DNA from: Lama guanicoe
Lineage: Eukaryota
Assembly: GCA_013239625.1 (NCBI GenBank)
Contig: MU053606.1
Span: 62,001-126,000 of the forward strand
DNA: 64,000 nucleotides
Direction of reading: 5' to 3'
The position numbers were made by a program, and so were the translations under genes. Position 1 is the first letter of the stretch. Every line of letters starts with the position of its first letter. The notes below the pieces were generated by a model. That model saw nothing but the letters and a program-made list of their open reading frames with translations, made no database searches and was not told the origin of the DNA. Positions 1 through 64,000 of this stretch are shown piece by piece.

Positions 1-1595
1 ATCTCTATTGATTTTCAATGAAGAAAATCCTCAATTTCCTTCTCTGCTAAGAAAATTACTGCACTTTATATTAAAAAAAAAGCAGCTTCCTTTCATAAGT
101 TTCTATCTTCAAACACCTAACTTCACAAGAATCAGTGAAACAGAACATGAAAATCATGCTGAGCTTTATCATCTACAGGTGGGCAGGGATGAAATGAATG
201 AGTACTGATCTCATGAGACGGGAAGGCTGGGGCTGTCTTATTCCTGCTACAGATGGAAGGATCCATATCTGTGAGAGTGAGGAAGGACCAAGGAAGAGAA
301 ACCAAAATTTTCTAACCCATTTCTCTTTTTCAGAGTCCCAGACAAATCAGTGTGATTGTATAAACAAAAACAAGAACATCTGCACCCTTCGAAAAGCACA
401 CTACAACTTTACTACTACACATGGCACTCTGTCACTGACCTAAAGGCTGATGACAGCCAAGAAATTTGCAGGGATCTTATTCTATGCTCATCCGTTTTTG
501 TCTTTGGAACCTCAGGAAATTTACCTCCTCTCCCTGAGTGTCATTTTCCTCATCCTTCTAATGGGAGTGTAACAGTCATTCATTTGCCCAGTGTCTATTC
601 GACAACAGGAGACAGCTTATGAAAACAACAACAAAAAAAGCAAAACAGCAATTCTGATCTGTGCTGTCTTCCTCCTCCTCCCTGAACATGAACTTACAGG
701 GTAAAATGGCATCATTCACTAAATCCCGAACTTAAGGAGCAGTTCTGATAAGGAAGTCACAGGACTGCTGTGTAACAGGGAAATGACCTGGTGAAAAAGA
801 ATGAGTTGCCAGCAAATCCTCAAAACCCATAAGGTTGCAAACCCTGGGAGCTACAGGCATGGGTGGGAGTTCCTTAGTTCCCCATTTCACAAAGCCAAGA
901 ACATTGCAGGGTCCATGAAAGACACAGGTAGCCCAGTACAACCACACCACTGTTTGGAGTACACCGGGGCCACATCGCTGCTGACCTGTACTTCTGTGTG
1001 TCCCAGAGCAAGAGCCCTGGGCGGGGGTGATTGTGTCTGAGGCTGGACAAGAACTTCCTGTTCTGTCTCTTTTGCTCTCTCTCTTCCAGCAATAAAACAA
1101 CTGGTAGGACTCTGGTGGGGAGAACTGCACCCACATTCTCTGGCAAACCACACACCAGGCAGCTCTAGCTGATCTGAGAGAGGACTCTTCAATGAACATA
1201 TATACACCAAAGTCAGGCAGAAGGCTGCCTGTGACCTTGGGAATCCAAACCAGCTTGTCCTGTTAATCAGGATATTCAACATCTAAAGAAAGTGTGCACC
1301 AGATGAAGACGATGCCTTAGACAGCATTGGAGATTATGTCCAGCAGTGTCTAAGGAAAAGTCATGCTCTGGTGGATGGGAGCATTTTGGTTGCTTTAAGT
1401 TTGCTACTGAAGTGCTGGGACATTTCATTGGGCCTTGAAACTCCAGACCTCTTTACTCACAAAGGCAGACAAGTTAGGTGAGCCAGCTCAGCCTTTATTC
1501 CAACTTCCTAACCAAAAGGCTATGAGGTTGAAAATATATTTCTCAGACTCTTCTGCAGCAAGGGTTCCAGAAGTGGCTTTAAAAATGCCCATCAG

Positions 1596-1834
1596 AGATT
1601 GAGATTTGCAAATATTAACTACTGTATATAAAAATAGCTTAAAAAAATACATTTCTTATGTATAGCACAGGGAACTATATTTAATATATTATAATAACCT
1701 TTAATGAAAAAGAATATGGAAAGGAATTCATACATATATATGTGTATATGAATGACTGGAACCTTGTGCTGTACATCAGAAATTAACACATTGTAACTGA
1801 CTATACTTCAATTAAATATATACATCTAAATATG
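1596..1834 (+). mobile_element. 5'-truncated LINE-1 3' UTR fragment with 11-bp target-site duplication
   Basis: L1 3' UTR text (gtatagcacagggaactatatt...ttgtaactgactatacttcaatt) flanked by atgcccatcag at 1585-1595 and 1835-1845. Confidence 0.85.
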
Positions 1835-4684
1835 ATGCCCATCAGCAGCATCTGAGTGTCACTGAAAGCAGAAAGCCAGATGAATGGAGGCAGAGGTGGT
1901 TGGAGGAGCTACGTTAACTGATCTTCAAGTGAGTTAGGGTAACAGCTTCCTGAAATCCTCCCCACCCCTCCTGATGAGCCAGGTGTCTGGCATTTCTCTG
2001 GAAATCACTAGGCGCAGCCTGGAACTCAAAAGTAAAAATTTAAACAGCATTCAGGCAGCAAAGGGACTGGCAGGACGTGTTGGACAAAAGTAGGTCAGAA
2101 TCAACAAGGAATGAGGAGGGGATAGAACGTGTGCTGAGGACCTTGACTTAAGTGGTGAATTGTCTGTGTTGAGGAATCTGTGTCAGTATGAGTAGATGGA
2201 TTGGTGTGGACTAAAATGGTGGCCATTGTTCAGATAAGTGTGTGATTTGGACTATATTTATTAGAGAAGGGTTTTTTTTTCCCCTTCAACATTGACCATT
2301 TCTAGGGAGCAGAAAAATAATCTGCCACACAACATCTAAGTGCAAAAGAGATGCTACAGGATGATGGTGGTATGAAAAATTTCAGTTTTGCAGTTCCAAG
2401 ATTTCCTTAATGAGGTTCACAGTAGTAGGTACTTAAAATAAAATAAGGTACTTATAATAAAGACATCATCATATGTACATATCCTTAAAGATACACATAT
2501 GGTGCTATAAGTGGGCCTGAAATGTATTCTGCATTCTAAAATACAATGAAATAAAATCAGTAGCTCAATATGCCTGTTGGCTCTATAAACATGATATAGC
2601 TCATGATCACAGAAAGCAAGATCAGCTAGGAAATTTGAGATTTGTCTTTTCCAGTGTCAAAGTTAATATTTTTTGCTTTACTTAAAAAGCATTTTTTTAA
2701 TTAGGGCTGTCAGCATCCATTGGTATATGGGGCTCACTAGATGTGTTCAGATGTTCTAGACAGTGAATCAGAGTAAAGACTGAGGTTTAGACAGTAGTTA
2801 AATGCCTCACCCGTGTGATCAGCATCCACAAACTGTTATACTGAAAATCCTTACAAGTGAGAACTTCATTAAAGCAACGAAAAGTGAGGGAAAAAATAGC
2901 CACAGACTAGTGGAAGTTTTGTAACGTGTAAATATGACAAAGGACTATTCATGAGCATATTTTTTAAAACCCTTATACTTTAATAAGAAAAACAACAAAC
3001 TGGTGAGACGGAGAAGATGGCGGAGTAGAAGGACGCTCATAAGTCACCCTCTCTCACACATACACCAAGACCGACATCTACAGACCCACTCGGCCAACCA
3101 GAGCACCTGCGAACTCCAACAGAACATCACCCTCTTCAAAAGATAAAGACGCCAAAAATCTGGTAGGAGAAAAGGATAAAAGAAAGAACAAAAGACAAAG
3201 CAGCGTGGGACGGGTCCAGCGGGGAGAGAGCGGCAAAGGAGGACTGGCGCTCACTCGCTGGGTCTCCCCTCTCCAACTGAGAGGCCAGCTGGACGGAGAG
3301 GGAGCCTCCGAGGCTCGGATCTGTACAGAGCAGCCCGTGTCTGACAGAACTAAGTTAAACGGGCACAGAGTGTCCCCCCCCCGACATCCAGCCTGACATG
3401 CGGGCCAGCAGCGGCAGGCAGGGCCAGGCTGCACAAGCCGGGTGGAGGACTGGGGCAGCTGCACAGAGGCAGCCCCAGGGGACTGCAAGGGGATGGGCAC
3501 CGTGGCTGTGGGTATACAGGACAGAACAACCTTGGCCCTCCATAAAACAGCAAGGTTGATGTGCTCTCAGGGGAAGGGTGCATACCCCCATCTCTGAAAA
3601 CTCGTGGAAACTTTTCAGCGGAAGAGAGGCGGGGCTCATGCACAGCCGCCATATCCTCTGGTGCTTAGCACCCAGGCGGGGGCAGGGGTGAAACCTGCAT
3701 CAGCACCGAAGGGCTTAGAGCCTCAAAGGCCAGACTGAGACTGGCCTACAGCCCGGGGCAGATAGGATCCTTCCAGCCTGGTCTCTCAGAGAACTTGCTC
3801 CACAAAGACAAACAAGGAGATGGGTTTTGGCTTGGAGCAGGGATGAGGCTGTCCCTCGGTCTTCCCCAAGCCCACCCGCGGAGCACGGACCAGGGCGGAG
3901 CACGCAGCTGCACAGAGCAGCAGTGCTACCGGCAGCGCAGGCAGAGGGAGAGCGGTCCCCCGCCTGTCGGGCAGGAACACAGCCCCTGACCGAGGCGCTG
4001 GGAGGGTGCACGACCAGCCCTCCTGCCTGGCCAGTCTGCAACATCTGACTGCGGAATCCGGAGGGGCAGTGATCCGCCCACCCACAGCAGTGGAGAGCTG
4101 CAGCTGACCCCGTGTTAGAAGGAGGCGCGATCTGCTTGCCGACAGGTGCTGTGAGCAGCACAGAAGAGGGCTCCAATGGAGAGCCTCTGAAAACAAGCTG
4201 AGCTTCCAAAGCAGGACGAAGACAGAAAGATTTCACAATAAAAGCACACAGACTCCAGGAGAACACCGACAACCACTTTTTATTTATTTATTTTTTAAAA
4301 ATCTATTTTCACCTGTTCTATTTTCTATTACTCTCTTAATTTTTACTTCTTAATTCATTTCTATTTCTCTTGGGTTTTGATGTCCTGTTATTGATTAGAC
4401 ACAGGTTTCAAATACATCTATTCATCTCCCCACCACTTTTTTTTAAAAGGTTTTAAAAGGACGTCTCAACCCAATTAATACTCTGCTTCAACTCGCTCTT
4501 CAAATATTCATATACACTATTTTCAAACCCTCTTTCTCCCTTTTTTTAAAAATCTTTCTCTCTCTCTCTCTTATTTTTTTCTTTTTTTTCCAAAGTTCTA
4601 TTCCTAAATAGGCATTAGATAGACAAAATCCTTAAGATCCAAAATAGACAACTGATACTCCATAAACCACAGTGCCAGAGAGGT

Positions 4685-5587
4685 ATGAGCAAGATGAAGA
4701 AGCAGAGAAACCTTTCCCAATTAAAACAACAAGAGGAATCCCCTGAAAGAAAGATCAATGAAATAGACATTGATATCCTACAAGATCAAGATTTCAAAAA
4801 AGGACTGATCAAATTGCTGAAGGAATTAAAAGAGATAGCGTTTAGAGATATAAATTATGTCAAAAATGAAATTGAAGCTATAAAGAAGAGCCAAGTAGAA
4901 TGGGTAAACACATTGACAGAGATGAGGAATTATCTAATAGCTGCGCAAAGCTGACTAGATATTGCAGAGGAATGAAATAGTGATCTAGAAGACAGGGCAA
5001 TAGAAAGCACCCATTCAGAAGAACTACAAGATAAGTAAATAAAAAATAACAAAAATAGCATAAGGGACCTATGGGATATTACAAAGCATCCCAATCTTCT
5101 CATAATAGGGGTCGCAGAAGGGGAAGAAGGATCAAAGGGTATTGAAAAGGTTTTTGAAGAAATCATGACTGAAAACTTCCCAAACTTAAAGAAGGAATCA
5201 GATATACAAGTACAGGAAGCTCAGAGGGTCCCAAACAGGAAGAACCCAAATAGACCCACACCAAGACATATCATAATCAAGATGGCCAGAGTCAAGGATA
5301 AAGAAATGATTCTAAAGGCAGCAAGAGAAAAGCAAAGAGTGAACTACAAGGGAACCCCCATAAGGCTCTCAGCTGATTTCTCTACACAAACACTACAGGC
5401 CAGAAGGGAGTGGCAAGATATATTCAAAGCCCTGAATGAAAAAAAGATGCAGCCTAGGATACTTTATCCAGCAAGGCTATCCTTTAGGATAGAAGGAGAA
5501 ATAAAGAGTTTCACAGACAAAAAAAAGCTGCAGGAGTTTAGCAACACTAAACCCATGCTAAAAGAAATATTGAAAGGGCTATTCTAA
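4685..5587 (+). pseudogene. L1 ORF1p (RNA-binding protein), disrupted by in-frame stops
   Basis: ORFs 4685-4954 and 5165-5587 are in one frame; motifs ENFPNL, QEAQRVP, PRHIIIK, IRLSADFS, ARREW, YPARLSF. Confidence 0.93.
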
Positions 5588-5985
5588 ATAGAAAAGCAGC
5601 AGGATGCTACAGAAATGAGAAACGTACAACTGGAAAGGTGATAACTCATGAATTACAAATAAAGAAAACACGAAATTATAAAAGAAGACATACAAATCAC
5701 TGAGAGTGGGAGAGGGAGGCAGGGAAATATAGAATTTTTTTTCTTTCTTTTTTTAAATTTTTTTAACAGTAGGATGGGTTTGAGATCATGTTATTATCAG
5801 TTTATTAAAAACGGGTATAGGTTAATAGATTTACAAAAAAGGGTAACCACAAGTCAAAAATTTACAAGGGAGTCACAAAAATTAAATAAAATCCATGATA
5901 ATACAAAGGAAAATTACCAAACCACAAAAGGAAGAAGAAAGGAACAAAGAGGATATACCAATTCAACTGCAAAGATAAGTTCAAA

Positions 5986-8900
5986 ATGGCAATAAACACA
6001 CATCTATCATTAATTACTGTAAATGTTAATGGACTAAATGCTCCAGTCAAAAGACATAGAGTGGCAGACTGGATAATAAAGCAAGAACCTTCAATATGCT
6101 GCATACAAGAGACCCACTTTAGGGAGAAGGACACATATAGATTGAGAGTGAAAGGATGGAAAAGGATATTCCATGCAAATGGAAAAGCCAAAAAAGCAGG
6201 TGTTGCAGTACTGATTTCAGACAAAATAGACTTTAAAACAAAGGCCATAAAGAAAGATAAAGAAGGATATTTTATAATGATTAAAGGAGTGATACAAGAT
6301 GAAGATATTACACTCGTTAATATATATGCACCCAATATAGGAGCACCTAAGTACATACAAGAATTACTAACAGAGATAAAGGGGGATATTGATGGGAATA
6401 CAATCATAGTTGGAGATTTTAACACTGCATTAACATCACTAGACAGATCTTCCAGACAGAAAATAAACAAGGCATCAGAGAAATTAAATACTACAATAGA
6501 AAAACTAGATTTGGTGGATATTTTCAGAGCATTTCACACCCCAAAATAGGATATACATTCTTTTGAAGTGCACATGGAACATTTTCCAAGATCGATCATG
6601 TACTTGGGCACAAAAGAAACCTCAACAAATTTAAGAAGATAGAAATTATCTCAAGCATCTTTACTGACCACAATGCCATGAAACTGGAAATCAACAACAG
6701 AGAAACAAAGTAGAAAAAAAGGAAAGCATGGAGATTAAACAATATGTTATTGAAAAAACAATGGATCAATGGGGAAATTAAAGCTGAAATTAAAAAATAC
6801 ATTGCGACAAATGATAATGAACGCAGAACCACTCAAAACATATGGGGCACAGCAAAGGAAGTGCTAAGAGAGAAGTTTATAGCGATACAGGCCTTCCTCA
6901 AAAAAGAAGAAAAATCTCAAATAAACAAGTTAACCCACCACCTGAATGAATTAGAAAACGAAGAACAAAAAGCCCCAAAAAGAAGCAGAAGGAAGGAAAA
7001 ATAAAGATCAGAGAGGAATTAAATACAATAGAGATTAACAAGACCATAGAAAAAATCAACCAAACCAAAAGCTGGTTTTTTGAAAAAGTAAATAAAATCG
7101 ACAAACCTCTGGCCAAACTCACAAAGAAGAAAAAAGAGAGAGCACAAATTAGCAAAATAAGAAAGGAAAATGGAGAAATTACAACAAACAAAATAGAAAT
7201 ACAGAATATCATACGAGAATATTATGAAAAACTATATGGAACCAAACTGGATAACCTAGAGGAGATGGACAAATTTCTGGAAACATACTGTCCACCAAAA
7301 CTGAATCAAGAAGAAACTGAACACTTGAACAATCCGATCACTAGAAAGGAAATAGAAATAGCAATTAAAAACCTCCCTACAAATAAAAGTCCAGGGCCGG
7401 ATGGCTTCACCGTAGAATTCTACCAAACATACAAAGAAGAACTCATACTAGTCTTTCTCAAACTCTTCCAGACGATTGAAAAGGAGGGAATACTCCCAAA
7501 CTCATTCTATGAAGCCACCATCACCCTGATACCAAAACCAGGCAAAGACACTACAAAAAAAGAGAATTATAGGCCAATATCACTGATGAACATAGACGCC
7601 AAAATCCTCACCAAAATTTTAGCAAATAAAATCCAACAGCACATAAAAAAGCTTATACATCATGAGCAAGTGGGGTTCATCTCAGGGACACAAGGCTGGT
7701 TCAACATACACAAATCAATGAATGTAATACATCACATCAACAAGGGAAACGACAAAAACCACATGATCATCTCAATCGATGCAGAAAAAGCATTTGATAA
7801 AATTCAACATCCATTTATGATAAAATTTCTCACCATAGTGGGTATAGAGGGAACATATCTCAACATAGTAAAGGCTATATATGACAAACTTACAGCCAGC
7901 ATAGTACTCAATGGTGAAAAACTCAAAAGCTTCCCACTAAAATCTGGGACAAGACAAGGATGTCCACTATCACCCCTCCTATTCAACATAGTCGTGGAAG
8001 TCCTAGCCACAGCAGTTAGGTAAGAGAAATAAATAAAAGGGATCCAAATTGGAAAAGAAGAGGTAAAAGTGTAATTATATGCTGATGACATGCTACTATA
8101 TATAGAAAACCCTAAAAGGTCCACACAAAAGCTACTAGAGCTGATTGAAGAATTCAGCAAGGTAGCAGGTTACAAAATTAACGTTCAAAAATCAATTGCA
8201 TTTCTTTACACTAATGATAAATCAACAGAAAAAAGAAAGTAAAGAAACAATCCCCTTTAAAAAAGCATCCAAAGTAATAAAATATCTGGAAATAAATCTC
8301 ACCAAGAAGGTGAAAGAATTATACACAGAAAACTATAAACCATTGATGAAGGAAATTAAAGAAGACTTTAAAAAATGGAAAGATATTCCATGCTCCTGGA
8401 TTGGAAGAATCAATATTGATAAAATGGTCACACTGCCCAAGGCAATCTACAGATTTAATGCAATCCCTATCCAATTACCCAGGACATATTTCACAGAACT
8501 AGAACAAACAATAATAAAATTTATATGGAACCATCAAAGAACAAGAATTGCCAAATCATTACTGAAGAGAAAGAAAGAGGCTGGAGGAATAACTCTCCCA
8601 GACTTCAGACAATACTATAGAGCTACAGTCATCAAGACAGCATGGTATTGGTACCAAAACAGACATATAGACAAATGGAACAGAATAGAGAGCCCAGAAA
8701 TGAACCCACAAANNNNNNNNNNNNNNNNNNNNNNNNNNNNNNNNNNNNNNNNNNNNNNNNNNNNNNNNNNNNNNNNNNNNNNNNNNNNNNNNNNNNNNNN
8801 NNNNNNNNNNNNNNNNNNNNNNNNNNNNNNNNNNNNNNNNNNNNNNNNNNNNNNNNNNNNNNNNNNNNNNNNNNNNNNNNNNNNNNNNNNNNNNNNNNNN

Positions 8901-9474
8901 NNNNNNNNNNNNNNNNNNNNNNNNNNNNNNNNNNNNNNNNNNNNNNNNNNNNNNNNNNNNNNNNNNNNNNNNNNNNNNNNNNNNNNNNNNNNNNNNNNNN
9001 NNNNNNNNNNNNNNNNNNNNNNNNNNNNNNAATGACAAATGCTGGAGAGGCTGTGGAGAAAGGGGAACCCTCCTACACTGCTGGTGGGAATGCAGTTTGG
9101 TGCAGCCACTGTGGAAAACAGTGTGGAGATTCCTCAAAAGACTAGGAATAGACTTACCATATGACCCAGGAATCCCACTCCTGGGCTTGTATCCAGAAGG
9201 AAATCTACTTCAGGGTGACACCTGCACCCCAATGTTCATAGCAGCAGTATTTACAATAGCCAAAACATGGAAACAGCCTAAATGTCCATCAACAGGTGAC
9301 TGGATACAGAAGAAATGGTATATTTATACAATGGAGTGCTACTCAGCCATAAAAACCGACAATATAACGCCATTTGCAGCAACATGGATGCTCCTGGAGA
9401 ATGTCATTCTAAGTGAAGTAAGCCAGAAAGAGAAAGAAAAATACCATATGGGATCACTCATATGTGGAATCTAA
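5986..9474 (+). pseudogene. L1 ORF2p (APE endonuclease, reverse transcriptase, Cys-rich C-terminus), disrupted
   Basis: Endonuclease motifs NVNGLN, QETH, NIYAP, GDFN; RT motifs PGPDG, YRPISL, QGCPLSP, YADD (tatgctgatgac near 8078); frameshifts and stops split the ORF; gap 8713-9030. Confidence 0.95.
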
Positions 9475-9989
9475 AAAACAAAAACAAACAAACAAAAACA
9501 AAGCATAAATACAGGACAGAAATAGACTCATTGACAAAGAATACAGACTTGTGGTTACCAGGGGGATGGATGGTGGGAAGGGATAGACTGGGATTTCAAA
9601 ATTGAAGAATAGATAAACAATATTACACTGTATAGCAAAGGGAAATATACACAAAATGTTATGGTAAATCACAGAGAAAAAAATGTGACAATGAGTGTGT
9701 ATATGTCCATCAATGACTGCAAAATTTTGCTGAACACTGGAATTTGACACAACATTGTAAAATGATTATAAATCAATAAAAATATTAAAAAAAGAAAAAG
9801 AAATAAAGACAGATTAATCTTTTAAAAAAAAGAAAAATACAACAAACTGACAACAGGTTGCACACTGCTTCTTGTAGGAGAAGCCATGCAGATGGACTCT
9901 TATGTGAATGGGGCTGGAGCTGTAGAATTAGTAAGTCTTGTGTGTAACTCAGTTAAAAACAAATGCAAACGGGATACACTTCTAGAATA

Positions 9990-12900
9990 TCTGAGTAAAA
10001 ATCTTGGAAATCTTACTCCTCTATGAAGCAATGACAATGGCAAAATTTGTCAAAATTAACCTCTGCAGAACTCTGGAAATTAAACAAAGGCTTCCAGCAA
10101 TCCGGGGTGTGTTTATTTGAGAAAAACAAAAAACAGCTAAATCTCCATAGAGATAGTGAGTTTTGTGGCATTTTAACTTGATCTACCCCCCATCCCCATA
10201 TCCTCTCCTTAAATGGTGGCCTTTAGAAGCAACAGTCTCACAATCAAGGTAGGGGCAGAATTGATTTAAAGTTACCCATATAATCCGTCCCCAGAGAGCT
10301 GTCACTATTTCACCTATCTCAAACTCATGCTGTGCAAACAGTGTGTCCCAAGTGTGTGTGGAAAACAATCAGCAGTGAGTATTTAACATTACAAATGCCT
10401 GAGGCAGTGGTACCAGTAGAGGCTAACTAGATGCTGACTAGGAAACTAAGATGGCAAAATTGAGTAATGAGACGTTCTGGGGGTGTAGGTATGGTTAATA
10501 AGCTCCAAAAAATTCTGAGAATTGTAGTCTGCCATACACATGTGTGGCACATGGCAAGGAAAGATCTGAGAAAATCTTAAGCTTTCAACTCTGGCTGAAC
10601 TTGAGGTTCTGCTTAATCAAGAACTAAATGCTATGGAAGAGCTGCAGACTGCCTGCCGTTGCTGAGGGCCTCCCTCAGCACACAGACACACAGCCACCTG
10701 GCAACAGCTCAAACGATTGGCTCCAGGCAGTGAAAGAAATCACTGTCCAATCATTATTACAGTGATGACAACTAGGCTTTCTGCACACATACTGATGTCA
10801 TGGCCATGCATGATAAAGAATACAGACTTTACAGAATTTGTTCAGAAAAGTAACTAAATAAATAGCTGCAGCAGCAATGATAATGGAAGCAACGATAAAC
10901 ACTGGAGATGAGGAAAATCTGGCTTTCAGATCTGCCACATTATAATGTTTTAAATGTCCAGTTTTCAACAGAAAATTACAAGATGTACAAAGAAACAGAA
11001 AAGTTTGGCCATAACACAGGGGAAAAAGTAGTCAAGACTAACTCCCTGAGGAAGCCCAGACACTTGACTTACTAGACAAAGACATAAATAAGGAATTACA
11101 CATATGTTCAAAGAGCTAACAGAAACCATGCCAAGAATTAAATTATGTGAACATCTCACTGTACAGAGAATATCAATAGATAAAATTTATTTTAAAAACC
11201 AACTAGAAGTTCTACTGATACAAATATCATGACTAAAATGAAAAATTCAATAAGAAGTTTCTCTGTAGATATGAACTTGTTGAAGAAAAAGTCAGTTAAC
11301 TTAAAACTACTGAGATTATCCAGTCTGTGGAACAGAAAGAAAAAGGAATGAAAAAAAAATGAACACTGTATCAGAGATAGGTGGGACACAATCAAAAATA
11401 CCAATACAAACATAATGGGAGCGCCAGAAGGAAGGAGAGAAAAAAAGGGGTAGAAAGAATATATAAAAAAATAATGGCTGAAAACTTCCCAAATTTGATG
11501 AAAACATTAATTTGTACATCCCAGCAGCTCAACAAACTACACGTGGTATAAATGTAGAGACATCTAGAATAGGCACATCAGACTCAGTGTGTCAAAAGAC
11601 AAGAACAAAGAACCTTGACAGCAGAAAGAGAAAAGTTGCTCAACATATACAAAGGCTCTTCAGTAAGACAGTTGATTTCTCATCAAAAACCATGGAGACC
11701 AGAAGGCAGTGGGATGGTATCGTCTAAGTGATAAAAGGAAAAGACTGTCGCCAAGTATTTTATAGCCAGCAAAATGATTCTTCAAAAAAATTAAAGGAGA
11801 AATTAAGACACTCCTACAAAAACAAAATCTGAAAGAATCCATTGCTAGCAGGCCTGCCCTACAAGAAATATTAAGGATAGTCCAGCAGCTGTAACTGAAA
11901 GGACACTCACCTGAAAAATGAAGAGAACTAGTAGAGGTAACTACACGAGAAAAAAAAAATAAAATAGTATAAATAGAGTATTACATGTAAGTGTTTTCTT
12001 CTAATTGATGTAAAAGACAACTGCATAAAACAATACTTATGAAACTGTGTAGATGCGTTTATAAATGCATAAATGTATAATTTGTATGACAGTGACAGCA
12101 TGAGGAGGGGGAGGGAAAAGACTGATACCAAAGCAAAGTTTTTGTGTACTTTTGAAATTAAGTTGGCATTCATGTGAACTAGATTGCTTTAAAACAAGAT
12201 GTTAATTATAATCTCCAGGGCAATGGAGGAAGATGAGGAGGAGGAGGAGGAGGAGAAGAAAAAGGTAAAATAAACAACAAATTAAAATGGCACACTTGAA
12301 AATGCCTACTTTGTACAAAAAATGTAGTGTTAGAGGAATGGGAAAAGTAAAAGACATATAGACAGCAAATAGCAGATGTAACTTCAACCTGATAAGAAAT
12401 TACCTCAATGTAAATGAGTTAAACATTCTAATCAAAATACTAAAGGTAGAAATAAATGGAATAGAGAATAAATGAACAACAGAGAATAATCAACAAAAAG
12501 AAAAGTTGGTTCTTTGAAAAGATCAACAAAATTGACAAATTTTTACCTAATACTGAAAAAAAAGAGAAGATTCAAATTACTAAAATGAGAAATGAAAGGA
12601 AGGATGTCACTACTGCCCTTACAAAAATAACAAGGAATATAAGGGAATACCATGAATAATTATATAGCCAATAAGTGAGATAATCTAGATGAAATGGGTA
12701 AATTCCTAGAAGGACATAAATGACTGAAGCTAATTCAAGGAGAAATAGAAAACTCAAATACTCCTACAATAAGTAGTGTCTGAAATAGTAATCCAAAACA
12801 TTCCCACAAGGAAATAGTAGGCTCGTATGGCTTTGCTGGTGAATTCCATCAACTACTTAAAGAAAAAACAGAAACAAAAACAAACAAACAAAAAATGCTT

Positions 12901-15442
12901 CACAAACTCGTCTGAAAATAAAGAGGTGGGCACACTTCCCAATTCATTCAATGAGACTAGTATCACACTGATACCAAAACCAGACAAAGGCATCACAAGA
13001 AAACTAAAGACTATCTCTTATGAATATAAATGCAAAAATCCTCAACAGAATAGAAGCAAATCCAATCCAGTAACATATAAAATAGACCACAGTTAAGTGG
13101 GATGTATCCATGTATGCAACGGCAGTTCAACATACAAAAGTCAATTCATGTAGTACGCCATATTAATAGAATAATGGATAAAAACTAGGAATAGAAGAGA
13201 ACTTCCTCAACTTGACAGACAACATCTATGAAAAACCTGAAGCAAAGATCATACATAATGCAGAAGCACTGAATTATTCCCTCCCAAAATCAACATTGTA
13301 CTAGAAGTTCTAGTCAAATCAATCAGACAAAGAAAATAAAGCCCCTAGTTTAGAAAGAAAGAAATAAAACTATTTCAATTCCAGATGACATGATATTATA
13401 TATTGAAACCACAAGGAATCCACAAAGAAAAAAAGAGAGAGAAAAGAAAATAAAAAACCTATTACAATTAATAACCCAGTCTGACCAAAATTGTAAGACA
13501 CAAACCAATATATGAAAAAGTAATTATATTTCTATACAACATCAGTGAATAATCTAAAAATAAAAAGAAGGAAACATTTTCATTTACAATAGCATCAAAA
13601 AGAATAAAATACTTAGGCATATTAAGAAAAATACGTGGAATACTGGGAAAAATGTCTGAAACTTGTATATTGAAAACTAAAATACTACTGATAGAAGTTA
13701 AAAATGACCTAAAATAAATGGAAAACTCTTCTGTGTTCATGGATCAGAAGCCTTATTATTGTTAGGATGGCAATTGTCCTCAAAATGACCTATAGATACA
13801 ATGCAACTCAGGCTTTTTGGCAGAAATGTACAAGCTGATCCTAAAACTAATATGGAAATGAAAGATATCCAGAATAATCAAAACAATCTTGAAAAACAAC
13901 AAAGTTTTGAAGTTTCCAAATTCAAAACTCACTAACAAAACTGTAATCCGTACAGTGTAGTACTTGCATAAATGACAGACAAATAGATCGAGAGAAAAGG
14001 ACTGAGAGTCCATAAACAAACTCTTACATGTAGCCAGTTAATTTTTGACAAAGGTGCCATGAGAATCCAATGGGGAAAAGATAATCTTTACAAAAATGAT
14101 GCTGGGACACCTGAACATACACCTGGAAAGAAAGAAAACTGAACTTTTATCTTAACAACATTTATGAATATTAACTCAAGATAAATAATTTTTGACAAAG
14201 GTGCCATGAGAATCCAATGGGGAAAAGATAATCTTTACAAAAATGATGCTGGGACACCTGAACATACACCTGGAAAGAAAGAAAACTGAACTTTTATTTT
14301 AACAACATTTATGAATATTAACTCAAGATAAATCATAGACCTGAAACTGTAAACCTTTTAGAAAATGAACAATGAGAAAACCTTCAGGACTTTGGATTAC
14401 AAAAACTTCTAAGAAATGACACTAAAAGCACAAACAAAAAAAGAAAAAATCTAGTAAACTGGACTTTAGTAAAATAAAAAACTTCTGTGCTTCAAAGGAC
14501 TTCATCAAGAAAGTAAGAAGACAATCCACAGAATGGCTGAAAGTATTTCCTATATTTTCCCTGATAAGGGACTTTTATCCAGAATAGACAAAGAAGACTT
14601 AAAACGTGACAATACAAAGACAAATACAATTAAAATGGGCAAAGAATTTGAATAGATGTTTCTCCAAAGAAGACATACGAATGGGAAATAAGCACATAAA
14701 AAGATGTTCAACATCAGTAGGCACTAGGGAGGCAGAAATCAAAAGCACAATGACATGCCACTTCATACCAACTAGGATAACAAATATATATCATATATGA
14801 TATGTAAATATGTATCTATAAACCAGGTAATAAAAAGTGTTGATGAGGATGTGGAGAAAGTGGACTCCTCATACATTACTACTGGAAACATAAAATGGTT
14901 TAGTCACTTTAAAAGCTACTTTAGCAATTCCTCAAAATGTTAAAAGTAGAATACATTCCAGCAATTCCATTTTTGATATATCCTCAAGAGAACTGAAAAT
15001 ATGTGTTCACACAAAAACGTGGCCATGAGCATTTACAGCAGAATTATTCATCATCACAACTGATGGTAAGCAATGTGGTGCACTTATAACAATGGCATAT
15101 TATTTGAACACAAAAAGGAATTTGGGTACTGATATATGCTACACCATGGATGAGCCTTGACAACGTCACACTAAATGAAAGATGACAATCAATAAAGGCA
15201 GCATACTGAATGGTTCTACTTAAATGAAATGCCCAGAACAGGCAAATCCATAGAGGCAGAAAGTAGAGTGGTGACTTCTGGGGACTAAGGGAAAGGAAGG
15301 TTAGGGAGTGACTTACTAAAGGGTACTGGTTCCTTTTGGGAGTGATGGCTACACAACTCTGAAGTGTACTTAAAACCCTAATGCACACATTCAAAGGCTG
15401 CATTTTATGGTATGTGAATTATATCTCCGTAAAGCTGTTATT
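9990..15442 (+). mobile_element. Old decayed near-full-length LINE-1 (L1MB7/8-like 3' end) with internal deletions
   Basis: Degraded ORF1 (gctgaaaacttcccaaatttg near 11478), ORF2 remnants at 12400-14950, 3' end ttttatggtatgtgaattatatctc..taaagctgtt; most of the endonuclease region is missing at about 12440. Confidence 0.85.
14040..14333 (+). repeat. 147-bp tandem duplication (2 copies, 1 mismatch)
   Basis: 14040-14186 equals 14187-14333 except tatctt versus tatttt. Confidence 0.95.
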
Positions 15443-15447
15443 CTTGA

Positions 15448-18400
15448 AGCTGAGCCCACCTATGGAGCAACTGGCACAGCACTGACTGTGGCACCTGGAG
15501 TGGGAGTGACCCACTCACCCACCGTGAAGGAGAGCAGCACCTGAACCAGTGTTGGAGGGGCATGATCTTCTTGCCGACGGACACTGTGAGCAGCACAGAT
15601 GAGGGGGCCAACAGAGCAAGCTGAGTTCATGAAACAGGGTGAAGACACAAAGACCTCTCAATAAAACCATTAAGAGCATTCAGTCTCTAGGAGAACACAT
15701 CTTTGTTTTTTAAATCTTTTTATATCTGTTTTGTTTTCTATTACCTTTTCAATCTTTACTTTTCAAACAGTTCTATATGTTTACAGTTCTCATTTCATTT
15801 TTAATTCTCTTGGTTTTGATCTGCTATTGATTATTCACAGGTTTCAAAAATTGTTTTGATTTTTTTCTTCTTTTTATTAAGGTTTTTAAAAGACATCTCA
15901 ACTTGATTCCTAATCTGCTTCAACTTGATCTTCTATTATTGATTATACACTGTTTTCAAACCTTCTTTTCCTCCATTCTTTTAAAATTCTCTCTGTCTCT
16001 CGTTTTTAAGTTTTATCCCTGCATAGGCTTTAGATAGATAAATAGACTCCTTTAAGGACCACAATAGATAACTGATATTCCTTAAGCCACAGTGCCAGAG
16101 AGATATGACCAGTATGAGGAAGCAGAGGCAGTACTCCCAATTAAAAGAGCAAGAGAAATCCCCTGAAAGAATGATCAATGAAATAGACATTGATGGCCTA
16201 CTACATCAAGATTTCAAAAAAGAAGTGATCAAATTACTGAAGGAACTAAAAGAGATAGTGTTTAGAGACATAAAATATGTCAAAAACAAAATAGAAGTTA
16301 TATAGAAGAGCCAAGTAGAATTGGTAAATTCATTGGCTGGAATGAGATCTGACCTAAAGGTTGTACAAAGCAGGCTATATAATGCAGAGGAACGAATAAG
16401 TGACCTAGAAGACAGGACAACAGAAAGCACCCAATCAGAACAGCTGAGAGAAAAACAAAGAAAAAACAATGAAAACAATATAAGGAACCTGTGGGATAAT
16501 ATAAAGCATGCCAATCTATGCATAATAGGGGTTCCAGAAGGGGAAGAAAGAACAAAGGGGTTGGAAAAGGTATTTAAAGAAATCATGACTGAAAACTTCC
16601 CAAACATAAAGGAGGAATCAGACACCCAAGTACAGGAGGCTCAGAAGTTCCCAAACCGGAAGAGCACAAAAAGACCCACACCAAGACATCATAATCAAGA
16701 TGGCCAGACTGAAGGATAAAGAAATGATCCTAAAGGCAGCAAGAGAAAAATAAAGAGTGATTTACAAGAGAAGGCTCTCAGCTGATTTCTCTACACAGAC
16801 TACAGGCCAGAAGGGAGTGGCAAGATATATTCAAAGTCCTGAATGAAGAAAAAGATGCAGCCTAGGATACTTTCTCCGCCAAGGCTATCCTTTAGGATAG
16901 AAGAAGAAATAAAGAATTTCACAGAGAAGTGAAAACTAAAAGACTTTAGCAACACTACACCCATGCTAAAAGAAATATTGAAAGGTCTATTCTAAGTAGA
17001 AAAGAAGCATGATGCTACAGAAATGAGAACTCACAACTGGAAAGGTGATAACTAACATGAATTACAAATAGAATAAACATGAAATTGTAAAAGAAGATAT
17101 CTAAACCATTGAATGGGAGAGGGAAGCAAGAAAATATAGAGTATTATTTTCTTTCTTCTTTTTTTCTTAAACTTTTTGTTCTCAGTAGGATGGGTTTGAG
17201 ATTACATTACTATCTGTTTAGTACACACAGTTACAGTAATTGGTTAACAGACTTGCAAAAAAGTGTAACTACAAGCCAAAAACTTACAAGTGAGTCACAA
17301 AAACTAAATACAATCCAAGATAACACAAAGGAAATTTACCATACCACAAAAGGAAGAAGAAAGGAACAATGAAGAAATACCAAATCAACTGCAAAAATAA
17401 GTTCAAAATAACAATAAACACTCATCTATTATTAATTACTGTAAATGTTAATGGACTAAAAGCTCCAGTCAAAAGACAGACTGGCAGACTGGATAATAAA
17501 GCAAGAACATTCAATACACTGCATACAAGAGACACACTTTAGGGAGAAGTACACATATACATTGAGAGTGAATGGATGGAAAAGGATATTCCATGCAAAT
17601 GGAAATGCCAATAAAGCAGGTGTAGCAGTACTGATTTCAGACAAAATAGACTTTAAAACAAGGGCCATAAAGAAAGATAAATAAAGACATTTTATAATGA
17701 TTAAAGGAGCAATGCAAGATGAGGATATTACAATCATTAATATATATGCACCCAACATGAGCACCTAAGTACATAAAACAACTAACAGAGATAAAGGAGG
17801 AAATTGATGGGAATACAATCACTGTCAGAAATTTTAACACCACATTAACATCACTAGATAGATCTTCCAGACAGAAAATAAGTAAAGCAACTGAGAAATT
17901 AAATGATACAAAAGAAAAATTAGATTTAGTGGATATTTTCAGAGCATTACAACCCCCCAAAATAGGATATACATTCTTTTCAAGTGCAAGTGGAACATTT
18001 TCTAGAATTGATCATGTACTTGGTCACAAAAGAAGCCTCAACAATTTTAAGAAGATAGAAATTATCTCAAGCATCTTTACTGACAACAATGCCATTGAAA
18101 CTAGAAATCAACTACAGAGAAACAAAGGAGAAAAAAAAGGAAAGCATAGAGATTAAACAACATGCTATTAAAAAACCAATGGGTTGATGATGAAATCAAA
18201 GTTTAAATTAAAGAATGCCTTGAGACAAATGAAAATGAAAACACAATCACACAAAACTTATGGGATGAAGCAAAAGCAGTGCTAAGAGGAAAGTTTAGGG
18301 TGATACAGGCTTTCCTCAAAAAAGAAGAACAATATCAAATAAACAATCTAACCCACCAGCTAAAAGGACTAGAAACAGAAGAGCAAAAACACCCAAAAGT

Positions 18401-21058
18401 CAGCAGAAGGAAGGAAATAAAAAAGATCAGGGAGGAAATAAATAAAATAAAGACTAAAAAAAATAAAGAAAATAATTAATCAAACCAAAAGCTAGATTTT
18501 TGAAAGAGTAAATAAAATCGACAAACCTCTGGCAAAACTCATAAAGAAGAAATAAGAGAGAGCACAAATTTGAAAAATAAGAAAGGAAAATGGAGAAATG
18601 ATAACAAATAACATAGAAATACAGAATATCATATGAGGATATCATGAAAAACTACATGGAAAAAAAATGGATAACCTAGAGGAGATGGACAAGTTTCTGG
18701 AAACATACAGTCCACCAAGACTGAATCAAGAAGAAACTGACCACTTGAACAAACCAATCACTAGGATTGAAATCGAATTAACAATAAAAAAAAACCTCCC
18801 TAGAAATAAAAGTCCAGGATTGGACAGCTTCACCAGGGAATTCTACCAAACATACAAAGAAAAACTCATACCCGTCCTTCCCAAACTCTTCCAGAAGATT
18901 GAAAAGAAGGAATATTCCCAAACTCATTCTATGAAGCCACCATCACCCTGATACACAAACCAGGCAAAGACACCAACAAAAAAGAGAATTTCAGACCAAT
19001 ATCACTGATGAACACAGATGCAAAAAGTCCTTACCAAAATACTAGCAAATAGAATCCAACAGCACATAAAAAAGATTATACATCATGCTCAAATGGGGTT
19101 CATCTCAGGGACACAAGGGTGGTTCAACATATACAAATCAATCAATGTAATACTTCACATCAACAAGATAAAAGACAAAAACCACATGATCATCTCAATA
19201 GATGCAGAAAAGCTTTTGATAAAATTGAACACCCATTTATGATAAAAATTCTCACCCAAGTGAGTATTGAGGGAACATATCTCAACATCATAAAAGCTAT
19301 ATATGACAAACCTACAGCCAGCATAACACTAAACGGTGAAAAACTCAAAAGCTTCCCACTAAAATCTGGGACAAGACAAGTATGCCCACTATCACCACTC
19401 CTATTCAACATAGTCTTAGAAGTCCTGGCCACAACAATCAGGCAAGTAAGAGAAATGAAAGGGGTCTAAATTGGAAAAGAAGTGGTAAAAGTGTCACTAT
19501 ATGCAGATGACATGATACTATATGTAGAAAACCCTAAAAGTTCCACACAAAAACTACTAAAGCTGATCGAAGAATTCAGCAATGTAGCAGGTTACAAGAT
19601 TAATGTTCAAAAATCAGTTGCATTTCTTTACACTAATGATGAATCAACAGAAAAAGAGTAAAGAAAAACACCCCTTTAAAATATCGCCCAAAAAAAAAAA
19701 ATANNNNNNNNNNNNNNNNNNNNNNNNNNNNNNNNNNNNNNNNNNNNNNNNNNNNNNNNNNNNNNNNNNNNNNNNNNNNNNNNNNNNNNNNNNNNNNNNN
19801 NNNNNNNNNNNNNNNNNNNNNNNNNNNNNNNNNNNNNNNNNNNNNNNNNNNNNNNNNNNNNNNNNNNNNNNNNNNNNNNNNNNNNNNNNNNNNNNNNNNN
19901 NNNNNNNNNNNNNNNNNNNNNNNNNNNNNNNNNNNNNNNNNNNNNNNNNNNNNNNNNNNNNNNNNNNNNNNNNNNNNNNNNNNNNNNNNNNNNNNNNNNN
20001 NNNNNNNNNNNNNNNNNNNNNNNNNNNNNNNNNNNNNNNNNNNNNNNNNNNNNNNNNNNNNNNNNNNNNNNNNNNNNNNNNNNNNNNNNNNNNNNNNNNN
20101 NNNNNNNNNNNNNNNNNNNNNNNNNNNNNNNNNNNNNNNNNNNNNNNNNNNNNNNNNNNNNNNNNNNNNNNNNNNNNNNNNNNNNNNNNNNNNNNNNNNN
20201 NNNNNNNNNNNNNNNNNNNNNNNNNNNNNNNNNNNNNNNNNNNNNNNNNNNNNNNNNNNNNNNNNNNNNNNNNNNNNNNNNNNNNNNNNNNNNNNNNNNN
20301 NNNNNNNNNNNNNNNNNNNNNNNNNNNNNNNNNNNNNNNNNNNNNNNNNNNNNNNNNNNNNNNNNNNNNNNNNNNNNNNNNNNNNNNNNNNNNNNNNNNN
20401 NNNNNNNNNNNNNNNNNNNNNNNNNNNNNNNNNNNNNNNNNNNNNNNNNNNNNNNNNNNNNNNNNNNNNNNNNNNNNNNNNNNNNNNNNNNNNNNNNNNN
20501 NAAAATGGGCAGAAGACCTAAACAAGCAATTCTCCAAGGAAGACATACAAATGATCAATGGGCACATGAAAAAATGCTCAATATCACTAATTATCAGAGA
20601 AATGCAAATCAAAACTACAATGAGGTATCACCTAAAACCAGTCAGAACAGCCATCATTCAAAAATCCAGAAATGACAAATGCTGGAGAGGCTGTGGAGAA
20701 ATGGGAACCCCTACACTTCTGGTGGGAATGCAGTTTGATTCAGCCACTGTGGAAAACAGTATTGAGTTTCCTCAAAAGACTAGGAATAGACTTGCCATAA
20801 GACCCAGGAATCCTGCTCCTGGGCATATATCCTGAAGGAACCCTACTTCAGGATGACACCTGCACCCCAATGTTCATAGCAGCACTATTTACAATAGCCA
20901 AAACATGGAGACAGCCTAAATGTCCATCAACGGATGACTGGTTAAAGAAGTGGTGTATTAATACAATGGAATACTACTCGGCCATAAATACTGACAATAT
21001 AGGGCCATTTGCAGCAACATGGATGTTCCTGGAGAATGTCATTCTAAGTTAAGTAAGT
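15448..21058 (+). mobile_element. Young LINE-1 closely related to 3003-9838, truncated in the 5' UTR and before the 3' UTR
   Basis: ORF1 remnant at about 16105-16996, ORF2 remnant from about 17409 with start codon lost and many frameshifts; similarity stops abruptly at attctaagttaagtaag with no 3' UTR or poly(A). Confidence 0.93.
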
Positions 21059-21086
21059 ACGGTAACAAGGAATAAAGAGAAGTTAC

Positions 21087-21221
21087 CTCCAGGTACAGTT
21101 ATTTTGATTAAAATATCCATACAGAAGGCAAGTCACCCCCATGACTGCTGCCAGGAGGAGCATCTCAGTGTAATAGCCCAGACAAGCAAAGTAGATTCCA
21201 ACCATCTCTCCTTAGAATTTC
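21087..21221 (-). pseudogene. ANO6: ANO6-like exon 8 with first TM helix (KF*GEMVGIYFACLGYYTEMLLLAAVMGVTCLLYGYFNQNNCTWS)
   Basis: ctttctgcag acceptor and gtaact donor, 135 nt; matches [45 protein letters not shown]; TAA at 21212-21214. Confidence 0.94.
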
Positions 21222-21292
21222 CTGCAGAAAGACAGAAGGTAGTTTCAGAAGACACACAAACACTCTGTAGCTTCACCCTCATGTTAATTTCT

Positions 21293-21422
21293 TTTTTCTT
21301 TGTTTTTTTGGTAGCATTATTAGGTTTCCTTATTTGTTTTTTAAATGGAGGCATTGGGGATTGAACCCAGGACCTCATGCATGCTAGGCATGCACCCTAC
21401 CACTGAGCTATACCCTCCTTCC
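21293..21422 (-). mobile_element. tRNA-derived SINE (camelid Vic-1-like)
   Basis: Reverse complement reads gagggtatagctcagtggtag...gtcctgggttcaatcccc with A and B boxes and an A-rich tail. Confidence 0.85.
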
Positions 21423-23850
21423 ACCATAATAATTTCTGATTCTAAATCAAGGGGGCTTTAAGTTTAAACCTCTGACTCAATTCACACTAAAAACATATGC
21501 ATTTTCATAGCAGCCTCCAAATTCTATTGTGAAATATGTATTTTATATATCATAGAAGTACAGATCATTGCTTCACCTGCTGAAGAGAGATAAATGAGAA
21601 CAGAGCAAAGGAGGGGACGAGGCCGACTCCAGAGCAGTTGCAGGGGATCATCACCACTCACTGGACAGTCTGGCACATTCAACAAATCCCACCAAAGATC
21701 ATTCTTAACAGGCTTGACACAGGAGGACATCAACAACTGGCTCAGTCATCTGCTCCTACCTTATCTCGGGAACTTCCCTGGAGCAAATGTATCATAAGCC
21801 ACAGATAATAAGGAAATGGCTGATAATGATAACAACTGGGAGAGCAATGTCTCTCTGACAAAATATTTATAAAACTCATTGTGGGAATGGGAGAGGGCAG
21901 GAGGGATGTGACTGAGGAAGGCACTGCCCTGTATTCTTTGTATCTAGCACATCTGTTGTTCCTAGGTTTTAAAAACTCTTCAATGTTTCTCAGTTAATCC
22001 AGAGTAGATGGAACAGGCCAGGGAGGCAAGATTAGAAGAAAGGAGGCAGGGCATGAAGCGGTGCCAGGCTGGTCCCGAAAGGGAGACAGACACAGACAGG
22101 CAGACACAAAGGGCTTAGGGATGAGGTGGAACAATGAGACGGCTGTTCAGGTGTGTCTTGCTGTTGCTGATACTTCCCTCAACTGGCTCACTGCTGACTC
22201 AGCAGTGCTGGGTAAAACCTGTGGATTTCCTCAGCTCTGAGTTCTCTCTGAGGCTTCCAGCTCAGTCTGGAGCTGAGATAAGCTCCTTGGGCTTAGCCTA
22301 GGGGGGACTCAGTTCTGAGAACAGCCTGCAGTCCTGGGAAACTTCATGCAGGAACCCCCTTGGGCTGGACCAGCGCTCACAGGGCTGCTGTGAGACCAGC
22401 TCCATCGTCAGAGACTTGGGTGTGGACCATTCCATGGGGAAAAGGGCTGAGCCCGATGCCAAATCAGTTAGGAGGGACAAAGTGTGTTCATTCTCATGTG
22501 ACTGGGCTTTGTGGCCTGGCTCAAGGATGGCAGGCTCAGGATGGTGTCTGGCAGAGAAAACCCTGGCAATGGGTTTGAGATGCCTTGGACTCTTTATGTT
22601 AAGCTTTTTGTAATACATTCTTATCAACTATCCATCCTGAAAATGCCACATTCAAAACTGAAAAGAATGTTAGGCCTGCTCCAACTGGCCAGTGGTAAAC
22701 ACACACTGCTAAAGTTAGACAGCTGGTCAGGCAGCCTCTGCCTGGATATTTACAGTGACGGGGAGTTCATTACTTCAGAAGGTTACATATCAGCAAGAAG
22801 GTCAGAAAGAAGTTCTGAACCTTAAACAGATGTCTGTCTCCTAGTCCTTGCTGAAAGACTAGGAATAATGAGGATCCCTTCAAATGTAGTTTTGTCTGAT
22901 TGTTATATCTCTCTGTCAAAAACATCCCAATTCTTAACATCAATTTTTCAAAATTCAGCTTTGATTTCTTTTTATCAAAGTTATACCATACATTCATTAA
23001 AGAGCCAAACAGTTCTCGAACACCAATTGTAAAAAGGAGCAGTTCCCAACAACCACCCCATTTCCTGGCCAGAAGCAACCACATTCAGCTCCTACTGCTG
23101 ACTCCTGGAATAATTACTCCCTATCTCTGACTAATATCCTTGTAACGCAGCCTACTGACTTTTTCAGCTTTATGTATCACCTATTTAACTATTTTGGAAA
23201 ATGAGGATTAAGCTCTTTTTCAAACCTCAACTCATCTACACACCCAAACCTTCATTCTTCCAACATTTTGATACATTACATTATAATTTTGATTAGCTCA
23301 GTACCCTTGCTTTACATTATTAGGACTCTGTACATACTGTTCACAGCTGTAGCAAGTTGTCTGCTAGGCTTACTTTTTCCTTCCCTACTTTGTTTTTCCT
23401 GGAGTTAATAATTGTCTTGGTGGTTCATAGCTTAGATTTCTGTGCACTTAACAATTCAACCCCAGACCTTCTCCTAATGAATAACTTTCTCAATACTTTC
23501 CAATACATTGTCTACAAATTTCATCTCCTTGAATAAATCTCTTCAGATCTCCTTCAACCTGGATTAACGACATGTTAGTCTTGTCACAGAGCTCAAGGGG
23601 CCACTAGTGGGAAGCAACAAAGGGAACACATGGACCAGGAGCAGGGAACAGATCAACATACTTTCCTTAGCAAAACATACTTAAAATAGTGGGAAAATTG
23701 TTTTCTTTACAAACACAAACACACACACAAATCCCAAAAGCCCATAAAGAATGATTAAAGAGCCATCAAACCCATTGCCCTGCCATCAAATACTGTATAA
23801 CATAAAGCAAAAATAACAGAAGGAAAATATCATATAAATATGAATCTCAA

Positions 23851-23957
23851 GGGGGATGGGGTACACTCAGTGACAGAGTGTATGCTCAGCATGCATAATG
23901 TCCTAGATTCAATCTTCAGTACCTCCATTAGAAAAAAAAATTAAAAAGAAAAGAAAA
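23851..23957 (+). mobile_element. tRNA-derived SINE (same family, more diverged)
   Basis: ggggtacactcagtg...gcatgcataatgtcctagattcaatcttcagtacctcc followed by poly(A). Confidence 0.75.
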
Positions 23958-24899
23958 ATGTATCAACTTTAAATATTTACAAATGTACAAACATCCTCTT
24001 TTAAAACTGTTCTACAGGATAACCCGGGTTAATGAGAAAGTGCCTCTTCATGACTGTGATCCTGCTGATAATTGAGGGAGGAAATTAGAGTATGACCACA
24101 TGAAATAAAATCCCTTATGAAATAATGATCCCAGGTGACAATCATTATTGGCTGCTGTCATCACAAAAAAGAGAGTCAACTGGACATTATGTACCTTATG
24201 TCAGGAGCACAAAACTTCACATAACAAGTATTCTTGCACAAAGTTGAACCTCAATCAGATCAAGCTTTTAAGGGAGGATCAAATCACTTAGCTAAAGCAA
24301 ATACATAGGGTGGAGAAACAAGTCTAACACCACAGGGAGAATGAAATCAGCCAAACAGGAAATAGAGAAACCCCTCAGCAATTTCAAGGAAAATGAGAAA
24401 CAGGAAAATTATAGATTAGAACCCACTTGATAGATATGCTAGCTGCAATGTCTGAACCTAGTCTGGATCCTGATTTCAACCCCGAAACTACTTAAAAGTG
24501 TATTTTTGTGACAATCAGAGAATTATTTTCTAACCCTAAAAAAAAAAGGAATATTCCAATTGTATTTGAAAGAGACCTTATCATTTCACTAATGAAAGGT
24601 TAAGCTATGTAGGATTGTCTTCAAAATGATCCCGTAGTGGGAGAGGGGAGGAGGTGGAGATGAAAGATGCAACAACAATGACTCTGAGTTTATAATTCTG
24701 GAGCTGGGTGACTGATACAGGCAGGCTGGCTGTGCTGTTCTCTCTACTTCTGTACATGTTTGAATCTTTCCATAATATGTGAAACAAACAAAAAGACTTC
24801 TGTGTTTTAAAACCCTCATTCTGAAGGTTAAGAGGTTTGCCCAAGTAGGTGGGCACCTGCACAGGGCACTGAGATTAGGAAGATCAATCACCTGGCTCC

Positions 24900-25600
24900 A
24901 GACCGACCTGGGGCTACCTTGACCATCCTCTTCTACTCACCATCCACAGCCAGCCCATAACTGCATCCTGTCAGCTCCACTCCCCAAATGCATTCCTCCC
25001 TGGCTCCCACCATCTCTCATCTGGCCCACTCCAAGAGCCTCCTACCCGGCCTCCCTGCTTCCTGGGTCCCTGACATTCATTCTCCACATTATCTTTGCAA
25101 AATGTGAGTGAGAGAAAATTTCTATAGTGCTTAAACAATCATGACTGCTTCTCACTGCACTTAGAGTCTACACTCCTTTCCGTGCTCCTGATGCCCTTCT
25201 AAACTTCACATCTCATCACTCTCACCAGCGCTGGCTCCAGTATCTCCTCAAACCTGCTGAGCACATTTGTACCTCGGGGCCAATGGACAAGCTGCCTCTA
25301 TTCCTGGGGTGACTTTTCCCAGATCCTCAAAATCCAGCCTCCTTATCACCATCTCAGCTCACATGTAACCTACTCAAAGAAAGCTTTCTTGATTCACTTC
25401 CCCCCAAGTCTTCCATCTCAACACTGTGTTATTTTCTTCATTTCAATCTGACATTGTTTCCTTATTTGCCCGATGATTTTTGTTTGCTCGGTTGTCCTTG
25501 GCCTCCCTCACCCGAGCAGCCTTGCCCAAACAGCATAAGCTCCCGGGAAGCAGCTGGCATTGCTGCTCTGAGAAGACACATGCTGAGCACGACATTACAG
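24900..25600 (+). mobile_element. LINE-2 3' fragment
   Basis: L2-typical text ccaccatctctcatctgg...gcctcctacccggcctccctgcttcc...tcactgcacttagagt. Confidence 0.65.
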
Positions 25601-25699
25601 TCACGTGGTGTAGTGAAATGGTGTCGAACAGCAGATACAGCAAAGCAGTGAGAATTTCTCTCTTATTTTATAATTTAAGGGAAAACTTACATTTACTAC

Positions 25700-26135
25700 T
25701 GTTTAATGAAGAATTTGGTAGGTCTTTGGTCCCAGTTCCTGGACGGCAACCACTAAAGCCTTGAAATTTCCCAAGATAGGAATATCTTTGCTATTCATGG
25801 TGGACCCTTGGTTGGCTTGTGTTCATGGGATGACTCAGGATGGGGACTGGCCAGCCAGAGACACCAACCATGTGATTAGAGGAGTGGGGCTTTGAGCTTT
25901 GTGACAAGTGAGTGACCACCAGGGGAGGAAGGGGCTCAACATTTAGGGCTAAGTAAAGGTTTGAGTTACAGTTAGGGTTTGGGTTAGCCATGTCAGTAGT
26001 GACCCAATAAATCATGTCTGTGTAATAAGGCCTCCAGTAAAAACTTGAGGCAACAAAGCTCACAGCTCCTGTGAGCTTCCTGGTTGGTAACACTCTTGGA
26101 GGACTGTCACACTCAGATGCCATGAGGGCAACCCT
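25700..26135 (+). mobile_element. ERVL-class LTR fragment (MER21/MER77-like)
   Basis: tgt start; ctaaagccttgaaatttccc; accaaccatgtgattagagg; gtgagcttcctggttggtaa, recalled as MER21-group motifs. Confidence 0.6.
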
Positions 26136-26173
26136 GAGCCCATCCCACTGGAGTGCTCTCCACAACAGCTCAC

Positions 26174-26288
26174 CTGAGGAGATCTAAGGGCTGCTTCTTG
26201 TCTATGCTTCGAGGAGGAGCCCATTCCCTGTACAGAAGGCCCTGTTCACTGGGGCAGCTGAGGTCCTCTGATGGAGGCTGAAGTTGCA
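26174..26288 (-). pseudogene. ANO6: ANO6-like exon 7 (CNFS../SEDLSCPSEQGLLYREWAPPRSIDKKQPLDLLR)
   Basis: Matches ANO6 SEDPSCPNERYLLYREWAHPRSIYKKQPLDLIR; gtgag donor intact, acceptor reads AT instead of AG, 1-nt deletion. Confidence 0.92.
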
Positions 26289-27859
26289 ATGGGAAGCAGA
26301 AGCAAACAGGTGAGCATCACTGTCACCACATGATCACATGTTCTGTTAATAAAATGTGGTGCTAACACTTTGTGGTCATTTGTAAATAAGGGGGCCTCAC
26401 TTGCCAAAATGTATGGAGGTACCATATAATTTTTCATAATTCTCACCCAGGATTAATACTAACCCCTTGAGGGTCATTTGCAAAAGGGTCATTTGCAAAC
26501 GTGGGTGGAAAGGAACGCTTAGATGTTACAGTCCTGGGACCACCGTGGGTACCTGGTGAAAGCCTTGCAGATGCTTAATGTCCTAAAACCGGGCCAGTCT
26601 TCCACAGCAAAAAAAACTAGGCCACCCAAGTGCCCAAACTGCTGCAGTGGAGGGACACCTGATGGTCCAGCCCCCTCCTTGGACACCCAGAGGAACCTGG
26701 ACTCTGGCTGGTTAGGGGCAGGGTCAATTCTAAAACCCAGGCTTTTTTGTCCCCACAACTCAGTAGTTATTCGATGACAGCACATGGAATATAAACAACA
26801 AAGAAACTTGACATGATGTTATATATTTAGCTTACTCAAGAAGCAAAATTTAAATCCATTCATTCTCCTTCCCACCTGGCCTACTTTCCTTTCTCCTGTA
26901 CTAGAACCAGATTATTACCCACCCAGCCTTAACATGGGTCCTGACTCCACTTACCTCCCTCCCAAACACCACATGAGATGATTCCTCAGCCTGGATGTGG
27001 GACCAGCAATTACAACAGGCTTTAGTGGAAAAGTACTGGTTGTGTGCAGATGCCAACTAAACACTGTAGAATCCTGGTGTCCCACATTATTAATCATGAC
27101 AGCTGTTTGCCAGTGTCACCAAAGTTCATTTCAGACTCTCACTGCTAATTTTGCTGGGACATAAATATAAAACAGGTGGATTGCTGGGCTGGACTGCTAT
27201 GCTGGGTCTCTGATCCAGGAAGCTCAGCGTCTGCTCCCTGCCCCCAGCTCCCTGTTCTGTTCATGCATGTGCATCAAGCAGCTGTTTAATGTCCATTTTA
27301 ATATCTTAAACAATGCATTTCTGTATTGTCTTCATCCACAAATACGTGTACCACACAGTAGTAATGATCAATCTGTCTTTGTTTTCTTTGGTCTTAGAGA
27401 GTCAGATAAATGGATAGCAAAGATAACAAAGTCATAGAGCGCTATAATATACTATTTCCTTTATTTCAATGACAGGATTTATTTAAAGAGCTTAGATATA
27501 ACATCCTTGAATTTATGGCATCATTAAGCATCTGAAGCTGTTACATTTTAAAAACGTCATTTCATGCGAGATGTTATCAGTTAGAGAAGTGCTCCTGAAT
27601 TTGAGGGGTTGCTGTCATCTCAGACGGAGTCCCTAAAAAATGTCAACACTCTGCAGTATTGCCATCATGACAAGAACCCAGACAGCTGAAATTTGGAATG
27701 CCCTGTGGCTTCCTAGTGCACAGACAGAAAATGGTATTTCAGAGGGAAAAAGCCTGACTTACAGAAAATGATAAACGAAATGGTCTAACATGTATTTCCC
27801 TTACAAAGAACTAATACTTCTTTCATTGATAATAACATCTGTCAGTAATTATGAAAAGA

Positions 27860-28067
27860 GCTGACAGATGCATAGTACTTCCTATTAGCCAGGGCTATTC
27901 TAACATTCACACAGATTCATTAATTCCCATAGCAACTCTACGAGGTGGGTATTATTATTATCCCCATTTTATTGATGAGGAACTTGATAAACACAGTGGC
28001 TAAATGACTTTTACAAGGTCGACAACCAAACACCAGCACAGGTGTTCCAGCCTGAGTCTACGCTCTT
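27860..28067 (-). mobile_element. MIR
   Basis: MIR core tattattatccccattttattgatgaggaact. Confidence 0.75.
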
Positions 28068-28084
28068 GGCCTCTTCTCTCTCTC

Positions 28085-28246
28085 TTTTTTTTTTTTTTTG
28101 GTGGCGTGGAGATAATAAGGTAATTCTGGTGGGGGGTGGGGAGGTAATTAGTGTTATTTGTCTATTTTAGAGGAGGTGTTGGGGGCTGAACCCAGGACCT
28201 TATGCGTGCTAAGCATGCACTCCATCTCTTAAGCTGTACCCTCCCC
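28085..28246 (-). mobile_element. tRNA-derived SINE inserted into the MIR end, with TSD
   Basis: gaacccaggacct..gctaagcatgcactc..gctgtaccctcccc; TSD agtcta(c/t)gctctt at 28055-28067 and 28252-28264. Confidence 0.85.
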
Positions 28247-28529
28247 TCTCTAGTCTATGCTCTTAGCTGCTAATCCGCACCACCCCACATGGTAACTCTG
28301 GGGGAACTACAGTTCATTCATTCACTCACTTGTTAAACTCAGCCTTCCCGGTGCCTGGGATTCCGCAGTGAACAAGACAACATGGTTCCTGCCCTAAATG
28401 AGCTTGTCGCCTCCTGACATATTATCTTCATTTTACCCAGGAAGAAACAAGGCCAAGATGATTAGCCTTTTCCTGTTAACACTGGAGGATACATGATGTG
28501 CTTTATTTCATTTCTGCCATTTGACTTAC

Positions 28530-28644
28530 ACCATGGGGAGGGAAACTGCCTTGCAGATCCCAGAGCTCAAAAGCCTGTTAATCCCGAATTTTTTTTAACA
28601 TTGTCCCTTACTTGATACTTGATCTGAGAAAGGATGAAGTAAAC
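28530..28644 (-). pseudogene. ANO6: ANO6-like exon 6 (VYFILSQIKYQVRDNVKK/FGINRLLSSGICKA..FPPHG)
   Basis: ttttag acceptor and gtaagt donor; +2 expansion in an A-run and a 1-nt deletion. Confidence 0.92.
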
Positions 28645-28867
28645 CTAAAAAGATTCTAAGAGAGTGTGTGGTTTATTCAGGGTAACTAACCAGCCACTGT
28701 TTACTATCCTAACAGGACTCTGTAGGCATATTTCTTTTCTTTCTCTTTTCTCTTTTTATGGGCAGCTTTTAAAAACCAAACCAAACCAACCAAGCCAAAT
28801 CACTGATAATTCAACAGCAGGTTTTAAATCACCCCCAAGACAGCAGCTAAACTCAGTTTAGACTTAC

Positions 28868-29154
28868 AATGAAGCTTCTGGTGGCTGCATTGAAGACTGT
28901 ATCTCTATCCTGAATATAAAAGTCATTCACGCAGTTCTTCTCAAATAGGGCAATGAAAAACTCTTGCTCCGGCTTGATGATACTTTCATCCACTTGGAGG
29001 ACTTTCATAAAACAGCTGAAATTATCAAAGGCTGAGGACCGGGTTTTCAGATCATTGGGCTTCAGAGGCAATATCATGTGCAGTATCTCAGCGTATGTAC
29101 AGAGCACCTCCCACAGGGTGTGTACCTTTCAAATACAAGCTTGTCATCCAAAAC
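28868..29154 (-). pseudogene. ANO6: ANO6-like exon 5 (VLDDKLVF..WEVLCTYAEILHMILPLKPNDLKTRSSAF...ATRSFI)
   Basis: ORF 28853-29107 is ANO6-like; tag acceptor and gtaagt donor; 1-nt deletion near the 5' end. Confidence 0.95.
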
Positions 29155-30034
29155 CTATATTGGGAGAATGAAAACACAAACCAGGAAACTAACTATTTTC
29201 ACATTTTTAGTACACAGGTTTTTCTGATGTTGCTGGTAGTTAAAGCATTTGTGCAAACACACACACATATGACACTGGTAAAAGTGAAGATATAATAAAA
29301 ATAGATTGCAAACCATCATACATTTTTGCCTTAAAGATAATTTCTTTGTTGAAATTACTGAAAAGTTATTTAAAATCCTTAGAGTTCATTCATAAAATAA
29401 CCATTGTTTTACATGAAGAAAAGCAAACTTGTTAATTATTTAGTCCAAATTAGTAACTAAAAATAGAAACATCATAATATTCTTTGCAGTGGTATTGTAA
29501 TGACAAATTTTTAATTTTCTGAAATCTAGGACTATTTATATATCTGTTCAATATAGTGTTAAACAGCCATTAAAAGGGATTTAAAAGAATTTTATTTATT
29601 GATATGGAATATGTAATAAAAGGAAAAAGCAAAAAAATGTGAAATAATAATTTTCCTTTCTGGAAGGGAAAAAATCTACATTTGAACAAAAAAAATGTTT
29701 AGAAGGATTTTAAGTTTCTTTATGTATAATTAAGGTACAGATGATTTTTAATTCCACCGTTTCTTTCATTTTCAAATTTGGGAGGTAAATTTTTATAAAA
29801 AAATTATTTAAAAAGGTTCTTACATTAATACATTAATAGATATATTTATGACTACATTCTCTGGCTATTAAAAAAGATCTCATAGCTTTGGATCTGAAAC
29901 ATACATTCCATAATGCAGATCCTGACTGACTCGCCTCCCAGCCCACAGTGAAGGTACAACTAGGGTGACATGTTTCAAATACCATTCCAGGTAACATGCA
30001 GGCTCCCAGCCAATGGCTGCAAAGGGACTGACAC

Positions 30035-30099
30035 TGATCAGGTTGCTCCCAGCTGCAGACCATCACAGATGAGGTTAGATTCATAGGCTCATGTTTTCT
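30035..30099 (-). pseudogene. ANO6: ANO6-like exon 4 (RK..AYESNLICDGLQLGAT*S)
   Basis: cag acceptor, gt donor; matches ANO6 RKRQAYESNLICHGLQLEATRS; 1-nt deletion and TGA stop. Confidence 0.85.
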
Positions 30100-30827
30100 C
30101 TGTCAAAAGAAATCAGAAAATATTAGGCTTTAACTTTCACCAAGGGAACAAGAAGTTGTTTGATTTTTTTATGCAAAAAAATAACAACAAGCCAATTTGA
30201 ACCTGACGAAAAGACATTTGCTCAAAATAGCACAGTAGCAATGAAGGTGCTCTGGTGGCAGGGACTTGGCTTCCTGTGAGTGCTGGCCTCCTCACATGGA
30301 ATTCCCTTGGTACTCCAGAAGGCCTGTGTTTGTCCCCATGGGTTTGTGACCATATGTGGTGCACAAAAGTCTCTGGGTTTGCCAGAATTTCAAAGCCTTT
30401 TTTGGCTTATGAAAGGCTTTGCACTCAAATGGAGTTTTTTTCAGTCCACTCACTGATGTCATTCATAAGAGTTATAGTCCAGATCTGAATTCTAGACTCT
30501 TGAAATCTTGCAGACATTCAAATGGTTCAGGTTTGGATGTGTATTCACCTCTGCAGGCCTGGGCCAAATTCAATAAAGCCACCCGGACAAGTTCAGCAAA
30601 ATGCAAAGACATTTTTCTCTCTGCAAGACTGAAATGTCTGTGAAGCTATAAAAACTTCTGCATCTGCAAATATAGGGAACCAAGTCATCAATAACATATC
30701 TATCCATAATGCATGTCCATTTAAAAAAAATACTGTATTTGCTGCTATTAAATTCTATCTGGCTTTTGCCGTATTGTGTCCTAAACTGTAAGGAAAGTAT
30801 ATAAATGTGCTGAACTTTTGACCTTTT

Positions 30828-31590
30828 GAGAGAAAAAGGAACCCTCCTACTCGGTTGGTGGAAACGTAATTTGGTGCAGCCACTATGGAGGACAGTATAG
30901 AGGTTCCTTAAAAAACTAAAAATAGACTTCCGTGTGATCCAGCAATCCCATTCATGTGTATATGTCTGGAGAAAAATATAATTCAAAAAGACACATGCAC
31001 CCCAATGTTCACAGCAGCACTATTTACAATAGCCAAGACACTGAAACAACCCAAATGTTCACTGACAGGTGACTGGATAAAGAAGGTGTGGTATATTATA
31101 CATATATATACACACACATATATACCATGAACACACACACACAATGGAATACTGCTCAGCCATAAAACATAAAATAATGCCATTTGCAATAACATGGATG
31201 GACCTATAGGATATTATGCTGAGTGAAATAAGCCAGAGAAAGAAAAACAAATATTCTATGTATTAACTTATATGTATATCTAAAATATAAAACAAATTAA
31301 TGACTATAATAAAACAGAAATAGACTCACAGGTACACAGAACAAACTGGTGGTTATAAATGGGGAGAAGGAGGAGAGGGGAGGCAGGAAGGGGGTAGGGG
31401 ATTGAGAGGTAAAAAGTACTACATATAAAATGGATAGGTTACAGGGCTGCATCATACAGCACAGGGAAATATAGCCATTATTTTATGGTGACTTTAAATG
31501 GAATATAATCTATAAAAATGTTGAGCCTCTGTGTTGTACACCTCAAACTAATATGATGTAAATCAACTACTCAATTACAAAATTTTTAAT
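30828..31590 (+). mobile_element. LINE-1 3' end fragment
   Basis: ORF2 C-terminal text (gatccagcaatccca, aatgttcacagcagcactatttacaatagccaag) plus 3' UTR ending gtaaatcaactactcaatt. Confidence 0.88.
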
Positions 31591-31630
31591 CAAAGTTTTC
31601 TTTTCATATTATTTGCAATAAGTTAGAAGC

Positions 31631-31918
31631 CAGCACTGTCAATAGAAACATAGTGCAAGTCACAATTTTCCAGTAATCCGATTTAGACAATAAAAAGGAA
31701 CAAGTGTACTTAATTCCAGTAATAATTATATTTATCCCAAAAAATCCAATATACTATCATTTCAAGAGTGTGATTAACACTTTTAAAACTTATTAATAAA
31801 TATTTCACATTATTTTTGTTGTACAAAGTCTTGAAAATCTATTATGTATTTTCCACTTATAGAACATCTCAATTCACAATAGCCACATGTGGCTCGTGGC
31901 TACCATACTAGACAGACC
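31631..31918. mobile_element. MER33-like hAT-Charlie DNA transposon fossil
   Basis: cagcactgtcaatagaaac at the start and atagccacatgtggctcgtggctaccatactagacag at the end. Confidence 0.75.
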
Positions 31919-32279
31919 AGATTACACCATTCACACTTCTGATAAATTAGCTGCTCTTACTTATTTAAAAAACTTGCAGAAAAGGGTTTAGATATTCCCT
32001 CTATCAAACAAAGCAACCTTGACAGGTGGGGATTATTTTCATTATAAAGTGAAAAATAAAGGTAAGAGAGCCATGCTTACATGTATGTTAAGGTAACAAT
32101 ACCTTCTTAATTCATTCAGGACTTTACAATCTTTCTTCATATGCCAAGGATTCACTGTCACTGCGCAATGTTTTTCACTATTATCATCTTTGTGATTGAG
32201 AGGCTTCTGATGACCCTGCTTTGTGCTTCTGTACATAAAGTAACAAAACAGAGAAAAAGACCTTATTAAAGATAATTTA

Positions 32280-32437
32280 GGGGGGAGGGTATAGCTCAAG
32301 TGAAAGATCATATTCTTAGCATGCACAAGGGCCTGGGTTCAATCCCCAGTACTTCTTCTAAAAATAAAATAAATAAATAAAAACCTAATTACCAGCCCCC
32401 TGCAAAATTAATTAATTACTTTAATAAAAATTTTAAA
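32280..32437 (+). mobile_element. tRNA-derived SINE with TSD
   Basis: ggggagggtatagctcaagtg...cctgggttcaatccccagtac; TSD aaagataattt at 32268-32278 and 32438-32448. Confidence 0.9.
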
Positions 32438-32821
32438 AAAGATAATTTTGTGCAGGCTTATTAGGCTACAAGAGCTACAATGAATGCCCCTCCCCCCATT
32501 AATTTAGAAGGTCTCACAGTATTTCCCAGCATAAAGACTAAAATATAATTCAGAACACTTTCTTATGGTCACCATGATTTTAACAAAAAAGTAGATAATT
32601 ACCTCCCTAGTGTCAAAGCTCTGTCAGAGATGTGCACAGAAAATTTAGTAAAATTGATTTTGCAACTACCTTTGAAAAAATCTTTTCTGTTGGAAATTAG
32701 TCTGCTTTTACATTCTGCAGTAGGCATACGTGTTTACAGACCAGGCAGGATCTGGATCATATTTTACACATACTTTAGAAACTGATTTGAATTTTGCTGT
32801 CTACCTGCAAGGCTATTGTTT

Positions 32822-33020
32822 AGGTAATAACATAAGCTGGCCACTGTACTAAATTTTGTTTCCCTGTTTGCTTAATCCTCACAAAAACTCTGTAAGCTGC
32901 TATTATTACCCCCATATAACAGATAAAGAGCTTGAGGCAGAAAATAATTTGGGTAACTTGGTAAATGGTGGAGCTGGGTAAGACTGCAGGCAGTCTGACA
33001 CTCAAGTCCATTCTTCTCAC
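32822..33020 (-). mobile_element. MIR
   Basis: ttaatcctcacaaaaactctgtaag..ctattattacccccatataacagataaag. Confidence 0.7.
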
Positions 33021-33534
33021 CGATGTCTGATACTACTACCTACATTCATCAATGACCATTGATTTCATATTTAAGTGCAATTTCTAAAAGTGCAATGCTA
33101 TATTAGTACTGCTGTGTAAATAATTCTTTTGAGATGTGATTGCCAAAACAACAAAAACAAATAAAATCAGGTTGCCACCGAGGGGAAGCCGAACTACATA
33201 TGGACGGAAATAAGGGGACTTTTTGAGGACACAGTTGCACAACTGTAGAAATAGCTAAAATGGCTGACTTGTACAATTATAATGTGTGAATTTTATGGCC
33301 TGTAAATTACACCTTAATACAGCTATTAAGAAACTGAGATACCAAATTAAGACTAAAACACATATATATATCACACAAAGAACAACAGGCAAATATCATT
33401 ATTTACTGAACCATTTTCCTTCATGCAGCTTCCTTTCNNNNNNNNNNNNNNNNNNNNNNNNNNNNNNNNNNNNNNNNNNNNNNNNNNNNNNNNNNNNNNN
33501 NNNNNNGTTCCGGATGAATCATTTTTAAAATAGT

Positions 33535-34520
33535 CTTTTAATCTATTCAGCAAATAAATTTTGACTTCCTACTATGTACCCAGGACTAGTCTAGGCACTT
33601 GGAATAGATCAATAAACAAAACAAAAGTCCTGTGCTCACGGAGCTTGGTTGGAGTCTAACTGGGGTGGGGGGTGGAGATGACAATTCACACAGCAGAGAA
33701 GCAGAGGAGGTGGCATGTTAAGAAAGAGGAACCATGGAAAAAATAAAAAGGGCAAGGTAAAGACTGTTGAGGGTATGGGATGAGGGTGATGTTGTATTAA
33801 ATACCAGAGCAGGCCACACTGAGGACTGAGGTTAGAACTAGGACTAGAAGGTGAGAAGTCCCAGGTGGACGGAATAACCATCACCAAGGCCAGTGCACGC
33901 CTCGCATGTTCCAGAATGGGGGTACAGCTGGAGCTGCGGAGAAGGGTCAGTGCAGATCCTGTACGGCCTTGGAGGACGTTGTAAGGACTGTGGCTTTTAC
34001 CTGGAGTGAAATGAGGAGGCACTGCAGAAGGATGACACAATCTAATTAAGGTTTTCAAGGCTCACTTGACTGCCGGGTGAGAATAGTCGAAACGGGTCAG
34101 AGATGAAAGGAGGGAAGCCACTGAGAAGGGCTGTGCAGGAGGAGAGGAGAGTGGCTCAGGGCAGGGAAGCAGCAGTGGAGGCAGGAGCCATGGTGAGAAG
34201 TGGCTGGGCTCTGGATATGTTTTAAAGGCAGTGTTAAATCAGATCTATTGACAGAATTCATGTGGTATGTCAGTGAAAGTCAGAATAACTCCAAGTTTTT
34301 TGACCCTAGCAGCTGGAAGGATTAAGTTTCCACTAGCTGAATGGAGGAGGCTGCAGAAAGAATAAGTTTGGGGGGTAGGAGGACCAAGAGCTCAGTTTTT
34401 ACACATGTAGGTTTTACGAGTTCCAAGTGAAGATGTCAAATCAGCAGAAGATTGTAACAATCCAGAGTTGGAGAAAAAAAGTCTAGTGGGAGACAGAAAT
34501 GTGGGAATTATGGGTCACAC
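33535..34520 (-). mobile_element. LINE-2 3' fragment
   Basis: attcagcaaataaatt..cctactatgtacc; aaggactgtggcttttacctggagtgaaatg; ataactccaagttttttgacc. Confidence 0.75.
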
Positions 34521-34757
34521 AGGTGTTACAGGAAGACATGAAACCCAGGTACTCAAACATTAAGATAACCTGGCATTAAACATAGAAGTTGTCCTTGAGG
34601 GCCTGCCTACTAGTTGTGGATATCAGTCTTATTTCCCAACCACTCGAGTTTTAAAAAGGAACTTACAAATGGATTCGTGCAAGACACTGCCTCCAGTGGG
34701 TGGGATCAGAGCTGGAGTGGGAGAATGGGATGGTGCAAGCTACTCCCTACAGCAGAA

Positions 34758-34793
34758 TGTGTGTGTGTGTGTGTGTATGCGTGTGTGTGTGTG
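34758..34793. repeat. (GT)n microsatellite
   Basis: Interrupted tg repeat read directly. Confidence 0.9.
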
Positions 34794-37700
34794 AGCAAGG
34801 GGACGAGTTACACTTGGCTTAAGAAAAAGAGCTAGTAAGTCTAGAAGCCGAAAGATGAAAGAACATCCAGATCTGGTAGAGGGAACAGTGGAAACACTGT
34901 GTACTGTAAGACATATCCCCATAATTCCATTTCCCACCATCCTTTCATCAGAAATACAGTTGGAAAGGGGGGAATTATGTAGATACGTGCAATGTACACA
35001 AACTTTCTGACTATGTAACACTGAATATCTACATAAGTAGCAAGTTAATGACATTTATATCTGCTTCAAGTTTAATAACAAGTTCACAACAGAGGGAAAA
35101 TAAAATATTGAGGACTGGTAGAAGTAACACAGAAGGCCTTTCAATGCTCAGAATGGAAGCAAAAACAGCTTCACCTCACAAAGAATGTCATCAAGAGTCA
35201 AGAATGTTTATATTTGCTTAAGATATTGAGAGTTACAACTTCCTGCTTTAAAGAAATAACTTTAAGACAGATACCATACTATAAGTAATGTCTATACTGG
35301 TGCTTTCTTAAAGCTATTTTTAGTTCCTACTTCTTCTGATGTACTCCAGAAACTCTGCAAAGAAAGCATTCTATTCAAATGCTTAAAGGAATAAAAAAAG
35401 AAATAACACTGCATTCTTTTAAGTGTTCTCTGTACTGAAAGTCACTTACAAATGCAGCACCCTGCCACAGGTCTACATTTTTAACAATAAAGTCCTTTGC
35501 ACAATTTTTCATTTGCAATGTGACTTTGTGTCAATCTCTCATTCAGAAGCAGAATGGAGTACCAGAAAATGACACATCATGTCTAAAACTACAGATGTGG
35601 GAGATGAACGTACACCAGGAAACAGCTAAGTGGAAGGGTAAGGTTTACCTTTTAAGTCACTGTAAGTGCAGTTACACCTTCTCCCTGCTTCCCCTGTGAA
35701 GTGAAGAACTAGTCTTTCCAGAAAAGCTCTCATTCTGAGAACTGTCTTCTTTAAAATATTTGGAGATTCTTTTTTAAGGTTCTTTCACATTCAAGTGTTT
35801 CCCCAACTCTACATCTCATAACAAGTGTTAAAATTATCCAATAGCCTATTTCTACAGAATATACTCTACAAAAGCTGAGGTTTCCCAGGGTTTGGATCCC
35901 AGAACTCTACTACCAGATAATCCTAAAGCCTTCCTTCCATCACTGACTCTTCTGCCAATTCCCAGCTGTGGGCAAATTCGGCTTCTCAGACCAGGTAACT
36001 TTCTAACTCTGTCTACGAACACTCTGCTGCCAGTAAAGGAACTCTCAGGACGCAAACATAGCCCCTAGTGAGGGTCGCCTCCTTCAAGCAATCAAGATGC
36101 CATCACTAAGCAAATATTTAAACCTACTGCAAAACTTCTGAAGACATCTTACAAACAATATAGTTTGTATAGATGCCTACTATTTGCTCTGGAAAAGTGA
36201 TTTCCAATGGAGGGAACAAAGGACCACATGACCCAAGCAATTTTTTAAAACTGCACACAACCGTCCCTCTTCATGTGAGGATTCAGGCAAGCCTGTCTTA
36301 CAGGTCTAGGTGTAACAGAATGACAGCACCACTAGGAGTAGGGTGAAAAGCAGTGAGGAAGACTTTTAGTGATAGGGGGTGATATAACAGGCCCCATCGC
36401 CCACTTACCTCCCACCACAAGACAATCATCTCAGATCGAGAACAAACACTTTGGGAAACAGAAGTTGTTTATGTTTTTATGGTTTTCTGGTGGAAATAAT
36501 GCCCTGAGTCATGTGAAGTTGTGGCTGCAAAATTGAACAGGGGACCAGATATTTTCACATTCAGGACACAAATAGCCCCTGGGTGGCCACCATATATGCT
36601 TTCCCCTTTGCCTGTTCACCCCAAAAGCTGCAGGAATCTCCTGCTTGCAATGACACCCACCACTTCTCACAAATTCCTGCCAAGTTCACGTCAGCAGCTG
36701 GTGGTGTCAAAGTCACCATTTGTACTGCTATGAAGTTCCTCCATTACTTTATATCCCTTCTATTTTCTCTGTTGTCTTCCTAGCTACACTTGCATTCCAG
36801 AAGCTGGTTACCGCACTAACATTGCCTCTGTAATCAGTCCAGGATATAGGAAGTAGAGATTCAACTGTAACCAGTTCCAGAATATTTGTCATGCCACTCT
36901 AGTTTCCCAACAAAATACTCTGGCATCCCTCATCTCATCCAAAGAACCACTGCATTACTTAGAAGTTGTAAAAGAAGAGGGCTTTCTCTACTGGAAAACA
37001 CTGTGACTTCTGGTAGAGTTGTGATTTCAGATTTTGCAACTAGTTACAGGCAAAAAACATGTTCCACAAATTTTTTTCAAGCGTTTGGAATTTAAACTTT
37101 TATTAGATACAGAGCTGGTGGACTAACTGTAATCTATGAACACATGGTCATATTACCAAATAATGTTCATGTCTGCCTTACAGACATGTAAGAACTTGAA
37201 TTACACCTGCATCCTGTAGGCCTTTAGAATTGGATGTGAAGCATCCTGTGAGATAAAAAAAAAAAACCTCGTATCCAGCCATAGAACACCTTACAGACAA
37301 CATCACATTAATGCCAATGAATACATTAGTATAGTCCGTGTATGGTTAAGTTACATCTCCAATTTCTCAGGGATGGAAAGGAGATGTCTAGAAAAGCTGG
37401 AAAAGCCCAATTACCAAAATAGCTCAAAAGTTAAAGCAGACTTCTGCACCTCCCAGAGTGGAGGGTGGAGGGGGCATTGCCCACCACCCTGTCCTCCCCC
37501 AGGATGTGGCATGTGGGGAAACAGGCAGGAGTGGGTGGCTGGGACTCGGAGGTGGAGAGGTGATGAAAGCAAGAGTGGAACTGCTCTGGTCCTAGAACAA
37601 CAGTGCTGTTAAAAGCTCAGCTTCAGTTCAACCTGCTCCCTCTCCCACTTTCCCTCCCACCTATGTGACAAACAGAGCACAGTCAGGCACTTTCTGCCCA

Positions 37701-39259
37701 TGACGGTGACTACTAGCAGGAAAGGGACCAGGATAAAAGCATGTCCTATAAAAGATCAGTCTCATTTTAAAGACTATGTTATAAACAATGAACAGCACTG
37801 TCAGAGTGGGACACCTGTGAGGCGCTCAAATAGGGAGGAGGAGGTTGAGGATCCATTTCCAGCACTTCCATGTCTTTTATCACTCCTATTTCTGACCTTT
37901 CCTTTGCCACTATTTGTAGGACTGCCATCACTGGCAGGTAAAGGGGCAGCAACGTGACCTGGCTGCTTGGCTGATGGGGCTGTATTTCCCAGCACTGGAA
38001 TGAAAGGGCACTGGAAGAGAAGCAGCTGGAAGATGTGAACCGTGGTCCTGGCCTGTGCCCAACACTAACCAGGTGACCCTGGGTTAGGCTGTTAGTCTCT
38101 CTAGGTTTCCGGCTGTTTACTTATAAAAGAAGGTTTTGTCATTCCACAAATATATCCAATATGAAATGTAACGTGAAAGTCAAACATAATGACAACTCAC
38201 CTGCTTGCCTCAGGGAACTGTACAAGCACTGAACACTATGTGAATGTAAACACAGAGTTAAGAAAACTGTTGAGGTAAAGCACTAAACTGAACATGGAGA
38301 TAAAGTTCTATGGATTTTCTTGGCTTTCTTTTTTAATTGCAACACTGAATTAATAGTTATTAGCTATACTCCACACCACCACCCCTGTGAATAAATAAAG
38401 TAGGTAAGCACTGCCTTGATGCCTGCTATTGCCCAATGCTAAGCAGGGTGAGGGGTATAAAGGAGGCTGAGAAAGGGACTCTTCTCCAGTTATGAGCTAA
38501 GTGAGGAGGCACATTGGAAAGCACACGGGAATGGTACCAAGTCAGTACTCAAAGCCAAGATTACAGGCTATCAATCATAAACAGTGCAGGAATACAAAGA
38601 GGAGCTAGGAGTATTTGGAGTAAATAGGGAAGACTCTATGAAGGGGATTGGGCTCCAACTAGTTCTCAGGGCAATTCTAAGCTGTTTTAACTGAGGACTG
38701 GATAGGAAAAGGCTGGTGACTCCTGGTTTTAAATAAGACACAGGTTACCTTAGGAGGCTAAGTCACATGATTGGAACACATAAGGTAAAGCCAAAATGAT
38801 GGAGGGTTGAGACTAATTGGCTGAGATCTGGTTGTGGTAAGTCTTTGACTTGACTCTAGATGTTGGAGGGTCAAAACTGTAGGTTGACTGAAAGGGGCAG
38901 GAGAGAATATCCAAGAATTCAACAGAAGGAAAAATTCATGTATCAGGGATGAAAGCTCTTCATCAGAGTATCAGCAATCAGAATAGACACTTGAAACCAA
39001 AAACATACAGTTCCAGAAGCTGACAAAATGTGGAGGGTGGCGAGAGAAAGATAAATCAAAGACCATTCCAAGCCTTTGGGTATTCAAGTCCGGAAGAATG
39101 ATTATACCACTGAATAAGTGGAGACGCTGCAAGAAAAAAGATTATGAAATCAGCTTTAGACATGTGAATCTGACATATGAGCTAAGTAGGTGTTCTCTAA
39201 GAAGCTCAAAATTCAAAACTGAAGCACAGATCAAGAGTACAGGCTTAAGATACAGATGG

Positions 39260-40400
39260 ACAAGACATGATAAATCTCCCAAAAGAAAACATAGGCAAAA
39301 CATTATCTGACATAAAACTTAGCAACGTTCTCCTAGGGCAATCCACCCAGGCAATGGAAATAATAGAAAAAAATAAACAAATGGGACGTAATTAAACTCA
39401 TAAGTTTCTTCACAGCAAAGGCAACCATAAGTAAAACAAAACAACAACCTATGAATGGGAGAAAATATTTGCAAATGATATGACTAACATGATATGACTC
39501 AAAGCCTTAATTTTCAGAATATATAAACAGCTCATACAATTTAATAACAAAAAAACAAACAACTCAATCCAAAAATAGGCAGAAGACCTAAATAAGCATT
39601 TCTCCAGTGAGTACACAAATGGCCAATAGGCACATGAAAAAATGCTCAATATCACTAATAAACAGAGAAATGTAAATCAAAACTACAATGAGGTATCAGC
39701 TCACAACAGTCAGAATGGCCATTGCTCAGAAGTTCATGAATGATAAATGCTAGAGAGGCTGTAGAGGGAAGGGTACCCTCTTACTCTGCTGGTGGGAATC
39801 CAGTTTGGTGTAGTAATTATGGAAAACATGGAAATCCCTCAAAAAACTAAAAGTAGACTTACCCTATGACCCAGCAATCCCACTTCTGGGTATATAACTG
39901 GAAGGAACTCCAATGTGAAAAGATACCTGCACCCCAGTATTCATAGCACCACTGTATACAATAGCCAAGACATGGAGGCAAGCTAAATGTAGCAATAGAT
40001 GACTGGATAAAGAAGTTGTGGTATATTTATACACTGGAATACTATCCTACCATGAAAAGGACAAAATATAACCATTTGCGGCAACATGGATGGAGCTAGA
40101 GATCGTCATTCTAAGTGAAAGCAGCCAGAAACAGAAAAATACCAAATGATACCACTCATACGTGCAATCTAAAAATAGAGAGAAAAAGACTCTGAACTCA
40201 TCTACAAAACAGAAACAGACTTGCAGACTTAATAAACAATCTTAAGGTTACCAGGGAAAGGGGATGGGAAGGGATAAATTTGGGAGTTTGAGATTTACAA
40301 ATGTTAGCCACTATATATGAAAATAGATTTTAAATAAAGTTTCTTCTGTATAGCACAGAAACTTATGTTCATTATCCAGCAATAGCCTATAATGAAAAAG
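39260..40400 (+). mobile_element. LINE-1 ORF2 3' part and 3' UTR, cut before the poly(A)
   Basis: gaaaacataggcaaaac, gcagaagacctaaataag, gacccagcaatcccacttctggg; ends at cctataatgaaaaag, whereas the related UTR at 1596-1834 continues about 120 bp further. Confidence 0.9.
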
Positions 40401-40506
40401 CCGACACAGCCACCAACTGAGGAAGCAAGAGAAGAAAGGAGAGTTAGTTATGCTGAGCTAGAGCCCACTTCTAAAATCCTTGTCAGTCACTGAGGCTGCC
40501 CCGAGT

Positions 40507-41316
40507 ACACTGAGCCCTCCTCCCAGGGACAGGCTGACATGACATGCATCCTGCAAACCTGGGGCAGCAGAGGCCGTCCCCAGGTCTGGCCCTGGGGGAG
40601 ATGGGAGCAAGTCCACCCACTCCCCCTGGGGCAGCACCCCTCCCCACAGGCCCTTCCTCCTGACTGCACCATGCCTGCCTCTCAGGAACCCACTGACTTG
40701 AAAACAAGTGATCCACAAAACTGGGGCAGCGGCAGGGAGATGGGCAGCGACCTGCCAAACTGCTTGATTTGCCCCCATCTCTCCCATGGCCTGTCCAGGG
40801 CTCGGCCTCTACTGCTCCAGGCATGGTCCCCAGGTCAGCCTGCTCCCAGGAGGAGGGCGCAGTGTGGTCGAAGGCAGTGGCGGGTTATGGGGTCTGCCCA
40901 TGGGAGCCCGTGGATTTACTTCAAACTTCCCAGCGCATGGCCTGAGCTTGGCCTCTGCTGCCCCAGGTTCGTGGAACTCAGGTTACAGGTCAGCCTGGTC
41001 CTGGAAGGCGTGTGCTGTGCTGTCAGGGAATGGCGGCGGCTGCGATGGCGGGATTAGGGCTGCCTTGTGAGAGCACGGGGGTTGCGACCATTTCCCGCTG
41101 CTGCTGCAGCCATCCCAGGACACTGATCACACCGAGCCCACCTCCCAGGAGCAGACTGACCTTTAACCTGAGTCCCACGAACCTGGGGCTTTAGAGGCTG
41201 CCCCCAAGGTCAGGCCATGGGAAAGATGGGAGCAAATCCAGGGGCTCTCATGGGGCAGCCCCCATTCCATCCGAGGCACCGCAACCGCACCGCACCCGCC
41301 TCCCAGGAGCAGGCCA
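40507..41316. repeat. Array of about six degenerate GC-rich ~90-140-bp units in mixed orientation (+,+,-,-,+,+)
   Basis: Shared core cctcccaggagcaggctgacct...acctggggcagcagaggcc...ggccatggg.agatgggagcaaatcca at about 40507, 40663, 40868(-), 41022(-), 41127 and 41278 (partial). Confidence 0.8.
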
Positions 41317-41790
41317 TTGTCTGAGGGCCAGTCTGAGATGCTCCGGAGCCGTCCGGCACCCTCCCACCACCCGGGGCTGTACCTGCTCTCCTAAACCCGG
41401 GTATAAGCGGCGGCAAAAACACGGGGTTCAGGAACTACTAATAGCGGGGTTACCACGAACCACAGCAGTGGCTGGGACCCTCCGTATGGACGCGTGGCTT
41501 GGACCTCACCTCCGCACCCCTCCCTGGGCGCCTCCCCAGCCACACAGCCCAGGTGTCCCCTGCCGGCTCCCCGAACAGCATGCCCCCACCAGTGCCCCCT
41601 GAACTGCCCAGCAGTGGCAGCCGAGCCATGGGCTAGTGGCGGCCCAGACCCCAGGCCCTGTTCCCCTTCCAGGAGCTGGTCCAGGAGCAACCGGCTCCCG
41701 CCAGCTTCCACGTGTTCTGGGCGGGTTCCAACATCCACGCGTCTGTCCGTCTGTGAGTGAGCACCCTTCCTCCTCCCGCCCACAGCGCAA
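41270..41790 (+). promoter_or_regulatory. CpG-rich putative promoter/first-exon segment
   Basis: High CpG density relative to flanks, TATAAG at 41402-41407, consensus donor gtgagt at 41753. Confidence 0.35.
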
Positions 41791-43098
41791 ACTGCTCAGG
41801 TGCTTCTGCTTTACCAGCCCTTGCCACTGGGGCTGGGAGGAGCCAGAAGGGGCTCCTCCTGCTCATCCCACTGGGTCTCCATCCCCAGAGCCCTCACCCT
41901 GCCACTGACTGGGTCCTGGCACTGAACTAGAACCATGATTGCCCTGGGCCAGGCCACACCCGGCCAGCCCCACTTCCCCTGCTCACCTTCCCCTCCCTGT
42001 TACTACCCTCCCACCCCTGGCCAGGCTCAGTCTCCCACCAGACCTTCAAGACAGGGCTCCTTCTTCTCACACTGAGGTCCCTGCCCTGACACTCCATCCT
42101 GCTAGGTCCTAACCTATGGCCCCTTCACCCACAAGCTTACCCCTCATGCTGCAGCACAGGACCCCCAACATCCTGAAATTGTCCCCCTCACCTCTCAGCC
42201 AGGTCAGTTCCACTCTGAGCGGGCCCCACACCCCTCAACCTGTACCCCCTCACCATGGGATCCCCTTCGCTCTGAGTGCACCCCTACTCTGAGCTCACTC
42301 CCTCACCCCTCATCCTGTGGTTGGTGTGGGGAAATCCGGGCTCCAGTAATGATGACTATTGCCACCAGTGGGGGATCCAGCCTAGTGTGCACCTTCATAG
42401 TTAATGTCTGAGTCTGCAGGGTGAGGCAGGCTTGGCTGAAGGCAGTTCCAATTCCCGCCCTGGCACCCTGATCCCCGCACCCTGTGCCTCAACTGACCCG
42501 ATAGGTCAGGGTGATCCCAGGCTGCCAGCCACTGGCCTGTGGGCCTTGGGTGGTTGATTGTCCTGATGGTGATCTCGTCCCGTAGGGTGGAGGCACTGGG
42601 CACCAGGATCTTTGGGGTGGGGGAGTTCAGAGGGTGCACTTGAGCCCGGGGTAGACAGCAGATGGTGGGCTGTGTGCATGGGGCTGTGTGTGTGGCCTGG
42701 GCTCAGCCCTGGTGGGTGCAGGGACCTTGTTCATTCACACCAGGCCAGAGGGAAGAGGGACGGGAGCTTTTAAAGCATCAAAGCTAGGAAGCCAAGGCTG
42801 GAGAGCAAAGTAGGAAGGTGCACTGGCCAGGCCACCATGGAGCCTGCCGCGACGCTGGTCCCTTGCATCAGGGGAGACTGGCAGTTGACTGGCCAATGAG
42901 ACAACCCATGCTGTCATGTAGTTTACAGGCAATTGAAGGGATTTTGAAAGGTAAATTTAATCCAATAACTGTCACTTTCTCTGCAGGAGATTAGGTCCAA
43001 AGTCATGGTGAATCTGGCAGAGATCCTGCCTGAACTCCAGCCTGGGACAGTGGAGGACCCACCCAGGAATCATCCTCTTAGTTCTCACCAAAAGTCAC

Positions 43099-43516
43099 TG
43101 TAATAGAGAAGAACAAATCTGACTCCATATTGGATCTGTTCCTTTTCCTTTAACCATGTTTTCTAGGCTTAGTCTTGCTAGCTCTGCACCTTTTGTAAAA
43201 CAATGTTGCCTTTAGCCTGAAATAAACAGAAGAGCCTATTCTCAAAACTCTGATCTTTAAGGATATTAACACTTTTGCACTCCTATAAAGATAACAAGTT
43301 GCAGAATAGAAAAAGTTTTTTTGTTGCAGGTTTTACAGGAACACCATGATCTGACCCACGTGGACAGCTGCAAAGGATTCCAAGAACAAAGAAATCCTAA
43401 ACCAAGAAGTTTGCAACAACCAACCACTGCCCCTCCCCTTTTTAGTAGAAAAGGAGCCTGAAGTCTGACTTGGGGAAGATGGTTCTCCAAGGTATTAGTC
43501 TGCCATTATCTTGGTC
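43099..43516 (+). mobile_element. ERV1-class LTR (MER41-like, cetartiodactyl), 3' truncated
   Basis: Begins tgtaatagagaagaacaaatctgactccatattggatctgtt; family name recalled from memory. Confidence 0.7.
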
Positions 43517-43802
43517 TGCAGCTGTCTATGTAGACCAGGTCATAGTGCCTCTGTAAAACCTCTAACAAAACAAAAGTTATTTTCTATTCTGCAACTTGTT
43601 GTCTTTATATAAGTGCAAAGGTGGTAATATCCTTAAAGATCAGAGCCTTGAAAATAGGCTCTCCTGTATATTTCAGGCTAAAGGCAACATTGTTTTACAA
43701 AAGGTGTAGAGCTAGTAAGTCTAAGCCTAGAAAAGAGGGCACAGGGTTAAAGCCAAAAGAACAGATATTCTATGGAGTCAGATTTTTATCTTTTCTATTA
43801 TA
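43517..43802 (-). mobile_element. Second partial copy of the same LTR in inverted orientation
   Basis: Reverse complement aligns to 43099-43372, e.g. caccttttgtaaaacaatgttgcctttagcctgaaat versus atttcaggctaaaggcaacattgttttacaaaaggtg. Confidence 0.88.
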
Positions 43803-44812
43803 TTCTATTCTATTTTTGTTTTAAGTTTATAAGAATAAAGTTTGGCCTTTTCCCATTTTCATTCTGCAGTTTTAAGGAGCATTAAGTGCATTCGCAATGC
43901 TGTGAGACTGACACCACTGATTTCAGACTATTTCCTTCCTCAAAGTAAAAGCTTTGAATACAAAGCACACCCCACATCCTACCTCCATCAGCCCGTGACA
44001 AGCCCTAATCCCCTTTCTCTCTCTATGTCTTTACCTATCCTGGAGGTTCCCTATCAATGAAATCATATAAAAGGTGGCTTTTTTTTGTTTGTTTGCCCAC
44101 ATATCTTAAGTATGGAAGGGTGAAATTTTTGTTCGTTTGTTTTCACGTGAATTAGCACTTTTGCATTTTGAGAGGAAAATCCAGATGGATTAAAGATGAG
44201 ACATACCAAATAAAGCCCTTTTGGTAACTCTGTCCATAATCTTGTGGTAGGCACTGCTGTTCTAAGTGTGAAACCAGAGCCAGAAGGGAGATGCTTAGCT
44301 CTTCTTGTGGCAAAATAAAACCAAACAAAAGCAGAAAACAAAGGCCAAGAAAAACAGCTGGAAATACAAACCACAGCCTGGAAAAAGCTTTCCTCATGAC
44401 CCAAGGTCAGAGAAAAGCACCCTGCGGTCACCTCTTGAAGCCCAGTGTTCTGAAAAGAAACAAAACACACACAGGCAGTTCCAATGAGAGGCAGTGCAGG
44501 TGGCCAGTGTGTGCTAGAGATGCTCGACCTCTCAGGTGAGGACACAGGCAGATGGACAGACTTCAGAGACAGCATTGGCCACTATCACACTGGCAGGTCT
44601 TTAGTCCATTGACAACCAACCCTGGTGACAACGTGAGCAGGCAGAGGCCCCAGGAGGTCCCCTGGAGGGAAGAGCAAATGGACGCACCTCTCTGGCAGAA
44701 CAAGGTGCAGGATACATCAAAGTGCCACAGGTGCATCCCTTCCCTAGCAATGCTGAGACTTAGAGAAGATCCCAACAAAGTTCTTGCACAATTTTCAAAG
44801 ATAATTTTTCTT
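43803..44812 (+). repeat. Diverged ~1-kb duplicate of 47440-48465 (3' end and flank of the RALGDS-derived gene unit)
   Basis: Collinear blocks, e.g. ggcagttccaatgagaggca(g/a)tgcaggtggccagtgtgtg near 44474 and 48126; AATAAA at 43834 matches AATAAA at 47471. Confidence 0.9.
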
Positions 44813-44885
44813 CAGTAACATGAATTCAAAGTAATCAATATGTCATCAAGGGATTTTCAGAATTGACCTGCCCTGGGGCTGAACA

Positions 44886-45046
44886 ATACACACACATAAA
44901 TACACACTTATACACATAAATATATACACACATACATACAGGAAAAGAGACAGACAGACTGAAACACAGAGAAGCAGGGGGAGACAGAGAAACAGAGAGT
45001 GAGACAAGTCAGAGAGAGAGGCACTGAGAGACAGAGACAGAGAGAA
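44886..45046. repeat. Degenerate (CA/TA)n then (GA)n low-complexity tract
   Basis: Read directly. Confidence 0.8.
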
Positions 45047-45945
45047 GGAACACTGGAGCTGGTAATGAGTGGAACTCTTGCACATTTTCACAAGTCAATC
45101 TACATGTCAGAACCTGGTCCCAAAGTCCATCCACCCTCCAGGAGAGGGTGTGGGGATCACACAATGGAGTGGGAACAGAAGGCAAAAAATAGGAAGACAT
45201 TGTGGGGCAGCCCACCACAGAGGCCGTGATGGGACACTGGGCCTGTATGTCAATATGACAGAATGACCTAGGAGGTTGTATGCCAGAGTGGACGATGTCA
45301 GAATTGTATTTAATTTCAGTCTCATGACAGGGAGCTGAGAAGCAAGCAGCAAGGAAAGTGACTTTCTCCAGACCTCAGGGCAGACCCAGGTCTGTGTGGC
45401 ATGTGCTCTGCACTCTGCCAGCCCTCTGTGGGGTCCTTCCTTTGCTGAGTCTGTGCACAAGCTCCCTGTGATGCCAGCTCATGGGGGTGACAGATGCAGT
45501 AGATGTTTCTAGGTCTAGAGACAGGATGACTTCTCTAGGAAGCAGAGGCCAGAATGATACCCACTGTGCCGATGGGGGATTGGGGAGACCCTGACAGGCA
45601 TGTGGCTTGTCCAGGGTGATAGCACTGCTGAGTGGGGGGAGCCACGTCTGAACCCAGCTGTGTCTTCAGAGCTGTGGCACTGGCTGCATCCAGTCCTCTC
45701 CAGGGCTATGAGGGTCTGAGTTGATGTCACCATGTGTGGGCATGGCATGGAGTGAGAAATGAGAGATCAGCAGCCCAGAAAGGCCGTTGGGGAGCTTTGT
45801 GTCAGGAGGAAGCTTGGATAAGTGGACCCCAGGATGTGACCTCACTTCCCTGGCAATAGAGCCCAACAGAACTTGGAACCGAAGTCACCAGGCACCCACT
45901 CTGTAGAGAAGTCCCTACTCAGCTCACTTGGTTGGAGACAGAGGC

Positions 45946-47476
45946 ATGTTCTGCTGCATCCCAATATCCCGAGGCTACAGCCCCCAGAAAGTCCACAGCA
46001 AGGGGCTATACCAACGCTGCTGGTGCTGGGTCACGTCTCACCCAAGGTGCCTCTGGCCTTTTGGCCAGAGAGACCCAAAGGTAACACAGGGAGGCCCAGG
46101 GCAGGCCCACCCAGGCTGGGCCACCACTCAGATCCCACCCAGGTAGCCCCATGACCTCGTCCTGTCAGGTGGAGGTGGAGCAGTCATGTTGGGATGGGTT
46201 TCTGACTCAAGCAAGAGCAGGTCAGAGGCCTGGGGGGCCAGTCACATCCACAGCCCAGGTCAAAGCTGGCTGGATGGGGTGAGGAGAGCCAGGGAAGGGT
46301 CCTGCTGCCCAAGGTGAGCCCATGCTTTCTGGGTATGTGTTTTCCCTTCTGGGTGTCTGAGCTGAACAAGGTCCCAGTCTGATCTGGCAGCAGAGTTTCG
46401 AGTGAACAGAATCAGTACTGTTCCTGGCCGGGCAGGGCTCTGAGACTTCCAGGCCAGGTCAGCTGCTGGTCACTGTCATTGCAGAGCCAGATACCATATA
46501 TTGAACAGAAGCTGATGAATAAGAACACCAACGCCCCCTCCTCAAGTGAAGGGCTGGTGTGCCACTCTTCTGAGGGCCAACGCAGGCTCCAGGTAGGTCT
46601 GGATATGGAGGGGTCCCCACCACCATGGCCCAGAAATCAGTGGGGCGGGCCTCCGACCCAGACATCACCCAGGGCTCTCCCCAGGGACCTGCCTGGGGCT
46701 GGCGGGTAGCCCAGCACACCCAGCTCTGACCTGGAGCACCGTGCCCACCTTGCTGCAAGTCTGGTGGAGGACCAGGAGCCCCTGAAGCAGAGACTGAAGG
46801 TCAGAAAGACAGGGTGGTGCATGTGTGTAGGTGAGGGAGGGGTGAAGGCTGGGCCACACAGGGAGGTGTACCCAGAGGCTACTGTTTGGACCAGAGCAAA
46901 GAATGGCCACAGACCACCTGTCTGGAAAAATTCAGTCACAGAACACATCCTGTGGGCACTTTCTGGGTGGGAGCTGTCTGGAAAGCTCTAGGAAGGTTTC
47001 TGTCCTTGAAGAGGCACATGGAAAGGGAGGCAGGAGGGCACATTTTTCCCCTCTCACAGCATGAGCTCTTCCACAAGACTTAAAACTCTCTCCACATCCA
47101 ATAGTTACAGAGGAGGCAGGGGCAGGGGAAGATGTCAGAGACCAAATAAAGGACGATCTGGATCCAGCAAGAGACCCCGAGCTCCCTCCTGCCACTCCTG
47201 CAGCTCCTCCTGAACCTGCATCTGCACCTGGACTGCTGGGCAACGGAGAGCCAGTTCAGGCATCACCACCCCCTGGGGCAAAGCCCCCTCTGCACCCACC
47301 CACACCTTCTTCTCCAAAATGTTCTCCAAAATCCCACCATCAGTCCCCCTGTTCCCCCTCCCAAATGACGTCCCTTCAGCTGGAGATGTTTTTGTTTGGT
47401 TTTCTTTAGTTTCCTTTGTTTGTTTCACATCATTTATGGCATCCTTTATTTTACTTTTCAGAGTTTCATTAATAAA
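45946..47476 (+). pseudogene. RALGDS-derived truncated gene (Ral-GDS-like family), 4 coding exons, disrupted
   Basis: Exons 45946-46080 (MFCCIPISRG...LWPFGQRDPK, gt), 46485-46592 (SQIPYIEQKLMN...GQRRLQ; compare RALGDS SSTQEIGEELIN...GQRWLG), 46685-46799 (PSSDLEHRAHL..EDQEP/EAETE; compare PGSDLERRAHLLLAQLEHSEPIEAEPE) and 47060 onward (Pro/Ala/Glu-rich, AATAAA at 47471); all introns GT-AG; frameshifts and TGA stops in exons 3-4. Confidence 0.78.
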
Positions 47477-49099
47477 ATATAGACTTTTCCCTTTTAAATT
47501 GTGCAATTCAGGAGCATTAGGGGCATTCACAATGTTGTGAGACCATCACTACCATCTAGTTTCACACTATTTCTTTCCTCAAAGTGAAACCATGGATCCA
47601 GAGCGTGCACACCCCTCCTTCCTCACCCAGCCCCTGACAACCCAAAGTCCTGTTTCTCTCTGCGTGTCTTTACCTCTCCTGGGTGTTCCCTGTCAATGAA
47701 ACTTTAAAAAAGGTGTTTTTTTGTCCCTGCCCACATGTTTTAAGCTGGGGCTGGGGATTTTTTTTTGTTTTCACTTGAAACAGCATTTTTATTATTTTAA
47801 GGGGATATCCAGGGGGGTTAAAGATGTGATATACAAAATGAAGCCCTTTTAGTAACTCTGTGCATAATCTCAGGGTAGACACTGCTTTTTCCCCTGTGAC
47901 ACCAGAGCCAGAAGACAGAAGGTAGATCCTTAGCTCTTCCTCTGGCAAAAACAAAACCAAACAAATCAAAAAAAATTAGCAAAAGCCCAGAAAAACTGCT
48001 TGAAAGACAAATCACAACCTGGAAAAAGCATTCCTCATAACCCAAGGTTGGAGAAAGGTTTCCCATCCCTGTAGTCCAAAATCCTTTCAAAACCCAGTGT
48101 TCTAAACAGAAACAGAACAGACATGGGCAGTTCCAATGAGAGGCAATGCAGGTGGCCAGTGTGTGTTAGAGATGCTTGACCTCTCTGGTGAGAACACAGG
48201 CAGACGGAAATACTGCAGAGACAGCACCGGTCACCATCATACTGACAGGTCTTTAGCCAGGTGACAACCAGCCCTGTGACAATGTAAGCAGGCAGAGGCT
48301 CCAGCAGATCCCCTGGAGGGAAGAGTGAAGGGACTCTCCTCTTCAGGAATACAGGGTGCAGGACACATCAAAGGGCCACAGATGTATCTCTTCCCCAGAA
48401 GTTCTGATCCTTAGAGTTCATCCCACTAAAATCCTTACACACCTATTCAAAGATGCCTTTTCAAGGGTGTTCATCTCAGCACTGGTTGAAACAGTTGGAA
48501 TTAAAGCAAAACTAATGTTGATGGACAGGAGATGGGGTCCACTCATTCTGGTTCATGTGGATGAATGAATGCTGTGCAGTCGGAAAAGTGGGTGCCTGGT
48601 CTCAACCCAATGTCAAGGGAGGCCTCAAGGTGGAAGTATGCAGACCCACTGTGTGCATCCAGGGTCCCATCTGCATGACCACATAAGTGTGAAATCAATA
48701 TAGATGTAAATTGATCTGATTGTGAGTGTGTAAGAGACAGAGATGGAGAGAGACATACTGAGAGACCCAGAGACTGAGACATAAGCACCAAATCATTCAT
48801 GACAGACACCGCTGTGGGTGGGAATTACAAATCTCTTCTCTTTTAGGCAATATTTCAATTTTTTGTAGTGTGTCTGTATTACTCTACTAATTCTAAAAGG
48901 ATTAAAATCCTATGTTAATGTGACCCATTCATTACTCATTTATGGAGTAATTAAAGTACATTAATCCTATTTTTAAAAGAATTGAAAGCCTTCTCAGGAC
49001 TCAGTTCCATGTCAGCTCCGTGGCAACAGAGTTTCTCCAGGAGGTCGTGTCTCTTCTGAATCAGCATCCAATAGAGGTGAGGAAGAAGTCCCAGACTTG

Positions 49100-49370
49100 G
49101 ACACTGAAGACTACAATAGACTAGAGATTCTGTTGAGAGAAATTAAGACCTACATTCACAGAGAATAATCCCATATTCATGGAGCAGAAGGCTTCATTCT
49201 ACTAAGATGACTATTGTCCACAAATAGATCTAAGGATTCAAAGAATGCCTACCCAAATCCCAGGTGGTGTTTTGCAGTAATTGACAATCAATCTAAAATT
49301 CACGTGGAGAATCCAGGGGCTCAGAATACATGAGTGAATCTTGAAAAAGAAGAACAAAGTTAGAGGAATG
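49100..49370 (+). mobile_element. Old LINE-1 ORF2 fragment
   Basis: cccatattcatgga, ctaaaattcacgtgga, atcttgaaaaagaagaacaaagttagagga. Confidence 0.75.
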
Positions 49371-50053
49371 GAAAGTCAGATGGAACCCACGGTTAATACA
49401 AAAGCACTTTAAGCTGAAAATACCTGAGATTCAATAGAAGTAGAAGAAAACCTGTTATGGTAGCCAACTCTCTCCTCTCCCTTTGCCCTATTAAGTTAGG
49501 TTAATAAAAAAGCCTTTAACTTTCACCATTTAACATGGTAGTTACTTTTCTGGTTGGCTCCTGCCTGTGTATAAATAAATTGTTTCTCTCGTTCATCTCT
49601 CCTTTACTTCTGTGGGCTTTTTGGGAGGGACTCTGGATGATGGGGACCTGCTTTTTTCTCACCTTCCTTAGTGACATCTTTTCTCCATGGTGAAGTGCTT
49701 AAAAAAAAAGAAAAGGCTCATTGGTTTTGGGTTAGATTTGGAACATGTATACCTTTGAAGACCCCCTGGAGGAACAAGGGGGTTCAATACTGCTGGGAGA
49801 ATTTACTGGTCGTCTTGTCCAAATGCCTAACAAGACGCTATTTGCAAGGTTTTTTTTTTTAAAGATTCTTACCCTAACACAAAAACCCTATCTAAACCTC
49901 ATGGATAATCAAATAGAAAGTAAAAAGGAGAATCATGTCTGGCCTAAGAACACTTCCTTAACAAAATGGAAGGACAGAATCAGACGCAGAGCAAAAATTA
50001 AAATCGATTTATACCATCAACCCTCCCACTCTTTTGTACACTGTCCTCATGTA

Positions 50054-50073
50054 ATCTGCCAGATGGCGCCCTG
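50054..50073 (+). promoter_or_regulatory. Candidate CTCF site
   Basis: ctgccagatggcgccc resembles the CTCF core CCASYAGRKGGCR; motif only. Confidence 0.35.
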
Positions 50074-50589
50074 GAGAAGGCCCTTTGCCGGGAACTCGTG
50101 CTCATTTTCAGAGCTCAGCCAAGCGGGAGGTTGGTCCCCAGGGCCTGAGAGGGGCTATTTGTGAAATCTTCTCTGCTGAGACCCACCAGACTGAAGGGAA
50201 CTGTGTGCTCTGAGGGAGAGAGAGCACACCGAGCCTCTGTGGAGGCATGTCTGAGATCATCCCAAAGGCACACAGCTCTAACTGTGGACACGGGAATTTT
50301 TGATTGGCATCTTAGTTGGAAATCTCCTCCTAGATAGAAAGAAGCAGATTCAAGATGTTGTGATTGGATGGGCAGGTCGGCCTCTCAAATTTGTCGATGA
50401 GGAGGACACACAATTCTCTGCAGAATTAGGAATACCCATCCCTGCTCTGCTGACTCCATCTACAGAGAAACAGAGACGCGGCTCTAGGGGGAATTCAACA
50501 CCCACCAACCCTTCTTACCGACATCAACGTCCCCACTTTATTCTCCTGTCAGGTCTCTGCACAAAAACTGTGGCTCAGCCCCAAATATC

Positions 50590-51320
50590 ACATAACCATC
50601 ACCCTGAACCACTCTGTGTCTGTGTCCAACTCGAACATTAAGTCCTGTGACCGTTACTGTCAAATTGTGTCCCCCTTTCAGCCCTTCTCCCACCATCATC
50701 CCAGCCCAATCTCGGTGTTTCTCTCCAGGTCAGCAGCACTCTTCCCACTGGCTTCCCATCAGCTTACCTTGGCCTGCTTCCATTGCTTATTCCCCATATT
50801 TTACCCACAGTGGTCTTATTAAAGTATGAATCAGATCAAGTTGTTCTGCTTTGCAAAATACTCTTGTGATTTTCCATTGTATTCAGAAGGATATCCAGAG
50901 TCCCTACCAAGGCCCTGTGTGACCTGGTCCCTCACCTGTCTCTGCAGCCTCAGTTCTCACCGTTCTGCTCCAGCCCAACTTCACCACCCAGATGGTCCCC
51001 ACCAGGACAGCTGTGTTTGTAACTCCAAGTCTTGTACTTACACTTCTCCCGGCCTGGGAGGCTTTTCTTGTCTCTTACCTATGTGGCTTATTCTTTTGCT
51101 TCATTCAGGACTTTGTTCAAATTATTTTACCTTCAGAGTGGACTTATCTGACCATATTATTTAAAATAGCATGCACATATTTCCTATTCAATCATTTTCT
51201 CTCCTAATATGTTTTATGTTTCTTTGTGGCAATTATTAGTACTTGGCAGTACATAATATATTTATTTGCTTACTGGTTTATTGTCTATCTTTCTTCCTAG
51301 ACCTATATTCATGAAATCAC
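50590..51320 (+). mobile_element. LINE-2 3' fragment
   Basis: aatcagatcaagtt..ctgctttgcaaaatactc; caaggccctgtgtgacctggtccct; tttatttgcttactggtttattgtctatct. Confidence 0.7.
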
Positions 51321-51589
51321 AAATAAATGTTTTAAGCAGTAACTTTCAAACCACCTTTAAATGAATTCTTTTATAAGGTGAGAATTTCAGAGGTTTCCAC
51401 CGGTTGCTTAGGGGAAAAAAGAGAAAGGATTCAGGTTGAACTAGATTATTAAGGACCTGGGAGTTGGTTATTTATTTTATTCATAGTAGTGTGTATCTGT
51501 TAATCCCAAACTCCTAATCCAGCAAAAGACCGAGCTGATTACTATATATAATTTTTTTTTTTACTTTTAAAGTTGGATTGTTTGAGATC

Positions 51590-51706
51590 TCTTTTCTTCT
51601 TTGTTCTTTTTCTTTTTTAAAAAAGAATTTTTCTTATTTTCTTACATTGAGGTACTGGGAATTGAATCCGGCACATACTCTACCCCTTGAAATATACCCT
51701 CCCCTC
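51590..51706 (-). mobile_element. Degenerate tRNA-derived SINE
   Basis: gaggtactgggaattgaatcc..tataccctcccc preceded by a T-rich tail. Confidence 0.65.
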
Positions 51707-52729
51707 CAAAGACAATTATTTTTATACTTTGACAATACCATACTGAATTAAGAACTTTTTACTCCATTTTCCCTTCAGAGAGTTTATAACGGAGGGAGAG
51801 AGAGTCAGAGGAAGCTCTGGGCCATCCCTTCCTTCTCAGTGGGTCAGTACACAGAAGAGGAGCTAGGCTGTCACCAGGACCAGCTAACCTTTCTGCTCTG
51901 AGGGCCGACTCAGACCACTTCTGTAAACAGAGGCATGTTAGAAGCAGCAGAAAGCCAACTAGTGGGCAACAATGACAAAACTGACCCACCTGCAGCTGGA
52001 CATCATCTGCTCTGAAATGAACCTCTTAAAGCTCTTCTTCCTATTAGTGGATTGTTTTCAAAAATATTCCCAAGGAGATGACTCTCACTCTATTTTTCTG
52101 GATTTCTTGGACCTTCTATGACTTTAACTGCAGGCTTGATTTTCTGCACAATGTCTGCATTGAAGCCAGGGAGAAAACGTGAACAGACCCTGCAGGCCAC
52201 GGCTGAGGCCTCTGGTTAAATCATCCTTGTTGTGCAGAGCCTACATTCATGGGACCATTTTCATTACTGCTGTAATTAGTTCTCATCCAAGTGTCCCACT
52301 GAAAATGTTTCTAGATGGAAGGTGGTCTGACACAGGTGAGCAGTGGGGATGTGGGATGCAGATGGCAGACAGACTGGAAGGAGAGACGGGAAGTGTTTCC
52401 TCAGGCTTCAGTTTGGAAGATTTCTGATTTTCATATGGACATTAAACTGGGTCAGGCTGAAGCGCCGTTTGCTCTAAGATGGGGTGGTGTACATGTATCC
52501 CTACAACTTCTAAAAAATATGTTGTAGTTGGATGTGATAGCCTAAGGGACATACAGCTTAGAGTGACACCTATGTTCCAGGATGCCTATGATCTCAGGCT
52601 CACAAAGAGGAAAAGAATACACATATTTTGCCTGTGTAGTTCTATGTGAAATTATTTTGACCCATGGTGTAAGATCAGATAGCATGTAGTCTTTCTTACG
52701 TCACAAAGACGACAATTCTTTTTGATGAG

Positions 52730-53720
52730 TCAGCAGACTGTTTCTGATGGCCCGGGGTCTGTGCCAGACATTAGCTGTCTAGACAAATACCATACAGCCC
52801 TCCATCCCTCAAGGAGATCACAGTGTGTCATGGAAGAGACAAATTTAAAATTTAAATAGCAGAACAATGTGGTAAGAGTCACTTGGCATCATGTATATTG
52901 TATGTTCAGAGGGGCTCTTGCACTGTCTGGGGCAGGGTTCTAGAAGGTAGGAAAGGTGTCAGAAAGGAAATGCTTTCTGCACTGACATCTGAAGGATTCC
53001 AGCAAATCTCTAGACCAGGAGAGTGCGTGGTGGGGATGGGATTCTCTGCAGCTTGTGTGTCTCATGCAGAGGTCTGATCGTATCTAAGAGCACTTTGCAC
53101 TTAGGGAAGGAAGGTCAGTGAGGCTAGAGGCTGTGGGAAACTAATGAAAGCTGAGGCTGAAAAAAAGCAGCAACTAGGTGATGAGAAGGTGTGACGTTAA
53201 ATCAGGGAGCGTGGACTTCCTTACATATGCAGTGGGGAATTCTTTGGGGTTTTAAGGAGGAGAGTGACACAGATTAGTCATTAAAAGTGAGAAAAGTGGA
53301 TTGTTCACTCTAAAGAACAGCACTGGGGAGGCTAGCAAGGGGTGTGAATTAATGCAGTGGGGAGTGAGGGGCGGGGTCTTAGTTGGGGGACATTAAGGAA
53401 TAGAATTGTAGTACTGATGGGGGTGAGGGAGTGGAAAAGTAAAGGAAAACTCCCAGATGTATGGCTTAGAAAACAGATGGAATAGTGATGCCGTTGTTTG
53501 AAGAAGTTAACCTTGTTCTGAGCGAGTGTAAATTCAAACACACAGAGCTTGAGATTTTTATGGGCTAATCAATTGGGAATGTCTACTTGTCAATTATAAG
53601 TATCTTTCTGGGACTGAAATGGAATGTCCTTGCTGGAAAAGATTTGACAGTTAATCAGTGGACAGAGAGAAGTTGAAGCCATGGGAATAAATGCCACCCA
53701 CTGACAGTTTATCAAAGAAA
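52730..53720 (-). mobile_element. LINE-2 fragment
   Basis: ctgtgccagacatt..ccctcaaggagatcacagt; ggggttttaaggaggagagtgaca; gttgaagccatggga. Confidence 0.6.
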
Positions 53721-53834
53721 AGGGAAGAAGGGCACTTCTGGTTCAGAAAATATGGCAGACCGGAACCTTGAAGACCAACTCACTAAAGACACATAAAAAC
53801 GTAGGACACAATGCCACCAATCTTTTCTTGTTTT

Positions 53835-54470
53835 TTTTTTTTGCAGGCACCTTTATTGTGGTATGATTCCTGTATAGTAAATTACACATATTTCACATGT
53901 ACTACTTAATGAATTTGATAGATGTCTACACCCAGAAAACCATCACCACAATCAAGATAGCTAACATTTCCATAACTCCCCAAGAGGGACACTTTTCCAA
54001 TTCCCATATTTATCCTTTCCCATCCCCTTCTCTCCCTGGTAACCATAAGCTTCTCTATGTCTGTGGTTCTGTTTCTCTTTTGTAGTTAAGTTCATTTGTG
54101 TCTTTTTTTAGATTCCACATATGTGATATTATATGGCATTTTTCTCTTTTTTCTGGCTTACTTCACTTAGAATGACTATCTCTACGTCCATCTATGTTGC
54201 TGCAAATGGCATTATTTTGTTCCTTTTAATGGCTGAGTAGTATTCCTCTGTATAAATATACTACTACATCTTTATCCAGTCAGCTGTCGATGGACATTTG
54301 GGTTGTTGCCATGTCCTGGCTATTATAAATAGTGCTGCTGTGAGCATTGAGGTGCATGCGGCTTTTTGAATTAGAGTTTTCTTCTGACATATGCCCAGGA
54401 GTGGGAAGCCTGGATCATGAGTTAAGTCTATTTTCAGTTTTTAAAGGAAGTTCCATACTGTCTTCTCTAG
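53835..54470 (-). mobile_element. LINE-1 3' end fragment(s)
   Basis: ttttagattccacatatgtgat, ggctgagtagtattcc, atatgcccaggagtggga; T-rich tail at about 53830. Confidence 0.88.
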
Positions 54471-54692
54471 TGACAATGAAGCCCGTTTTGTGAAGGCAGA
54501 GCCATGCTCAGAAAGTAACTGATATTTCTAGAGGCCAGACATGAAGCGCAGTGAGTGTGGCCTGTTCAAGAATCAGAGGGCAGTCTGCCAGGGCTGGAGG
54601 AGAGTGACAAGGGAAGTGTGGTACAGGTAGGATTAAGATAGGATTCAGATCAAGTGGGGACCTGACAGGCTGGGATAAGGAGCCTGGACTTC

Positions 54693-55155
54693 CAGTCATC
54701 CCTTGGTAACCATGGGCACTGGTTCCAGGACTCCCCCCTGACATCAACATCCATGGATGCTGACACCTCTTGTATAAAATAGCACAGGACTTGCATGGAA
54801 CTTATGTGCACCCTCCCATGTACTTTATAAATATATATATATACAAACGTTTTTTATTGAGTTATAGTCATTTTACAATGTTGCATCAAATTCCAGCTTA
54901 GAGCACAATTTTTCAGTTATACATGAATATACACATACATTCGTTGTCACATTCTCTTTTGCTGTGTCCTTCTGTGTACTTTAAATCATCTCTAGATTAC
55001 TCACGGTATCTAATACAACATGAATACTATGTAAGTAGTTGTCAGTGTATGGCAAATTCAAGTGTTGCTTTTTGAAACTTTCTGTTTTTTCACGAATATT
55101 TTCAAACCACAGTTAGTTGAATCTGCTGGATAGGGAGCCCCTAGATATGGAGAAC
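54693..55155. mobile_element. MER2-like Tigger DNA transposon fossil interrupted by an L1 tail
   Basis: cagtcatcccttggta..ggttccaggac..tactttaaatcatctctagattact..agttagttgaatc. Confidence 0.75.
54828..54966 (-). mobile_element. Short young LINE-1 3' tail inserted in MER2 with TSD
   Basis: Reverse complement matches the 3' end at about 9670-9790; TSD tgtacttta at 54819-54827 and 54975-54983. Confidence 0.8.
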
Positions 55156-56290
55156 CCCCAAGCTCTTCCTTTCCACCTCCTAAATTCCCACTGCAAGCAC
55201 TGAAGTGGTCCAAACATAGAAGAGCTCCATCTACCTGCTGGAAACGCTGAGGAATTCCTTCAGCTTATGTAACGCAGGAGTGAAGGTATAGGGACAACTA
55301 GTGGGAAAGGAGGGCCTGCCTGAAGAGGAAGGAGGAAGGACCGCAGTGGAAGCCAGCTCGTACCCTTACTGGAGCTAGCTGATAGCAGTGAGGGACGCCT
55401 AGTAACTGGAGACACATCACATGGGGGATGATCCTGGCTACCATGTGCAGGGTTCACATAGCTGGGACCCAGTTTGCAAGATCAAAATAACAAGGAGGGA
55501 GAGGGGCTGCCTCAGCCCCATGATCCTGACAACGGCCACAGCGCCGTGACTCCAGCTAATGCGGCTCCCCTAGTAAGCCAGAAAAAGGAAACTCTGAGCC
55601 AAGATATTGCATATTCCACCGCAGCCACACAGATAACTAGATCTCTAAGCTGACAAAATGTAACCACCAGAAACAGGAATCTTTCCTTTTCTCTTCATTT
55701 GGACCTTTGGACAGGGAGCCACACATCTCTGATGGGAACCATCTTTAATCCAATAAAGAGCTCACTTTTTCAGGAATAAGCATGGAGAAAAAGAGTGGGG
55801 TGATGGTTTAAAGCAGAAGTCAAAGTGGAAGCCCATCTGAGAAATGGTAAAAACATGCATCTCAATGAATCTGAGTTATGGCGAAAAGGAGGAAGGTTAA
55901 GGAAATCTCTATCCAGCAGACAAGACTAGCCAGTCATAAAAAGACAGGACTTAAAATCAAGAAACCTTATTTGTTTTTTTGGTGATGAAAAACAATGCCA
56001 TATTTTAAAACAAGTCTTGGGCCATCAACAACACGCTGTGAGTTGTTGAGAGGGAGAATATAAAGCTGCATATAGACATGAAAGTGTTCCAAGTCCACCA
56101 CTCGAAAAAACTTAGCCAATCATGTGTCCAGTTGATTTGAAAATCCTGATAAGTAAATAACTCAAAAGTGGGAAAGACATGGTATTAAATTGTGGTAGTG
56201 AGCAATGAAATCCAAGAAGTTTATACCTATATTTTCATTGTTAATATAACAAACTGAAAGCAACTGTCAAAAAGTAGTTACTGTAGGATA

Positions 56291-56338
56291 CATACACACA
56301 CACACACACACACACAAACACATGTACACACACACACA
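56291..56338. repeat. (CA)n microsatellite
   Basis: Read directly. Confidence 0.9.
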
Positions 56339-57329
56339 ATCTGGAACAGCAGAGAGGTAAAATATGCTAAATTTATCATTATTGTGGAACAGGATCTAAT
56401 AGATTATTTCATTTTTGATAGTGTTATAGGAATACTGGTCCAATTACATATAAAGTTATGAACTTAGAGATGATTTATAAAAATTTAGAGAGAATTTTCA
56501 TTAAAAGGCAATATAGCTTCCAAATCATTGAAGAATAAATTAACAATAAAAAAATTAATCAATCCAGCTAATATGGAGTAACACAAACCATATTTGCCAT
56601 CCTAAGATAAATCACAAAATGGATACAATATGTGAAGCAATGATTTTTAAGAGAGGTGAAAACGATCATCCACAAGGACCCTGTCCTGCCACCCCCATAC
56701 CAAGGCTGCTAGGCCTCCTACTGCCATCATCAATAATGTCCACCAAGAGGCGACATTTCCTTCCTCTGCTCCTACTGCAGAGCCAGTACTGAGCAGTCCT
56801 TTTCCAGGGTTTGGCAGGCAGCTTCCAGTAGTGCTCTCGTGGGCCTTGGTCCCTTTTAGCCACCAGCAAAGGGATCAAGGATGAGAAGTGAGCCTCCTTC
56901 CTCATTCAAGGCCTAGGAACCTATCTGACTTCTGAGCAGCCCTTCAATCTTGTCTGCTGTCTGGTACTCTCCGCCCGGCTTCCCGAGTCCCCGGCTTGGG
57001 CAGCCTGCACGCTGGCCACAGCCCATCAGAATCTGTTCCCCCGCCAAGAGGCCACGCGTGATCATGAGCAGGGCTCCAGGCCTCTGGAGCAGCATGGCTT
57101 GACCTGGGCGTGCGAACTCCATGCCCTTGGTTGAGTCAGTTAACATCTCTAAGCTAAGTTTCCTCATCAGTAAAATGAAGACATATTTCAATATGGAAAA
57201 AAAAATCAGAATTGGGGGGAATAAATTTCTGGTGACTGAAGATTTTTTAATTGTGAATTATACAGTGAAAGACATCATACAAATTTTACTACTTCAGAAT
57301 TCTAAAGGACAGCTTCGACTGTTAAAACA

Positions 57330-57550
57330 AATGCATGCACGTACACACAAACACATGTGCAGACACACTGACTCTGCTCCACATACATTCCTACACACAC
57401 ACATACATGGACTCATGTACCACACACACACATAGCATATACACAACCACATACATCCCCAGGCACGCACGCGCACAGCCACACACACACTCAGTTATGT
57501 GCCACACAATTCCCCAGGTGCGTACGTGCGCACACACACGTCATACACAC
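57330..57550. repeat. Degenerate (CA)-rich simple repeat
   Basis: Read directly; explains the His/Thr-rich ORFs here. Confidence 0.85.
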
Positions 57551-59944
57551 CTTTGGCATTATTCTAAATCAATTTACAATTGAGGGTCTCAGTGTCCATT
57601 GTTTTATCCACTCAGAAGATCATGACTTTGGAGAGTGAAGCAGGAGCCCCTCCTCTCTGGAGACGGTCTTTGCTGCTTACAGTCTCAGTGGAGCCAACAC
57701 AAATGCTCTGGACCTTTGGAAGTGCAGTTCCAGAGCATACCTGGGATCTCACATCCTATATATCTAAACATTTTAAGTGCAGTAGGTTCTAAAGTCCTGC
57801 CTTTACAAATACACATTCATTATAAGGGGGAAGGCCAGGTTCAAAATTAGAATTCCCAGACTCAGGGGAGTTGGCAAAGTAAGTGAGCATGTGGGGAGAG
57901 CTGATTCCCAGACTCTGATCACTAGCCTGACCCTTTTCTTCCCAATGCTGGGTCCATGCCTTGCCACAAGGGGCCTTGGATGTGCACAGGGGGACACTCA
58001 GACCTCACGTCCGGGCTCTGCCTATAACCTCCATGCAAACAGCTGCCCTTTGGCCTTTCTGTGAGTCCTGGGAATCTGAACTCCAGGGAGAGCCGGAGCA
58101 GGCACTAGAAGTGGGTCAGGGGCTGCTGAGGCAGGGCATTCAGGGTCCTAGGTTTCTAGACCACAGGATGGAGACAATGACCATGTCCCCTTGGCCCTGC
58201 TGTCTCCACCCGATGGAGGGCATGGCCAGAGGAAGTGTCAGGCCCAGGGGACACTCTGCAGTGCAGGACCCAGGGCAGTGGGCCCCTTTGCCGGGGTCTA
58301 AGGTGAGAAGCCCTAAGGAAATGTCTGAGGAGGCTGTAAGGTATCTTCATTCCCATTAATTAAAAAAAACAAAAGCTTACCACAGGCGTGCGTGGGAAGG
58401 GTTTTGTTATAACAAGGGAAGGCCCTTGCCAAGGTCTGGCCATAGAGGGCTGGTGGGTTTGCCAGGTTGATGAGGAACCGAGAGGCTGTTAGCCTCCCCT
58501 GGGTCTAAACACTGCCTGAATTCCTCCAGGTGACACTTAAATGCAGTGAGACATGGAACCCTCTCAAGTTGTTAAAATATTCATGGTGAGCCATTCAACT
58601 GTCTCCTCATTCTTGGCTATGAAAGCACGATAAACACAGGTGGGAATCTCATCAGCCTGTTGGTTGGTTCACTGTCCATCTGGGGCCCCCTCTTGTAGGA
58701 GCCTTTTTCACATCACCCAGGGCTGACCCATCTCAGGATTACAGCTGATTTTCCACAGGTGGCATCACTTGCTGGTGACACGAAGGAGACATGTTAGCCA
58801 CCTCCCAAACACTGAGGCTTCTCCTGGGAGGAGCCTGCAGACACCCAGTCCAGCCTCTGCACAACAATGCTCCTCAGTGTCACTCCCAGCTGCCCTGGCT
58901 TCTAACTCTGGCCAGAACCTCGCTGGATTGTTGATAAATGTCACCCATGCACCACGTCTAAGCTTGGGGTCCAGATGTGACCATGGTTCTTATTTTCTTC
59001 CCACTGATGAATTGTTTGATCTCCGTGTAATCGTGTTGGCAGGAAGGCCAGTACCGCCCTCTTGAGGCCTCCCAGAGCCGCCTCTGTCTATAACTGTCCT
59101 AGCGCCACAGGGGATCGGGTCTGTAGCCTGGCACTCAGACACGATGGCACCTGGAGAGACAGGAATCCACTCCTGCTGTGGCTTCTGCTGAGGCTCGGTG
59201 TGGCCATACAAACGGATCCTGCAGGCCCTGACTTCACTTGACTCGCTGCAGGGATGCTCCCACACTGCCCCATTCCCCCCAGAGACCGAGGGCTTTCTGC
59301 TTCTTCCCGAAGGCCCCACCCCCAAGGGGGCACTGGGTCCAGTGGAGTGTCCAGCCTGGTTCCCCGCCAGCACTTAGGGCTTTGGTGGGGCCTGGAACAT
59401 CAACTACCCTCCCCTAAGGGAGGGCCCCTAAGGGGCCCGTTTGTCCTTTCCAGCCAACAGACCTAGGTCATAAACACTTTAACTCACCTGAGGGTGTTTT
59501 CCTCACTTCAGGGGCAGTGAGGACTGGGTTTCTTCACACTCCAAGTGCCCCCAGTCTGGATGCAGACAGCCTGGCTCTCCCCTCAGTCCTGCAGGTCCCT
59601 GCCACACCTGCTGCTGGTCACTGAGTCTGTGCTGTGTCCTCTTCTAGGACAAGAGGTGCACTCTGCCCCATGCCCCACCCGACCAGTGGTGGCAGGGGCG
59701 GCGGACAGGCAGGTGAGCTGGGGCCTGAGACCGTGCCCACAAATCAGTGCCCCAGAAGCCGCTGGTGACTAGAGGGGCCACGGGGCAGAAGGCAGCATGG
59801 GATGGGAGGAGGAGGAAGGTTCAGGATAAGGAGAGGAAAGGGGGAATGGATAGCACTGTGAGGACCTCGGCCATGAAAGGGAAGAGAAAAGACAGTGACA
59901 GCTGGAGCGGTGTCGGTGTTAAAAGCTGCGGGCTTTTTTTTTTT

Positions 59945-60325
59945 TAATTTTATTAATTACCAATACATATAGTGACAGATTTCTTACTTTATTAAAGATT
60001 ATGTGCCATGCCATATAACAGTATATAGTATGTTATTATTTATTAAATAATACATAATAGAAGGTATACTAGCATATTATGTTCTGTTTATTTATTAGCA
60101 GATAGTATATAATACATATGTAGGTGTTTATATACATAATATATAATTCATGCATCTATATAATATATAACCCATAACAAATAATGTAAGATTATGATTA
60201 ATATATAACAAAATTACATAACAGTAATGATGTAATATTACCCATTGTATGTCTTGGTTCATGACACATTCTCATCTTAGGTGCCTGTCAGAGGTATTTA
60301 TGTATTAAAATTAATATTATAAGAC
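59945..60325. repeat. AT-rich low-complexity (TA-like) tract
   Basis: Read directly. Confidence 0.75.
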
Positions 60326-62134
60326 ACAGTTATGAACATATCACCCAGCATCATAACAGGAATATTGACAGTGACATACTGTGTCCTCTTTCCCTATCCT
60401 GACCTTGGCCTCTTCTCACAGGAAGTAACCAGCATCCTGAATCCTGGCTTGCCTTTGCCTTGTGTTACTTTCACACACACAATATTTAAGATCAGTTAAA
60501 ACAAATGAACTGCAGGTACATGCAACGAAATGGATGAATCATACACTCTATGTTAAATTGAAAAAGTAAGCACTAGAAGGTAGCCTATAGTGTGCTATGC
60601 TTTTAACTTTGTATATATATATCAACTAAACTCACTAAATTAAGAACTACAGCTAGAGTCCAGGTGGGAGAGAGACAGATAAAAGGTGAGGTGAGCAGAT
60701 TTGCTGCAGGTAAGCAAGTTACTTTTCCAGTAACATGACATTCTCTCTGAAGCAGGAGGCAAGGCCATCTGCTGGGAGTCAGGGAAGAGACACAGGAAAG
60801 CTTAGAGGTGTGCAGAGAGCAGAGAATGTTGACACCACTGAGTGATAAGTGGGGAAATATGCTCACAATAGAAATCCTGGAGGATTGCCTGGCAGCGGCA
60901 ACATGATGGGCATTGATTTGTAGTCTTAGAAATCTGTGCTGGGAGAGCCTGCTGCCTGCAGGCTCAGAACAAATAGAGCTGGGTGAACCGAGATGGAAGT
61001 CATCCTGGTGAGGAACTGAAAAGGTCAAGGGTCAAGGGAGTTTTGTTTGTAGACTGTGAATGCAGAGCTGGAAGGTGGGGAAGTGGAAGTAAGAGGAACG
61101 TGGACAGGTAGGAAAGCAGAGGAGTCAGCGCTTGATGCCCCAGTGAGGGTGAAGGAGGGCCAGGGAGGCTGGTGGAGAAGCAGCTGGGCGGCTAGAGGTG
61201 GGCACTTAAAGGAGAGAGGCTGGACCCGGGGTGGAGACATGCCCGGGTATGAGCCTGGGGGTAGGGTGAATGGGGGGTGGCTGGCTCAGGCTGATGGAGA
61301 AGAAGACCCTAAAATGACCAAACTGGGTGGTGGAGGGAGAATGAACATTGACGTCTTGATGGTAGGAGGTGAGGCAATACAGAGCTGCTGGTCAAGGTGC
61401 TCCTGACTGAGGCAGATGAGCAGGGAGGCCAGGGTGGCAGGCACTGCTAGGAAAGGACTGGGTTTTCCAGGTGTTCCCAAGAGAGGAGGAGAAATCACCT
61501 CATGGGGGAAAGTGAGCACAAGGAGGTCAACCCAGGATCCTGATCAAATGGGGGGGTGGGAGGGGGCAAAGCTTCAACTCCAGAGATTGTTACCCAGGAA
61601 GCAGGGACCACAGGTGAAGTGAGGGGACACTCAGAGAAGAGAGGGAGAAAAGTCTTCTGGGTGTAGGGGGAAGAGAGGCCCCAGGACAAAAGAGCACAGA
61701 GGCACAGTGATGAGGATGGATTGGCTCTATGGTGACACTGCAGGGGTGGCTGGATCTTTGTCCTGAGGGCCTAGGTTGGGGGGACTACTGGCCTCATGAG
61801 GACCCCCCTCTCAGCAGCCTGGACAGAGGCTACTGCTTCTGAGAGCTGTGTGGCACCACTGTTCCCGGAGGGGCTCTGCCTCCATCTTCTATCAGACTTT
61901 CCTTCCCAGCACCCAACTGCCAGCGAGGGAGCCTGGGCCTCACAGCCATTTGCCGTGGAGGGACACAGGCTCCTCGAAGAAGCAGGCTTATCTTACTTTT
62001 CTCTGTAACCCAGGGCCTAGCAAAGCGCCAGCCCATGTGTGGGCCATGTAGGGGCTCGGATACTTACCAAACTAACTCAAAGCAGTGAATACAGAGCTGG
62101 AGGAAGTGACCACTGAGCTCACAGGGTTCACTGC

Positions 62135-62462
62135 CCACACCCCCATTCTACAGATAAGGAAACAGAGACCAAGTGGTGAAGCAGACTTGGCCAAGGTCAT
62201 GCTGCTCTTAAATGCTGGCCTGTGTCAGGCATGCGAAGTGATGAGCTGCAGTGAAGGGGCTGAGAGGGGGCTCTGGGGCCAGACAGCTTGGGTTCAAGTA
62301 CCAGCTCTGCCATTTCTTAGCTGTGTGATTAATGAATATCCTTACCTTTAAAGTGGAACTCATAATGGTGCCACCTCATTGGGTTGTCATGAACACAGCA
62401 TTCCTGGAACAGCAGGACAGAGTTCTGTAAGGGTTTGCTATTGCTTTGGTTACTATTATTAT
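62135..62462. mobile_element. Two MIR fragments in opposite orientation
   Basis: cccattctacagataaggaaacagag (minus) and gggttcaagtaccagctctgccatttcttagctgtgtga (plus). Confidence 0.75.
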
Positions 62463-63780
62463 CACCAAGTGAACCCTGAAATGAAGAACAAAGACAGTAA
62501 GAATTTTTATTTTAAAGAATTTTAAAATCCTCTGATAAATGTTTCATTTCATCTATTCAAGTTTGCATTTGACCCTTATTAACAACTACACAATGGATGA
62601 CTTTTGAGGCAATCTTGCTTCATGTCTTTAATTCTCACTAATGACACAGGCTACTTAACAGGCAGCAGTTTCTTTTCCAGGAAGAGGGACAAAAAGTTAA
62701 AAATGACTCAGTGCCTCTCAGTCCCCAGTGAGTTGGTTGAGACCTGTCAAACCAGCTTTGGGGAAGTGCCCGCTCCCCCTGGGCTCTCTGAACTGCTCCG
62801 CAGCCTCCAGGGGGCACTGTACCCCCACACGAATCCAGTCTCTTGGTTCCTATCTTTGCTTCAGATCCCTCAAGGACTGCCCATGCCCCAGGGCCCCATC
62901 TGCCCTACCAGCCTTGGCTGCTGGACTCCAGGGCACCATCCTGGGTCTCAAGCATCCTCTGTTCCTATGACCGCCCCACTACTCTACAATTTGTCCTTCA
63001 AGTGTGAGCTCCTGTGGCTCTCCACACAGCAGGGGTCTCCCAGTCCTCCACCTCGGGTAACTGCATTGTCCTGCATGGTGCCTAGCGAACCCATGTGGAG
63101 GCAGGAAGAATACAGAACTACAGGTGCTCAGAGGGGCTGCCTTTCCCACTGCAGGGGCCCTAGAGCGCTTTCTCCCAGCTGGTTATTCACAGGCGCTGAA
63201 GCTGTGGAATCTCGATCTCATCAAATTAAAGGGCATCATCACTAATAACAAAAGCAATCATTTCTTCAGTAGCAAAAGGAGAAAAGACTTTGTGTTCCCC
63301 ACCTCCAACTTTTTTCCTCCACCTTCAGATGTTTCTCATCTCTGGGCAAGGGTAGAAAGTAACTCACACAATATTATTTTTTCAATGTCTTTTCCCACTC
63401 TGAAGATTGTTTTCCCAGAACTGATGAAGGCTAGAATGGTTTAGCTTTCCTGGACTGAGTATTCAGAAGCCTGGGGGGNNNNNNNNNNNNNNNNNNNNNN
63501 NNNNNNNNNNNNNNNNNNNNNNNNNNNNNNNNNNNNNNNNNNNNNNNNNNNNNNNNNNNNNNNNNNNNNNNNNNNNNNNNNNNNNNNNNNNNNNNNNNNN
63601 NNNNNNNNNNNNNNNNNNNNNNNNNNNNNNNNNNNNNNNNNNNNNNNNNNNNNNNNNNNNNNNNNNNNNNNNNNNNNNNNNNNNNNNNNNNNNNNNNNNN
63701 NNNNNNNNNNNNNNNNNNNNNNNNNNNNNNNNNNNNNNNNNNNNNNNNNNNNNNNNNNNNNNNNNNNNNNNNNNNNNNNN

Positions 63781-64000
63781 GTTATTCTTAGGATGTGTTG
63801 GAGCCTACGTGATTATCAGTCTAAAGGAAATAGATATAGTAATGGGTTGACATATTTGAAGAATAAGGTAACCACAAATCAAAAGCATACAATAGAGTCA
63901 CAAAAAAACCAAAAAGAAACAAATAAAATGGCTTAAAGCCTTAAATATTAGACAAGACACTATAAACTTCTCTCAAGAAAACATAGGCAAAACATTTGAC
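63781..64000 (+). mobile_element. LINE-1 fragment: inter-ORF spacer joined to late ORF2
   Basis: 63781-63920 resembles spacer 5765-5890; then aaaatggcttaaagccttaaatattagacaagacac..gaaaacataggcaaaac. Confidence 0.8.

Follow-up and report, generated by a model that had tools for sequence, protein, structure and literature searches.

A decayed three-exon gene copy in a guanaco repeat unit and its probable place in a camelid multi-copy family

The gene remnant at positions 45946–47540 of the window, the whole 64-kb stretch of Lama guanicoe DNA analysed here, is real, but it consists of three exons instead of the four given in a preliminary description. The copy is dead, as indicated by a premature TAG at 46707 and three frameshifts, one of which lies within the tail. 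The explanation that we favor, at a probability of roughly 70%, is that the locus represents a decayed unit of about 3.65 kb from a camelid multi-copy family of three-exon genes of RALGDS-like origin, the intact copies of which would encode membrane-tethered proteins. The locus itself is ordinary; what is notable about the family is its link to a satellite, its fused exon and the conserved module in exon 1.

All elements of the gene lie on the forward strand, with GT-AG pairs at 46081/46484, 46593/46684 and 46800/47104. Exon 1 (45946–46080, 135 nt) begins with the ATG at 45946 and encodes 45 aa with an MFCC start; it is basic and Trp-rich, has stayed open in the window copy and is the sole part common to the non-camelid proteins described below. 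Intron 1 (46081–46484, 404 nt, GT-AG, phase 0) is followed by exon 2 (46485–46799, 315 nt), which unites in a single exon what had been taken for exon 2, intron 2 and exon 3. The segments of 108 nt and 115 nt and the SDLEHRAHL motif are present as previously reported, so that the segment lengths stand while their status as separate exons does not. Within this exon, the TAG (46707–46709) is the first lesion, after 119 aa, and one base is absent relative to the family at about 46783 (46781–46785). Intron 2 (46800–47104, 305 nt, GT-AG, phase 1) precedes the coding part of exon 3 (47105–47482), in which an acidic, Pro/Ala/Glu-rich region, its Pro/Ala repeat shorter than that of alpaca by about 55–70 aa, leads into the tail, with a stop at 47480 in the tail frame of the family. 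A further frameshift lies ahead of the tail (47364–47371, about 47366–47369), and another at about 47401–47404 breaks the T-rich tract for the hydrophobic tail (47385–47470, 58% T). The candidate polyadenylation signal AATAAA (47471–47476) opens the 3′ flank (47471–48462). The earlier coordinates of exon 1, the splice dinucleotides, the composition of the last exon and the AATAAA at 47471 were all confirmed. No second copy of the exons was found within the 64-kb window, and a Pfam scan of the window gene pieces gave no match.

Intact relatives of this copy are present in alpaca. A search with exon 1 among 1.84 billion representatives yielded five matches, of which two are alpaca proteins (62% identity; E 8e-11 and 1e-10), one is from Tamandua and two are further proteins; a word-based search with exon 1 gave no candidate. 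Using residues 1–140 of alpaca P0002 against proteins of 172–550 aa, we obtained seven clusters from 538 candidates, all of them alpaca. These comprise 20 distinct sequences of 227–381 aa, each with the MFCC start, under at least 35 RefSeq accessions and on contigs of seven sizes, all being automatic predictions in which isoforms and loci are counted together. The remnant stands above chance because its exon 1 matches at E 8e-11 and all of its parts align in order: exons 1–3 and the tail are collinear with the family, with 146–156 identities over about 250 aligned residues. Proteins listed in alpaca RefSeq as 'uncharacterized protein' (XP_072821441.1, XP_072796879.1 and XP_072816817.1) belong to the same family as the window copy, from which they differ by open frames and a longer Pro/Ala repeat. 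The anticipated product of ~230 aa does not describe them, since the predicted intact members reach 227–381 aa with the fused middle exon.

No Pfam family rose above chance in the seven alpaca sequences scanned, and neither RasGEF (CDC25), REM (RasGEF_N) nor RA domains were found in these seven, in two Tamandua and three further proteins, or in the window pieces. The scanned members thereby differ from the RALGDS/RGL Ral GEFs, which carry REM, CDC25 and RA domains, and, lacking CDC25, cannot act as Ral GEFs. The expectation of an uncharacterized multi-copy family with intact paralogues devoid of a GEF domain was borne out at the level of predicted proteins. AlphaFold2 models of ten members depict a disordered body (mean pLDDT 49) with a short helix at 21–29 and a confident 30-residue C-terminal helix at 283–312. 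The name 'Skin secretory protein xP2-like' given to these proteins in UniRef is most likely due to nothing more than their Pro/Ala composition. An ESM Atlas search gave no usable match for P0002 or P0005, a metagenome and viral contig search no relative of the family, and a PDB search by sequence a single chance match at E 1.6. A literature search, of a kind that misses most subscription journals, retrieved no description of the camelid family, nor is the family mentioned in the accessible main text of an alpaca CNV preprint; it is already in public annotation, but unstudied. One predicted alpaca isoform, P0003 (XP_072821442.1), appears to use a portion of exon 2 again in a different frame and to translate the Pro/Ala repeat into a long hydrophobic run rich in Leu and Gln, possibly as a result of annotation across tandem units.

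The main rival to a membrane-tethered function is that the whole camelid family is a neutral passenger riding a repeat amplicon, with open frames reflecting recent amplification, transcripts amounting to noise and the tail being a by-product of T-rich DNA. We lean against this explanation while regarding it as a serious one. It is opposed by the splicing of both introns in paralogue RNA contigs. Four of the 24 listed runs were aligned to the locus at 80% likeness, and the other 20 do not enter the evidence; in one X8 contig exon 1 runs in frame into exon 2, X8 and X9 contigs join exon 2 to exon 3, and X15 shows unspliced ends of intron 2. The spliced contigs, which stem from a 'reproductive system' run and a second RNA run, are paralogues and not the window copy, and such contigs give no level, strand or stage and may include DNA.

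Neutrality of the family is further opposed by exon 1, which is open and in which 27 of 46 residues (59%) are the same in alpaca P0012 and Tamandua P0009, whereas nothing else between the two proteins aligns significantly. The dead copy is about as similar to other members of its family, although the lineages of camelids and anteaters separated early in placental evolution. As Tamandua is a xenarthran, exon 1 is not laurasiatherian-only; the restriction to laurasiatherians proposed earlier was rejected on this ground. Within alpaca, variable columns number 6 of 45 in exon 1 and 26 of 92 in exon 2, a borderline difference (p 0.056; p 0.33 without P0015). Exon 1 may be the part under selection. 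Its peptide has a Cys-Cys start, an amphipathic stretch (hydrophobic moment about 0.7) and a net charge of +10 to +11, and in this it resembles the membrane-targeting N-termini of S-acylated polybasic proteins.

The tail bears on both sides of this question. Eight of the 20 alpaca sequences, located on six of seven contigs, have a hydrophobic C-terminal end, and in P0015 a change of frame within the tail is followed by a return to the same C-terminus, both observations being at odds with a mere passenger. These eight are predicted to have the single hydrophobic helix at the extreme C-terminus that is typical of tail-anchored proteins; the other 12 and the window copy are not. In keeping with the neutral explanation, the tail is the most variable region of the family (35% pairwise difference), and a stop-free hydrophobic 19-mer arises in some frame in 86.5% of 5000 shuffles of its DNA and in 59 of 87 T-rich windows elsewhere in the 64-kb window. 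Being absent from 12 of 20 sequences and readily produced by T-rich DNA by chance, the tail is weak evidence of function, and hydrophobicity alone was rejected as a sign of it. The preliminary description was right in that some intact paralogues end in a hydrophobic tail, but the frame quoted for it is not that of the family. The quoted peptide (VFVWF...ILLF) is present in the window; the family frame matches only its first few residues, coinciding with the quoted frame to about 47401 and then switching to the frame reading LCLFHIIYGILY, on which account the quoted frame was rejected. Moreover, the quoted frame runs open to 47540 instead of ending just before AATAAA. We take the first ~250 nt of 47471–48462 to resemble the 3′ end of an old L1M element in antisense orientation, in which case the T-rich tract would be a decayed poly(A) tail. 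In Tamandua P0009 (XP_076985723.1), a short Phe/Tyr-rich stretch follows the Pro-rich region at residues about 240–260, at a position corresponding to that of the camelid tail but without significant alignment.

The whole gene is held by one repeat unit of about 3.65 kb (44811–48462, forward strand). Upstream of it, a copy of the 3′ flank of the gene (43834–44810, forward strand; 76% identical to 47471–48462) constitutes the tail end of a preceding unit, and in contigs of X8 and X9 position 48342 is followed, after 113 further letters, by 44805. Flank duplication and contig joint together fit a head-to-tail unit of this length. The summed contig depth of X15, 2e4–1e5 compared to 23–50 for several single contigs, is not a copy number, although it hints that copies are very numerous. 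A short gene within a head-to-tail unit of several kb, spread over chromosomes, is likewise the arrangement of the gene-carrying macrosatellites D4Z4/DUX4 and RS447/USP17, which encode characterized proteins with known germline or cleavage-stage expression; unlike in those systems, the array structure is shown here only indirectly.

On the reverse strand, 47208–47552 matches the first 400 nt of VpaSat05-8550 (GenBank QB059671), an alpaca satellite with a monomer of 8.55 kb and 63.5% GC (PMC13751797). Six words from window 47552–47208 occur in order in these 400 nt and in no other monomer row of the accessible material of that paper; the words were chosen after the likeness had been seen by eye, so that six of six confirms the likeness and is not a blind test. 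The unit in the window differs in size and composition (~3.65 kb, 51% GC), and the VpaSat05 primers have no match in the window. Six motifs from exon 1, exon 2 and the junction are absent from the first 400 nt of the satellite monomers in the supplement of PMC13751797, a result that at this length is uninformative. In the accessible parts of that paper, VpaSat05 is detected by PCR only in South American camelids and gives a FISH signal on all centromeres, with a warning by its authors of a possible artefact; RALGDS is absent from the main text, as is any gene from the passages on VpaSat05. Two points from this source agree with a neutral passenger, namely that the visible 400 nt of the VpaSat05 monomer, which by eye resemble P0014, seem to have in-frame stops in the last exon, and that such gene fragments are said there to accumulate by genomic context (PMC13751797). 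VpaSat15-3718 (3718 bp, 49.8% AT; PMC13751797) is close to the present unit in size and composition (about 3.65 kb, 49% AT), and its first 400 nt contain none of the tested words.

The window as a whole consists of mammalian DNA that contains gaps and copies of LINE-1. Two LINE-1-like copies (4045–8284 and 15482–19703) are 83% identical over 4.3 kb, and more LINE-1-like 3′ fragments lie at about 30830, 39570 and 54000. Just upstream of the repeat unit, a GC-rich region (40400–42900, 62% GC) with raised CpG, not homologous to the gene, contains decayed repeats of ~110–140 nt in both orientations (40507–40639, 40763–40869, 40902–41036 and 41125–41263). Directly before the upstream flank copy, where the gene of the preceding unit would be, stands an AT-rich imperfect palindrome of 700 bp (43101–43800, 76% self-complementary), which resembles two inverted LTR-type pieces. 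Fragments at 49380–50300 resemble, to judge by eye, a decayed endogenous retrovirus remnant. At 47467–48230, single-cell RNA reads of X24 pile up to a depth of about 31 beside A-rich stretches; as 175 of 208 are under 90% alike, they come from paralogues or old repeats elsewhere.

The window copy is very probably an unprocessed pseudogene. It shows the two traits of this class, kept introns and disabling lesions, and lacks the open reading frame of the alpaca 'xP2-like' MFCC family owing to the TAG at 46707 and the three frameshifts, in agreement with the disruption noted earlier. It is very improbable that this copy still works, either through a truncated peptide of 119 aa that covers exon 1 and the greater part of exon 2, or as a source of non-coding or small RNA. 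Such a role would be compatible with its intact exon 1, ATG and two real splice sites, and with exon 1 seeming to be the conserved module. However, the stop falls about 90 nt ahead of the last junction, a distance typical of NMD triggers, and exon 1 has diverged as expected under neutrality: it is identical to six family members at 28–31 of 45 residues, within the neutral range of 0.56–0.82 (expectation 0.68) at about 16% DNA divergence, an approximate yardstick based on one X15 contig over the region with 69 differences in about 444 nt. In addition, no long RNA contig among those aligned is near-identical to the window copy over the exons, and hardly any reads of X24 fall on the exons in the 2% that was read. 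None of the listed runs contained as much as half of the window words sampled, and the RNA records aligned to the window are mostly paralogues, so that silence of this copy is probable and its support indirect.

The least tenable alternative is the four-exon gene itself, in which 46593–46684 would be spliced out to give a ~230-aa tail-anchored protein ending in the quoted frame, and it was rejected as largely refuted by read-through, frame break and alignment scores. A translated homologue of 46593–46684 is present in 20 of 20 distinct alpaca RefSeq sequences, and frameshift-aware alignment favored the three- over the four-exon model with all three alpaca references (597 vs 516, 564 vs 496 and 555 vs 467). 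The proposed exon 2 and SDLEHRAHL share one frame in the window with the single TAG between them, whereas removal of the 92 nt puts SDLEHRAHL out of frame and ends translation at TGA 46727 after 95 aa. The two real introns are spliced in paralogue contigs, but no joint removing 46593–46684 occurs among the joints listed. In favor of splicing, 46593 (CAG/GTAGGT) is the best consensus donor of the three and the 46684 acceptor is pyrimidine-rich. As the donor is good and the absence applies to the joints listed, a minor isoform may splice this stretch, which we infer to be a relic of an ancestral intron.

Regarding ancestry, we take the start of exon 2, the SDLE-containing stretch and the Pro-rich linker to resemble RALGDS, RALGDS-like and RGL4 (Rgr) genes. 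A weak search among proteins of 399–2000 aa gave no RALGDS-type match at E<=10 among 434 candidates, and no RALGDS, RGL4 or CDRT15 sequence appeared among the matches from the PDB, longer-protein and metagenome/viral contig searches. We further assume that CDRT15 and CDRT15L2 have a similar Cys-Cys start, with a hydrophobic segment in CDRT15L2. According to the accessible part of its source, human CDRT15 spans 1190 bp, with three exons, 188 aa, a predicted plasma-membrane location and frameshifted relatives (PMC10403009), and shares with the present gene the three exons, a similar length (~1.2 kb there vs ~1.5 kb here) and the lack of a GEF domain. Compared to CDRT15 and CDRT15L2, the camelid genes differ by a fused exon 2 and a terminal tail that appear specific to their lineage. 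In the accessible parts of two further sources, rat Ralgdsl11 is listed next to Cdrt15l2 (PMC13477028), and an elephant protein of 313 aa without a RasGEF domain is a 97%-identical paralogue of an 'RGL-like' protein (PMC7806701); together with the features of CDRT15, these entries lend the proposed ancestry indirect support. The literature search, with its partial coverage of subscription journals, found no CDRT15–RALGDS link.

In the model that we propose, a RALGDS-like gene would be the source of the family, and, going by the structure of RALGDS, a deletion would have merged its second exon with part of the intron that follows and with the end of the REM region to form a single exon. The Pro-rich exon may have been truncated by T-rich DNA, which probably derives from the poly(A) end of an old L1 in antisense and would have supplied the stop, the AATAAA and the hydrophobic tail. 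Intact copies would be tethered to the cytosolic face of a membrane by the S-acylated Cys-Cys start and the basic, amphipathic peptide of exon 1, and in some subfamilies a tail anchor would be an optional addition. Copies would have spread by tandem and segmental duplication, many of them dying, the window copy among them. That intact copies encode a disordered, non-catalytic protein tethered through exon-1 S-acylation and the optional tail anchor is a tentative proposal, to which we give slightly less than even odds. A more far-reaching version appears unlikely, namely a camelid gene-bearing macrosatellite family comprising the ~3.65-kb units and the 8.55-kb VpaSat05 units, possibly in hundreds of copies. 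Here the intact copies would encode a disordered protein anchored at both ends, its transmembrane tail derived from antisense L1 poly(A), which is selected as a germline or early-embryo membrane protein, and exon 1 would be an old, placental-wide Cys-Cys/basic targeting module that has been reused in both long RALGDS-like and short CDRT15-like proteins.

That a spliced gene lies partly within a published satellite repeat of alpaca touches camelid annotation and copy-number work, and the family may offer a way into the biology of human CDRT15, a functionally uncharacterized gene. Should the intact copies prove to be translated and under selection, a signaling gene would have lost its enzymatic part and re-emerged as a disordered protein tethered to membranes, its tail anchor drawn from repeat DNA and its copies multiplied as a satellite.
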